A stretch of DNA of 64,000 bases from a virus (Duplodnaviria; Caudoviricetes): IMG/VR virus record IMGVR_UViG_3300020049_004561, positions 7,593 to 71,592 of that record; one strand, given 5' to 3'. Positions 1 to 64,000 of this stretch are shown here, in pieces. The notes below the pieces were generated by a model. It was given only the letters and a program-made list of their open reading frames with translations, was not told where the DNA came from and made no database searches. Each line of letters starts with the position of its first letter. Position 1 is the first letter of the stretch. The translations under genes were made by a program, and so were the position numbers.

Positions 1-737
1 TAGTCTGTGGTCGTCCCGTCTGCCCATGTAACGGTGTAATAGGCGGGAGTCTTCAGCACTTCGATGCGAGGTGGAATCTGACCCACTACAGTGGCCTCCA
101 GAGCGTCCAGATCGCCCTGTAATCGACTGTAAAGGGCTTCCGCAGCATCTACATCAAATGCGAAACCACGAGCCTCCTGACGCTGCACTAGAGCGGCGAA
201 CCGCTTCTCAATGTAGTCCGCAACAGGTGCTGGCTTGTTGATGCGTACGAAGTGCCTGCGAATGTGCTCATTGACGACCACATCTTGTAGACAGTACTCA
301 CCCATTTCCTTGGTATACTCGGTCCAAGGTCCTTTGAAGTCTCCTTTGTGGACATGCAGACGCCTACCCCATGACTCCAAGGAGTGTCCCAGGATGATTT
401 CTTCGATGTCATCATCGTCATCATCGACAACCTGCTTCTTCTTGCCTTTTCCAAGCATATCTGGAAACAGCCGCATAGACCACAGCAGTGTGTCTGTGGT
501 TTTGTTGATGTCTACCTTGAAGCCATAGACCTTATCCAGTGCAGGAAGGTCGAATCCGATGATGTTGTGTCCGTACAACTCATCTGCCGCTGCAATACGG
601 TCTAGTGCAACTTGGATGTTATCTGGTTCGTACAGTTCTGCCTTGCCTGTATCACAGTCAAAGATAGCAATACAATGAACTTTGGTCAGCCCGTCTAGCA
701 GGTCGTTGGCTTCGATATCAAACACAAGGCGAGACAT
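1..737 (-). CDS. DNA polymerase family A (T7 gp5-like), N-terminal 3'-5' exonuclease part; runs off the window edge
   Basis: Hand translation from ATG at 737: MSRLVFDIEANDLLDGLTKVHCI...GHNIIGFDLPAL...GHSLESWGRRL...EYCLQDVVVN, matching ExoI/II/III of T7-type Pol A. Not in the supplied ORF track because it is open at the edge. Confidence 0.9.
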   Translation of the reverse strand, partial: MSRLVFDIEANDLLDGLTKVHCIAIFDCDTGKAELYEPDNIQVALDRIAAADELYGHNIIGFDLPALDKVYGFKVDINKTTDTLLWSMRLFPDMLGKGKKKQVVDDDDDDIEEIILGHSLESWGRRLHVHKGDFKGPWTEYTKEMGEYCLQDVVVNEHIRRHFVRINKPAPVADYIEKRFAALVQRQEARGFAFDVDAAEALYSRLQGDLDALEATVVGQIPPRIEVLKTPAYYTVTWADGTTTD

Positions 738-738
738 G

Positions 739-897
739 CTAAACCTTCTTGGTACGAGTAAGGAACACCTTCAAACTCCTGCCTTCATCTTGAACAGACA
801 GAGTTAGACTTGCATAACCAGCAGGCACAACAAGGACCCTACCAAGGTCAATATCAATGACTTCAAAGCGGGTTATCTGGGAAGTGTCTATGTTCAT
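739..897 (-). CDS. small hypothetical protein
   Basis: ORF 739..972; likely start at ATG 897, an ATGA overlap with the upstream stop. Confidence 0.5.
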   Translation of the reverse strand: MNIDTSQITRFEVIDIDLGRVLVVPAGYASLTLSVQDEGRSLKVFLTRTKKV

Positions 898-1427
898 AGA
901 ACAACTCCCCGGAGCCTCCCCCAGTCTGGTGCTACTGTCGATACCATCTCTTCGATCTTCTGTGATGCCCATGCAATGTCCTGAGTATACAGTTCCTCTG
1001 GTTTCTCGCCAAGAGCAACAAGAAGACGGAACTGCTTGAGTGTCATCGGCATCTCGCCTTTTTCGGCAGCCTCCAACGACGTAAACGCCCGACCATGCCA
1101 GTGCCGTGTCGGCATTTCAGCCAACCCATTTGAAAGGCGTATCTTTACCTTTGATCCGCACCACGCGAACTGAGGTGCGATACGACTCACCTGTTCAAGA
1201 AGGATTTCTCTAAAGGATGTCAGAATCCAGACAAACTGGCCTTCCTCTAATCCAAGAGTATTGGGCAGAGGAGACCGGGATTGGTCATAATAACGGCTGC
1301 GTGCTTCCCACCGGTTGAAACCTTTCTTGCTCTTAGAATCAGCAGGATAGTGCTCACATCCAGTAGTGTACCCACGTGGTGAGTCTAGACAGTCAGTTCC
1401 GCAATGTTCACATTTGAAACTAGACAT
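894..1427 (-). CDS. hypothetical protein with N-terminal CxxC
   Basis: ORF 894..1448; likely start MSSFKCEHCG at 1427, coupled to the upstream stop. Confidence 0.65.
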   Translation of the reverse strand: MSSFKCEHCGTDCLDSPRGYTTGCEHYPADSKSKKGFNRWEARSRYYDQSRSPLPNTLGLEEGQFVWILTSFREILLEQVSRIAPQFAWCGSKVKIRLSNGLAEMPTRHWHGRAFTSLEAAEKGEMPMTLKQFRLLVALGEKPEELYTQDIAWASQKIEEMVSTVAPDWGRLRGVVL

Positions 1428-1617
1428 CGGAGTCCTCACAATCCTCACCGAACAAGACAGTGAACTCTATCTCAATGGTTCCAACATGACAATCAACACA
1501 CTGTAGAACCGACTCAAGGCACGGCGACTGTCCGGGTCCAATAAGCGTCGGTAGTGTTCGCGGTTCCATTTTTCCACCACACATGCAGCACACCATTAGA
1601 ACCATTCCCCTACACAT
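1420..1617 (-). CDS. small zinc-ribbon protein
   Basis: CCMCGG...CVDCH pairs; fills the gap in the operon. Confidence 0.55.
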   Translation of the reverse strand: MCRGMVLMVCCMCGGKMEPRTLPTLIGPGQSPCLESVLQCVDCHVGTIEIEFTVLFGEDCEDSDV

Positions 1618-2078
1618 AAAGCGAGGCCCAACGCATCAACTTCGTCATCGGTGGACAACCCTAGGTCATAACCGAACAAGGCATCAATACTCGCCTTCAT
1701 GTCTTTCTTGTCCGCATTGCCTGAACCTGTAACTTTCTTTTTTAGACTTTTAGGAGCAATGTATGTCGCTGCTTTGTGCTCGGGAACCTCTGTTGAAATC
1801 CTATATTCAAGAACCCCCAGCAATCTTGCCCTATCTAGGATTCCATACCCTTGCGTTGAGAATGGCATACTCTCAATAGCCAGTTTAGCTGGTCGGTACT
1901 CCTTCAACACAGACATAATGTTGTCTGTTATGAAAGCCATACGATCACTGAACTCGCCCTGACCGCGAAAATTATCGATGGTTGTCTTTATCGCCATAGT
2001 CTCGACAATGTATCCCTCCTCATCGATGACAGCGACACCCGTACTAGCAACACTCAAATCCACGCCGATATAGTACAA
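1596..2078 (-). CDS. ruvC: RuvC-like Holliday junction resolvase
   Basis: IGVDLSVASTGVAV, LAIESM, PKSLKKKVTGSGNADKKDM and DDEVDALGLA are the RuvC acidic motifs; GGAG SD before a TTG start. Confidence 0.9.
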   Translation of the reverse strand: MYYIGVDLSVASTGVAVIDEEGYIVETMAIKTTIDNFRGQGEFSDRMAFITDNIMSVLKEYRPAKLAIESMPFSTQGYGILDRARLLGVLEYRISTEVPEHKAATYIAPKSLKKKVTGSGNADKKDMKASIDALFGYDLGLSTDDEVDALGLALCVGEWF

Positions 2079-2087
2079 AACTATCTC

Positions 2088-2357
2088 CTAGTAAAGATCG
2101 AAGTCGTTAGAGGCTTCGTCTGGAACAGACCAGTCATCCTGGTTATGGTCACCGAACGGCATACTCTCTACAACAGTGACCACAGGCTCTCTCTGTTTGT
2201 AGATAAACTCGTATGTCCCTTTGTCAAACTCTAGGCCAAGTTGTGCTTTGCCTTCTTCACACTTGGGTCTAAGCACCTTTACCATGCCCACATACTCGCC
2301 TGTGCGGCGATTGTAGATACGGAGTTCTGTTTCGGGAGCCATGCGAGTAACGAACAC
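2088..2357 (-). CDS. hypothetical protein, weakly CsrA-like
   Basis: MFVTRM...GKAQLGLEFDK...IYKQRE loosely follows the CsrA pattern (MLxLTR...VRLGIEAPK...HREE). Confidence 0.35.
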   Translation of the reverse strand: MFVTRMAPETELRIYNRRTGEYVGMVKVLRPKCEEGKAQLGLEFDKGTYEFIYKQREPVVTVVESMPFGDHNQDDWSVPDEASNDFDLY

Positions 2358-2947
2358 TACAACCTCGGTTCAGCAAAACAATAGAACCAACCAGGACCAC
2401 GATTATCTACTGTAAAGTAGGTCACCTTTAGTCCAGCCTTGTTGATCTCAACCAACCACCACTCATGTGGTCGCACTGTCAAATGTAGAGGTGTTCCTAA
2501 GAGATTAGGACCAAACCCATCAGCAAACAGTGCTATGCCTAAGAACACACCATGCTTGCAGACTGTCCGCATCGCTACCAGTGAGTCCTGTACCTTGTCT
2601 GTCGGGATGTGCTCCATAACATCCGTACAGAACACGACGTGGTGACTCGGTACTTCGTACAGGTCTTCCCAGATACATCCTTGGTAGAGATTGAATCCAG
2701 CATCTACCAACCGACGAGCTAAGCAATTGTCTGCGATGTCGAATCCTGCGACTCGATACCCCATCTGGATCAGTCGCTCGGATGCTTTACCACTGCCGCA
2801 ACCGACATCGAGCACTGTTGAGCAACCATTGAACAAATACTTGATAGGTAATTGTTCGGTAGCCACTACCCCAGGAGAGAATCTGCGGTAGGAGTCATAC
2901 GACCACACCTGTTCGCACTTGGTTTTTTCCTGTTCGGTTAGGTTCAT
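2357..2947 (-). CDS. class I SAM-dependent methyltransferase (not a DNA-MTase type)
   Basis: VLDVGCGSG motif I, GFDI, FCTDVMEHIP. Confidence 0.85.
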   Translation of the reverse strand: MNLTEQEKTKCEQVWSYDSYRRFSPGVVATEQLPIKYLFNGCSTVLDVGCGSGKASERLIQMGYRVAGFDIADNCLARRLVDAGFNLYQGCIWEDLYEVPSHHVVFCTDVMEHIPTDKVQDSLVAMRTVCKHGVFLGIALFADGFGPNLLGTPLHLTVRPHEWWLVEINKAGLKVTYFTVDNRGPGWFYCFAEPRL

Positions 2948-3783
2948 GATTTATCCCGTATGTCATGTAGTCTTCGACGGCACAGATCGATCTGATCTTC
3001 TCGGATGTCAATGTTAATTGACTTCCTCCCGGAAATCTCTGCTGCGTGCATGGTAGTGCCTGAACCGCAGAACGGATCGAGCACTGTCCCACCCATAGGG
3101 CAGAAGGATACCACAAACCGGGAGGCTAGGTCAAGTGGGTATGGGGCTTCGTTCTCGTGGCTTAGAGGATGACCCATTCGCCCTCCTCCGACAATGGTAT
3201 GGATTACGTTTCCGGGGTTCGCCCTTTCGGGCGGCACGTACCCCTTAACAATCTTATCTCCTGACTGGACGGTCTTTGTATGAAACCGTGCAACACGTCG
3301 ACCGTTAGGCATCCTGTGCGACAGGTCGCCGCCCGGATTCCATTTAGGCGGGTGCCCGAATGCACACGGATCGCTCCAAGGAAGTCTGCCCTTAGAAGCA
3401 CACACAACAAACTCGTAATCGTTCCTCCACCAATCAGGGCCTCCAGAACCTGGGATGCCAACTCGATGAAATATTGGAGGCTTGCGAAGCCTGACTCCTG
3501 CACGGTGCAGATCAGCCATCAACAAAGCGGGGGTTGAAGTCCACTGGAACTTCACAGTTCTACCTTCAATAACCCACGCTACTAGACCACGAGATACTCG
3601 TACACATTCCTTGTATATCTCCACGCACCAGTCGACATATTCCTGGCCTCTAAGGTTAAACCCGATGGAATACGATCTCGCATTCTCGTAAGGCGGTGAA
3701 CACATAACAAGATCAACGGAATCTGTTCCGAGATTACGCAGGTAATCCAGGCAACCACCAACATAAAACACATGGTCAGACAT
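2944..3783 (-). CDS. DNA N4-cytosine/N6-adenine methyltransferase (beta class)
   Basis: SVDLVMCSPPY near the N-terminus; HENEAPYP and VLDPFCGSGTT near the C-terminus. Confidence 0.9.
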   Translation of the reverse strand: MSDHVFYVGGCLDYLRNLGTDSVDLVMCSPPYENARSYSIGFNLRGQEYVDWCVEIYKECVRVSRGLVAWVIEGRTVKFQWTSTPALLMADLHRAGVRLRKPPIFHRVGIPGSGGPDWWRNDYEFVVCASKGRLPWSDPCAFGHPPKWNPGGDLSHRMPNGRRVARFHTKTVQSGDKIVKGYVPPERANPGNVIHTIVGGGRMGHPLSHENEAPYPLDLASRFVVSFCPMGGTVLDPFCGSGTTMHAAEISGRKSINIDIREDQIDLCRRRLHDIRDKS

Positions 3784-3791
3784 TGCACCCT

Positions 3792-4718
3792 CTAGCGAGT
3801 AGGACCTGTATACGGAGGATCAGGAACAAATTCCCCCTCGATCTCTTTCCGGTACTGCTTCCAGCCGAGGAAGTTACCAGAACTTCTGGGAGTCTTTACG
3901 GTATATTCTCCCATCAGACCCCCTCCTATAGTATCGTACTGAAGGTAGGGCGTGGCCTGATGCTCTGTAGGGCTGGCATGCTTCGGATCGCTGCCTACCA
4001 ATCGATCATGCAGAGCAAAGTCTTCTGCATAGTCCTTGATCTCATTCTGGCGAACATAGCTCACACGAGCACAGCGAGCCACAGAGACTTTCTTCTGATC
4101 TTCCAAGGACAGGTGCTTATCTTCTTCATAGATCAAGGGAAGGTGCCACTGACCAGTCTGCAACAACTCAGGAATGCTCTCAGATCGAGCCTGTGACATC
4201 ATACGAGCGACAATTTGAATGTGAGGCTCTGCCATGGGATGATCCCGCAGCAGCTCAAAGTGCTTGAAGGATGTGGTGCTAATGATCTCAGTGATGAACA
4301 AGAAGGGCTCAAGGTAGCGGTTAGCTACCTGCTTATGGACACCCCGCTTAGACAGGTACTCAGCAAGGGCGGTCATACCGAAGCGACAGTCTGCAATGTC
4401 GTTTACCAGCAGATGGCGAGTGGCCTCATCCACCTGATTGAATGCCTGCATCCCACCCTGAGCAGCACCAATGTGCAAGGGGATGAACGGAGTTTCAATT
4501 ACGGCTTCGATAAACCGCTCAATTGGCACTGCCCTGCTGCTTGCAGCATTACGAGACATAATGCGGTGTCGGAGCATCTCAGAGTGGATGATTCGTGGGT
4601 AGGTAACCTCCCATGTGGTCAACCTATTACCACAAACATTCACAGAATCAGCCAAGACCTTAGCACTGAACTGTGCCTTGGACTGCTCTTGCATCTCAGT
4701 CAGATGTTGATCGGTCAT
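3792..4718 (-). CDS. thyX: flavin-dependent thymidylate synthase ThyX
   Basis: EMLRHRIMSRNAASSRAVP (RHRxxSxxxxSxR motif); HASPTEHQA. Confidence 0.85.
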   Translation of the reverse strand: MTDQHLTEMQEQSKAQFSAKVLADSVNVCGNRLTTWEVTYPRIIHSEMLRHRIMSRNAASSRAVPIERFIEAVIETPFIPLHIGAAQGGMQAFNQVDEATRHLLVNDIADCRFGMTALAEYLSKRGVHKQVANRYLEPFLFITEIISTTSFKHFELLRDHPMAEPHIQIVARMMSQARSESIPELLQTGQWHLPLIYEEDKHLSLEDQKKVSVARCARVSYVRQNEIKDYAEDFALHDRLVGSDPKHASPTEHQATPYLQYDTIGGGLMGEYTVKTPRSSGNFLGWKQYRKEIEGEFVPDPPYTGPTR

Positions 4719-4719
4719 G

Positions 4720-4989
4720 TTAGTTCCCTTTCAAATCGGGAGTCAGGGTCACTTGGCCGGTATGGTGCAAGAACACTGTCAGGTGTGCTTGTGAGTGCCT
4801 GTTTGCCGAACGGTGGGCCTCCTCTAAGGCCCTACCTTCTTTCGAGTCTCGATCATAGTCCACTACAATCCTGTCACCTTCCTGCCTATTGCACGCCTCT
4901 TTCTTGAGATAGTGCATGTTGAGTGCCCTTTGAATCCGCTGCATGTCCTTAGGGACATCAATTCTGACTTGCCAAGTGTCGATGACCAC
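4720..4989 (-). CDS. hypothetical protein
   Basis: ORF in the operon with a GGGAACT SD-like site downstream for thyX. Confidence 0.55.
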   Translation of the reverse strand: MVIDTWQVRIDVPKDMQRIQRALNMHYLKKEACNRQEGDRIVVDYDRDSKEGRALEEAHRSANRHSQAHLTVFLHHTGQVTLTPDLKGN

Positions 4990-5067
4990 GTTAGTTCCCT
5001 TTCGAGGTGTAAGGTTTCCGCCAAAGTAAGTCTAGGTCCCGCCTGTCGATGGGGATCCAATTGGAGA

Positions 5068-5346
5068 TCACTTCTTCACTGGCGTGAACGTAACTCCATT
5101 TACAGCCACTGTACCTGCAGGCTCCATGCGATACAGTTTGTACGGGGAGAAGTCCGGATTCAGCTCATCAATGCACTCTAAGGCTTCAGATTGAGTCATA
5201 GGCTCAAACGGAATAGCACCATACGAAAAGTCATCGTCCCGATCAAACAGGCCCCACAGGTGTTTGGGCTCCTGCTTTGCGGTTGGCTTCTTTGTTGGGG
5301 CTGCTTTACGAGTAGCAACCGACTTCTGTGCGGCAGATTTTGCCAT
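5068..5346 (-). CDS. hypothetical protein
   Basis: Likely start MAKSAAQK at 5346 after GGAGA; directly downstream of the promoter at 5397-5431. Confidence 0.65.
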   Translation of the reverse strand: MAKSAAQKSVATRKAAPTKKPTAKQEPKHLWGLFDRDDDFSYGAIPFEPMTQSEALECIDELNPDFSPYKLYRMEPAGTVAVNGVTFTPVKK

Positions 5347-5396
5347 GTGTGTCTCCAATGAGAAAAGCCCCGTACCCAGCGGAATGCTGAGTACAG

Positions 5397-5431
5397 GGCA
5401 AATGGTATCATCTTCACACAACAACTGTCAA
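5397..5431 (-). promoter_or_regulatory. sigma70-like promoter TTGACA-N18-TACCAT-TTGCC
   Basis: TGTCAA at 5426-5431 and ATGGTA at 5402-5407 on the + strand. Confidence 0.75.
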
Positions 5432-5438
5432 GTCAGAA

Positions 5439-6965
5439 TCAGGAATTCTTGAATCCCTGCCTCCCGGCATCCGTCGAACCACCGGCAGGATTGGTGCCTT
5501 GGTTGGTTCCTCCCGCCTTTGCGTTACCAGCAGAACTGGTAGCCTTAGCTGCGGCACCGGGATTCTGATTCCCGTAATTGGGATTGATGAAGGCGACCTT
5601 GGAGTCGGCCTCAACCTCTGCCCGTTGCTGTTCAGGATCGAGTCCGAGTTGACGAGAGAACTCAGGAATCGACATTGCCTTAGCCATGACGCCAATGTTG
5701 CACGCCTGTGCAACCTTCAGTTTATCAACTGTAGCGATTGGTGGGTAGTCAATATCGACCACATAGTCCTCGCTCAGTCCGAAATCTTCCAAGAGCCACA
5801 GGAAGTACTTCTCCAGCCTTGCTGCCAGGAAGTTCCGTTCTTCGGCAAGCATCTGGAAGGTAGGGCCTTCGGCAACCATCGCGGTAGCCAAAGAGCCTTC
5901 GGTCGTATTGCAGGAAATCTGCTCGAAGGTAAAGCCAGTGACCTTAGCAACTTCTCGATCAAGCAAGGAGAACAGCGGACCAGCATCACTGAAGTTGTTG
6001 TCAGGATGCGAGAACGTGATCTCCACACCCTTGGTTGTGGTCGCTACTGTTCCAGGACGATACCGCTCCTGTCCTGAGTAGGCATCCACAGGTTCGCTGA
6101 GTTGCGTCTTAGCGGCATCTAGTACGCTACGAGCAGCTCCAGAGCCGCCAGCGACTTTACGAACCATAACAATGGCTGACTGGCGCTCACGCAGAGTCAC
6201 TTCGTTAAGGATCAGCGACCGGTATCGCTGGAGGGCAGACTTACAACCGATTAGACGACTGACGCCTCGCTTTACTGTGGAATCAACATCCAGGGAGATA
6301 TGTAGCATGTCCTCAGGGAGCACTTCCGCATACTTCTCATAACCGTCAGGGTTACCTTGATCGTCAAACTTCTGCTTACACAGAATGTAACCCAGAACCG
6401 TCACCGTGTCATACGGATCGGTGATGATGCCGCCATTTTCGTTGCCGTCCTCGTCACAGACGTTCTCCGGGTCAACAAAGCGATAGTCGTACCCACCATC
6501 AACAGCGGAGTTAGCAATCCGACGAATGAACAACTCGCCGTCTCGATACAAACGACGAGCCATCTCACCAAAGCTCAGATGCAGACTGTTACGTCGGAGT
6601 CTGTTTCTGAGTTTGTTCGTTGCACGCTTAGTGACCTGATTGACAACCTTAACCTCAGGATCACTAGGACGAACAATAACAGTAGCACCGCCGCCAATGG
6701 TATAAATCTTGTACAGATTCAATACACGGGTAGCTGATGGTACGTTGATCGACAACTCACGGAGCTGTTCCCGCAACATTGCAGGATCGGACTTAGTGCC
6801 TGCAGTAACCTGCCGCCATTCAGCAGCATCTGGGTCCTGTAGAATAGGCAAGGCATAGGAATCAGCCACCAAGTACAGATGGTGATCCTGAGCCATCTTA
6901 TTGATGTTCTCTTCGGTCAGGGCCAGTCCTTGAGGCCACTGTTCAGCAATTACAGACTCTGACAT
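5439..6965 (-). CDS. portal protein
   Basis: 508 aa downstream of TerL; RRLYRDGELFIRR, FVDPENV, MLHISLDVDSTVKRGVSRL and MSIPEFSRQLGLDPEQQ are typical portal segments. Confidence 0.8.
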   Translation of the reverse strand: MSESVIAEQWPQGLALTEENINKMAQDHHLYLVADSYALPILQDPDAAEWRQVTAGTKSDPAMLREQLRELSINVPSATRVLNLYKIYTIGGGATVIVRPSDPEVKVVNQVTKRATNKLRNRLRRNSLHLSFGEMARRLYRDGELFIRRIANSAVDGGYDYRFVDPENVCDEDGNENGGIITDPYDTVTVLGYILCKQKFDDQGNPDGYEKYAEVLPEDMLHISLDVDSTVKRGVSRLIGCKSALQRYRSLILNEVTLRERQSAIVMVRKVAGGSGAARSVLDAAKTQLSEPVDAYSGQERYRPGTVATTTKGVEITFSHPDNNFSDAGPLFSLLDREVAKVTGFTFEQISCNTTEGSLATAMVAEGPTFQMLAEERNFLAARLEKYFLWLLEDFGLSEDYVVDIDYPPIATVDKLKVAQACNIGVMAKAMSIPEFSRQLGLDPEQQRAEVEADSKVAFINPNYGNQNPGAAAKATSSAGNAKAGGTNQGTNPAGGSTDAGRQGFKNS

Positions 6966-7747
6966 TATACAATCTCCTTATGAATGAACGGACGGTACAG
7001 AGGCTTCTTAGGCATTGAATCGAAACCAAGTGCTCGGTAGGCTTCTGACCACACCTTCTTGATATCTTCTTGCAGGGAGTTGATTACAACGCACTCGATA
7101 GTCACTGGGACATCGAACTGCCGTGCTCGATTACGCCATGTCGAGATTACTCGTGTAGCCTCCTCATATGCTCGACGATACTCACGACCTTTTTCACAAC
7201 CTACCAGAAAAGATAGATCAGAAAAGCATCCGGAATACTTCATCATCGAATTCTTGAAGTCCGCTCCAGCCTTGTTGCGAGCCTTCAGGGCCTCAGATCG
7301 AGCCTTACCGAGAGGATCGTCCTTACCAAAGAGTTCAGTGACCATCTTATCGTAGGCCGCTTCATCAAAGGTACAGAAAATAGGCAGGCATGCCGTTGCG
7401 GCTTCACGCAGGTACTTGTGAGACATTGCGGTATTGCCCCTTGCTGTGGTCAGTGCATGCTCTGACTTCTTCACAGCAATCTGGAATACGTCTACTGGCT
7501 TCAGAGGAGTCTCTGACGTGCCCACGAGTTCCCGCAGCTTTGCTTTAAGTTCATTGCAGGCAGCTTTAGTAGAGCGAGTGTAAATATCATCTGCTGCAAG
7601 ATAGGCACTATTGGCCTGATTGTACGCCTGCTCTGCAGCATTGCATTCTAGCCAGTAAGGAACAACTGAGAGGTCTTTACTGACATACAGAAATGAGCCG
7701 CGTTTATACGGCGCGTAGTTAAACATCCCACCCCTCGCTTTCAACAT
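6965..7747 (-). CDS. hypothetical helical protein between terminase and portal
   Basis: 260-aa ORF, translationally coupled on both sides. Confidence 0.65.
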   Translation of the reverse strand: MLKARGGMFNYAPYKRGSFLYVSKDLSVVPYWLECNAAEQAYNQANSAYLAADDIYTRSTKAACNELKAKLRELVGTSETPLKPVDVFQIAVKKSEHALTTARGNTAMSHKYLREAATACLPIFCTFDEAAYDKMVTELFGKDDPLGKARSEALKARNKAGADFKNSMMKYSGCFSDLSFLVGCEKGREYRRAYEEATRVISTWRNRARQFDVPVTIECVVINSLQEDIKKVWSEAYRALGFDSMPKKPLYRPFIHKEIV

Positions 7748-9221
7748 AGTCGGTTTCAGCCTCTGCCATCAACCTATCGTTGATGTACTTAATCGCAGCG
7801 GCTACTGTGAATGACCGGTCATCATGCCCGGACTTAGTGTGGTCGAATCGCCACCTGGATGAATTGCCCTTTACCAGCAGTCCTTCCAGTTCAGTTTCGA
7901 GATTGTCGTCGATTCCACGGGGAGTCCATACGTCACCGTTGGCGTCATAAATCTCACCGCAGCCAGGATACCACCTGATCTTACCTTCCATAAGGTACTG
8001 TTGCAGTAGAACTGCACACTGGTGGTTTCCGATGCCTGACTTGAACTCGAACTCCTCAACTGTCTTACCAGCAGCCCGAAGGACTTGGATAGCGTGTGCC
8101 ATCTGATGCCGGTCAAAGATGAAGATCAGTTCTGAATGCTGACCAAACTCTCGATCAATCTCATCCAAGATAGTCAGGACTTCGGAAACAAGAATGGTAT
8201 TGTTGTCCCGTAGGACAGGATCGATAACATCCATTCTGTCGATGATGTACGTCCCATCGTACAGGTGACCGACAGTGATGGCTGTTCGGTCGTTACGCTC
8301 TGCGTAGTCAATACTGACCACATAGGTGGGAACGTGTTCTGTACCGCAGTCGTGCCTGAATAGTGTTGCATCTCTGCACTTCTCTACGAACTGCTTCTCG
8401 ATGAACTTGCCGCTGGATGCGGAGTCCACATTCTCCCATAGACGCAGATACTCCAGGTAAGGAATAGCCAGTCTCTGTGAGTTGAGGTCCTCAGCACTGA
8501 ACCAGGGGGCAGGGCCTTTAGGGATCGATGTGTACCAGAGTGGGTCCTTGATGAACCCTTCTCGCAACTCAATCTGCCAAGAGTCTGTCTTGCAGGCGTT
8601 GCAGCCCACAATAATCATCTTGTTCTTCTTACCGAATGAGGTATAGACTGAAGACCACCAGTTCTCGTCTGACCAGTGGGACCACTCATCAGCAAAGACC
8701 ACATCTGGTGTCTGCCCGAACGAGGATGCAACATCACTAGTGTGGCAAATGAACTGCCCTTTAGTGGTCGGGTTGATTAGCGACTTCTTCTGGACCTCGA
8801 TGTAGTTCCCCATCCAGGGATTAGCATCGATAATCTTTGCAGCTTGCTTTAGAGTCAGTGCTGCCTGATCGAAGTCTTCTGCGACAATCTGACCATCTAG
8901 TCGGTAGTTGCTGAAGATCAGCAGCCACAACAGGTCAAGGGCAATGTCGGATGTCTTAGAGTAACCACGAGAGCGTTGACTATAGAATCTACGTAACTGT
9001 GGTCGCTCTCGGTCGCACGGTGGCTTGTTCTTCTTGAACAAAGGCACCTGAGCAACCCACAGCATACAATCGTTGCGGGCTGCAAAATCCTGAGCCTGAA
9101 TAGGGCTCATAATGTCGCCAAGCCGAGCACGATTGAGATTGGTATCTACAATCGTGTCGGCTCGGAAGGTGTCTGGCGATCTGCGGTAGAGTTCTAGGGT
9201 GAGTCTGTCAGGACTTCCCAT
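7719..9221 (-). CDS. terminase large subunit
   Basis: Walker A-like SRGYSKT, Walker B VFADEW, nuclease SIDYAERNDRTA, C-terminal HDDRSF. Confidence 0.88.
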   Translation of the reverse strand: MGSPDRLTLELYRRSPDTFRADTIVDTNLNRARLGDIMSPIQAQDFAARNDCMLWVAQVPLFKKNKPPCDRERPQLRRFYSQRSRGYSKTSDIALDLLWLLIFSNYRLDGQIVAEDFDQAALTLKQAAKIIDANPWMGNYIEVQKKSLINPTTKGQFICHTSDVASSFGQTPDVVFADEWSHWSDENWWSSVYTSFGKKNKMIIVGCNACKTDSWQIELREGFIKDPLWYTSIPKGPAPWFSAEDLNSQRLAIPYLEYLRLWENVDSASSGKFIEKQFVEKCRDATLFRHDCGTEHVPTYVVSIDYAERNDRTAITVGHLYDGTYIIDRMDVIDPVLRDNNTILVSEVLTILDEIDREFGQHSELIFIFDRHQMAHAIQVLRAAGKTVEEFEFKSGIGNHQCAVLLQQYLMEGKIRWYPGCGEIYDANGDVWTPRGIDDNLETELEGLLVKGNSSRWRFDHTKSGHDDRSFTVAAAIKYINDRLMAEAETDYVESEGWDV

Positions 9222-9907
9222 TACTTCTCCTCTTGTAGTGGATCATCCATGTACATATAGCTGGGATAGCCTAAGCTGCTGTCCTCGACGCCTTCATAGG
9301 CTTCAGGCTCAACAATCACTTCTGGTTCCCCCTGTTCATCGTCCTGTTCCAGTAGGCTGTAATCCCCATTAGAAGCAGCCACGAGGGCTTCGGCTTGCCT
9401 TGGTGTGACTTCTTTGCGGTTGAGTGCCTGTCTGATTTGGGCCTCAGACAACTCATTCAGGTCCTCAATGCCTTCAGGGGTCACATGCAAGATGTTGGTG
9501 GTTGATTTATCGACATTGTTCTGTACAAGCCGCTTAGTCTGACCACCTGAGCCTTGCTTAACTCCCTGTGCCTCTGCCAATGCAGAAGCAGCAGCAAGAG
9601 CCAACTTAATGTCGCCCCGATCAACAGCCAGAGCATATGCCTGCTCAAGCCTGAGCATGTACAGACCACGATTGATGTTGGCGTCGGTCATCAGTCGAGC
9701 ATCGGACTTAGCGATCTCTTTGATAAGACGGCTGATCCACCCTGAGGCAGTCGCTCGACTGATTTTTGGACAATGCTCCTGGATCAGTTTAACAATCGTC
9801 TCACGGCGATAACAGTTTGCTAGTCCGTTGCGAACGATCTCAACAATCCGTTGTCGCTCATCAGCAGTTTCTGAACCTGTATAGTCGTCTTCCTCAGGTT
9901 TTGTCAC
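9221..9907 (-). CDS. putative terminase small subunit
   Basis: Immediately upstream of TerL; N-terminal HTH-like ISRATASGWISRL, helical middle, acidic tail. Confidence 0.5.
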   Translation of the reverse strand: MTKPEEDDYTGSETADERQRIVEIVRNGLANCYRRETIVKLIQEHCPKISRATASGWISRLIKEIAKSDARLMTDANINRGLYMLRLEQAYALAVDRGDIKLALAAASALAEAQGVKQGSGGQTKRLVQNNVDKSTTNILHVTPEGIEDLNELSEAQIRQALNRKEVTPRQAEALVAASNGDYSLLEQDDEQGEPEVIVEPEAYEGVEDSSLGYPSYMYMDDPLQEEK

Positions 9908-10542
9908 TTGGACCCCTTCTGTTTAACTGGTTGAGTCAAAGCACGCTCAACAGACCATCCTTTACGCAGACGAGATGCTATAACATGTTTTGATATTCCC
10001 AGCCGATCTGACCATTGGGAAATAGTGTATGTCTCACCTAAATAGGTAACGAGATGGTTAGACCGTCGATTGTTGCACTGCTCTTTCCTTGTAGCCCACC
10101 TACAGTTCTCCTTACAATATGGACCATCATTATCCTTACGATCAATACTGTGCTCTAGAGAGGGTCGCGGCCCCATGTCGCGGTAAAAGCTCTCAAACGA
10201 CAAATCCCATTCAGAACAAACACGAATCCCGCGTCCTCCGTAATTATCGAAACTCACGTCTCCCGGATAACTACATCGGTTACGCATAGCAGACCACACA
10301 GAGTACTCGGGAGTTGCGGTCATACCGTGCGTTGTTTTACTCTCTACATTACTGACACTAAGCAGTTCGGCCCGAAGACACCCGCACGACACACTCTTTC
10401 CTCCCCTCAGATGTGTGTGGCATACATCTGCGATTTTACCACAAGAACACTCACAACGCCAGCGAACGGTTCCTTTCGCATCTTCTGTTCTATATCCCAC
10501 CACGGTCCATCGGCCAAACTCCTGTCCAACAAGACTCATCAT
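9904..10542 (-). CDS. HNH homing-endonuclease-like protein
   Basis: WRCECSCG, KSVSCGC, YGGRGIRVCSEW, HSIDRKDNDGPYCKENCRWAT; likely start MMSLVG at 10542. Confidence 0.88.
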   Translation of the reverse strand: MMSLVGQEFGRWTVVGYRTEDAKGTVRWRCECSCGKIADVCHTHLRGGKSVSCGCLRAELLSVSNVESKTTHGMTATPEYSVWSAMRNRCSYPGDVSFDNYGGRGIRVCSEWDLSFESFYRDMGPRPSLEHSIDRKDNDGPYCKENCRWATRKEQCNNRRSNHLVTYLGETYTISQWSDRLGISKHVIASRLRKGWSVERALTQPVKQKGSK

Positions 10543-10546
10543 GTAC

Positions 10547-11755
10547 TTAACATCTGACTTTCGCAAGATGACTCCCAATGATCCCAGTTTCTTCTGAATA
10601 TAGGTACGATTCCGCTGCACGCAAGGACCCTATGTAACCTTGCGTATGGTGCCATGTATCGGTAGCCGACAGACTAGGCAACACCCTAACAACAACCCCG
10701 TGAGTCTCGTAATAAGGCCGATATGCAGTAGCCCTTCGTGTGTGAAAGTGTCCAGTATGTACCTCCCTACAGGTAGACATACCCCACTCCCAAGGAGCCT
10801 CCGTTGCCAGAATGTTAGGGGCTGCATCCGGTTTTGCAAAACGATGAGTCATGCAGATAAGATTGCACCCCCAATGCAAGTATTTTCGGCAAATCTCACT
10901 GTCATCAACCGTGACACGAGGATCATCCTTGAAGTATTGCTTAACAACCTTAGAAAGTAGTACAGAGCAGTTCTCATCGTGGTTTCCAGGCACCACAGGG
11001 ACATATACGTCTGCTATACTGGCACAATCTTCCACCGCAGCCACGACAGCAGCCACTGCCATGTCAAAGACCTTGTGGAATCTTGTATCGGTGGAGTCAA
11101 CCCTAGTTCCTGCAGTAGTTTCGGAGCGAAGGTTATCAACATGCAGCAGATCATGCCCAATAGGGACAACGATCTTCTTGATTCTGGTAGGATTGAAATA
11201 AGCTAGTGCGTCAGATACTGCCTGCCTGTAGATAGCCGAGGCGATTTCAGCATCGTAGTCTTCCCCCGCCTCTTTTCGCCATGCTCGCTTTCCAAAATGC
11301 GTGTCGCAAAGACTGACAATCAACATCGAATCTGCAGAGCGGCACTCAGACTTCCTTACAACATGCTTACGCACAGAATCCAGCAGGGACACAAACCCAG
11401 GAGTCAACTCAACAGCCGTCTGTGGTCGCTTCTTTACCTGGACTGAGTGTTCCTTGGATTTAATCCACGCACTAGACACGTCATCCATACTGAATCCAGC
11501 ATCAGTTACCTGCTGCTCAATACTAGACTTAGCAGTAGGCTTGCACACGCAAGGCTCAATGACAGTCTCAGCAGGGAACCCGTAACAGGATTCAATACGA
11601 CTCACCGTCCCAGTATCCTTGCAGACCACACAAGATGCTGGAACTGTATTCTTCTCTGCCTTGTATTGTCTACGGAAACTTGTCCAAGGAATCCCTAGAG
11701 CCTTAGCGGCTGCTCGTTTGCTTCCATGCTTATCAACAGCTTCGTGAAGAGTCAT
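10547..11755 (-). CDS. calcineurin-like metallophosphoesterase with N-terminal HTH and Zn ribbon
   Basis: DTHFG, GHDLLHVDN, GNHD, HTGHFH motifs; N-terminal SKRAAAKALGIPWTSF and CVVC...CVC. Confidence 0.85.
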   Translation of the reverse strand: MTLHEAVDKHGSKRAAAKALGIPWTSFRRQYKAEKNTVPASCVVCKDTGTVSRIESCYGFPAETVIEPCVCKPTAKSSIEQQVTDAGFSMDDVSSAWIKSKEHSVQVKKRPQTAVELTPGFVSLLDSVRKHVVRKSECRSADSMLIVSLCDTHFGKRAWRKEAGEDYDAEIASAIYRQAVSDALAYFNPTRIKKIVVPIGHDLLHVDNLRSETTAGTRVDSTDTRFHKVFDMAVAAVVAAVEDCASIADVYVPVVPGNHDENCSVLLSKVVKQYFKDDPRVTVDDSEICRKYLHWGCNLICMTHRFAKPDAAPNILATEAPWEWGMSTCREVHTGHFHTRRATAYRPYYETHGVVVRVLPSLSATDTWHHTQGYIGSLRAAESYLYSEETGIIGSHLAKVRC

Positions 11756-12393
11756 TCAGTTACCTCGGTAGTTGTTCGTGAATGGCAAATGATCTTGAGT
11801 GGTCGCTTTGGCGGTGGATTGCTCACTACACGCTTAGCAGCCCATTCAAGGTCATCAAGTGTTCCATTATTCCAGACCAGATAATCAAATTGCCAGTCCG
11901 GCAGTCCTTGCTCACTAGCGTGCTTAGTAGCTTCCTGCGTATGCTCTCGCCTACTCTCACCTACCATCTTAACAAGTGCAACCTTGTTCTTCAGTTTAGG
12001 CTTAGTAAACTCCCAAGCATAGATTGCATCGACTTCATTATGAAAGCGTACATCACGAATGACTACCTTCTCGTGAGTTCCTACAAACTCTTCAGCCAGA
12101 TCGACCCAGCAGTCTTTGCCATGGATATCCCTACCAGCCTCTGTACCGTATGCCTGCATCAGTCGTCTAACGTCTGGAATTTTCTTGGCTTCATCCCACC
12201 CATAACAATGGACCAGACGCTGTAACCACTCTGGTTCATCTCCTGTATCAACAAGCGGGTTAAGTGCCAACAAACCCTTACGCAACGGATCAGCAAAACT
12301 GTACGGTGTGTGGTCAGTAAGGAACGAGGCCAGAGTGTCCTTGCCGGTTCCTAATTTCCCATGAATTGCTACCAGATCAATCACAGACTGCAT
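11752..12393 (-). CDS. deoxynucleoside monophosphate kinase (T4 gp1-like)
   Basis: IHGKLGTGKDT P-loop, FADPLR, RRLMQAYGTEAGR, VIRDVRFHNE; start MQSVIDL at 12393. Confidence 0.88.
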   Translation of the reverse strand: MQSVIDLVAIHGKLGTGKDTLASFLTDHTPYSFADPLRKGLLALNPLVDTGDEPEWLQRLVHCYGWDEAKKIPDVRRLMQAYGTEAGRDIHGKDCWVDLAEEFVGTHEKVVIRDVRFHNEVDAIYAWEFTKPKLKNKVALVKMVGESRREHTQEATKHASEQGLPDWQFDYLVWNNGTLDDLEWAAKRVVSNPPPKRPLKIICHSRTTTEVTE

Positions 12394-12826
12394 TGTCGAT
12401 CCTTTCCTTTGCGATTGCAAAATACTTCTCGTCCTTCTCAATCCCGATGAAGGATCGGCCAAGACGCTTCCCAGTCGAACAACCAGCACGAGAAAACACA
12501 CAGACATCCTCGTGTTCTTTTAATGGTCTATAGCGAACATCCTGAAATCCTGTTGACCTGCTTTTTTGCCACACCCAGCAATACTTAAACATTCCAGCAT
12601 TGCTCATAATCAGTGCAGAAGTGAACGGCTGACTAGCCGTCATCACGATAGCTGAGTCTGCCTTAGTGATCCGCTTCAAATGAGACCACATAGGTTCAAA
12701 TGGTATTACCGAACCCCACTTACAAGCTGTGGTCCCATAAGGCGGATCGGCAAGCACCATATCAACCGAACCATCTGGGATGTCTGCCATCTTAATCAGG
12801 CAGTCGGCGTTGTACAGTTCGATCAT
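12377..12826 (-). pseudogene. DNA adenine methyltransferase (DPPY) with an in-frame internal deletion removing the SAM-binding FxGxG motif
   Basis: DCL...VDMVLADPPY...HEDVCVFS joins directly to RLGRSFIGIEKDEKYF; the HPTQKP and DxxxGSGTT segments are absent; only 149 aa. Confidence 0.7.
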
Positions 12827-13410
12827 CGAACTCTCCCAGTCGGTCCTAATTTGTTAAAGCGATCCATGAACTCGCTGAAGGCTCTATCTGGAGTCCAGAC
12901 TTCCTGGATCATCCACTCAATGTCGTACAACGGTTCAAGCCCTAGCTTACGCAAAGAAGCCTTCATCTCGTTAGACGCCAAAGACGCTACTTCAATGCGA
13001 CGTGACAGGTGGTCTGCCTTATGCACAGCTTCTGGGAATGGGAATGTTACTCCCCAATAATGACAGAACCGTTTAGCGATAGCGTTCTCGAATTCACGCC
13101 ACACACCGTTGCCTAGCAGGTTCAATGCATTCTTTACTGGTGTGCTAACATCACCACAAATTGCTTCATGTCCGTCGTGCATCAGCCCGCAGTAGGAGCC
13201 GCCCAGCATGTCGCTGACTAGGCACGAGTGTTGGGCAGTGCTGTACTGTCCTAAATGACCGTTGAAGCTATTGACACCGCTAAGGCTATGAGCGACCTCA
13301 GCGATCGTCATCTTCATTCGACCGCCTACGAGACTGCAAATAGAACCGTCTCGCATCGCAATCTGAAAGTATTGTTCGGATGTAACGATGGATTGTAATA
13401 CGTCCTGCAT
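12823..13410 (-). CDS. HD-domain phosphohydrolase (YfdR/5'-deoxynucleotidase-like)
   Basis: AHSLSGVNSFNGH, YSTAQHS, LMHDGHEAICGDVSTPVK, VHKAD. Confidence 0.85.
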   Translation of the reverse strand: MQDVLQSIVTSEQYFQIAMRDGSICSLVGGRMKMTIAEVAHSLSGVNSFNGHLGQYSTAQHSCLVSDMLGGSYCGLMHDGHEAICGDVSTPVKNALNLLGNGVWREFENAIAKRFCHYWGVTFPFPEAVHKADHLSRRIEVASLASNEMKASLRKLGLEPLYDIEWMIQEVWTPDRAFSEFMDRFNKLGPTGRVR

Positions 13411-13735
13411 TGGGCAGTTTCCGTAGTTTGCGAATGAACATTTCCTGAGTTGCTTCTGGATTTAATCCGAGCATCTCACAGGCGTTGTTGAATGTGATGA
13501 GTGTTGCTGAAGTATCATCAGCAGAGGCCAGCCACTCGATAACATTGACCACAGGTCTAAGGAACTCTCTCACGCACTTCTGCGATGGCTTAGTGTTAGA
13601 GAAGTAGTCCTTGTCAGAATGCTCAATGAACCGGTCGATATCGTCAGACGCATTCTTGAGCATGCCTACCAGCAGCATCTTGATAGGGTCGTCTACAGAC
13701 CTACTGATCGAACCGTGTTCCACTGTAGGCATCAT
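13298..13735 (-). CDS. hypothetical protein
   Basis: 145-aa ORF containing TFNNACEMLGLNPE; its 3' end overlaps the HD gene, so the boundaries are uncertain. Confidence 0.55.
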   Translation of the reverse strand: MMPTVEHGSISRSVDDPIKMLLVGMLKNASDDIDRFIEHSDKDYFSNTKPSQKCVREFLRPVVNVIEWLASADDTSATLITFNNACEMLGLNPEATQEMFIRKLRKLPNAGRITIHRYIRTILSDCDARRFYLQSRRRSNEDDDR

Positions 13736-13895
13736 AATCCTCTTGAGGAGAAGTCAAATAGAACCAGTTAAAGCGGTCTGCATCATCAAGTACTTCTTTA
13801 CTAAGAAGCCGCCTGATTTCGCTATCCAGCTTTGTCGTTCGGTGATCTGAGCGAATCCCTTCGCTTAGTGTCTGCTCAATTAACATGATTCATTC

Positions 13896-14228
13896 CTATG
13901 CTGGCAATACAACAGTGCAGTTATCGCCAATTTGACATTCTCCATCAGTGTAACATGTTGGAACAATGTCGCCTGTACCATCACTACGGATGACACACCA
14001 CTCTACATGCTTGAACTTTGTGTCGTGATCCAGGTCACCAAACCTGACTACCTTCGGTACATGGAGTTTAGGCTTAACCCGGAACTCCACAGTAGCATTG
14101 AAGTCCGGGAATCCTTCAACATCAAACCAGGATGAGTCAGAGTGTGTTCGATACTGCAGAGCCTTGCCGCCTACTGCGGCCTGCATGATGCCTGAGTCCA
14201 GTAGATACTTGAGCCGTTCTTTTGTCAT
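13896..14228 (-). CDS. hypothetical protein
   Basis: 110 aa; LQYR...W...FRVKP pattern typical of small phage proteins. Confidence 0.6.
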   Translation of the reverse strand: MTKERLKYLLDSGIMQAAVGGKALQYRTHSDSSWFDVEGFPDFNATVEFRVKPKLHVPKVVRFGDLDHDTKFKHVEWCVIRSDGTGDIVPTCYTDGECQIGDNCTVVLPA

Positions 14229-14383
14229 TTTTGAACCTTGTGTATTGGACCTCTATTGGCTGATGAGCTGTCCTAGAGGATAGACAGGAAAGACTGGTCA
14301 TGGTTGAACCCAGCCCCATACGCTCAGCCATGCACGTACCGATCTTACTACACACCGTTATAGCGGCTATCGCCCCTTATCGG

Positions 14384-14725
14384 CTAGGGTGCTCGCACTA
14401 GTGGGTTAGGAGTTGAGAGTACTTCTGGTGAGTACATTCCTAAGTCCTGTGAGTATTGTGTTAGTTCTTGCAACTTGTCGCTGAAGGTCGGGAACTCGAC
14501 ATCCCGATAAGCATTGAAGATCGAAGACAGCTCAACGAAAGGTCCGTCTGGTCCTTTCACACTAGAAAGCGAGGCATGGCTGATCTCCCACTTGCTCCCA
14601 TCAATGAGTCCGCATATCACCGTAGCATTGGGTGGAAGGTTCCTCAATTGTTCAATCAGTTCGATGACTGTCACTGACCTGCCCGCTTTCTCATTCGTTT
14701 GGCGTATGCCTGCGGTGTTTCCCAT
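14384..14725 (-). CDS. hypothetical protein
   Basis: TVIELIEQLRNLPPNATV pattern. Confidence 0.55.
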   Translation of the reverse strand: MGNTAGIRQTNEKAGRSVTVIELIEQLRNLPPNATVICGLIDGSKWEISHASLSSVKGPDGPFVELSSIFNAYRDVEFPTFSDKLQELTQYSQDLGMYSPEVLSTPNPLVRAP

Positions 14726-14863
14726 CGCTTTCGATCTTCTGGCGATCTCTGACGTTCCTTCATCAGTGAATCGAACTGACTACTGTCAATCTCATCAAAG
14801 ATCGAACGATTGAACTGGATCAGTTCTAGTTCCTGCTGCGGTGTCAGTCGCACGTCTTACTCC

Positions 14864-15052
14864 TTATCGGATCGGCTCATTCGAGTACCTATTCAGAGCA
14901 CCTACTCCAGTATGATCTGACATTGCAGACCATGCTTCGATTGTTCGCAACAGCATATTGATCCATTCAGCAGCTTCATTCGCATAGACTTCAGGAACAT
15001 TGTTGGTGCCTGCTCGTTGTGCCAGTTCTGCCTTGATCTCTTCGATGGTCAT
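14864..15052 (-). CDS. hypothetical protein, first gene of the leftward operon
   Basis: Start MTIEEIK after the CAGGAG SD, just downstream of the promoter at 15083-15111. Confidence 0.6.
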   Translation of the reverse strand: MTIEEIKAELAQRAGTNNVPEVYANEAAEWINMLLRTIEAWSAMSDHTGVGALNRYSNEPIR

Positions 15053-15082
15053 TTCTCGCTCCTGTGGGTGAGTGATGGGGTA

Positions 15083-15111
15083 ATGGTAGCATTCCAAGCG
15101 GCCTCTGTCAA
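15083..15111 (-). promoter_or_regulatory. sigma70-like promoter TTGACA-N17-TACCAT
   Basis: TGTCAA at 15106-15111 and ATGGTA at 15083-15088. Confidence 0.75.
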
Positions 15112-15160
15112 CCCTGTTGGGTTCTGATCTAACCCGGAAGCCACCATCCCCGTGTCTGAT

Positions 15161-15195
15161 GGCAGATGATAAACCACCCAGAGACCTCTTGTCAA
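15161..15195 (-). promoter_or_regulatory. sigma70-like promoter TTGACA-N18-TATCAT-CTGCC
   Basis: TGTCAA at 15190-15195, ATGATA at 15166-15171, GGCAG at 15161-15165. Confidence 0.75.
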
Positions 15196-15600
15196 GCCTC
15201 TGTGGTCACCTAGGTAGAAATACTTTCCAGACCAGACTGGCCACTAAAGGTATCCTACAAACGTACGAAGCTCTAGAATGCCCCAGGAAGTCCCCAAATT
15301 TGACCAGACGTGTCTAACCATTGACCGACCCATCCAATGGCTTCCTGGGGCATCCTGGTGCGTTTGGTGATGTTTTGGAAGGTCGTCTATGCCCCAGATT
15401 TCCAGGCTTTCCCGGAAGGGGTCACTTTCCCGGCACGTCTATCGACCACACTGGAGAAACCTTCGGGAAAAATCTAAGAAATTTTATCCTCTTGTGGTCC
15501 ATAGGGTTATGTCAATGTTGACCACATCTGGTGGAGATTCTTCCGGAAACTGGTTCTTGACTGGTCCGTAGGATATGCCATATTCCCGTTACACTGGTTA

Positions 15601-15990
15601 TATGTAAGTAAGTACATTGATAACAAGTATTACGTAGTAATACTTGTATATGATAACTTACAAGTATACTAGATAAGATCACGAAGTGATCTTATCTAGT
15701 AGACGAGTAAGTTATCATTGACAGTTAGATTTGTTTTTTGTTTTTACCTATAGACCAGTAAACTTACTCACTTCGTTCGTAAGTTTACGTTAGTAGACAA
15801 GTAGATATGAATAAGTATATGTAGTAAGTACAATACAAGTAATGATGATAGTACTGTAAAATGGGTATATGTATTACTATCATCAACATACAATACAAAA
15901 CAAGTATCATTACTTTTAGATAGAGTAATGATATCTGTTTTGTAGTGGTAGAAAAGTAAACAGATAATCAATGGTCTACTAACAGAAAGA
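15601..15990. other. AT-rich (about 28% GC by hand count of 15601-15960) non-coding region with many inverted repeats; candidate origin or structured leader
   Basis: Stems 15623-15633/15637-15647, 15650-15661/15707-15718, 15667-15682/15686-15701, 15758-15767/15779-15788, 15843-15853/15875-15885, 15905-15914/15924-15933, 15789-15798/15974-15983. Confidence 0.7.
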
Positions 15991-15999
15991 AGATGTTCA

Positions 16000-16965
16000 A
16001 TGAAATGTCAGAAGCTAACTTCTGAACTTGAACTGAATCTTGAATCGGTTGAAGTAGATTCTGAAAGTAGAGTACTCAAGAATGTACTACTCTGCGGCAA
16101 CGAATCGAAAAACGGGTACAAGTACCCAGCAAGCTGTTTCAAGAACCAAGAGCATGTGGTCAGTCTTTACGAAGGTAAGGCTGTCTGCATCGACCACAGT
16201 GACAAACCATTAAATCGCAAGATTAGGGATGTTGCTGGATTCATCCAGAATGTTCGCCTCGTGGATGGCAAGCCTTTTGGTGACATCGCTATCGAGAGTG
16301 CCATCGACTGTGGTGTTGACCTTCTGACACTTGCTAAAAACAAGCGTAAGAACATCGGCATGTCTCATGTTGCTATGTGCAAGATGAGCAAGGATCGGCA
16401 GACTGTTGAGTGCATCGAGCAGGTTGTTACCGTCGATGTGGTCTTTAGTCCGGCCACAACCAAAACTTTCTTTGAACAGGATCAGGGAATGGAACTTGAA
16501 CAACTGAAGTCCGAGAACGATGTTCTCAAGGGCCGAGTTGCAGTTCTTGAGTCTGACTTGAGCAAGGCAACGGCTACTGCCGAGACCCTGAAGTCCGAGA
16601 ACACTTCCCTGCTTGGTGAAGTGACTAATCTGCGGACTGAGGTTGCCGAGATCAAGCCCAAACTTGAGAACTACGTAAAGGCAGAGCAGAAGCTCGCTGA
16701 CGAGACAGCCGTCAAGGGACTGCTGACAGAAGCTGGATTGGACCTTGCTGACCCTGTGGTCGTGAGTGAGCAGTTTATGGCTATGCTGCTCAGCGCTTCT
16801 GCAGATGCTCGTCTGCCGTTGATCGAGGACCGCAAGGCTGCAGTCAGTCGCGGTGGATCAGCACCAACAGGGACCGTACGTTCTCCGGAACGTGTAGTCA
16901 AAACTGAACCAAAGGCAGAGGCTTTTAGCGCTGCTGATTACCTTGCCAAGTTTGTTGGCGAATAA
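16000..16965 (+). CDS. prohead protease fused to a coiled-coil scaffold
   Basis: SKNGYKY, VCIDHS, IGMSH and VDVVFSPAT resemble phage head-maturation protease motifs; coiled-coil C-terminal half; first gene of the head operon. Confidence 0.75.
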   Translation: MKCQKLTSELELNLESVEVDSESRVLKNVLLCGNESKNGYKYPASCFKNQEHVVSLYEGKAVCIDHSDKPLNRKIRDVAGFIQNVRLVDGKPFGDIAIESAIDCGVDLLTLAKNKRKNIGMSHVAMCKMSKDRQTVECIEQVVTVDVVFSPATTKTFFEQDQGMELEQLKSENDVLKGRVAVLESDLSKATATAETLKSENTSLLGEVTNLRTEVAEIKPKLENYVKAEQKLADETAVKGLLTEAGLDLADPVVVSEQFMAMLLSASADARLPLIEDRKAAVSRGGSAPTGTVRSPERVVKTEPKAEAFSAADYLAKFVGE

Positions 16966-16975
16966 GGAGAATTAA

Positions 16976-17461
16976 ATGGCCCGTGCTATTCATCGGCTTG
17001 GTCCTGTAACTCTGAAGGACTACCCGGTCGATTCGACTACGGTGGTCACTAAGGGTGACATGATGTTCCTGGATACGGATGATGCAAAGCCTGCAGCTTC
17101 CTTTACCTGGGATACGAATATTGCGACCACACAGGCGGCTTTCAATAACGTGTTTATTGGGGTTGCTGCTGAAGGTCGTGCAAGTGGTGATGCAGCCACT
17201 ACGCTTGCAATTGATGTCAATCCGGCATCAGTTTGGGAATACGATCAGGCCGCTGATGCAGTCCTGACTGGTGGTCTGATTGGGCCTGCCAAGGCTTCCG
17301 GCAACGCTCTGGAAAACCAGAAGGTTGTGGAATGTGCGGCAGCCGCTGCAATTGGTCGATGCCACGTCGGCGTCACTTCAAGCGCCACCCGCATCCAGTG
17401 TACGTTCGGTTCTGCCCGTCATACGGCTAGTGCCAACGCTAACGCAGCCTTCGGTAGCTAA
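16976..17461 (+). CDS. capsid decoration/cement protein
   Basis: Ala/Gly-rich 161 aa between protease and capsid; VTKGDMMFL, FIGVAAE. Confidence 0.65.
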   Translation: MARAIHRLGPVTLKDYPVDSTTVVTKGDMMFLDTDDAKPAASFTWDTNIATTQAAFNNVFIGVAAEGRASGDAATTLAIDVNPASVWEYDQAADAVLTGGLIGPAKASGNALENQKVVECAAAAAIGRCHVGVTSSATRIQCTFGSARHTASANANAAFGS

Positions 17462-17473
17462 TAGGAGATTCAC

Positions 17474-18745
17474 GTGGTACGTCTTAATCAAGAGTTCTTC
17501 ACTGGACTCACGAAAGACCGTCCGGTCGCCGATGGCTGCCGTCTGGTCTTCGAAACCCTGACTGAAGGTTTGAAGTCAGGTAAGCTGAAGGCTGAGCACG
17601 CCGTGCCTAGCTTTAAGCAACTTGGTCTGTGGATGGGTGCTATTGACCCGATGGATGAACGCGGCTCTTGGCGCAAGATCGCTGAAGAAGTCAAGTTTGT
17701 CGATCACGAAGGCCTTGAGCCGCATCAGATCAACGCACGGGTTTTCACCGAATCCAACGCGGCTGTCCGCTCGCAGGCATTTGCTACTCTGACCTCGACA
17801 CTCATCTCTTCGAAGATGATCGAGGCTTACGATGCAGTGCCTAGCGTTGCTGACACTCTGATGACCATTATGCCTAACCAGCAGTTGCGTAATCAGCGGC
17901 TGGCAGGTCTGACCCACATCGCTGCTCCTGATGATGAAGTTCTGGAAGGTCACCCCTACCCAGAAACGGACTTCAGTGAGAAGTATGTGACAACTTCGGA
18001 AACGAAGCGTGGTCGCATCCTGCGTCTCACCGAAGAACTGATGATCTTCGATCAGACGGGTGAATGCTATCGCCGGGCAGCTATGCTCGGTACATCGTTG
18101 AAGGGTGAGCAGGAGCGTCGGAAGATGCGTCTGCTGATCGATGCAGATGCGGGTTCGAGCGTCTATGTGTATCGTCCCCAGGGAACTGGCGAGACGCTGT
18201 ACAACACTGATGCAAGCAACCTGAACTACGTCGGTTCTGGTGGTCTGACCGGGTTCAGCACAGCGTCACCGCTGGTTGACTGGACCGATCTTGATCTGGT
18301 TCGTAAGTTCCGGGCAACCAAGGTTACTGATGATCGTATCGACGGTACGGCTCGTCCTATCGGCGGTATCAACAGCAACCTGACCATTCTGGTTCCTGAA
18401 TCGCTGCGGGCAACCGCAAACACGATCGTTTATCCGACTCAGGTCGGTTACGAACCGAGTTCTTCGGGCGGCATCCAGTTCCAGTACAATCAGCCTGTCG
18501 CGGGCTTTATCTCCCGTGTGGTCTCCAGTCCGTTTGTTGATGAAGTCAACACCGACGACTACTACATCGGCGACTTCAATCGGCAGTTCGTGTGGACGGA
18601 GATTTGGCCGCTCCGTACTGCAGTGCAGGGTCGCGATAGCGAGTCAGCATTCAACCAGGACTTGATCTTCTCAATCAAGGCCAGCTACTACGGTGGTCTG
18701 TCGGCTGTCGATTCTATCTACGTCACGAAAATTGACGGAGCCTGA
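17474..18745 (+). CDS. major capsid protein
   Basis: 423 aa, biased codon usage, KRGRILRLTEELMIFDQTG, LTILVPESL, YYIGDF; followed by a terminator. Confidence 0.85.
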   Translation: MVRLNQEFFTGLTKDRPVADGCRLVFETLTEGLKSGKLKAEHAVPSFKQLGLWMGAIDPMDERGSWRKIAEEVKFVDHEGLEPHQINARVFTESNAAVRSQAFATLTSTLISSKMIEAYDAVPSVADTLMTIMPNQQLRNQRLAGLTHIAAPDDEVLEGHPYPETDFSEKYVTTSETKRGRILRLTEELMIFDQTGECYRRAAMLGTSLKGEQERRKMRLLIDADAGSSVYVYRPQGTGETLYNTDASNLNYVGSGGLTGFSTASPLVDWTDLDLVRKFRATKVTDDRIDGTARPIGGINSNLTILVPESLRATANTIVYPTQVGYEPSSSGGIQFQYNQPVAGFISRVVSSPFVDEVNTDDYYIGDFNRQFVWTEIWPLRTAVQGRDSESAFNQDLIFSIKASYYGGLSAVDSIYVTKIDGA

Positions 18746-18758
18746 TAAGTAATGTTCG

Positions 18759-18791
18759 GGGCCACGAGCGATGGCTCGTGGCCCTATTTTT
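18759..18791 (+). terminator. intrinsic terminator after the capsid gene
   Basis: GGGCCACGAGC-GATG-GCTCGTGGCCC followed by TATTTTT. Confidence 0.85.
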
Positions 18792-18814
18792 GTCTAGTTC
18801 TGGGGAGAACTGAA

Positions 18815-19345
18815 ATGTCGTTGAAGATTGGTAACAAGACCCTTTCGAAAAAGAACACACGCACTGTCACCTTCTACCGTGGTGAAGAAGCTATTAGTGT
18901 CGTGGTTGGTCCGCTTCCTCCTAAGTACATCGAACGTCTTCGTAATGATGTGCTGCCTTGGCCTGAACCGCCTCGTAAGGCTGTTGAGACCAAGCCTGGA
19001 ATTTACTTGTATGAAGGTACAGGTAGCAACCGTAAGGTTGTGTTTCAGGAAGACGAAAAGGACCCGACCTATCGTGAGGCTTTGTCGCTGCTCTCTAAGA
19101 GATACACGGCTGCAAAGATTCTCGCATACACGGCTCATGATGCTGAGTTCAGCGTTGGTCCAGATAAGCCTGTAGCAGCCTACAAGGATGATCCTGAGGC
19201 TTGGAGGCAGTATCTCGATAAGACATACGAAGACCTAACAGATGAAGTCACCGGCTTAACTGAAGCTGAGATCACGCTGATCTTGGACGAAGGCGAGAAG
19301 ACCGAACTCGCTATCGATATTGAGGAAGCCAAGAAGACTTTTTAG
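18815..19345 (+). CDS. putative tail assembly chaperone (G-like)
   Basis: Start MSLKIGNK after GGGGAG; acidic helical protein ending AAG ACT TTT TAG; overlapped by a -1 frame ORF. Confidence 0.55.
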   Translation: MSLKIGNKTLSKKNTRTVTFYRGEEAISVVVGPLPPKYIERLRNDVLPWPEPPRKAVETKPGIYLYEGTGSNRKVVFQEDEKDPTYREALSLLSKRYTAAKILAYTAHDAEFSVGPDKPVAAYKDDPEAWRQYLDKTYEDLTDEVTGLTEAEITLILDEGEKTELAIDIEEAKKTF

Positions 19346-19587
19346 TCTCCCCATCAGGAGTTCGTTCTGGAACACAGGACAGCATCCTGGTGGACGAGCG
19401 TGGTCAACACTACGCTAGGACAGAGGAGTATTTCATCCTTCGGATTCTGGAGCGGTTTGGTAGTCCTAAGAAACTGGTCCAGTACTTTGAGGATTTCTAT
19501 GAGATTCCCGAAGAGTGGTTATCACATCTGATGGCTTACGAACTTATCAGACAATCTGAAGAAGCAGCCTTCGCAGGAGTTAGATAA
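19324..19587 (+). CDS. -1 frameshift extension (GT-like) of the tail assembly chaperone
   Basis: The -1 frame is open 19324-19587 with no SD before GTG 19390; T5 run GACTTTTTAG at the junction. Confidence 0.55.
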   Translation, partial: GSQEDFLVSPSGVRSGTQDSILVDERGQHYARTEEYFILRILERFGSPKKLVQYFEDFYEIPEEWLSHLMAYELIRQSEEAAFAGVR

Positions 19588-19916
19588 TGCCGATCATCAG
19601 TAGTCTTGATAGCATGGGTGACGGTACTCCTATTACGGAGGCTCAGATTCATGCTTTCTTGAACAAACTCACCTTAAAGCTGTTCAACCTGGAACACGGT
19701 GACGGGGTTCAGGGGGCAATCGACTATGAAGAGTTCGGACCAACCGGACACAGGGTGTACTTCTCAAGCTCTCTTAGGGAGATGAGAGAACTGCACGCCT
19801 ACTTCAGTAACCTTCTGGCTAATCCAGAACTCAGAGGCGACTTTGGGTTCTACTTGACAGAAGCACAACCAGTTTCTCTCGTGGAGTGGGTGAATGATAA
19901 CTCGCGGCTTCAATAG
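19587..19916 (+). CDS. putative head-tail adaptor
   Basis: 109 aa; position after the capsid gene; IDYEEFG...FSSSLREMREL. Confidence 0.45.
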   Translation: MPIISSLDSMGDGTPITEAQIHAFLNKLTLKLFNLEHGDGVQGAIDYEEFGPTGHRVYFSSSLREMRELHAYFSNLLANPELRGDFGFYLTEAQPVSLVEWVNDNSRLQ

Positions 19917-19920
19917 AGAG

Positions 19921-20223
19921 ATGGCTTTCATTTACAACGGTCAGGATGTCGAGGTTAGGGTTCAAGGTGCTCAGACAGTGAACTTCACTACTGCAGGTGC
20001 CGCCATTTCCAGAACATACACCGGAGTAACTGTAAGAGCCTTGGTGGGACCGGAGATCAAAGCTAAAGAAGGACACACAAGAGAATTCGCCTTCCTGACG
20101 GCTGAGTATCCCGAGAATCCGCCACTGACAACGACCCGTGTTGTTTTCGATAACTTGATCTATGAGATTGTAGACTACACTACAGACTCTGTGGTCACTA
20201 AGGTCTTTACAAGGAGACCGTAA
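19921..20223 (+). CDS. putative head-closure/joining protein
   Basis: About 100 aa, beta-rich (VTVRAL...REFAFL...IYEIVDY); start MAFIYNG at 19921. Confidence 0.45.
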   Translation: MAFIYNGQDVEVRVQGAQTVNFTTAGAAISRTYTGVTVRALVGPEIKAKEGHTREFAFLTAEYPENPPLTTTRVVFDNLIYEIVDYTTDSVVTKVFTRRP

Positions 20224-20489
20224 TGAAGACTAACAAGTTGTGGGGAGCGTTGATCCTAGCACTTGCTCTAGGGCTTGCAATCATGGGCCTCACCGATGCG
20301 GGTTTGTTCATAGGCTGGGGTCTCCAGTCAACTTTATCTCAGCATGTTGCTAACTCCTTGCACGATTCTGGTGGAGTATTCATCTTCTTCATTGCTGGGG
20401 CCTTTGTAGCTGGTATGTTGGCTACACATTTCACTGGCTTTGGTATGACACCCACGAATAAGGATGAAGACCATGACGCTTGCAGATAG
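20223..20489 (+). CDS. small two-TM membrane protein
   Basis: Hydrophobic LWGALILALALGLAIMGL and GVFIFFIAGAFVAGMLA segments. Confidence 0.65.
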   Translation: MKTNKLWGALILALALGLAIMGLTDAGLFIGWGLQSTLSQHVANSLHDSGGVFIFFIAGAFVAGMLATHFTGFGMTPTNKDEDHDACR

Positions 20490-20703
20490 TGTCACAGCCC
20501 TGTTACTAAACTCCTGTCAATCTCAGGTAGACCTGTACTCGACGCTTGTGTCTGGTTTGAAGGTAAACAGAAGTGCTTCAGAGGTAATTGTAGCGTTAGG
20601 CGGTATTCCTCCTGTCGACCCTGCCACGTATGACCGATTGATTGCAGCGGCACAGGCAGAGATTGACGAGGCGATTGCGGTCAAACAGTCAAGGGGGCTC
20701 TAA
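20464..20703 (+). CDS. hypothetical protein
   Basis: 79-aa coupled ORF. Confidence 0.55.
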   Translation: MKTMTLADSVTALLLNSCQSQVDLYSTLVSGLKVNRSASEVIVALGGIPPVDPATYDRLIAAAQAEIDEAIAVKQSRGL

Positions 20704-21497
20704 TGGCTTTGTTGTTTAGGCTCCGCTCAACGGATAAAGTCTACAATGCGACCACAGGGACTACTGCGGCTGGCGATGGCGGTGCGGTCGGATCGTGGGA
20801 GCCAATGGCCGGGCTGATAACAACACGAGCCCTACACGCTTCTAAAGGACCTACCTATAGAGCCAACGATAACTCTAGTGGGTTCCCTGGATTGGAGTGG
20901 TCTGCTGGTAAACTGTTGACAATGGCTCACTCCACTGAGTGGACAAGCTGGACATCGTTTAGTTGGTTAGTCGTCATTCGAAACATGACCGCAAGCTCAA
21001 GCCAAAACCGCTACCTGTGGTCAAGAAGTAATTCTAGTGCGTGGGCTAATGCTGGTTGCCGCATAAACTCGGCCGTCTACAGCGACCCGACGTGGACATG
21101 GCATGACGCGGTGTACTCAGGTCGCAGAGAGTCAATTATTCTGCCGACAACCACGGCAGCCACACGCTACGTTATGGCAGGTAGCGTAGACTCTACAAAA
21201 ATCTGCAGCTATATCAACAGGCAGTCTAGTATCCGTAGGTTAGAGTCAGGAACTCTCGCCTTAGGTACAAGCGGCCTGACAATCGGCGAGGATTACGACT
21301 CAGCGGGGACGTACAATATCACCCAGGGTGTACTGTTTGAACTTGCGTTTTGGGATTCAGCACTTACTGAATCTGAAATGGCAACTGAGATTGATACAGC
21401 CATGACCACATGGGGCGTATCGAATACTGTGGCTCCTCCGAGTTCAGGTGGCGGTCTGATTCTTTCTCCTGGAATGTTTGGAGGTATGCGAGGATGA
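20703..21497 (+). CDS. LamG/concanavalin-like virion protein
   Basis: FSWLVVIR...LTIGEDY...GVLFELAFWDSALTESEM is the typical LamG C-terminal pattern. Confidence 0.65.
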   Translation: MALLFRLRSTDKVYNATTGTTAAGDGGAVGSWEPMAGLITTRALHASKGPTYRANDNSSGFPGLEWSAGKLLTMAHSTEWTSWTSFSWLVVIRNMTASSSQNRYLWSRSNSSAWANAGCRINSAVYSDPTWTWHDAVYSGRRESIILPTTTAATRYVMAGSVDSTKICSYINRQSSIRRLESGTLALGTSGLTIGEDYDSAGTYNITQGVLFELAFWDSALTESEMATEIDTAMTTWGVSNTVAPPSSGGGLILSPGMFGGMRG

Positions 21498-23167
21498 GTG
21501 AATATGTTTATGCCGGTCTGACCAGCCAAACTATCGACATCTTCCTGGCGGACTCTTCTTCCACTACTGGAGGAGGTCTGACAGGTCTTGTATACAATAC
21601 ATCGAATCTTACGGCCTACTACCGTAAAGGTGCTGCAGGGACAGCCACTGCAATTACTCTGGCAACTCAAACTGTCGGAGGTGCGTACTCCAGCGGTGGC
21701 TTTGTTCAGATCGACTCTACCAACATGCCTGGGGTCTACAGGCTAGACCTTCCAAATGCTATGGTGGACACTGCGGGGTTTGTGACTCTGTACCTCAGGG
21801 GTGCTGCTAACCTTGTGCCGACTGCACTGCGAATTGATTGTCGTGCATTGCCGACTGATGTGAAACTCTTCGGCGGTACAGTAGGAACCTTCAGTTCCGG
21901 TCGCCCAGAAGTCAACACGACTCATGTGGGCGGTACTTCACAAACTGCTCGTGACCTTGGTGCGTCTGTCCTTCTGTCCAACGGTACTGGTACAGGACAG
22001 GTCAAGTTGTCTTCTGGGTATGTCTCTCCCAACTGGGGAGACGTTGCAAACCCCACTACAGTGGTCGGTTTGACCGGAACGACGATAAGTTCAAGTCAGG
22101 TCGTCACAAGCGTTTCTGGGGCAGTTGGGAGCGTTACAGGCAACGTAGGAGGCAATGTGGTCGGTAGTGTTGGTAGTGTTACTGCTGCCATCACGCTGCC
22201 TACAATTCCCACAGACTGGATTACATCTACTGGAATCGCTTCGAGTGCAGTGACTGAGCTTCAGTCAGGTCTGGCTACTTCCTCGGAAGTGCAGAGCGTT
22301 GCCGCCAGCTTGCCGGAGACAACAGCCGACGCTGTTTGGGAAGATGTGGAGGCCGATCACGTTACCCCAGGAACGATGGGCGTAGCTCAAGGCCGCACAA
22401 CGGCTATCAAGGCCAAAACGGATAATCTCCCGACAGACCCAGCAGACGCTTCAGACATTGCCGCATCCTTCACGACAGTCAACTCTAAGTTAGACGCTAT
22501 CGATGACTATATCGATACAGAGGTAGCAGCAATCAAAGCAAAGACTGACAATCTTCCTGCTGATCCTGCTGACGCATCGGACATCGCTGCATCCTTCGTT
22601 ACGGTCAACTCGAAACTGGATGCAATTGACGACTATGTTGATACTGAGGTTGCTGCCATCAAGGTTGTGACTGACAAGTACGCAACAATGATCGTACAGG
22701 ACGGTGTGGTCTACCAGTACACGACCAACTCACTGGAGAATGGTCCAAGTGGCGGCGGCGGCGGCGGCGGTGGTAGCACAGTTGCTGTGTATCCTCTCAA
22801 CGCTACTATGCCTGCCAGGGTCTATGACCTCAACATCACGTTCTACAAGGACGAAGATGGGACGGTTGCTGGTCCGATTGCTATCACATCTCGTAATGCA
22901 AACGTCTTTGAGCCAGTCGATCTATCAGGTCGCACACTCTCAGTTCGTTTTGTCGATTACGAAGGAACTGAACTGCTGACAGTCGCTAACGGTGATATCA
23001 CAGTCAGTGGTGTTGATAACAATCAGATCAGCTTCCCTGTGACGACTGCATTGACTGGATCGGTTACTGAGACTCCTCAGGACCAGTGGCACATCTGGAC
23101 ACTTCACGACCTCACGAGCGGTGATAATGTCCTGATCGGTGGTAAGGCTCGTGTTCTTCTTTGTTAA
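21494..23167 (+). CDS. virion structural/fibre-like protein with a 42-aa tandem repeat
   Basis: Start at ATG 21494 (ATGA overlap); Thr/Gly/Val-rich; repeated VGSV; poly-Gly linker. Confidence 0.65.
   Translation: MSEYVYAGLTSQTIDIFLADSSSTTGGGLTGLVYNTSNLTAYYRKGAAGTATAITLATQTVGGAYSSGGFVQIDSTNMPGVYRLDLPNAMVDTAGFVTLYLRGAANLVPTALRIDCRALPTDVKLFGGTVGTFSSGRPEVNTTHVGGTSQTARDLGASVLLSNGTGTGQVKLSSGYVSPNWGDVANPTTVVGLTGTTISSSQVVTSVSGAVGSVTGNVGGNVVGSVGSVTAAITLPTIPTDWITSTGIASSAVTELQSGLATSSEVQSVAASLPETTADAVWEDVEADHVTPGTMGVAQGRTTAIKAKTDNLPTDPADASDIAASFTTVNSKLDAIDDYIDTEVAAIKAKTDNLPADPADASDIAASFVTVNSKLDAIDDYVDTEVAAIKVVTDKYATMIVQDGVVYQYTTNSLENGPSGGGGGGGGSTVAVYPLNATMPARVYDLNITFYKDEDGTVAGPIAITSRNANVFEPVDLSGRTLSVRFVDYEGTELLTVANGDITVSGVDNNQISFPVTTALTGSVTETPQDQWHIWTLHDLTSGDNVLIGGKARVLLC
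22403..22663 (+). repeat. two tandem 126-nt (42-aa) repeats plus a 3-codon partial copy
   Basis: AIKAKTDNLP(T/A)DPADASDIAASF(T/V)TVNSKLDAIDDY(I/V)DTEVA twice. Confidence 0.9.
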
Positions 23168-23175
23168 GGTGAACA

Positions 23176-23529
23176 ATGGCTACCATTCGAATTCAAAGTG
23201 GCTGGTCTTCAACAGCAGCCGCTAATCCAGGCATTACCAATGTTGACCACACATGGCTCTCTTCCTACGGCTCTGATGATCGTTTCCACGACATTGGAAC
23301 GTCTGAAGAGAGCATTACGTTCACAGACATCGCTGTAAACGGCTGGGTGAAGTTAGAGAACATAAACGCCACTAACTATGTGCAAGTTGGGTTCTCTACT
23401 GGTGTATACGGCATCAGGCTAAAGCCTGGGTTCTCTGCGGTGTTCTTCTTAGAACCTGGAGCTACCATCTACTTGAAAGCCAATACCGCAGCTTGTCGTG
23501 TGAGGGCGTCTCATATCGGAGCAGTGTAA
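23176..23529 (+). CDS. hypothetical virion protein
   Basis: 117-aa beta-rich ORF in the structural operon. Confidence 0.6.
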   Translation: MATIRIQSGWSSTAAANPGITNVDHTWLSSYGSDDRFHDIGTSEESITFTDIAVNGWVKLENINATNYVQVGFSTGVYGIRLKPGFSAVFFLEPGATIYLKANTAACRVRASHIGAV

Positions 23530-24086
23530 TGTCTGTGAAGTATGATGAAGAAGAACTCAGACTAGAACTGATGGACTTCCTGTGGGATGCTGCGGGAGAA
23601 TTCACCAACGAGTTCTTCCGTGTGGTCGACAGGGAAGCGCCAACTGAAGATGGTCACCTTCATCAGACCTTTGCAACTGCACTCGGCAATGTTGGTCTGC
23701 CGCAGGTTAGAGGCACTCAATCTGCAATGGCCAGTAAAGGGTCCAATGATCCAGAAGCTATTGCTGCCGGCTACGGCAGGGCAGTCGGAGCAAAGGACTC
23801 AGTGACGGTGACTGTTGGAACTGATCTCGGTTTTGTTGAGCGTCTTAATTCTGGAGGCACTCAGGAAGCAGACGTAAACGGTAGCCGAGGATACAAAGCA
23901 GAAGGGGCAGCGACCGTAGGTCAGCTATATGCTCCACGTTTGTCCGATGGTAAGCAGGGATTCTTGATGTGGCTGGACGGAGGCACCCGTCGCTATGCTA
24001 GATCAAGAGTCATTGCACCACACGGATTTTTTGACACAGCCGAACAAGCTGTGGTCTCTCTAGCAAAAGAAATGGGGTTTGCATAA
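23529..24086 (+). CDS. HK97 gp10-like tail completion protein
   Basis: EAPTEDGHLHQT and VTVGTDLGFVERLNSG resemble APvdtGxL...S and VGtnveYA; start MSVKYDE at 23529. Confidence 0.65.
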   Translation: MSVKYDEEELRLELMDFLWDAAGEFTNEFFRVVDREAPTEDGHLHQTFATALGNVGLPQVRGTQSAMASKGSNDPEAIAAGYGRAVGAKDSVTVTVGTDLGFVERLNSGGTQEADVNGSRGYKAEGAATVGQLYAPRLSDGKQGFLMWLDGGTRRYARSRVIAPHGFFDTAEQAVVSLAKEMGFA

Positions 24087-24583
24087 TGCCTACTGTCACT
24101 AACGTAGCCCGTAACATTCAAAACGGGTCACTTGTGATTAAGGATGGGTCGGCTACGCCTAAGTCCTGTACTGTTGCCTGTTCAGGCAACTTGAAGTGGA
24201 CTGAGACTAGGACTCTGATTGAAGTCATGTGTCGGGGGTCTATTGACCATCGACGAGAAGGCAACACGGCTGGCTTTACTTTGAGCTTTGATGCCGCTTG
24301 GTATCAGCTCATTGCTAAAACTGCCAACTCCGGTGATGCCGTCTCTGTTTACGAAATCCTGTCTAATCCGGGGTCGTACTTCACGTCGACTGAGGATGGG
24401 GCTTACTGTCTTGACATGGAATTCACTGTTGCCGATCCGAACACCACGAACGGCAATGATGAAAAGATTACCTTCCCGGATGTGTTCATTGAGAAGGTGG
24501 ACTGTTCGGAAGCAGAAGACAAGAACATGATCGCGTTCTCTGGACGCGGCAAGGTTCGTGCTCCTACCATCACTCGTGTGTAG
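24086..24583 (+). CDS. major tail (tube) protein
   Basis: 165 aa, beta-rich, before the tape measure and followed by a terminator. Confidence 0.65.
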   Translation: MPTVTNVARNIQNGSLVIKDGSATPKSCTVACSGNLKWTETRTLIEVMCRGSIDHRREGNTAGFTLSFDAAWYQLIAKTANSGDAVSVYEILSNPGSYFTSTEDGAYCLDMEFTVADPNTTNGNDEKITFPDVFIEKVDCSEAEDKNMIAFSGRGKVRAPTITRV

Positions 24584-24601
24584 TATTCTTCGGTTCTCCC
24601 G

Positions 24602-24639
24602 CCCGGTATGTCCATGCGGGCATACCGGGTTTTCTTTTT
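24602..24639 (+). terminator. intrinsic terminator
   Basis: CCCGGTATGTCC-ATGC-GGGCATACCGGG followed by TTTTCTTTTT. Confidence 0.85.
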
Positions 24640-24655
24640 AGCTTGCGAGGCTTAG

Positions 24656-27600
24656 ATGAGCAAGAAGTTTGAATATGAGCTGACGCTGAGACTGGAGAAG
24701 GCTGAGAAGTCTATTGCCTCCCTTGCTGCAAAGATCGAGAAGGACTTGGGCAAGGCTGTCGAGACGGCTTTCAGGGGAGCCAGTGAGTTTGATGTGGTCA
24801 AGTTCAGCAAGAACATTGGCTCAAGGATCGAACAGGATGTTAGTAGTGCTCTCAAGAGTGCGTTCTCAGGTAGTTCTGAGTTCGACTTTGGTAAGAGGAT
24901 TGCTGCTGGAATTGAGAAAGACGTAAGTCAGGCAGTTAAAACTGCCTTTTCTGGTAGTTCTGAGTTTGACTTTGCTGATCCAGGAAAGGCTGAGCAGGCT
25001 GCAGAAGAGGCATCTAGGAAACGCATTCAGCAGTTACGAGCTGACAGCGAGACTCGGAATCAGGTTGCTGATGAGGACTATCAGAGGGAGATTCAGAGGA
25101 CTGACGGGGTTGCTGCACACTTAGCAGAGAAGCGTAAGGAAGCTGAAGCTGCTGTTGCTCAAGAGAATCAGGACATGGCGAGTAGGGCTTCTCAGAGAGA
25201 TAAACTCGAAGAAGCTCACACAAGTCGTCTTTCCAAGAACTCTGCATTGCTCAAGGAGTACTACGCTACTTACAAGGACCCTAGTGCTCTCAATGCTATT
25301 CAGACTGTTGAGAAGTCCCTTGAGAGACATTCAGAGTCCTTGAAGTCCTCTGGGTTGTCGCTAACAGAGCAGAAGAAGGTGCATGATGACTACACTAAGA
25401 GTAAGCTGGATGCTCTTGATAAGTTGACAGGGAAAGAGCAGAAGGCTACTTCAGACCGCATTGCTCAGATTCGAGACACAGAGGCTGCAGATGCTGCGGC
25501 AAGGCAGGTTCGCTACACCGGTCACTCCGATGTGCTGAAAGCGATTGAGGAGGCTGAGAAAATCAATGCTCAGCAACTCATGAAACTTGAGCAAGACATT
25601 ACAGGCATGACTGAGAGGGAAGCTAAGAGCCGTATCGATGCCTACAAGAAGATGGCTAAAGCCCAGATTGACCACGCTGTTGATGCTGGTTACAAGATGG
25701 AGGCTTTGACAAATCAGCAGGCAGCAGCCGGTGCTCGCGGTGTATCATCTATCTTTCAGATTCAGCAGGCTGTCGAAGACTCCATGTACGCTGGTCTTCG
25801 TGGTGCTGGTAACAACATTGCCTTTCTGCTCACGTCGATCTCAAACCAGTGGGTTGCTATCGGTGGGTTGATTGGTATTGCTACTCTGCAACTTGCTGAG
25901 CACCTCGGGGTCTTCGATAAGATCAATGAGTCGATGGATGGCATGCTCTGGAAGACTAAAGAGCAGATCAGAGAAGAAGAGGAACTGGCGAGACTTCGTA
26001 AAGAAGGGTTCGATCGTGAGTTGAAAGATCAAATTCGACAGGCGACGTTTAGCCCAAAGAACAAGACAATTCCTCAGGCTCAAGATGCGGTCAACGATCA
26101 AGAGCAGAAGCTGCAGAAGGAAAAGGAGCGGTTGAGGGTCTTAGAGATTGCAGTCACTCTATATGAGAAGATTGAAGCCAAGGCCAGGGAAGTCCGAGCG
26201 GCTGAGGGTGATCCTGATCTACTTGGACAGAAGTTTGCAGAGTACGCTAAATTAGTTAAGATGTTCAATGATCTCAAGACTAACTACTCTATTGAAGGCA
26301 AGGGCTCGTTTTCAAACCCATTCGGCCCGAGTGTGAATCTGTCCGGTGGAGGAATTACCGCACTGAAAAATGAAGTTACGGATTTCCGCAGTAAGGTGGC
26401 CGACGGGACCAAGGAACTCCAGTCCCTAAACAGAGAACTTGGTGTTACTGCCGAAGCATCTAACAACCTCAGGTTACAGGAGAATATTCAGAAGGCTGCA
26501 CTTCAGGTTGCCGAAACCACAATCGAAAACGCAAGAGATGTGGTCAACCTCCGTAAAGAAGAGTTGCAGACCATTCAGCAGACTATCTCGGCTGCTGAGG
26601 CTGCACTCAGGACCGAAGAGAGGCGTGTTGAGGCTATTCGTGAGGCTGCGTCTGCTAGAAAGGATGAAGCTGCTAAGCAGGAACTCGGTCTGAAGAATAC
26701 GCTTCTCGACATGGAAGCGAATGAGAAGGCCAAGGCTGCCAAGGATAAGGCTCAGAGTGATGAGCAAAACATCCGAGAGCAAGTCAGACGTGCTAGACAA
26801 TGGGCTGAGCAGCAGGCCAAGGTCGATAAGTTCAATAACAAAGCCTTCAGCAAGACCAATCCGCAGATCAATTTTGACATTGATGAGCAGAAAGCTAAGT
26901 GGTTGCAGGGCCTTGAGAACTGGGAAAAGGCTCAGCTTGATTCTATCAAGAAGACGGAGCAGACCAGTATCGATTCGGCTAAGAAAGTAGCCGAAGAGGC
27001 TAAGAAAGCTAACCTGGATGCAATGGAAGCATCCCAGAAGCAGAAGGTTGACGCTCTAAAGGCTGAGGCAGATCAGCAAGTGGGTCAAGGTAAGTTTGGT
27101 GATGCTCAGAGCACTCTGGATAAGGCCGAGAAGGCTTTGAAGGAGCTTGCGAATGCTAAGGTAGCCAATCTCAATCAGAAGGACTCTGTGGCTCAAGGAG
27201 AAGCTGCCCTCAAGGATTGGCAAGAGGTTCAGAAGCAGCTTGAGCAGTTGGATGCTAAAAAGGAAGAGGTATCCAATAAGGCTCGGGAGGCTGAGAAGGC
27301 ATTCATTGCTCAGGAGAAGGCTCGGGAAGAGAAGGCTCTCAAGGCTGTTGAAGACGCTAATGCAGGACTCAAGCAAGCTCTCGATTACAAGAAGCAGATG
27401 AGCGGTATCCCGCTAATCAGTGATGCCGATGAGGCCGGTGTCGCAGCAATCGTCAGGCAGTTCGAGCGGCTTGTTGAGTTGAGTCGCCAGATTGTTCTTC
27501 CTACAGCAGTGCCTTCTGGGCCTTTGATGGCTCCGCAAATGGGTCCTACTGGAACAGGCGGTGCTGGCGTAGGTGGTGGGGTAGGAGGTGCTCCACCTAC

Positions 27601-27724
27601 AACCCCAGGACCGCAGTTCAACATGAACTTCAGTATGGGCAGTGCCACACCAAATGCTGTTGCTGCTGCAGCAAGCTCCATCGTCCAGACCCAAAAGACT
27701 CTGGCAATGCTTGGCGGCAATTGA
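24656..27724 (+). CDS. tail tape measure protein
   Basis: 1022 aa, coiled-coil and Ala/Glu/Lys-rich; central QIQQAVEDSMYAGLRGAGNNIAFL plus a hydrophobic segment; three N-terminal AFxGxSEFD repeats. Confidence 0.85.
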   Translation: MSKKFEYELTLRLEKAEKSIASLAAKIEKDLGKAVETAFRGASEFDVVKFSKNIGSRIEQDVSSALKSAFSGSSEFDFGKRIAAGIEKDVSQAVKTAFSGSSEFDFADPGKAEQAAEEASRKRIQQLRADSETRNQVADEDYQREIQRTDGVAAHLAEKRKEAEAAVAQENQDMASRASQRDKLEEAHTSRLSKNSALLKEYYATYKDPSALNAIQTVEKSLERHSESLKSSGLSLTEQKKVHDDYTKSKLDALDKLTGKEQKATSDRIAQIRDTEAADAAARQVRYTGHSDVLKAIEEAEKINAQQLMKLEQDITGMTEREAKSRIDAYKKMAKAQIDHAVDAGYKMEALTNQQAAAGARGVSSIFQIQQAVEDSMYAGLRGAGNNIAFLLTSISNQWVAIGGLIGIATLQLAEHLGVFDKINESMDGMLWKTKEQIREEEELARLRKEGFDRELKDQIRQATFSPKNKTIPQAQDAVNDQEQKLQKEKERLRVLEIAVTLYEKIEAKAREVRAAEGDPDLLGQKFAEYAKLVKMFNDLKTNYSIEGKGSFSNPFGPSVNLSGGGITALKNEVTDFRSKVADGTKELQSLNRELGVTAEASNNLRLQENIQKAALQVAETTIENARDVVNLRKEELQTIQQTISAAEAALRTEERRVEAIREAASARKDEAAKQELGLKNTLLDMEANEKAKAAKDKAQSDEQNIREQVRRARQWAEQQAKVDKFNNKAFSKTNPQINFDIDEQKAKWLQGLENWEKAQLDSIKKTEQTSIDSAKKVAEEAKKANLDAMEASQKQKVDALKAEADQQVGQGKFGDAQSTLDKAEKALKELANAKVANLNQKDSVAQGEAALKDWQEVQKQLEQLDAKKEEVSNKAREAEKAFIAQEKAREEKALKAVEDANAGLKQALDYKKQMSGIPLISDADEAGVAAIVRQFERLVELSRQIVLPTAVPSGPLMAPQMGPTGTGGAGVGGGVGGAPPTTPGPQFNMNFSMGSATPNAVAAAASSIVQTQKTLAMLGGN

Positions 27725-27749
27725 CAGACCCTCTGTGGTCCATTATCAT
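27721..27749 (+). promoter_or_regulatory. sigma70-like promoter TTGACA-N17-TATCAT
   Basis: TTGACA at 27721-27726 overlaps the tape-measure stop; TATCAT at 27744-27749. Confidence 0.75.
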
Positions 27750-27753
27750 CTGT

Positions 27754-27790
27754 GCCAGAGTAGGCTTCGGCTTACTCTGGCCTTTTTCTT
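27754..27790 (+). terminator. intrinsic terminator with a UUCG loop
   Basis: GCCAGAGTAGGC-TTCG-GCTTACTCTGGC followed by CTTTTTCTT. Confidence 0.85.
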
Positions 27791-27799
27791 GGAGTTGAC

Positions 27800-28327
27800 A
27801 TGGCTTTCACATTTGCACCTGCCCTTTGGCGATCTGGTTCGTACACCCCACCCAGTGGGACCACACGTACGTCTTCTGTCGGAGGAGGTCATCTGTTCTT
27901 CCTGCCTCAGCCGATCACTGCCTTCCCTATCATTGATGACTTCAAAGGTAAGGTTGAGGAGATGACGGCGAAGTCTGGTGGCAACGCTATGAGAGGCAAC
28001 AGGCATTCCCATAAGCAGATCAGCATTACCGGACTGTACGGTAAGCATACAGCAGGAACAACAAGTCCGACAATCACTGAACTTGATATGCTCAACTTGC
28101 ACATGGACTTGTTAGCCTTCCTGAATCCAACAGAACCAACTCAAGCACACGAGTTGTTCATGTACTACGATGCCGGGTCCAGCACCTACCGTAAGTACAA
28201 GTCCTGTTACAAAACAGGGCTTCAGACTGACATTGGCGATAACGAATACGCAAACAAGATTTTCAGGATGAACCTTCAAATGGTTATCCTTGATCCAGTA
28301 ATGTACACCACAGCACCGGGAGCCTAG
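27800..28327 (+). CDS. putative distal tail protein
   Basis: 175 aa directly after the tape measure; KQISITG pattern. Confidence 0.5.
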   Translation: MAFTFAPALWRSGSYTPPSGTTRTSSVGGGHLFFLPQPITAFPIIDDFKGKVEEMTAKSGGNAMRGNRHSHKQISITGLYGKHTAGTTSPTITELDMLNLHMDLLAFLNPTEPTQAHELFMYYDAGSSTYRKYKSCYKTGLQTDIGDNEYANKIFRMNLQMVILDPVMYTTAPGA

Positions 28328-28328
28328 T

Positions 28329-29891
28329 ATGGCACTCTTTGACTTTGATGAAACAGAGTACAGACGTATCATCGAACTCTATGATACTGATGGCACTACT
28401 CTGCTCGATACTCTCTGCGATATCGATCAGGATATCGACAAGGTGCTGCACTGCGACTTCGAGTGGCTGCGTCAGGCGGGTCTTGGTGGCGGTTCATTGA
28501 CTCTCGATCTGACCACAGAGGATGATCTGCCTGAAGTCGGTCAGTGGGTCGTATGCAAGTATGCTTCTGATGTGTGGTATCGAGGACGCATTGAGGAAGT
28601 GTCTGGCAGTTCCCCAGATGGTGGGATCAACATCAGACTCTTCTCTCTGTGGTCAGTGTTGACTGAAACTCAGGTGGGCGGTAATCCTTGGTGGGATACT
28701 AATCCACAGACCTTCGGTCGTTATGACTACTTTACCAATGATCCTGACCATGCTTCGCAGGTCTATACAACGATCACAAACCTCAAGGACCTTGTTCAGA
28801 AGCTCTATGACGACTACCTGCTGCCTTGGGGCAACGGTGCGACGATTCTTCTGGATGTCATTGATGCACCTACAGACGCAGACTCCTTTGCCAGTATGAC
28901 CTTCAGAGGCGGTGAGTCTTTGAATCAGGTTCTAAGGACTATCGCTGAGGCTGCAGGGAACTACTCGTACGGCATCACTGCCGACAACAAGTTCTTCTTC
29001 AAGCCGATTGATACAACTGCACAGCATGTCTATCAGGAAGGTGTCAACTGTAACTACTCGTTCAGCACAGATCGCAGCCTGATGTACAACCGGCTGATCT
29101 TGACTGGTGGGTATGTTTACGGAGCACCAACCACTGCAGGCTTCTATGTCTGGAACTACCATGCCGAGGACTCAGCTAGCGTTGCAGCGTACGGAGTAAC
29201 TAAGTCACTGACTGTGAAGATTCCTTGGATCAGAAATCACGTCGACAGCCAGAACTTTGCTGACAGCTTCTTTGCAAAGTATGCTGTGCCGACCACCCGC
29301 TATTCTGTTCAGACTATCGCTCAGGGTTATCCGTTGCTGCCTTGGATGGGCGGGATCAGTGTGGTCGACAAGGACACCACAACCCTTGCAACCCAGACCT
29401 TCGATTCTGTAAAGGTTGTTTTCAATGCGGCCCCTACGTTCTCACTGACCACAGGTCCTTCTGAACCACTCTATCCGGGTGTCGGTGTTGTTGAGCCTAA
29501 GGATGGTGAGAATAATCCTGGTGGTGGTGGTGGCGGAGGTGATGCCCGGCAAGTGAGCGGTTTTGAGAGTGCGATCCTAAGCGGACTATCCATCGATAGC
29601 TGTCAGTGGTATCCGTGCGAGATCAAGACTATGGGCTTCTACGTTACGAGTGCATTCCCTGCTTCTGGCTATGTGGTCGGTGATATGTACTACTCCACTA
29701 AGCCAATTTGCCCACGCACAGGCATCACTGTCTACGATATGGAGACACCGTACGGACAGTATGTCGCTCTTGACGGTCTGTCTGGTGGTGAGGTTGTTGG
29801 CAGAACAGGTATCGCAGTCTTCATGCGTAGGTATGCGGACCACGATGTAAACGGTTGTAAGTGGTTCATGACTGGTCTCTCCTGTCCTTAA
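28329..29891 (+). CDS. putative tail hub/baseplate protein
   Basis: 520 aa; GGGSLTL, WYRGRIEEV, YSYGITADNKFFF, NRLILTGG, SVAAYG. Confidence 0.6.
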   Translation: MALFDFDETEYRRIIELYDTDGTTLLDTLCDIDQDIDKVLHCDFEWLRQAGLGGGSLTLDLTTEDDLPEVGQWVVCKYASDVWYRGRIEEVSGSSPDGGINIRLFSLWSVLTETQVGGNPWWDTNPQTFGRYDYFTNDPDHASQVYTTITNLKDLVQKLYDDYLLPWGNGATILLDVIDAPTDADSFASMTFRGGESLNQVLRTIAEAAGNYSYGITADNKFFFKPIDTTAQHVYQEGVNCNYSFSTDRSLMYNRLILTGGYVYGAPTTAGFYVWNYHAEDSASVAAYGVTKSLTVKIPWIRNHVDSQNFADSFFAKYAVPTTRYSVQTIAQGYPLLPWMGGISVVDKDTTTLATQTFDSVKVVFNAAPTFSLTTGPSEPLYPGVGVVEPKDGENNPGGGGGGGDARQVSGFESAILSGLSIDSCQWYPCEIKTMGFYVTSAFPASGYVVGDMYYSTKPICPRTGITVYDMETPYGQYVALDGLSGGEVVGRTGIAVFMRRYADHDVNGCKWFMTGLSCP

Positions 29892-29900
29892 AGGTGCTTC

Positions 29901-31139
29901 ATGGCTGGATGGAATAACAATAAATGCTGCTGTACACCTCGAACAAGATGTCAGGGAGAGGTTGATATATGTTGCATGACCCTGCAAGCAAGCACCTGGG
30001 CTTATGCAATATCTCTGTATACAGTAGGGACCGATCCTGACGATACCTGCGGTTACGTCAATAATGGATACCACCATAACAATCGTTGTGGTAGGTTGGC
30101 ACCTTTGAATATATGTACAGATAACTTACGGTTAATTGAGGTTCATTGGGGAGAGAGTGACCTGTATGGGGGGGATGTAAGATTAAGCGTGTTCATTCCT
30201 TCCACTGTAGATGGTAGCGGGAACTATGTTGATCCTGTTTTCTATGAGACATTCCTAGACTCTCTCACGTGGTACTTATCTCCTGTTGTGTTCATTGTCG
30301 ATGGGGTTACCTATACCCTGTCAGTATGCCCTGATCCGCACGAGCCTTTTCCTGAGTGGCCGTTATCACAGGTGTTCTTCCAGACTACCATCAACAGTCA
30401 TCCGACTCGATCTTTTGGTAACCTAACTTGCGGGGCCCCCTGCGACCCCGATTTTACTCAAGAGGGCAACATACAGATGCGCCTGCTGTGGTCCTACAAC
30501 ATATACAGTGATAAGATAACTATATCTATGCTGTACATTGAACCAGCAGGCATTTGGGAAGGAGACTTAGAAGTAGACTATGATTCAGGGAACTGGTCTA
30601 CAGGAACTTACACACTCACCCTAACTGAAAGGCTTATAGAAGGTAAGCCAGATATCACGGCTACAGTTTCTCCGGCAGACTCCTGCGACATTCCACCTCC
30701 ACCACCTCCTTGTGAAGCCTATACCTGCTTTCCTGAGTGTTTGGTGAATACGTGTGACGGAGGAGCCACTCCTAATCCCCTTGCCTTGTTCTTGGATGTC
30801 ACGTCCTTGAACGGTTGCTGCCTGAATGGAAGTTATGGCTTCACATGGACAGGGGGCGGCTACTACTCAGGCAAGATTGGTGACCAGTTCCTTGTGACTT
30901 GTGGCTATGTTGAAATTTGGTACGAGTGTGTGGGTGACCAGTTTCGAAGGCGAGTAAAGGTCACGGACGTGACGGGAGGCACGAGCGAATCTACAGAAAA
31001 TGATCCAGGAGCCTGTTCAGGCACTCCAGAAAACTTCATTGATTCCTTTATCTGCGTCTTCCCTTTCGTACCTGTGTGCTTTAACCTACCACCATTCTTT
31101 ACCGACACGGTGACCTTTGACATCTACACCAACAACTAA
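29901..31139 (+). CDS. Cys-rich tail-associated protein (receptor-binding candidate)
   Basis: 412 aa starting KCCC with many Cys; follows the hub gene. Confidence 0.55.
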   Translation: MAGWNNNKCCCTPRTRCQGEVDICCMTLQASTWAYAISLYTVGTDPDDTCGYVNNGYHHNNRCGRLAPLNICTDNLRLIEVHWGESDLYGGDVRLSVFIPSTVDGSGNYVDPVFYETFLDSLTWYLSPVVFIVDGVTYTLSVCPDPHEPFPEWPLSQVFFQTTINSHPTRSFGNLTCGAPCDPDFTQEGNIQMRLLWSYNIYSDKITISMLYIEPAGIWEGDLEVDYDSGNWSTGTYTLTLTERLIEGKPDITATVSPADSCDIPPPPPPCEAYTCFPECLVNTCDGGATPNPLALFLDVTSLNGCCLNGSYGFTWTGGGYYSGKIGDQFLVTCGYVEIWYECVGDQFRRRVKVTDVTGGTSESTENDPGACSGTPENFIDSFICVFPFVPVCFNLPPFFTDTVTFDIYTNN

Positions 31140-32328
31140 CCTGACTCCAGAATCGCTGGCCAGGATCGAAGAACATAGACGCAGGAGGTTTCCTCCCAAG
31201 GAAAAAGGGCGGCGATCTAAGCCTACTGCCACAGCCCAGAGATGGGTATCTTTATCCGATCTTGGTGCCGACTCAGCAAAGCTCGCAGCAATGGTAGCAG
31301 GCAAGGTAGACTGCATCATCGGTGTTGCTCGTTCTGGAATGACTCCAGCAACGATTGTAGCTACAATGCTGCATCTTCCTCTGCTGGTACTCAGACAGTC
31401 TGAGGGCGACATAATTGGTGCGGGTCACGGCTGGAGATTGGGAGACAAAGAGTTCAGCAATCCGTTGGTGATCGACGACACATCATGCTCCGGGCAGAGC
31501 CTGACTAAAGTCAAGAAGATCGTAGCGGTGAGTGGAATCGATCCAGAGTACGCTGTGGTCTACTATGACAAGAAATCAAAAGAACCGGTCGACTACTTCG
31601 TCAAGGAACTACCCAGACCACACGTACTTGAATGGAATATTGCCAATAGTGTGTATTCCAGTCAGATGCTCTGGGATATGGATGGGGTGATCTGTGAAGA
31701 CTGCCCTAACTATGTCGATGATGATGAGCACTACGCCAACTGGCTCACTATTGCAAAGCCCAAGTGTCTTCCTTTGAGGAGCAAGATCAGGATCGTCACA
31801 GGTAGACGCGAGGCGTGGCGACCACAGACTGAGGCGTGGCTTGCTAAGCATGGTGTTGATGCTGAGATCATCATGCACCCTGACGGAGAGCGTACAGGCC
31901 AGTCTGTGATTGAGCATAAGGCTGCTGCTGTGCTCAAGTATGCAACAGGACCGGTTGCGATGCTGGAGAGTGATAAGCGGCAGGCGATTCGTATCCAGGA
32001 GATCACAGGTAAGCCTATATGGTATGTGGGAGAAGGCGATGAAGCAGAGAATATTGTCCCCGCCAAGAGGATGGACTGGACATTGGAGTATCCCTGTGTG
32101 TATCGTGGAGAACAACAGGCCGAGGGATCGTGCGGCTGTGCTGGAGCCGACAAGATTCCCGTCTACGCCTGCCAGGAGACACCAGGAACGCAGTGTGTGG
32201 TCCTCAAGTCCAACCAAGGACGGATGACCCGCAAGGACCGCAAATGGTCAGGACTCCGGGCCTGTGAAGACTGTCCTTTGGCAAAATCCGAGATTCCACC
32301 GAACACTTCCGATCCACCGGCGGTATAG
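31117..32328 (+). CDS. phosphoribosyltransferase + HAD/PNKP-like + Cys-rich fusion protein
   Basis: IIGVARSG...LVIDDTSCSGQSL (PRPP loop); WDMDGVIC, IVTGR...TEAWL, ESD (HAD motifs); C-terminal CVYRG...CGC...VYAC...CEDC. Confidence 0.8.
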   Translation: MTSTPTTNLTPESLARIEEHRRRRFPPKEKGRRSKPTATAQRWVSLSDLGADSAKLAAMVAGKVDCIIGVARSGMTPATIVATMLHLPLLVLRQSEGDIIGAGHGWRLGDKEFSNPLVIDDTSCSGQSLTKVKKIVAVSGIDPEYAVVYYDKKSKEPVDYFVKELPRPHVLEWNIANSVYSSQMLWDMDGVICEDCPNYVDDDEHYANWLTIAKPKCLPLRSKIRIVTGRREAWRPQTEAWLAKHGVDAEIIMHPDGERTGQSVIEHKAAAVLKYATGPVAMLESDKRQAIRIQEITGKPIWYVGEGDEAENIVPAKRMDWTLEYPCVYRGEQQAEGSCGCAGADKIPVYACQETPGTQCVVLKSNQGRMTRKDRKWSGLRACEDCPLAKSEIPPNTSDPPAV

Positions 32329-32343
32329 TTGTGGAGGTCAGAC

Positions 32344-32628
32344 ATGTCAGCAATCACGATCAGGTCGAAAGTCCGTTGTGGGAACAGCATCCGATCAGGT
32401 ACGAGATCACGCAGCTTCTTCGTACTTGTTCAGTTGCCTGCCTTGTGTTGTTTGCTTGGGTGTCTTGGTTCAGTGTACTACTGGACATACACCCAGGCAT
32501 TCTACTACTACCCTAACCGGCACGTAGGCGAGGCTCAGGCCGTAGGTGCTGCTCTGGCTACTGTGGTTTGTGGGTGGCTGTTCTACACTCTCTGTAAGCA
32601 TCAGGAGAAGCAATGCAGCAGTACATAA
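32344..32628 (+). CDS. small membrane protein
   Basis: GGAGG SD before ATG 32344; two hydrophobic segments. Confidence 0.55.
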   Translation: MSAITIRSKVRCGNSIRSGTRSRSFFVLVQLPALCCLLGCLGSVYYWTYTQAFYYYPNRHVGEAQAVGAALATVVCGWLFYTLCKHQEKQCSST

Positions 32629-32726
32629 TCGTCTCTTGTGTGCCGTGACTTTTCACGAACACGCGATGGTTACCATCCAGTCACATTCAAGGATCAGTGA
32701 TGCAGTAGTTCATCTTTATACCAGAG

Positions 32727-32918
32727 ATGGCATGTATTGTACGAAAGGATGCCGAGGATGGGCGGCATGTCGCATACCACGGACACGGTTATGCTAAAAC
32801 CGCAGAGAGAAATTACAATGATCTGTTAGCAGGTCATCTGACCGAGTGCCAGCTTTATTGGGATAGGCCAGGACGGATTGGGTATCGGAACATCGCCTTC
32901 ACCAAGGAAACCACATGA
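32727..32918 (+). CDS. hypothetical protein
   Basis: 63-aa ORF coupled to the next gene. Confidence 0.45.
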   Translation: MACIVRKDAEDGRHVAYHGHGYAKTAERNYNDLLAGHLTECQLYWDRPGRIGYRNIAFTKETT

Positions 32919-33934
32919 TCTTTCACAAGCTACTCCCCGATGGTTTCAAAAGAGACGCAGACGGCTTGCTGGGCGTATGCTCATCAGCGTTACGTGAGTC
33001 GGTTGTGATTCTCCTTGGGGGACCATCAGCATCGCGAACACTGGACAACGTAGGCTTTACAAACCTACCAACCATGTCTGTCAACTGTGGTCACATGAGT
33101 CAGACTTCAGCTATCGACCCAAACTACTGGACGGGCTACGACAACCCAGTACGGTTCGATATGTCAGTCTTCCTTGATCCGAGAGTGTTGAAGTTTTGTC
33201 CGTCAGTTCGCTCAGGTGAACTTCTACGAGACAACCGTACTCTGCTATCAGAGTGCCCTTCTGTGATCTTCTTTGATGCCCAGAAGAGAGCCAGTAATGG
33301 TGAGCTGTTCAGTCTTGGGCCTGTCATCGATACTCGCGACTCCATGCTGCAAGCAATCGACATTGCCATCAAGCTGGGATTCAAGGACATTTTGCTTCAT
33401 GGTGCCGACTTATACACCGCACTATCAGATGAGCAGGTGGACCACATCAATCAACAGTTGAAGTTGGTTGGTGCTGATCTGCCCTTCACCTTAGCCTGCA
33501 GCGTCAACTCCAGTATGGAAGCCTTGTCCTGTATCGCACATGCCAAGGTTTGTAAGGACACAGCACCCGCTGATATGACGGACTCTCAGAAGATCGCTTG
33601 TGAGGCTGTCGTAGATGAACTCGTCTCGATGCTGTCCAGGATGACTACTCCTGAGATGTACAGTGCTGGGAATGCGAACACGAGGCTTAAGGACAACCTG
33701 AAGTCCGACTACCACTACCGAGTCACTTCTGGTAGGCTGATTGGAGCCAGACGGAACCTGGACGCTCTTGGCGTGTCTGTGTCTTTGCTGAGGGGACCAC
33801 AGGACTTCAAGAGTCGACTGGATGGGTTCTTTCCTGTGGTCCGTATTGCTGATGTTAAGGATCGACTGACGATGACTGATCCAGATTATCATGCTGTAGG
33901 GATGTACAGACGGGTTGATCCGGGGGTTGCCTGA
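32915..33934 (+). CDS. Maf/DUF115-like (GT42 sialyltransferase-fold) protein
   Basis: VILLGGPS, TMSVN, PNYWTGYD, DSMLQAIDIAIKLGFKDILLHGAD follow the GxGPS...N...S...A..LG.k.I.L.G.D pattern. Confidence 0.65.
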   Translation: MIFHKLLPDGFKRDADGLLGVCSSALRESVVILLGGPSASRTLDNVGFTNLPTMSVNCGHMSQTSAIDPNYWTGYDNPVRFDMSVFLDPRVLKFCPSVRSGELLRDNRTLLSECPSVIFFDAQKRASNGELFSLGPVIDTRDSMLQAIDIAIKLGFKDILLHGADLYTALSDEQVDHINQQLKLVGADLPFTLACSVNSSMEALSCIAHAKVCKDTAPADMTDSQKIACEAVVDELVSMLSRMTTPEMYSAGNANTRLKDNLKSDYHYRVTSGRLIGARRNLDALGVSVSLLRGPQDFKSRLDGFFPVVRIADVKDRLTMTDPDYHAVGMYRRVDPGVA

Positions 33935-33945
33935 CCACAGGTCAC

Positions 33946-33979
33946 TTGACGCCTAGGCAGGATTATGGTAATCTCTGCC
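33946..33979 (+). promoter_or_regulatory. promoter TTGACG-N17-TAATCT-CTGCC with an overlapping palindrome
   Basis: GGCAG-GATTA-TGG-TAATC-T-CTGCC at 33956-33979. Confidence 0.7.
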
Positions 33980-34004
33980 ATCACGACACGCACTGCAGGA
34001 ACAC

Positions 34005-34307
34005 ATGATGAGTCTTGACGCTTTTGAACTGGAAGTCGTTGCTGCCTTCGTGGAGATGGAACGGGCCTCCAGCGACGTGGGGCGGCGGTTCCTTATGGGT
34101 GGGGGCGGCTTCGACAAGCACGAGGCTGCCCGCTCGGTCGCTCCTGATTGGCTCCGCAAGTGGAACGACGATCACAACTGGGCTATCTGTTTCGCGAACG
34201 GATACCGCGGCCTGTTGAGTATGGGTCAGGCTTTTGGCTACTCTCGGGAATGTCTGCTGCAGGATTTACTCATGTACCGAACTCCCCATGCGACCAGTGA
34301 AAACTGA
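34005..34307 (+). CDS. hypothetical protein
   Basis: CAGGA SD; 100 aa; first gene after the promoter. Confidence 0.6.
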   Translation: MMSLDAFELEVVAAFVEMERASSDVGRRFLMGGGGFDKHEAARSVAPDWLRKWNDDHNWAICFANGYRGLLSMGQAFGYSRECLLQDLLMYRTPHATSEN

Positions 34308-34397
34308 GCACATTTTGGGGAGCATAAATCAGCAGTTGGGAAGTCTGCTATGCTCGACGGAGTGTAGTAATCGCGATAGGCGGAAATCTGCTGAGTG

Positions 34398-34469
34398 TTC
34401 TCTGTAGTTTACTGGAAGAACGCAGGCACTCTAAAGCCTGCAGTGTGGGTTCGAATCCCATCAGAGAAC
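34398..34469 (+). tRNA. tRNA with CUA anticodon (amber suppressor type); no encoded CCA
   Basis: TTCTCTG/CAGAGAA acceptor; TA; D arm GTTT-ACTGGAA-GAAC; CAGGC-A-CTCTAAA-GCCTG with anticodon CTA at 34431-34433; T arm GTGGG-TTCGAAT-CCCAT. Confidence 0.85.
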
Positions 34470-34529
34470 ATGCTTATCTACCATGTGTAGATGGAGTAAC
34501 GGGTGCGTCAGTAATGGCGTGCTTAGCAA

Positions 34530-34670
34530 GTTGACGTGCGGCGGGGACAGTGACCCGCAAGGCGGTGTTCCGATGCCTGTGAGTAATTCGGAATGGGACC
34601 GGTGCAAGGCCGGATAAGTGGTTTTTAACCAGCTCTTGAAGCTAGCCGGTGCAATTCCGGCCACGTCGAT
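34530..34670 (+). ncRNA. non-canonical tRNA-like RNA, copy 1
   Basis: Closing stem TTGACGTG/CACGTCGA; CGGCGGGGACAG..ACCCGC arm; three or four internal hairpins; T-like arm GCCGG-TGCAATT-CCGGC stacked on the closing stem. Confidence 0.6.
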
Positions 34671-34695
34671 TCACAGCAGTCCAACAGGAGCAACC

Positions 34696-35220
34696 ATGAC
34701 GTGCATCGTAGGTCGAGTCCATGATGGTAAGGTGACCATTGGTGCTGACAGCATCGGTGCGGCTCACTACGACTACACCATCCGCAAGGACAAGAAACTC
34801 TTTCGACTAGGTGAGTTTGTCATCGGCTGTACTTCAAGCTACCGAATGATTCAACTCATTCAGTACAAGATGCATCCGCCAACTATCCCTGATGGGATGG
34901 ACCTACATGAGTACATGGTTGTTCACTTTGTCGAGGAACTTCGAGAGGTCCTGAAAGCCGGGGGCTTTGTTGAGATCGCGAGCAATGTCGAAAAAGGTGG
35001 TCAATCCCTTGTAGGGGTACGCGGCTGCCTTTTTCGGGTTGATTCTGACTTCCAAGTTGGAGAGTCGGTTTATGGCATGGATTCAATCGGATGTGGTCAG
35101 GATTATGCCCTGGGAGCAATGTTTTCCGGTGCTGATCTGGAAAAGGCTCTGCAGGTTGCTGAGCAGTGTTCCTGTGGTGTCAAGGGTCCTTTTCACTTTC
35201 TGACCACAGAGGATACGTAA
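34696..35220 (+). CDS. proteasome beta/HslV-like Ntn threonine protease
   Basis: MTCIVG (N-terminal Thr), VTIGADS, KLF, SIGCGQDYALGAM, ALQVA; CAGGAG SD before ATG 34696. Confidence 0.85.
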   Translation: MTCIVGRVHDGKVTIGADSIGAAHYDYTIRKDKKLFRLGEFVIGCTSSYRMIQLIQYKMHPPTIPDGMDLHEYMVVHFVEELREVLKAGGFVEIASNVEKGGQSLVGVRGCLFRVDSDFQVGESVYGMDSIGCGQDYALGAMFSGADLEKALQVAEQCSCGVKGPFHFLTTEDT

Positions 35221-35429
35221 TGACGATTCCGGCCCTGATGAATTGCCCGCATTCAGGAGAAGGCTGGTGTTTGTCCTGTGTTGAGAGGTTATCCTCCGAG
35301 TTGGATGACTGCTACTTTGCTCTGACAATTGCCCTGACTCAATCCTATGACGGGCCTTTACCTGATTCAGCTAGAGAAAGGATTTCAGGCGTAATGGATA
35401 AACACTCCGGGCATGCTGCAAGCTCCTAG
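35220..35429 (+). CDS. hypothetical protein with CxH...WCxxC
   Basis: TAATG overlap; MNCPHSGEGWCLSC. Confidence 0.55.
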   Translation: MTIPALMNCPHSGEGWCLSCVERLSSELDDCYFALTIALTQSYDGPLPDSARERISGVMDKHSGHAASS

Positions 35430-35540
35430 GACGCTCTGTACGGGCTCCAGATTTCCAGGACGACTCAAAGTACGTCCTGACCTGTTTGGTGGCTTCCTAC
35501 GCGATCCTGTGCGATTTGGAAGCATTTTGGAGGGTGTTTC

Positions 35541-35879
35541 ATGGGCAGTTTTGAGTCTGTTTTGTCCTGGTGTCTGGCGGATGGTGGTAATGCTCCACTG
35601 AAAGCAGTCTTGCTGGCGTTAGGGTTCGTGCTGCTGGTGTTCGCAGTGAGCGGCTTTTGGTACGCCTTTTTCAAGATGACTGCTGCTAGGAGTAGGCGTA
35701 CCCCTATTAAATTTCCTCCGATCAATGAGACCCCTTCAACATGGTCTACGTGGACAACCACTACGTGGTATATTCATGTTCTTGATAGCAATGGGAACCC
35801 AACACACAAAGAAGGGCCGTTCTATGATTTTGACACAGCGATCGCTAGGTGTACTGAGTTGAACGCTAAACACCAATGA
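35541..35879 (+). CDS. membrane-anchored hypothetical protein
   Basis: Hydrophobic AVLLALGFVLLVFAVSGFWYAFF segment. Confidence 0.55.
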   Translation: MGSFESVLSWCLADGGNAPLKAVLLALGFVLLVFAVSGFWYAFFKMTAARSRRTPIKFPPINETPSTWSTWTTTTWYIHVLDSNGNPTHKEGPFYDFDTAIARCTELNAKHQ

Positions 35880-36070
35880 ACTACGAGTTCTACGGAGCAA
35901 TCGCACAGTACATCCAGATCATCAGGTCTAACCAGACCACAGATGAACAAAAGGCAGAAGCAAGGCAGGCTTGCTGGTCCTTAGCACATAGCGACCACAG
36001 AGAGCACATCAGTGATCTCTGGTTGTTGCTACAGACTCTCGAAAACATGACAGGAGCAGAAGGTGGATGA
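35876..36070 (+). CDS. hypothetical protein
   Basis: ATGA overlap; 64 aa. Confidence 0.55.
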   Translation: MNYEFYGAIAQYIQIIRSNQTTDEQKAEARQACWSLAHSDHREHISDLWLLLQTLENMTGAEGG

Positions 36071-36189
36071 CAAAGAACTTTTGGACTACATAATTGGAAT
36101 TTTTCCAGCTCATTCAGGATGCGTTGCTATGAGTAGCTTCCATAGCCTGATGGTCAATACAGTGTTGCCTGCATATTCTAAGTTGAGGG

Positions 36190-36861
36190 ATGAGCAGACT
36201 CAGTTGTTACAGGAGTCTGGAGATGAAGGCTGAAGAAAGGATTGGTCAGGTATTTGGGAGACTGTCTGTGGTTGCGGTCGTTAGTAAAGCAGCGCACGGA
36301 AAAACAGTGTTGAAGTGTATGTGTAGTTGTGGCAAAGAGACACAAACTACTGTACAGTGTTTGCTTAGGGGGTGGACTAAGTCCTGCGGTTGTCTGCGAA
36401 GAGGCGGGGGCACTGGCAACCGAACTCACGGAATGTGCTCAAGCATTACCTACGTGAGTTGGAGAAGCATGGTCCAAAGATGCACAAATCGTAGGAATCC
36501 TCGTTATCACGATTACGGTGGTCGTTGGATCACTGTCTGCGATGGGTGGCTCAAGTTTGAGAACTTCTACAAAGACATGGGGCCGAGGCCTTCTAAGGAC
36601 CACAGCCTGGATCGCAAGGATAATGATGGTCCATACTGCAAAGATAACTGTAGGTGGGCGACAAAGAAAGAGCAGAACAACAATCAGAGGAATAGTAGGC
36701 TAGTCACCCACAGCGGAGAGACACGGACAGTATCACAATGGGCGGCTTCTGTAGGAATGCACACAAGCGTGCTTGTGCGTAGGCTCAATCTCGGATGGAC
36801 AATGGACAAGGCCCTAACGGAACCAGTGAAGAAACGGAGATCACGTGACACCTCTGGCTAA
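36190..36861 (+). CDS. HNH homing-endonuclease-like protein (same family as 9904-10542)
   Basis: KCMCSCG, TKSCGC, YGGRWITVCDGW, HSLDRKDNDGPYCKDNCRWAT. Confidence 0.88.
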   Translation: MSRLSCYRSLEMKAEERIGQVFGRLSVVAVVSKAAHGKTVLKCMCSCGKETQTTVQCLLRGWTKSCGCLRRGGGTGNRTHGMCSSITYVSWRSMVQRCTNRRNPRYHDYGGRWITVCDGWLKFENFYKDMGPRPSKDHSLDRKDNDGPYCKDNCRWATKKEQNNNQRNSRLVTHSGETRTVSQWAASVGMHTSVLVRRLNLGWTMDKALTEPVKKRRSRDTSG

Positions 36862-45687: not shown

Positions 45688-46230
45688 ATGGCTTTGGACA
45701 CAACGACACTAATCACAATCGCTACGACGATCGTCGTCCCGGCAGGGACTTGGTTCATTGGGCTCTGCATTAGAGGTTGGAAAGCCCTTACCATTCTCTC
45801 AAGTCTTGCTAAGCAGTTTGAGACCAACGGGGGCTCTAGCCTAAAGGATCGCATTGAAGCGATCTTTGATGCTGTTGAGGACCTTAGTGCCGTAAACTCG
45901 GTGAGCTTGAACCTAGTACCATATGCCTTCTTCAGAGCCGACGCGGACGGCAATGTGAACTGGGTGAATCGTAACTTCACTCACGAGACGGACCTCTCCG
46001 AGAGGGATGCTTACGGGCTTGGTTGGTTGAATGTTGTGTCTGAGTCGGATCGTACGAGAGTCAAGACGGAGTGGTCGTCTTCTGTCACTGACCATCGTGC
46101 AGTGAAGACCGCTTTCAAGCTAGTCGACGGTCGACAGGCTTACATCGAGAGTATGCCTACCATGTCCAAGAAATTCGGCATGACTGGATTGGTAGCTGCT
46201 CTCCGGATCGAAGGAGTAAAGAATGCCTGA
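45688..46230 (+). CDS. membrane-anchored PAS-domain protein
   Basis: N-terminal TM, QFETNGGSSLKDRI coiled segment, then FRADADGNVNWVNRNF...GLGWLNVVSESDRTRVKTEW (PAS fold pattern). Confidence 0.75.
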   Translation: MALDTTTLITIATTIVVPAGTWFIGLCIRGWKALTILSSLAKQFETNGGSSLKDRIEAIFDAVEDLSAVNSVSLNLVPYAFFRADADGNVNWVNRNFTHETDLSERDAYGLGWLNVVSESDRTRVKTEWSSSVTDHRAVKTAFKLVDGRQAYIESMPTMSKKFGMTGLVAALRIEGVKNA

Positions 46231-46654
46231 TATCACTGCTGAGATCGTTTCTAACAATATCCTGCAGTATCTGCTCGATCAGATGCCTGACTCCGCTGTA
46301 CTGAGCGACCCATCCAAGTTCGATCCACAGTCTGGTGACAAGTCTGCATGGGCTCAGGTATGGCTCTCCAGCCTTAACCAAAACATCGGATCAAGTCCCC
46401 CGACCTTTGACTGCACCTTGCTAGGACAAGCCTACGCACGTGGTCAGGAGAAGCTCTACGAGCATCAGACACTGGCATCTGAAATCTACTCGATCTTTGA
46501 CAGGCTCTCCCTGCCTTTGATGAATCTAGCGGGGGATACCGAGATCGGTCGTCTGACTGTCAGGAAGATCAGGACCCAGGATACTGGGCAGCTCGGTGAG
46601 AACTACCAGCGGTGTACCCTTACCTTGGACTGCTATGTCGAACAGTACGCCTAG
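46223..46654 (+). CDS. putative tail terminator protein (displaced from the tail operon)
   Basis: 143 aa; AWAQVWL, TLLGQAYAR, ASEIYSIF, YQRCTLTLDC follow the tail-terminator layout. Confidence 0.5.
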   Translation: MPDITAEIVSNNILQYLLDQMPDSAVLSDPSKFDPQSGDKSAWAQVWLSSLNQNIGSSPPTFDCTLLGQAYARGQEKLYEHQTLASEIYSIFDRLSLPLMNLAGDTEIGRLTVRKIRTQDTGQLGENYQRCTLTLDCYVEQYA

Positions 46655-47495
46655 CATTGCTCGTGGTGGTCTACTTGAACTTGATGAATGTGGTAGATGG
46701 ACAGAGCCTAACCACTCCTACTTCGAAGGGACCACACTGACTAATGATGCTCAGCAGCATCCAGAAGCATTCAGTCTTGGTATGCTTGAGTTTGTTGCTG
46801 CGATTGTTCTTAACAATAATCGAGTCAGTGGGTGGCTTATGCGGTGTAGGTGTGGTCGCTATGTACGAGTTCCGATGAACTTCTACAAGTCGACTGTCCT
46901 AGGCAAGTTCAGGTACTTCAGGATGAAGGACATCCCCTTCTCCTGTAGCGAATGCAACTACAGGCCAGATCACAGGTCCAGGTACTACCCCTGGCCTGTA
47001 TTCAAGTCTGATCCTTTGGAGTTGACGTATGTACCGGCTGGCTATAACTACAAGGTCCTTGAGGATGACTTCAGGCTCTATTCCTCAGTGGCTAATAGAA
47101 CCACACATCCCCGAGAGTATCGCATGTGGGAGAACATCATCACCTTTGATGACACCTATCCCCCCTGGAAAGCCTCCTTCGGCAGGTTCCTGAATGATGT
47201 TGGTGAGCGGCCTTCTAATGCTCACATACTTCGTACCAGGAATAAGTACAAGCCCTATACCCCTGCTAACACGTACTGGCATAAGCACAATTATGTGGTC
47301 ATCAAGGGTAAGGAAAGGCAGGATCACTTCGCAGCGAATGAGTTAGGTGTACCTGTCGAATACGTGACTGCCTGTAGACGAGGTGGTCTGGTTGATGGTG
47401 AGACGATTCAGAAGCGTTATGAGTCAGGACAAAAGCCCCCTACTCGATACTACGAACTGGATCACAATAGACCACAGCAGTTCTTGCTAGACTAA
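46635..47495 (+). CDS. degenerate HNH-like protein
   Basis: WLMRCRCG, EYRMWENI, SFGRFLNDVGERPSNAH align with the two HNH genes, but HSIDRxDNDGPY is replaced by HILRTRNKYKPY. Confidence 0.6.
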   Translation: MSNSTPSIARGGLLELDECGRWTEPNHSYFEGTTLTNDAQQHPEAFSLGMLEFVAAIVLNNNRVSGWLMRCRCGRYVRVPMNFYKSTVLGKFRYFRMKDIPFSCSECNYRPDHRSRYYPWPVFKSDPLELTYVPAGYNYKVLEDDFRLYSSVANRTTHPREYRMWENIITFDDTYPPWKASFGRFLNDVGERPSNAHILRTRNKYKPYTPANTYWHKHNYVVIKGKERQDHFAANELGVPVEYVTACRRGGLVDGETIQKRYESGQKPPTRYYELDHNRPQQFLLD

Positions 47496-47499
47496 ATAC

Positions 47500-47546
47500 A
47501 AACACCCCACATACCGTGATTGGTATGTGGGGTGTTTTCGTTTTTA
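47500..47546. terminator. bidirectional terminator at the convergence of the rightward and leftward blocks
   Basis: 16-bp stem AAACACCCCACATACC-GTGATT-GGTATGTGGGGTGTTT followed by TCGTTTTT. Confidence 0.85.
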
Positions 47547-47653
47547 CTGTTCATCTGGCCCCGGCGATACCGCTTTACGCTCACACCAGTAGCACAGCCA
47601 GCCAATTGGCGGGTAGTGGTTCTCTGCGGGCTTTCCGCACTTGCAACACGTGT

Positions 47654-48001
47654 TCATTCGCCGCTCTCCTTGATGCCGCACCGGGCCATGAGGTTCCAGA
47701 TGTCGAGCATCTTGCGCGGTGCGACTCCGCTTGGAATTACCGTCCCATCGCTCCACCATCTCCCCTCAAGTGGATAAAACGCGAGGCCGCAATAGGTGAC
47801 ACAGAAGTCGCTTAGACAAAACCCGCAAGCAACCAGCCGCTCCGGCGTGATCGGGTCCGACCAGCGGATAATCTCGGTTCCGTAGGTGCTGACTGGGAAT
47901 AAGCGGAGCATCGCCAGTGCCAGCGTGGTTGCATCCAAGGCGTTTCCGGCAGGCGTCCTGTACCGCTCCAGGGCCTTCAGCTCGTCGTCAGTGAGTTCCA
48001 T
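47654..48001 (-). CDS. hypothetical protein
   Basis: CAGGAG SD before MELTDDE at 48001. Confidence 0.6.
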   Translation of the reverse strand: MELTDDELKALERYRTPAGNALDATTLALAMLRLFPVSTYGTEIIRWSDPITPERLVACGFCLSDFCVTYCGLAFYPLEGRWWSDGTVIPSGVAPRKMLDIWNLMARCGIKESGE

Positions 48002-48329
48002 TCGTGCTCTCCTGTGAAAGTTGGCGGAGCTTGGCGATGACCAGCTCGCGGAGTTGCCCTGGAGTCTCTGCGACCGACCTTTCGCCTTTGACGTAGACGA
48101 AGTAGCCAGAGGCGTCCCATTCGCAACCCTGCATGAAGGCATCAACGGCGACCGACAGCGGCACGACTGGCACGGGGACTCGCCAGTTGAGGCCGATATC
48201 ATTGCCGGAAAAGTTAGAGTATCGCTCTGTGTCCGGGGAAAACCAGAAGTCATTTCCCCACGAGAACTCCGCCCCGTCCGGAATCGGCTCGCCCACGACA
48301 GGCACGATTGTCTTCCAGAACTGGTTCAT
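47988..48329 (-). CDS. hypothetical protein
   Basis: 113 aa; GGAG SD. Confidence 0.6.
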   Translation of the reverse strand: MNQFWKTIVPVVGEPIPDGAEFSWGNDFWFSPDTERYSNFSGNDIGLNWRVPVPVVPLSVAVDAFMQGCEWDASGYFVYVKGERSVAETPGQLRELVIAKLRQLSQESTNGTH

Positions 48330-48388
48330 GACGATCTCCCACAGTCATACCACTTATGTGGTCAGGATGCTCGATTGATTCTCAGAGT

Positions 48389-49183
48389 CTACTTGAACTC
48401 TGCGATGTAGTCAGTGACTGTGAATCCCAGTCCCATCGAATCTTCACTATCCATTGGGCGAATCAATCCACCACTGTGCTGGCGGTATATCCTCCCGCCG
48501 TGCTTCCAGCAGTACGCAGACTCGCTCGTGAACTGAATCACCCGCCCATCCGGCACATCGTCGAGAGTTGGCGGCGTGGCTGGCTGTGGGTCGAGATAGC
48601 GGATGAAAGTAAACTCGCTCGGGGCATGCTTGCTTTTTCCGCCTTTCCAGTGAACTGCCCATTTTCCGTCCCGCTGGACAACGCCAGTCGCTGCAATTCC
48701 GCTGTGGAATGCAACGATTGCAACACCATCAGGTACATCCGCGAGTGTCTTCGGCTGCGGCACGACCCAATTCTCCTCGCTGAACTGCCATGTCTTGGGT
48801 AGGGCAGATTCACCGGGGATTGCGTAGATCGACCAGTTCGGCCTCAGTTCATTGTACGCCAGCCCAGCCTCAATCTTGCTTTCGACTGGTGGCACCCAGG
48901 AATTTGACATCGGCCCAAACCACATCGCCCCGTTCGGCAACTCCTCGCCCCACTTCGCCAGCCGATAGCCGGCAGGTGGAGTCGGGAGCGTCAAGCCTGC
49001 GTAGTGCTCTTTCGCGGCCTTGCGGACGAGACGGCAATTTCCCTCCTCTACCCATTGTACATCGGTAGTCCATATTCGATCATACTTGTCAATCCGCTTT
49101 GCGACATACTCCTTGGCTCCTGTGGCAGTGTGTGTGAACACGTCCCCCACTTCGATCTTACTGCTGTTCATCTCTTTCTCCAA
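48389..49183 (-). CDS. hypothetical multi-module protein
   Basis: Contains PTPPAGYRLAKWGE and two TLxDVPDG modules. Confidence 0.65.
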   Translation of the reverse strand: MEKEMNSSKIEVGDVFTHTATGAKEYVAKRIDKYDRIWTTDVQWVEEGNCRLVRKAAKEHYAGLTLPTPPAGYRLAKWGEELPNGAMWFGPMSNSWVPPVESKIEAGLAYNELRPNWSIYAIPGESALPKTWQFSEENWVVPQPKTLADVPDGVAIVAFHSGIAATGVVQRDGKWAVHWKGGKSKHAPSEFTFIRYLDPQPATPPTLDDVPDGRVIQFTSESAYCWKHGGRIYRQHSGGLIRPMDSEDSMGLGFTVTDYIAEFK

Positions 49184-49281
49184 AATGAGTTCTAAGGCCC
49201 CTAGGATCGACCAGGAAGCCCTCAGAAGGGGTAACTTGACTCAGAGTACGTCCTGACAATCAGGAAGTCACAGAAGCGATT

Positions 49282-49476
49282 CTAGGGGCCTTGGAGGGGT
49301 ATTGCGTAGTGGGCCGGTATGCCATCAAACCAGGGTCTCCAGCAAGCGGTAGTGATCTCTCCCCAAGGCAGCCACAATCCGGACAGGTAGATTTTGTTGC
49401 AGTCAGGTCCGCGTGGGTACAATTCCCCTCGCTCAGCAAGTCGGTAGCCTTCAGGCGGTATTGGTGGACTAGACAT
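49282..49476 (-). CDS. small protein of the PxGYxL..GE family
   Basis: MSSPPIPPEGYRLAERGE. Confidence 0.55.
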   Translation of the reverse strand: MSSPPIPPEGYRLAERGELYPRGPDCNKIYLSGLWLPWGEITTACWRPWFDGIPAHYAIPLQGP

Positions 49477-49699
49477 AACGGCTGAACTCCAATGGACAGG
49501 TGTAGCGAGGTTTGGGGACAGCAAAGAATGGTCCACCGTGGAAGTCATAACTGGTGTAGATCCAGTCTAAGTACAGCACTGACCTGTCCCACGTAACCCA
49601 GCGACCTTCATGCTGCAGCAGCATAGCATCCCGTTTGCTGTAGGACTCCCCTCTGGGAAGTAGCGTGTAGCCTCTCGGCAGCGACGGAATCTTGCTCAT
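49469..49699 (-). CDS. small protein of the PxGYxL..GE family
   Basis: MSKIPSLPRGYTLLPRGE; ATGA overlap with the recombinase stop. Confidence 0.55.
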   Translation of the reverse strand: MSKIPSLPRGYTLLPRGESYSKRDAMLLQHEGRWVTWDRSVLYLDWIYTSYDFHGGPFFAVPKPRYTCPLEFSRYV

Positions 49700-50355
49700 G
49701 TGGTCGTCCTTCCGCAAATCCTGTGTACAGTACCCTTGTACCACTTTCCCTTGTTGGGGGGCTCAATACCCTGTGCATTGAGCCAGTCAGCAATTTCCTG
49801 ATAGGACTGCTTCCTTTCCCTGCGGTCCAGGATAGCCTTCAGTACTCTCTGCTCACTAGGCACTTCAATCATAGCCTCTCCAGATGCAGTTGAGAAGCCA
49901 TAAAGTCTACGGCAGTAGGTCATTCCTGTCGCTTTTCTGTGCCTCAGTCCTGCCCTCGTTCTCTCGATGAGTGTAGATCGCTCAAGTTCTGAGAATACCC
50001 CAGTCAACTGAGCAAAGGCTGTGCCCATCGCTGTTGACGTGTCTAGCTTATCGACCACAGCATGTAATCTGTGGTTCTTGAAGTAGGTGTCAAGAAGTGT
50101 CAACAGGTCTTTGAGTGATCGACTGAGCCGGTCTGCCTTGTAGACTACGAGTCCAGTGCAGTCCGTTCCCAGGCGAGCAAGTGCTGCCTGTAGCTGTGGT
50201 CTACTGACAGTAGAGCCAGACTGAGCTTCAACATACTCACCGACAACGGTGAGATTATTGTAATCACAGTAGCGAGCGATCGCTGCTCGCTGTGTGTCGA
50301 TGGAGTCCTGCTTTTCAGTAGAGACTCGCATGTAGGCAATGACGTTTTGCATCAA
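49696..50355 (-). CDS. serine recombinase (resolvase family with C-terminal DNA-binding domain)
   Basis: AYMRVSTEKQ (catalytic Ser), SGSTVSRPQL, VVYKADRLSRS, ELERSTLIERTRAGL. Confidence 0.92.
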   Translation of the reverse strand: MMQNVIAYMRVSTEKQDSIDTQRAAIARYCDYNNLTVVGEYVEAQSGSTVSRPQLQAALARLGTDCTGLVVYKADRLSRSLKDLLTLLDTYFKNHRLHAVVDKLDTSTAMGTAFAQLTGVFSELERSTLIERTRAGLRHRKATGMTYCRRLYGFSTASGEAMIEVPSEQRVLKAILDRRERKQSYQEIADWLNAQGIEPPNKGKWYKGTVHRICGRTTT

Positions 50356-51424
50356 TCGATCCTTGTTAGTGGTACGACGGTCCAGCCTAGGTTTGTCAGA
50401 GTGCTTGTGATATATCTGAGATTCTGCCGGTTAGGGCTGGTAAGCTCCGTGTCGACCTCAGCCTTGCTTGATCTGACAAGCACCACCTGCTCACTTACTA
50501 GCAGAATACCGTACAGTACAGGAGTCTCTGGAGGATTCGACTGGAGCACTACCGGCACGTATTCTGGCATTACTGAATCTCCCCGATGTTAGTGAGCTGG
50601 ATGATCTCTCTCCAGCTATTGAGATCGGCGACCCGATCATGGTATTCCTCCCCGTTTCTTGCATCATCTGCCTGCTCCTTAGTCTCATAGGTTCTGAACA
50701 TCAGACCATCTGGACTAAGCCAGCCATACCTGATCTGTCCACGGGTGTTCCTGTCTCTGGTGATGATGGGCACTCTCATGGATTCTTCTCAAGTGGTATT
50801 AGCTCTCGATCTGGTGATAGGTCACTACGCATCATCCAGTAGTCTGTGCTTGAAAGGTGCCCTTCCTCCAATGCATTGGTCGCGTGTTCTGGGCTATCGA
50901 ATGTTATGAGCCGGTCTCCATCAGCCGTAATCCACCCGTAGCACGTCCCACCTGACCTCCTGTAGAACTCAGTCTTCCATCTGGTAATGATCGGTATGAG
51001 TTCCATCAGTCAATCCTCGTGAGTCTAATCATTTCCCAGGACACTGAGTTGAAGTGGCCGATAGCCTCGCTGTAGGACGGCTGCTCCTCTCCACGGAGAA
51101 CGCGAGATATTCGTCCGCAAGCATCGGCTGACCCATACTGATACATGGTTCCGGACTCGTTCAAGATTCCGTGGTAGATGCGTACTGGGTTGTGCTTACT
51201 GCGTAGCAGTATTGGTGTCATCACTCTATTCTCTCCAGTCTAGTCATTGTCCATGACCAAGGATCGAACTGATTTAGCGGCTTAAAGTCCAGTGTTCCGT
51301 TCTTTAGGGCGGTTTCTGCGTCCTCTGGTGATCGCCTCGCGGCATACCGTCCGGCAGGTTCATCCAAGAACCCATACCACACGTCACCGAGTCGTCTGTG
51401 TCGGTACACCACTGGTATCAGCAT
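50352..51424 (-). repeat. tandem array of five diverged ~70-aa paralogous genes (50352-50570, 50570-50779, 50776-51006, 51006-51224, 51221-51424)
   Basis: Shared pattern (I/V/T)P(I/V)(I/V/L)...(Y/H)G(W/F/I)(L/I)...W/R-x-(M/I/V/L)-x-x-L(T/E)(R/N/K); all overlap by 1-4 nt. Confidence 0.75.
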
Positions 51425-51604
51425 GATGGTCCTCTATCAGAGTGCATGGCTGGAAGGTCTCATCAGCGTACTTCGATACCGGTGGTCCAGGTCCGCCACC
51501 TCTCACAGAAAAGTATCCTTCCGGTGAGATACGCATGTAACACCTAGAGAATGACACTTCACCTGTGGAGCTACTAACCAGCCTTCCGGGGACGTACAGC
51601 ATGA

Positions 51605-51994
51605 TTATCCTAACAGAGCAGAGAACTGTTGCGGGAACTTGTCAGGAAGCCACAAGGATTTCTTCCTACCGTTCCTGTCTGTTCGATAGGCTGTCCAGCC
51701 CATCGCAACAGTGCGTTCAAACCAGACCACATCCTTGCCGTTGGTGAACACGAAGTTGTCTCGCCAGAAGCCCCTTGCCAAAAGCCTATTGACAAACTCA
51801 TAGTTCTCCGGCATGTCCCACCACAAGTAGCGGTAGACCATGTGGTCAGGGTTTAAGGAGCCGCGTTCTTTGTCGAGCAACTTTCGGAAGTCCTCCAGGA
51901 GTTGCTGGTTGGGTTTACGTGGCTCTGGTCCACTTCGATAGAAGTAGAAGGCCAGGCAGAGAGCGAGTGCGGCAGTGATGACAAGAAATGTCAT
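51605..51994 (-). CDS. membrane-anchored hypothetical protein
   Basis: N-terminal MTFLVITAALALCLAFYFY. Confidence 0.65.
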   Translation of the reverse strand: MTFLVITAALALCLAFYFYRSGPEPRKPNQQLLEDFRKLLDKERGSLNPDHMVYRYLWWDMPENYEFVNRLLARGFWRDNFVFTNGKDVVWFERTVAMGWTAYRTDRNGRKKSLWLPDKFPQQFSALLG

Positions 51995-52188
51995 GATGGT
52001 CTTTCTAGCTTAGGCTAGGTAGTGGTGGTAGGTAGGTGTCGGTCTTGGCCCGACCAGCGTACATCTCTGAACGCTTCTGGTAGAGCCTGTCGATCATTTC
52101 CAGGAAGTCAGGATCATCATCATAACCCTCTTCTTCAGCCTTTGCACACAGACGGGCGATCCTACGGCTGAGGATGTCTTCATGTGGA

Positions 52189-52497
52189 TCATACATCGGA
52201 GTCTCCTTCGCCGTCCATCTGGTTGTCGGTGTCCAGCGACTCTGCAAGTTTCTTCAGAGCCTCAATGTCCAGACCACCTGTGCGAACGGTAGACCACACC
52301 TTGAGTGGTACGCCGAGCTTGCGGAGCTTTGCAGCACGTGCCTTAACGGCATTGACGCTGTAGCCCAAGTTCTCGAAGTACCCAGGACCGTGTGACTGCC
52401 ACTTCTCAACGAACTGAGCGGCAGGGATTTGCGGAAGTCGATCAGCAGACATCGGAATTCTCCAAGAAGGTGGCGACGATGGTTTTTGAGAGATCAA
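52189..52497 (-). CDS. small HTH-like protein
   Basis: FENLGYSVNAVKARAAKLRKLGVPL; true start probably MSADRLP. Confidence 0.5.
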   Translation of the reverse strand: MISQKPSSPPSWRIPMSADRLPQIPAAQFVEKWQSHGPGYFENLGYSVNAVKARAAKLRKLGVPLKVWSTVRTGGLDIEALKKLAESLDTDNQMDGEGDSDV

Positions 52498-52518
52498 ACT
52501 GGTTGTGGGTAGTCCAGG

Positions 52519-54057
52519 TCAGGACCGATTCCGGATAGGGGGCCTCGCCACGCTGCAACCTACCCAGCCAAATCTCGGCGTTTCTTCGTGACCGGCTGCC
52601 ATCATCCCAGTAGGCAAAGCTGCATGTAGCACCCCTGTGGTCAAAGTTGCTTCTGTGGAAACCGTGACGCTGCCACTAGCCTGCGGGGGAAGTTGAGCAC
52701 GCACGAAGCGGTAGGTCATTGCATCCCAATCCACTTCGTAACGGTCCACCAGACCGTATCTGACAACACACGTACGGCAGTATGTGTCTTCCGTCAAATT
52801 TTGGCAGCACCCACAAGGATGGAGGTGTGGTCGACAGGATTGACAGTATCCAGTACCCGCAACCATTGCGTCGTGTGTGTGCCTATGAGTACAGCGAGGA
52901 CAAGTCTCGAAACAGTCTGAGCACACCATGATCCAGTTGCGATGGATATCGCGTGTCTCGCTGAGTTGGTCACTGTCCGTTTCTTTCTGACAGCACTTGC
53001 ACTTCACCTTAGGCTTGATGGGCTTGTGCCAGGACACACCTAGTGCTTGGCCTGCAAGTTTATCCACCACCTGTGAAGGGCCGATCAGATAACACTTGTC
53101 GCCATTGATGAAGTACGCACTGTTGTCAGGGTACAGGGAAGCCTGTGCATAAGGCAATCCCCAGGCAGTAGACAGCACACGAGCAAATCCCGGAAGATCG
53201 GTCTTGCCGTAGGAATTGAACAGGACATAACACGCATGCCTCTTGTCCCACACAATCCAGCAGCGACTGATGGGAGTAGCACCATCGAACTCGCGGATAG
53301 CCCAGCCGCCCTCGGCAACGAAACCTTCCCGCAGACCTTCTCGGCCTTCTCCCCACCAGCACGACCCACTATGACAGTAGTCACCCGATAGAGAGCCTTC
53401 GATGAAGTCCTGGTCGAACTTCAGAATGATCTCAGTATGTTCCTTAGACACATGCGGAGAGATCAAGTCCCCGATAGTCCGGAGGTGTTCTGGTTGCAGT
53501 CGAATCGGATAATTAGACTTGAACAGGGCCTTAGCCAGCCGTTTGGGGTATGTACCGACATATTCCCCCTTACCAGTCACCAGCCAGTCGTTACCGATCT
53601 GATCTAAAACCCGGTCTGAGAGCCGGGCATACGTTGCCGGATTCTCTGCACGGAACGCCTTAACTGCCTTAAACAGCGTAAGGCACTTACCGAGCCAAGT
53701 GACCATGTTGGAGCGGTATTCGTTGACATCGTGCCCCTGAGCGGGGGCACCGATTGCCGTTCCGTGTCCAAAATACATGCGATGATTGTACATCACATCA
53801 GCAACATAGCACTGCATATTGGACGAGGACGTGACATTCCCGATATCGCTCTTTACCTGATCCAGCCAATCAGAGTAACTCTTCTCTGTAGTCCTGCCGT
53901 CGATACTGACGGCACTCAGCGTACAGAGGTATCTCCATGCGGCAGCGATTCCCTGAGGAGCGATGCTGCCCCCGACTACCTTGTATGGCCGCTGATCGGT
54001 ATGATACCGGCAAGCGTCGAACACTGGCTTTTCAGTTGTGGTTGCGGTTGTGGACAT
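52519..54057 (-). CDS. conserved phage protein with C-terminal zinc ribbons (paralog of 61456-63147)
   Basis: LKFDQDFIEG...DYCHSGSCWW...PISRCWI...LFNSYG; multiple CxxC. Confidence 0.75.
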   Translation of the reverse strand: MSTTATTTEKPVFDACRYHTDQRPYKVVGGSIAPQGIAAAWRYLCTLSAVSIDGRTTEKSYSDWLDQVKSDIGNVTSSSNMQCYVADVMYNHRMYFGHGTAIGAPAQGHDVNEYRSNMVTWLGKCLTLFKAVKAFRAENPATYARLSDRVLDQIGNDWLVTGKGEYVGTYPKRLAKALFKSNYPIRLQPEHLRTIGDLISPHVSKEHTEIILKFDQDFIEGSLSGDYCHSGSCWWGEGREGLREGFVAEGGWAIREFDGATPISRCWIVWDKRHACYVLFNSYGKTDLPGFARVLSTAWGLPYAQASLYPDNSAYFINGDKCYLIGPSQVVDKLAGQALGVSWHKPIKPKVKCKCCQKETDSDQLSETRDIHRNWIMVCSDCFETCPRCTHRHTHDAMVAGTGYCQSCRPHLHPCGCCQNLTEDTYCRTCVVRYGLVDRYEVDWDAMTYRFVRAQLPPQASGSVTVSTEATLTTGVLHAALPTGMMAAGHEETPRFGWVGCSVARPPIRNRS

Positions 54058-54506
54058 GGGTTTCCTTATTCAGTCCGGGGACAGGAGAGGGTCTTTATGT
54101 TGTTGCAGAGTTGCTCAAATCGAGAACGTACATCGGTGTCCTCTGTGCCAGCAGTTTCAGAGATTAGGCGGAGCACATCTTCGATTTGAAGATACACCAC
54201 ACCTGACACTTTGATGTGTCTGACAGCGATCATTTCAGCCCCTTCTTGACATAGGCTTGGAGTTCATCGCAGGTACACCCTGCATATCCCCAGTCCTTGA
54301 TTGTTCGGTTGTAGTCCCGGATACCCAGCTCTGTATCGCAGTGATACGCATCCGGGAAGGCCCAAGTGATGTTTGATCGTCCACCGCTGATCCTGCCGTA
54401 GACACGTTTACCACTGCTGTGGTCCACATACATCATTGACCAGTAGACATTTCCGTAGCTGTCGCGTTTGGAGTGGAATATGTGGACAGTAGCGGAATAG
54501 ACCGGA

Positions 54507-55553
54507 CTAGATGGCAGAGTCATCGCGTCCCCCTTGCAGCTTTTCTTGCTGCTCCCACATTTCCTCTGACGCATCGAATGATGTGTGGCATCCGTGGCAG
54601 CGGTCGTTGTCGTAGTGGTTGAGGTCGTAGCAGTAGGCACAGCACCAGTCCTCGTAGATCGTTCCAGGAGCCTTAGAATCCGAAGATGTCCAGCACGTAT
54701 GGCAGACAGGCCAATCGGGCATGTTCATGTCATGGCAGGCATCACACCGCCATTTTGCGTTCTTCTCAGCCTCAGCCACTGACTCCCCAACACGCTTGAA
54801 CACGTCGTCATAGCGGCTGGTGTAGATGTCATCCCAGCCTGAGTAGTGCCCGTACCAGCGACGTTTAGGCTGATCTGGAATCGGGATGTGTGTGTCTTTG
54901 TGGGCCTTGAAGAAGTCAGCAAACTTGAGGGCCTGGAAGTATGTTTCCTTGAGGTTTGCGTGGCACTGATCTGAGTGTTCGTTGTAGTAGCCAGTTCCTA
55001 CATTCCAGCCGCTACAGCCCAGATGATCGAGTGAGCAGATGTCACTGAATGATCCCCAACTTGTGGTAAGATCATGGGCTTCCAGGCGTGCCCGGTTGTC
55101 GTCAGAGTCATAGTCGTACAGGACGGTATCCGTACCCCGGCGGTCAAACTGGTACATCCAGTTGAATGCCTTGTCAGTCTTGAAGTCCTTGGCAGTAGAG
55201 CGACCGCACTCCTCACTGTCGGTTAGCAAGATGTCGGTATGGACTCCAAAGGACGGCAGTAGATCGAGCAGTACCCACACCCCCAGGCGATCATCGAGTT
55301 GCGGACACCAAATCTGCTTTTCCTTGACGTTGAACTCGGGCTTCTCCCAGAACTTGACATGATCCATGTGAGCTACACCAATGATCGGTGAGCCTTGGTC
55401 CAAGTGCATGACAGGACCGTCTTTTGTGTGCATGATGTTTGCACCACGATCTTTGAACTCTGCCACGTATTCCGGAATTGACATCGTGCATCGCTTGACC
55501 AGTTTCTCCAGCAGCTCCTTGGAAATCCTGTGTGGTTGTGTTGTGGTTGTCAT
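54507..55553 (-). CDS. M28/M20-like zinc peptidase with C-terminal zinc ribbons
   Basis: AHMDHV, LDDRLG, DSEECG, FDRRG, SFSDI, GYYNEHS metal-ligand motifs. Confidence 0.8.
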   Translation of the reverse strand: MTTTTQPHRISKELLEKLVKRCTMSIPEYVAEFKDRGANIMHTKDGPVMHLDQGSPIIGVAHMDHVKFWEKPEFNVKEKQIWCPQLDDRLGVWVLLDLLPSFGVHTDILLTDSEECGRSTAKDFKTDKAFNWMYQFDRRGTDTVLYDYDSDDNRARLEAHDLTTSWGSFSDICSLDHLGCSGWNVGTGYYNEHSDQCHANLKETYFQALKFADFFKAHKDTHIPIPDQPKRRWYGHYSGWDDIYTSRYDDVFKRVGESVAEAEKNAKWRCDACHDMNMPDWPVCHTCWTSSDSKAPGTIYEDWCCAYCYDLNHYDNDRCHGCHTSFDASEEMWEQQEKLQGGRDDSAI

Positions 55554-55592
55554 CTTGTCATCCGACTGGTTGTTGGTTGTCTGTCTCTGCTA

Positions 55593-55628
55593 CAGTATCG
55601 CTTTTTTAGGCCCTGTTTGTCGGACTAT
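55593..55628 (-). promoter_or_regulatory. repeated upstream element (copy 2 at 59324-59359), promoter-like CCGACA-N18-GATACT
   Basis: CAGTATCGCTTTTTTAGGCCCTGTTTGTCGGACTAT versus CAATATCGCTTTTTTTGAGGCTGTTTGTCAGACAAT. Confidence 0.55.
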
Positions 55629-55636
55629 TTGGAAAG

Positions 55637-56092
55637 TTAGTCCGCTTTCTCCAGAAACCTTTTTCGCATGCGTACTCGGAAGCCCTTCAGCGTGCTCCGT
55701 GGAATCTCTGTGTCCTTCAGGCGGGTTTGTCCTTCTCGCTGGCAGTAGTCCAGAAGCCTTTGGTAGAGGTTCCTGTCGCATGTTGGCAGCTTGTCTAGGT
55801 CGATTTCTGGAAGTTCACAATCCTCCCATTCTGGTTTGGGCAGGTGTGCAAAGTTCTCCAGATGCCTCTGCTCGCGGAGATGCTTCTTCCAATTGCTCCT
55901 CGCTACTCCCCACATGATTGTGAGCAGCAATCCTGGAGTGATTGCTTTGATCCTATGCTTTCCTGACCACACTCTTGCCCAAGTGTCCGCAATCAGGGTT
56001 TCTGGATCGCTCTTGCAGAGCTTGATTGCTCGCCATGACATCCAGCCTGAGTAGGTTTTGTATGCGTCGGTGAAGCTCGTGTGGTCGATCAT
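55637..56092 (-). CDS. ECF sigma-factor-like protein
   Basis: FTDAYKTY...PETLIADTWARVW...LLTIMWGVARSNWKKHLR (region 2-like); LDKLPTCDR (region 4 start). Confidence 0.5.
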   Translation of the reverse strand: MIDHTSFTDAYKTYSGWMSWRAIKLCKSDPETLIADTWARVWSGKHRIKAITPGLLLTIMWGVARSNWKKHLREQRHLENFAHLPKPEWEDCELPEIDLDKLPTCDRNLYQRLLDYCQREGQTRLKDTEIPRSTLKGFRVRMRKRFLEKAD

Positions 56093-56352
56093 CGCTGCTT
56101 TCCTTCTGGCAAGATGCTGTCAATCCCTGAGTCGCACCGCTGACAAAGGCCGGTTTCGCGTATACACGCTTCTCCACGGTTCTCAATATCTTGTCGAGCG
56201 TCTTCCTCAGAGTCAGCCCAGACTCGCAATTCGAATTGTTCGTTGATCGTGTAGAGGACTCTGTAAGCCTGCATGGTCAGTTCTCCTTGTTGTCTCCAAC
56301 GCTCTAGGATGCGTTTTGAGGGCTTGTGTTTTTGGGACGTACTTTGGGTCAA
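56089..56352 (-). CDS. hypothetical protein
   Basis: VWADSEEDARQ pattern; ATGA overlap. Confidence 0.55.
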   Translation of the reverse strand: MTQSTSQKHKPSKRILERWRQQGELTMQAYRVLYTINEQFELRVWADSEEDARQDIENRGEACIRETGLCQRCDSGIDSILPEGKQR

Positions 56353-56420
56353 GTCGACCTGTCCGAAGGCTTTCTAGGGCCATTCTGTGCGGTTTGGGAG
56401 GGGTTTAGAGCCAATTCTCT

Positions 56421-56639
56421 CTACATTCCGGTGTCCCAGGGTACGTTGACTAGGTTACCGTCCGATTCTCGGGTCTCCATTCTCCCCTCGTTGATCCACA
56501 GTCGGAGTCGGGGACAACCATTGGCGTGTACCAAATCGGAATCAATGTCCCCTGATGAGATATCGATAACCAGCCGGTTATCATCGGCAACGCTGATTTG
56601 AATCTCGGCACCGGCAATTGTGACAGTGGTGACGTTCAT
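56421..56639 (-). CDS. hypothetical protein
   Basis: AAGGA SD; 72 aa. Confidence 0.6.
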   Translation of the reverse strand: MNVTTVTIAGAEIQISVADDNRLVIDISSGDIDSDLVHANGCPRLRLWINEGRMETRESDGNLVNVPWDTGM

Positions 56640-56644
56640 GTTGG

Positions 56645-56925
56645 TTCCTTGGAAGAGAGAGAAAAAGGAAGTCTGCCTAGCCTACTGATGTGCGAGTACC
56701 AACAGGCGGGGTCGTTCGTACTTCGGCAGACCCATTCATGAACCCCACACTTAACTTCATTCAGGTCAGGCGGTAACCATCCCAGGAAGTTATTCGAGTT
56801 AGTGCAGGCCCCCACGATCCTACGGAGGGAAGTTCCCGGCTGTTAAGCCCTCAGGGATGCCAATTCACCAGAGAGGATTTGAACCTCTGACACCGGGAAC
56901 AATTCCCGGTCTCAACATGCCGCAG
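56645..56925 (-). other. structured intergenic region containing a tRNA-3'-half-like element
   Basis: Minus strand CCGGG-AATTGTT-CCCGG-TGTC-AGAGG-TTCAAAT-CCTCT; GTCTGCC/GGCAGAC stem before a pyrimidine run. Confidence 0.4.
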
Positions 56926-57212
56926 GCTAGAATCCAGCCATCAACAGATCATGGATCGTTTGGTCAAACGCTCCCCATGATCCGATCAGACTGTATCCCT
57001 TTGACACGCACCAAATAACATAATCAACATCATTCGCGTTTGGAACGCAAAGGTACCATGATCCCATTACCATCAGAGGTCCAGTAGGATCGGACTCCTG
57101 ATAAACTTCCTCACATGTGATCTGGGAATCGAAGTGGTCAACAATCATGATTGTTCCTTTCAGAAGAGAGAAGGGAGGGATCGGGAACAATTCCTGGTCC
57201 CGTTGTTGTAGA

Positions 57213-57434
57213 CTACTGTGCTCGCCGATACCGATTGTGCTGGAAGTCGAGCAAATCTCCAAGGTATTGCACTACCGCCCATTCGTCCGATGTTCGTGGG
57301 GAACGCTCGATTGTAACTTCGGATTCCCATTTATCGAGAATGAATCGGATACGCTGAATATTCTCAGCAGCATCTGCCGCGACACTGACGGACAATCCGG
57401 TGGGAGAATTGAATCGGTTTGCATGGGTGTTCAT
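57213..57434 (-). CDS. hypothetical protein
   Basis: GGAG SD; 73 aa. Confidence 0.55.
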   Translation of the reverse strand: MNTHANRFNSPTGLSVSVAADAAENIQRIRFILDKWESEVTIERSPRTSDEWAVVQYLGDLLDFQHNRYRRAQ

Positions 57435-57491
57435 GTTTGACTCCGAGAGAGAAGAGAGGGAACTCCAACTGAGCTACTGGCGAGTATGTGG

Positions 57492-57863
57492 TCACCATAC
57501 GTGATGGTACGGTCTGCTGGGGGAGGCATTCCTGAAGGCTTCCACATCATCCAGGAACCTATCGCAGTAGACGTAATGCCTTGCGTCAAAGTACGGGAAG
57601 AAGTCAGTGGGGAAGGAGTGTCTAGCCATCTGGATAGCTCTGACCAGCTTCTTACGGTGCCTAGTCGCATTGGCTCGATCAGAGATCGTGTTGCGGACTT
57701 TGGCGATGTCATGCCACTTCTTAGCGTTCCACCAGTGATAGTGGACCGTCCGCACTGCGATGCGTTGACGCTCGATCTTCGTGAGTTTCATCTCAGAATC
57801 CTGGTTCAATGTAGATGGTAACGTCTGGATCATCTGCCCAATACGCTCTCTCGTGGGCAGCAC
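57492..57863 (-). CDS. hypothetical protein
   Basis: 123-aa ORF; start may be MKLTKIE. Confidence 0.55.
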   Translation of the reverse strand: MLPTRERIGQMIQTLPSTLNQDSEMKLTKIERQRIAVRTVHYHWWNAKKWHDIAKVRNTISDRANATRHRKKLVRAIQMARHSFPTDFFPYFDARHYVYCDRFLDDVEAFRNASPSRPYHHVW

Positions 57864-57952
57864 GGCTCACGGCTTCTTGGTAGTCTTTGCAATGATGGTC
57901 CTGCTGTCATTACTGACCACAAGGATTACATCAAACGGGGGAGGTGGGTAGG

Positions 57953-58366
57953 TCATTGCGGTTTATTGAGTCCCAGTGCCTTGACCTCAGCCGGAGTGAG
58001 TTTCGCTAGAGCGGACTTCACCAGCTCTTGCCGCTCAGCGTCCTGTCTCTCCTTCTCCTCTCGTTTGCGGTCTACTTCCTGATGATGCTCCCACCATGTA
58101 GCCAACTCTCTGGACACAGGATTGCGAGCGTTGTAGATGATCTTTTCCATCTGCTCCGGAGTCATTTCCTTACAGAGAGAGCAGAGCATTGCGGTGTATT
58201 TGTCGCGATCCGCACGAATGCCATAGTAGGTTGTTGCTCCTTTCTGAATGTCCCGTGAAATTTCCTTATTCATCTGTGGGAGTACGAATACAAGGAACTC
58301 ACATACGCGGTGGGTTTCTTGTTGGGTCGTTGTCGGTCCTGAGTCTTCGTCTGATCGGCAAGGCAC
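57953..58366 (-). CDS. hypothetical protein
   Basis: ELATWWEHHQEVDRKR...ALAKLTPAEVKALGL, a common small phage protein pattern. Confidence 0.6.
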   Translation of the reverse strand: MPCRSDEDSGPTTTQQETHRVCEFLVFVLPQMNKEISRDIQKGATTYYGIRADRDKYTAMLCSLCKEMTPEQMEKIIYNARNPVSRELATWWEHHQEVDRKREEKERQDAERQELVKSALAKLTPAEVKALGLNKPQ

Positions 58367-58388
58367 GATTGATCCTTTGGTCGGTGTG

Positions 58389-58688
58389 TTACTTGATGGG
58401 TGCGGTGACTGTCATCCCATCCTCGAAGGGTACATCCCCAGCGTACCATACATGCTTGGATTGATGCACCCGTACAGGACCGTACTTGTTGAGTCTGTCC
58501 TTCGTGGTCACTGTGCGATAGCCCCCACTGTTAAGGACATACCGACCATCATCGTAGATAGTGATCACATCGGTTGCATAGAGGGTAATTGAATATCCCC
58601 CAATGCGACGGGACAGGTAGGTGTTGTGGTCGATCTTCTTGCGGAGCTTACCCTTGAGGATAGCCCCGCAGTCTTTTGCGGTCAACAT
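58389..58688 (-). CDS. hypothetical protein
   Basis: KIDHNTYL...LNSGGYRTVTTKDRLNKY...VPFEDGM. Confidence 0.65.
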   Translation of the reverse strand: MLTAKDCGAILKGKLRKKIDHNTYLSRRIGGYSITLYATDVITIYDDGRYVLNSGGYRTVTTKDRLNKYGPVRVHQSKHVWYAGDVPFEDGMTVTAPIK

Positions 58689-58704
58689 GGAATTCTCCGG
58701 GAGA

Positions 58705-59274
58705 CTAGGACAGAAGAGAAATCAGGAGTTGTTTTTGCTGTGCAGTGATTTCCTGGCGAGCAGCAGCATCAGCATAAGCAGCAGCATAAGCATCAGCAGC
58801 ATAAGCATAAGCATCAGCAGCATAAGCATAAGCATCAGCAGCATAAGCAGCAGCATCAGCAGCAGCATCAGCAGCATCAGCAGCAGCATCAGCAGCAGCA
58901 TCAGCAGCAGCAGCAGCAGCATCAGCAGCATCAGCAGCAGCAGCATCACGACGAGTTGCGAGCAGGTCTACTGGCTCCCCCCGGAGATGTGCCGCTACTC
59001 CATCAAGTGCTGCCAAGCTCCGCCGATCTTTCATCAGATGTCGGACCATTTCCGCACAGCCAAGAGCGTAGCGGGTAGCCAGCTCCTTGCCATTGGCAAC
59101 ACAGCGTAAAGCCCACACAACATGTGCAACCGGATTGGAGTCAAGAGCAGACACAAGGGGAAATTTCTCTTGCATGTCGGCAGATTTCCCTCCACGGGCG
59201 GAAAGTATCCTATCCCAACCCTCCTGACATGGGCGGGCATCTTTGATCTGTTGCAAGGTGATGAGAGCGGGCAT
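58705..59274 (-). CDS. Ala-rich repeat protein (Imm5-like helical family)
   Basis: AAGGAG SD before MPALITLQQ at 59274; PCQEGW, VVWALRC, CAEMV; (A/D/Y)n tail. Confidence 0.7.
   Translation of the reverse strand: MPALITLQQIKDARPCQEGWDRILSARGGKSADMQEKFPLVSALDSNPVAHVVWALRCVANGKELATRYALGCAEMVRHLMKDRRSLAALDGVAAHLRGEPVDLLATRRDAAAADAADAAAAAADAAADAAADAADAAADAAAYAADAYAYAADAYAYAADAYAAAYADAAARQEITAQQKQLLISLLS
58759..58947 (-). repeat. low-complexity coding VNTR made only of GCT/GAT/TAT codons
   Basis: 63 consecutive codons, all GCT, GAT or TAT. Confidence 0.9.
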
Positions 59275-59323
59275 GAAAACTCCTTCCGGGGTTGTTTGTC
59301 GTGTGGTCGTTGTGTCCACACCA

Positions 59324-59359
59324 CAATATCGCTTTTTTTGAGGCTGTTTGTCAGACAAT
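59324..59359 (-). promoter_or_regulatory. repeated upstream element, promoter-like CTGACA-N18-GATATT
   Basis: Second copy of the 55593-55628 element, upstream of the Ala-rich gene. Confidence 0.55.
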
Positions 59360-59575
59360 CCGCCATCTTCTCCAAGATTGTCCGAAATCTCTGTAACGCT
59401 CCAGGATCGCTTCAGAAGCCTTCCACTTTTCAGGTAATGGTAAAGTACGTCTGTGGGTGTCCGAAGGCTTCCTGAGCGATTTTGGAAGGTTTGGTGACGT
59501 TTTGGAGGGTGCGTGTAAAGCAAAAAGCCCTCCAAATGTCCTGGGACACAAGGAGGGCGGGTATGGGATGGGTGG

Positions 59576-59860
59576 TTACCAGTAATCCGCTAGAGACTTC
59601 ACGGGGGGATAATGTAGGGATACCCCAGCATCATCAATAGAAGCGATTGAACACCATGCCCGTGTGCTACCGTCCTTCCCTTCCGCCACACCAGCTCGAT
59701 ACGCAACTGCCGGTCTGTCATAGGAGAAAAACGTACGGTCGTTAGGGACCATTAGGCCGGAGCACGATACCCCGTCTCGCTTCTTGTGCTTCTGGAAAAG
59801 ATCGGACACTTCCTGGATTGGATCGGACATCAGAGTCTCCTTGTGTGTTGGTGGGATCAA
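59576..59860 (-). CDS. hypothetical protein
   Basis: Start probably MSDPIQE after AAGGAG. Confidence 0.5.
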   Translation of the reverse strand: MIPPTHKETLMSDPIQEVSDLFQKHKKRDGVSCSGLMVPNDRTFFSYDRPAVAYRAGVAEGKDGSTRAWCSIASIDDAGVSLHYPPVKSLADYW

Positions 59861-60202
59861 TCCCCGTAGTGGCCTAGGCCTTGATCCCGTTCGGCCAGAA
59901 TCTCATCAATGATCGACTGGGCTAGTTTGTTCTGCTCTAGTCGATCCTTGGGAGTCCCTACCGTGCGGTAGTCGATATCCTCGCGATGTGCCTTCCGCGT
60001 GAGCGTGTGCCGCCTTGGCCCGTCGTTCGGCTGACTTCGGGCAGTGACTCCGGCTGAATCGGAATCGTCAGGTCTGCCGGGCTCACCGTCGATTTCTTTG
60101 ACAGCAGTTCCCCGAGGCGTCCGGCGACCTTGGCGGACGTGGCAACCGGACCGGCAGGGGCGTTCCCTCGCCGCCGGAACCTGTAACTGACTGAAGGGGC
60201 GA

Positions 60203-61051
60203 TTGATGGCAATGACACGAGTGCAGCAGCTCAACGGGGCGGTGGACCGCCTGAAGATGGAGCATGACCGGTGGCAGAAAGATCCTGAGGAGAGCACGAA
60301 TCCCTCTCACGGGATGGTCGAGGCCATCCGCGATATGCTGGAGGCGTTTCATGCTGGGCCCTGCCCTACGTCGCACTTGAAGCTCCACAATGCCGCCATG
60401 AACTTCAGCCTGAAGGTGGAGGAGTGGGAGGAAGACGCGAGCGGGGACCCACGTCCAGGGTACTGGACGGCAATGCGGGAACTGTTCGCCGCCCGGGAAC
60501 GCCTGAATGTGAAGCCTCAGGGAAGTCTGCCAACATGCAAGGCCCTGCGGCACGATCGCAAGATGACCGATTCGCAGATCTGCCTGGAATTCTACGGGTT
60601 CCGCACATCGGACGGGAAAACCTTCGACCCGGATTCGGATCGCTACTCCGGACCGCTGCTGAACTCCTACGGACAGATCGATAACGACCTGCTCGAAAAG
60701 GAAATCGAAACCCCTTAGAGCGTCATCCCGAAGGACTGGATCAACCCGCGAGCCCGCAAGGAACTGGAAGAAGCCGGTTACTTCGACCAGTCCCCAGCCT
60801 GCGGCAAGGTTCCGGAAACCCCCGAGCAGGCCAAGGAACGGGCCCTGAAGATGCTCACCGGCGGCGGGACAGTCGTCCAGATCGCCGACGTGTGCAAGAT
60901 GACCACTGCCGATGAAGACAGGGGATTAGTGCGAGAGGCATTCCCGGACACGGTTCGCCATATTGCGAACGTACCGCTGTCCGTACTTCGGGTACAGAGA
61001 ATGGCAGGACTCACCATTCAGCAGTTCCATCGCGAAGGGAATGAGGTCTGA
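60203..61051 (+). CDS. GC-rich gene interrupted by a single in-frame TAG at 60716-60718 (readthrough target or pseudogene)
   Basis: ORFs 60203..60718 and 60851..61051 share a frame, and 60719-60850 is open: ...EIETP*SVIPKDWINPRARKELEEAGYF...KMLTGGGTVVQIADVC. Confidence 0.65.
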
Positions 61052-61384
61052 TGGTAAGGCGTCCTGGATGTTTGCCATTGGACCACACGGGGGGACAGCG
61101 GTTTCAATGTCCCCGTCAATGCGAAGATGCTCGCACCGCTTGTATCGTGTAGCCTTGCGGATTGTGTTGACGGCATGCAGTCGAGCCAGATAGAGCAACA
61201 CGCGAAATGGTTCCCTTCCCCCACAATTGCCATCAGGGAACCTACGCCAGTATTTCACGTATGCCGATTGCGTGATATCTTCGCAATCCAGCATCGGATA
61301 TTTCCGATTGATGAACGCGGAGACAGAACGGAAATGATCCCGGTATAGTTCGGGAAGTGTCGGGAATGTGGTCGATGTTTGCAT
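60926..61384 (-). CDS. ECF sigma-factor-like protein
   Basis: ELYRDHFRSVSAFI...CEDITQSAYVKYW...LLYLARLHAVNTIRK (region 2); DALPSDL (region 4). Confidence 0.6.
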   Translation of the reverse strand: MQTSTTFPTLPELYRDHFRSVSAFINRKYPMLDCEDITQSAYVKYWRRFPDGNCGGREPFRVLLYLARLHAVNTIRKATRYKRCEHLRIDGDIETAVPPCGPMANIQDALPSDLIPFAMELLNGESCHSLYPKYGQRYVRNMANRVRECLSH

Positions 61385-61455
61385 GGGAGAGAATCCAGGA
61401 ATAGGGGCACGAGAACGGGGGGAACGGGGAGAGTGTACGGGGGACAAGAGGGAGA

Positions 61456-63147
61456 TTAGAAACCGGATAGGCAAAGATCGATTGCCAGAATTGCCATTGG
61501 GGAATTCCGCACGCGTCCGTGTTCTGGTTTCAACCATTCGTCAATTGCCGATTCTACTGGCCTAACCTGTAAAGGTTCGGCAGCAAATTCTGGGAAGACG
61601 ATACCGGGATGCTCAGCGGTACGGCAGATAAACTCTGGGGAGCAGAATTGATCGGATGTGATGTTCTCCGCGTCGATATCTGTCTGTACTGGCATGGGCT
61701 TACCCTCGCAATCCGGACAGGTATCCTCGCCCGATTCGTACCATTCTTCACAATGGGGACATTGTTTGATTTCAGACTGGCAATTGTCACAATAGCAATC
61801 CCCATCCTGAGTCGTTACGTAGTCTGCTCCTTTCGCAATCCAGTTTTCGCAATGGTGGCAGCTCTCCCCGCTATGGCACTCCGAACAACACAGTTCGTCG
61901 TCACAATCAGACGACAAATCGTCAAGCTCTTTCCATTCGTCGCAATGGTAGCATTGTCGATAATTCTCCCGTTCAGCACAGTAGTCTCCGCAGAAAATGT
62001 GACCATCGACCTGGATTGCGTCATCATCTGGCCATGCCTCACCGCTACAACGTTCGCAATACGTCCACGGGATACACGACTCGCAATATGGGCCGTGTCC
62101 GGAATCAGACCAATACAAATCGTCAGAATCGTACGCTTCTCCGCAATCCCGGCAACGTTCGCCGCATTGAATGTCGAGAGTGTATCGGGAAATGTCGAGA
62201 GGGATGGGGGAGAGTATATATCCCTTGTTAGCATTGATGTACATTTGGCTCGAACAATTCCCTAGACGGATGGGCTTGCGTTCCATTTTCCACAATTCGG
62301 CCAGATTGTCCGCCCATTGCGTCAAATCCCAGTCCCCATAATCGTTGAACAGGATATGGCACGAATGCCCCTGAATTCTCTGGGGAATGATGAATACACG
62401 GGAAATGGGATTGTCGTCCGTATCCCACAATCGAGCAGCGTATCCCCCAGCGTCAGCGAATGGCTCCTTTCCTGCCTTGTAACTGTTCCACCAGCATGAT
62501 ACATCGTTGCAGTAGTCCTCAGGCTCGCCGTCGACAAATCCCTGGTCGAAATTCAAGCGGGGAGTACCATCCGTTGAGCGGTGAGAATCGGCGATGTTAT
62601 TGATTGTTTCGATGATCGTATCGGGAAGGAAATGACCAGAGATGCGCTTGACCTCCTTTGATACTCGTTTGCCGATTGATCCAGCCTTGTTTTTGATATC
62701 AGTTCCGATAGTGTCCCAATTGATCGCGGAAGTGTCGAATCGATCATACTGCCATGCGTTAGCGTCCTGTGCCTTACGGACGACAAGTTTGGCACGCAGC
62801 TCCAGATTCTTCTGACGTTTCTCGACCGTATCGGCAGATAAGCCGTCAAATGTCCAATATCCCTGCATTGCAACCCAATAGTATGGAGTGGGGTGAGGGA
62901 TTGCGTAGCATCTTCCCGATTCTCGCCAATTCCGTATATCCTCGCACGCCAACAAATCCCCTAGCACCCTATCGAATGTCAGGTCGGACGGGGGGAGTGT
63001 TCCCTGTGTTAGATCACAGGATCGATCAAACTGCCGTTTGATTTCCTGCATTCCCTTAGGCGTGATGTCGGGGACGTCCGGCAGGACATATTCCCGAATT
63101 TCCTCGTGATATTCGGCGGGAGCAGTAGCGGTACAGGCTTGACACAT
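61456..63147 (-). CDS. conserved phage protein with about ten CxxC zinc-ribbon units (paralog of 52519-54057)
   Basis: LNFDQGFVDG...DYCNDVSCWW...PISRVFI...LFNDYG. Confidence 0.75.
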   Translation of the reverse strand: MCQACTATAPAEYHEEIREYVLPDVPDITPKGMQEIKRQFDRSCDLTQGTLPPSDLTFDRVLGDLLACEDIRNWRESGRCYAIPHPTPYYWVAMQGYWTFDGLSADTVEKRQKNLELRAKLVVRKAQDANAWQYDRFDTSAINWDTIGTDIKNKAGSIGKRVSKEVKRISGHFLPDTIIETINNIADSHRSTDGTPRLNFDQGFVDGEPEDYCNDVSCWWNSYKAGKEPFADAGGYAARLWDTDDNPISRVFIIPQRIQGHSCHILFNDYGDWDLTQWADNLAELWKMERKPIRLGNCSSQMYINANKGYILSPIPLDISRYTLDIQCGERCRDCGEAYDSDDLYWSDSGHGPYCESCIPWTYCERCSGEAWPDDDAIQVDGHIFCGDYCAERENYRQCYHCDEWKELDDLSSDCDDELCCSECHSGESCHHCENWIAKGADYVTTQDGDCYCDNCQSEIKQCPHCEEWYESGEDTCPDCEGKPMPVQTDIDAENITSDQFCSPEFICRTAEHPGIVFPEFAAEPLQVRPVESAIDEWLKPEHGRVRNSPMAILAIDLCLSGF

Positions 63148-63442
63148 GGCGGAACCTTTCGAGAGGGAACAAGGAGACTATCGGCGAATTGCACGATAGA
63201 TGGATGGAGTAATGTAGCCTATCCAGAGCAGACTAGCGACCACAAGGGGGAGAGAGATAGTCAGGATTGCCAATTTGTCGGGGGACATTGGTCAGACCTT
63301 GTGAGAGTGTGGGCAGGGACATTGTGTGGCCTTGTGTGGTCGCAGGTTACATAACCGGCAGATACAACCACACAAGGCAGACGACGCGGCGAGAATTGCT
63401 AGGATTGACTCAACAATCCCGAAGCATAGGCAAAGGGGCATG

Positions 63443-63703
63443 TTAGACTTTCTCCAGGTTGCTGGTTGTAGTGAACTGGATTGAACCGCAATCCCATCGG
63501 ACGACACAATTCTGGGACATACCGGGAATTGGTTCCTGATCCATTTCTTCGATTGTACCAATCAATCGCGATTGTTCGTCATAGTACCGCTTCGCTCTGG
63601 ATTTCTCCGGTTCTCTCCCTGCGGATTGCCATTGATCCCGTAGGGATTGCAGATATCGACCAGAGCGAACGAGTTGGACACGTGAACCGATTGTTAGGGG
63701 CAT
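63443..63703 (-). CDS. hypothetical protein
   Basis: MPLTIGSRVQL...VVRWDCG...NLEKV, an SH3-like small phage protein pattern. Confidence 0.5.
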   Translation of the reverse strand: MPLTIGSRVQLVRSGRYLQSLRDQWQSAGREPEKSRAKRYYDEQSRLIGTIEEMDQEPIPGMSQNCVVRWDCGSIQFTTTSNLEKV

Positions 63704-64000
63704 GATGGATGGTCCAATAGGGTTTGAACTGGTCCAGTTCAGTTCGCAACATGCAAACCGAACTGGACGAATTCTAATCTCCGTTTTCGGCGGATGGAAT
63801 ACATCTTGACTACTTTTTTCCGCAGACTCCCGACCTGCCAAAATGGCAGACGACCATTGCCTGTCATTCTGGCAGACAACCTGGAATCCTCGCATGCGAA
63901 CCTGACGCGAGGTCAGTCTGACCTCATTCCAAGAATGGTCCAATGCAGACTTCGGAACGATCCCGGACGATGGTAACGTCTCATTCCCGTCTCGCATCGT

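Follow-up and report, generated by a model that had tools for sequence, protein, structure and literature searches.

Does a phage that ends its genes at TAG also carry a tRNA that reads TAG as sense, or has a tRNA-like gene with a CUA triplet been kept for some other property of its RNA? The question is raised by a locus in a 64,000-nucleotide stretch of phage DNA (the window), which comes from a 71.6-kb IMG/VR virus record with a CheckV completeness of ~50%. A sequence-only reading had described at this locus a complete cloverleaf with the loop CT-CTA-AA, one extra A or a mismatch in the anticodon arm, a U1-A72 pair and a possible G-1:C73 pair, and all of these features are borne out by Rfam, ARAGORN and the sequence.

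A CUA-bearing cloverleaf with an eight-nucleotide loop

The gene and its parts lie on the + strand as follows.

34397-34470, +: tRNA-like gene, G-1 to A74 (Rfam tRNA, ARAGORN; identical in the further assemblies L030 and L031)
34398-34404 with 34462-34468, +: acceptor stem
34407-34421, +: D arm
34423-34440, +: anticodon arm, 18 nt rather than 17 (sequence, inserted base in Rfam, mismatch in ARAGORN)
34445-34461, +: T arm
34469, +: C73

Positions 34398-34469 (+) form a full-length match to Rfam RF00005 (model 1-71) at 50.7 bits, against a gathering score of 29, and the alignment contains one inserted base, located in the anticodon arm. ARAGORN, which had been proposed as a check, calls a tRNA at 34397-34470 as 'tRNA-???' and in verbose mode as 'tRNA-?(Arg|Pyl)(ct)', and draws an 8-bp acceptor stem that includes G-1:C73. 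Read from the sequence, the acceptor stem is UUCUCUG/CAGAGAA with U1-A72, the D arm is GUUU-ACUGGAA-GAAC and contains G18 and G19, the GG of the D loop that is required for contact between the D and T loops, the variable loop is CAGU, and the T arm is GUGGG-UUCGAAU-CCCAU. G26 is present and the pair G26-C44 can extend the anticodon stem to six pairs, G34397 (-1) is able to pair with C34469 (73), both of which are invariant in 6 distinct sequences, and CCA is not encoded at the 3′ end.

The anticodon arm departs from the tRNA norm by a single base. Its stem, CAGGC/GCCUG, encloses a loop at 34428-34435 made of A34428 followed by C32 U33 C34 U35 A36 A37 A38, placing the CUA at 34431-34433 and the CU-CUA-AA core at 34429-34435, with the extra A34428 on the 5′ side of C32. 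CUCUAAA, with U33, CUA, A37 and A38, is the textbook amber suppressor loop. A canonical 7-nt loop cannot be drawn here: the loop has 8 nt unless an A.A mismatch is allowed to close it, in which case it has 6 nt, as ARAGORN draws it. The gene shares G-1:C73 with tRNA-His and lacks its GUG anticodon, as the loop reads A-CU-CUA-AA.

The sequence is reproducible. L030 and L031, two further assemblies of this phage obtained from different samples, match the window at 99.46% identity over 3.3 kb and at 99.96% over 2.7 kb, respectively, and both are 100% identical to it over 34300-34700, which disposes of the concern that CUA or the extra A might be an assembly error. DNA searches of catalogued phages returned no relative of the region, an exact-pattern scan of viral contigs for the window-type anticodon arm found none, and pattern scans of bacterial genomes for the anticodon arm or the downstream hairpin also found none.

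TAG is a normal stop in this phage

A codon-bias gene model under translation table 11 contains 115 genes and leaves ~89% of the DNA coding, and these genes end at TGA (44), TAA (42) or TAG (29). At least 18 of the 29 TAG stops overlap the start of the next gene or lie within 16 nt of it, and the closely abutted cases include the primase-helicase gene and several virion genes. The TAG codons at 2088, 3792 and 24583, cited earlier as gene ends, are genuine gene ends in this model, and the accompanying claim that the genome is not globally recoded agrees with its stop usage and coding density. Open frames gain nothing special when TAG is treated as a sense codon, and in-frame 'split' open reading frames occur at TAG no more often than at the other two stops. 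Back-up stops give no signal after TAG, with a median extension of 18 codons compared to 11.5 for TAA and 14 for TGA (p = 0.34). Together, the use of TAG at gene ends, the absence of open-frame gain and the absence of back-up stops identify TAG as a normal stop of the standard code and reveal no adaptation to an efficient suppressor.

Candidate readthrough sites were considered one by one. The TAG at 32326, which joins 404 and 99 codons in frame, separates two genes, the second of which has its own GGAGG-N6-ATG at 32344. The remaining TAGs in 'split' frames, other than that at 60716, are antisense or out-of-frame artefacts, or true stops followed by a gene with its own Shine-Dalgarno sequence and ATG. 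The 71.6 kb contains no genes for tRNA repair or CCA addition (PF09414, PF09511 and PF01743); the control for PF09511 was uninformative.

A single in-frame TAG is polymorphic

One in-frame TAG is present in the 71.6 kb, at 60716, and the gene that contains it is the sole candidate target of suppression.

60206-61051, +: 281-codon gene with TAG at 60716-60718 (codon 171), defined by homologues, coding signal and the protein of a sister strain

A full-library search with the readthrough product returned 99 homologues, and the best 8 of the 99 (E 1e-42 to 1e-101, 306-321 aa) give uninterrupted alignments between residue 3 and ~236 that span the TAG. At the TAG position these eight proteins carry W, H, G, G, R, Y, G and Y; W is the residue in the nearest of them, at 65% identity. 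Past the TAG, the coding bias persists in the same frame to about 60913, and conservation within the family is highest in the ~63 residues that follow it. The alignment of homologues through the TAG thus identifies a real gene interrupted by one stop. The TAG allele occurs in 4 of 5 assemblies, where the gene is called as pieces of 170 aa and 66 aa. In the L031 record (72,092 nt) the codon is TGG, and a single 281-aa protein (P0226, with W171) is identical to the readthrough product of the window. The tRNA-like gene of this strain is identical to that of the window, and the TAG therefore reflects a recent TGG-to-TAG change that is polymorphic in a single phage population, not programmed readthrough. 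The link to 60716 drawn by the sequence-only reading accordingly survives in part: the TAG does interrupt a genuine conserved gene, but 'selective' readthrough does not fit a sister strain that has the same tRNA and TGG. The results lend no support to temporal control of suppression or to a role against a nonsense-type host defence. The base after the TAG is A.

The family of this gene (~310 aa) has no match in Pfam or PHROG, and the fragments of three IMG/VR relatives end short of the gene. As a separate observation, the final ~75 residues that all eight close homologues have in common are missing from the protein, which ends in an unrelated tail of 45 residues.

Anticodon arms at the same locus in related phages

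Relatives were reached through the neighbouring 339-aa gene, the HslV-like gene or one DNA pattern, and compare with the window as follows.

L014/L015: 339-aa gene, 89% protein identity
L016: 339-aa gene, 79% protein identity
L002: 339-aa gene, 74% protein identity
L003, L004, L017-19: 339-aa gene, 68% protein identity
L025-27: HslV-like gene, 84% protein identity
L028: HslV-like gene, 73% protein identity
L013: short fragment found through the DNA pattern, identity not compared

The orthologous locus is present in L002, L003, L004, L013, L014/15, L017-19 and L028. Four segments are near-invariant in the alignments: an upstream stretch of ~85 nt, the 5′ half of the acceptor stem together with G-1, the T arm joined to the 3′ half of the acceptor stem and C73, and ~55 nt downstream. 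The ~40-nt middle, comprising the D arm, anticodon arm and variable loop, occurs in four forms that do not align with one another.

Type 1 (window, L030, L031): CAGGC-ACUCUAAA-GCCUG, 8-nt loop; Rfam tRNA, 50.7 bits
Type 2 (L014/15): GGGG-UGUC-CCCC, 4-6-nt loop; ARAGORN 'anticodon (gt)', no Rfam match
Type 3 (L003, L013, L028): D arm, then a 3-bp stub GCC-UGAA/GUAA-GGC; Rfam tRNA, 41-43 bits, anticodon arm skipped
Type 4 (L004, L017-19, L002): 5 nt shorter, without D arm, one 10-bp hairpin with a 5-nt loop; no tRNA call

None of the four types has a 7-nt anticodon loop, and the window copy is the sole version with a complete cloverleaf. Judged from their predicted folds, the copies in the relatives are unable to decode, and CUA is not conserved as a decoding feature: the eight related contigs are without a usable anticodon loop. 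The gene in the window is thus a cloverleaf that scores with RF00005, yet has neither a canonical loop nor a conserved anticodon arm.

The forms retain traces of one another. Types 1 and 3 share GCAG, UAA(A)GCCUG and CAGU in that order, and type 3 looks like a type 1 copy that has lost the 5′ stem strand and most loop bases and has gained a small insertion. In type 2 the stem is kept, the pair 31-39 is flipped from C-G to G-C and the loop is shortened. Elsewhere the element is lost altogether: in L016 the tRNA-like gene is absent and the downstream hairpins are kept, and in L025-27 the two protein genes are separated by 71 nt and the whole RNA block is missing, which marks the cluster as accessory. 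The 71-nt spacers at L025:587-657 and L026:1301-1371 stand in place of ~750 nt of RNA block, beside an HslV-like protein that is 84% identical.

Selection acts on the acceptor stem and T arm

Mean pairwise identity is 0.77-0.90 in the flanks, acceptor stem and T arm (82-90% in the acceptor and T arms) compared to 0.36 in the D/anticodon domain, and the identity of these lineages at third codon positions in the adjacent gene is 0.43-0.58. Because the constant parts exceed silent sites in identity, the flanks, acceptor stem and T arm are under purifying selection; by the same comparison, the middle domain changes at least as fast as silent sites.

Base pairing is maintained through substitution. 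The acceptor stem (8 bp with G-1:C73 counted) and T stem comprise 13 pairs, and 97.4% of their cells in the alignment pair. Both partners have been substituted in three of the pairs: 5-68 (C-G to A-U) and 6-67 (U-A to C-G) in L014, and 49-65 (G-C to A-U) in L002. Only 3 of 500 shuffled controls reach the observed values of pairing and double change, and slid controls pair at 44-56%. The D stem covaries too, with pair 11-24 being U-A in the window and C-G in L014 and L003. These compensatory changes show selection on RNA structure, and the constraint on the acceptor and T arms, set beside middles that in relatives cannot decode, indicates that selection is not on CUA.

The middle types do not track the phylogeny of the flanking genes. 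L003 and L004 are 92% identical in the gene and match at 48/50 and 55/57 positions in the flanks, but at only 10/41 in the middle; L004 and L002, with genes only 70% identical, match at 34/36 positions in the middle. From these mosaic patterns, the middle behaves like a cassette swapped by recombination inside conserved flanks.

A structured RNA block between the virion and replication modules

The genome is laid out as a virion module and a replication module, and between them lies a non-coding RNA block of ~380 nt with a minimum free energy z-score of -2.95. In order, the block contains a leader hairpin, the tRNA-like gene, two hairpins and a long second tRNA-like element.

34346-34369, +: upstream hairpin, 10 bp, loop GACG (RNAalifold; covarying)
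34471-34498, +: downstream hairpin A, 11 bp with one bulge (RNAalifold; compensatory changes in L003, L014 and L016)
34501-34524, +: downstream hairpin B, 10 bp, loop GUAA (RNAalifold; G-C to A-U in L003-type sequences)
34532-34668, +: second, long tRNA-like element (sequence and alignment)

The upstream hairpin sits in a ~85-nt leader (roughly 34315-34396) that is conserved among relatives, and its stem changes from CUAUGCUC/GAGUGUAG to CCUAUUCU/AGAAUAGG in relatives with pairing kept. Hairpin A starts 2 nt past C73. The retention of the hairpins at 34471-34524 in L016, which has lost the tRNA-like element, argues that they have a function of their own, perhaps in 3′ processing or as a protective structure.

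The second element is composed of a closing stem, UGACGUG/CACGUCG (UGACGUG/CACGUCA in L002 and L003), a T-arm-like hairpin, GCCGG-UGCAAUU-CCGGC, and an insert of ~100 nt. A homologue is located at about 45104-45200, adjoining a true tRNA-Thr, and the element is also found in L002, L003 and L028. In relatives, a true tRNA-Arg(UCU) or tRNA-Met occurs within the same block, and this mixture of true tRNAs and tRNA-like elements describes a variable tRNA/tRNA-like gene cluster. A scan of 33900-34800 found no promoter or terminator consensus. Searches for tmRNA, Y RNA, mascRNA and HDV-like families (Rfam; ARAGORN for tmRNA) gave nothing above chance, including a beta_tmRNA fragment at the T arm of the second element that is at chance level (E 0.29).

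The long tRNA-like elements form a family in their own right, with a closing stem of 7-8 bp, a common hairpin GCGGGGACAG(U/A)GA..., a variable insert of 60-100 nt and a T-arm-like hairpin (GxCGG-UGCAAUU-CCGxx). Each member lies beside a tRNA or tRNA-like gene, and the closing stems differ in sequence and all pair. A further long element occupies L028:2483-2640, between the tRNA-like gene and hairpin A, with a closing stem GGCGUC.../...GACGCC and a T arm UUGGG-UUCGAUU-CCCUU; the site between the tRNA-like gene and hairpin A is a hot spot for such elements.

Comparison with known tRNAs and tRNA-like RNAs

There is precedent for a CUA tRNA in phages with TAG as a stop, since Sup-CTA genes are already annotated in standard-code phages. 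The Sup-CTA of Akh-2 (Demerecviridae, standard code) resembles the present gene in being phage-encoded, in its CUCUAAA core and T arm GUGGG-UUCGA-U-CCCAU, and in its place among tRNA-type genes; it has a canonical 7-nt loop in a 72-nt tRNA, whereas the loop here has 8 nt through the extra A. Unlike phage Sup-CTA tRNAs, this gene has orthologues that keep no anticodon. TAG-recoded gut phages also carry suppressor tRNAs (10.1101/2021.08.26.457843), but recoded phages have many in-frame TAGs in late genes, in contrast to the single, polymorphic TAG of this phage. What is less ordinary is the constant tRNA handle with an exchangeable or decayed anticodon domain in four forms, and its setting among long tRNA-like RNAs.

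The T4 tRNA cluster yields the stable RNAs 'species 1/2', which are comparable tRNA-like RNAs. As for such RNAs and for processing handles, the present gene is in a cluster with true tRNA genes and cuts by tRNA-processing enzymes are expected. Like the tRNA-like domain of tmRNA, mascRNA and the Y RNA tRNA mimics of bacteria and phages (PMC4201824), it has a conserved acceptor/T-arm module with dispensable anticodon function. It differs from tmRNA in having neither a tag frame nor pseudoknots and in receiving no tmRNA call from ARAGORN, and from Y RNAs in its normal tRNA topology, the 'acceptor' of Y RNAs being closed by a loop and open at the anticodon side (PMC4201824).

The 8-nt loop with UCUA/CUA recalls tRNAs with 8-membered loops, including frameshift suppressors, UAGN decoders (PMC4764823, PMC9094753) and yeast mitochondrial tRNA-Thr. 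In quadruplet decoders, however, the extra base extends the anticodon and U33 is kept, whereas the added base of this gene precedes C32 and its one candidate target calls for triplet reading. The possible eighth acceptor pair G-1:C73, invariant in relatives, is shared with the 8/4 and 9/3 allo-tRNAs (PMC5389517) and with bacterial tRNA-His, but the 5-bp T stem would make this gene 8/5 rather than 8/4, and it has neither a GUG anticodon nor a long variable arm. Theta ribozymes, which are minimal HDV-like ribozymes, occur directly 3′ of phage tRNAs and are enriched at suppressor tRNAs (10.1101/2023.06.13.544163). A conserved structured RNA likewise starts 2 nt past this CUA tRNA-like gene, but in place of a nested double pseudoknot the predicted downstream fold looks like two plain covarying hairpins with no HDV-like Rfam match.

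A probable tRNA-derived small RNA and its alternatives

We consider it somewhat probable that the gene produces a tRNA-derived small RNA within the structured-RNA cluster, in which an ancestral anticodon arm has been retained. The selected part would be the minihelix of acceptor stem and T arm with its flanking hairpins, not the anticodon. In established tRNA biology, RNase P, RNase Z and the CCA-adding enzyme recognise this minihelix of a tRNA, as does HisRS when G-1:C73 is present. Here the RNA block would be transcribed with the neighbouring + strand genes, and the minihelix would be seen by RNase P on its 5′ side and by RNase Z or exonucleases together with the CCA-adding enzyme on its 3′ side, such that host tRNA-processing enzymes would cut the RNAs apart and release stable small RNAs with defined ends; G-1:C73 could additionally make the RNA a HisRS substrate. 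The likeliest job of the conserved minihelix would be this cutting of the block's structured RNAs into stable small RNAs. The ancestor would have been an ordinary tRNA with a real anticodon arm, since deleted or replaced in related phages, and its loop may have ended in ...UAAA, which corresponds to an NUA anticodon, perhaps already CUA or else a Tyr-type GUA. In the simplest history the decoding end would have been lost several times while the other end stayed useful, and the window copy would be the least altered, but with a one-base insertion. Because related phages have deleted or replaced the arm and that of the window has the inserted A, CUA would be a relic or incidental, with no biologically important suppression.

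Several observations sit uneasily with a tRNA-derived small RNA. The window copy has a full cloverleaf with G18 G19, a UUCGAAU T-loop, U33 and A36-A37-A38 behind CUA; but for one added base, its loop is that of a classical amber suppressor, and CUA is one triplet among 64. The amber allele lies in a conserved gene in 4 of 5 assemblies, which the phage could tolerate if it had a suppressor. The processing, stability and charging of the RNA are all predictions from sequence, and absence of the element in L016 and of the whole block in L025-27 makes the RNA dispensable. A weak but working amber suppressor is accordingly the alternative to be taken most seriously, although we judge it unlikely: the RNA would be processed and charged and, its 8-membered loop notwithstanding, would decode UAG as a triplet with low efficiency, buffering amber mutations such as that at 60716, with His through G-1:C73 or Gln through U1-A72 and U35 as guesses at the amino acid. 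Such activity would be consistent with the full cloverleaf and exact CU-CUA-AA core, identical in three assemblies, with a TAG in the 60206 gene where the sister strain and nearest homologue have Trp and ahead of 63 codons that are the best conserved and keep their coding signal, with the prevalence of this allele (4/5 assemblies), and with the annotation of Sup-CTA in standard-code phages such as Aeromonas phage Akh-2. Anticodon loops of eight members can still read triplets, as in yeast mitochondrial tRNA-Thr, and Curran and Yarus reportedly engineered Su7 variants in 1987 with 8-membered anticodon loops that read triplets. Weighing against suppression are the departure from a 7-nt loop, the non-decoding forms in the closest relative (L014/15) and all others while the rest of the locus is under selection, the equal presence of the tRNA in the TGG strain, the single in-frame TAG in 71.6 kb and the absence of back-up-stop adaptation (p = 0.34).

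Three other alternatives rank lower. A decaying, functionless tRNA pseudogene, conserved through neighbouring elements or recent recombination, would account for a middle domain that evolves at a roughly neutral rate and for the loss of the element in L016 and L025-27, but is very unlikely given the compensatory double changes in the acceptor and T stems and in the D stem (11-24), and given acceptor and T arms that are 82-90% identical across lineages with saturated synonymous sites. The UCUA within the 8-nt loop and the A that follows TAG at 60716 would also allow a +1 frameshift suppressor that reads the quadruplet UAGA; homology after the TAG continues in the zero frame rather than +1, position 33 would be C instead of U and no other candidate sites were found, leaving this an extremely improbable explanation. 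An error of sequencing or assembly, by which CUA or the extra A would have arisen in an ordinary sense tRNA, can be practically discounted because three assemblies from different samples are identical. In a further reading, distinctly doubtful in our estimation, this phage group would possess a family of tRNA-shaped RNAs with a constant 'handle' and an exchangeable middle cassette that gives function or specificity. The handle would consist of the acceptor stem (including G-1:C73) together with the T arm and flanking hairpins, and the cassette would be four old alleles shuffled between lineages by recombination, acting for example as bait or decoy against anticodon nucleases of the host and other defences that target tRNAs, or as a guide-like loop; the arm with CUA would then be one of these alleles, with low-level amber suppression as a possible additional effect.

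In the output of a tRNA finder this gene would appear as a 'suppressor' or 'undetermined' tRNA, from which readthrough or recoding might be inferred, and comparison with relatives indicates that suppressor-type calls can be relics. At this locus selection appears to keep the processing and charging end, leaving the anticodon end free to decay or be swapped. If the pattern of handle and cassette is functional, it would represent a new type of phage small RNA on a tRNA scaffold, possibly tied to conflicts over host tRNAs; if the RNA instead suppresses weakly, the TGG/TAG polymorphism would offer a natural test of how a phage-borne suppressor buffers nonsense mutations in a standard-code genome.

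Neighbouring genes and strain variation

At the end of the virion module, a protein with a phosphoribosyltransferase domain (PF00156, 31.5 bits) is encoded at 31117-32328 and is kept in all relatives. Directly after the RNA cluster lies a gene for an HslV-family peptidase (34687-35220; PHROG 1040, E 2e-25) with more than 100 metagenome homologues; its likely start is the ATG at 34687 behind AGGAG, not the GTG at 34618, which overlaps the second tRNA-like element. Just past the HslV-like gene, comparison of L031:2704-2711 with window positions 35211-35418 reveals a strain indel of ~200 nt, followed by a stretch that is only 95.6% identical, marking a local recombination patch between strains that are otherwise 99.96% identical.
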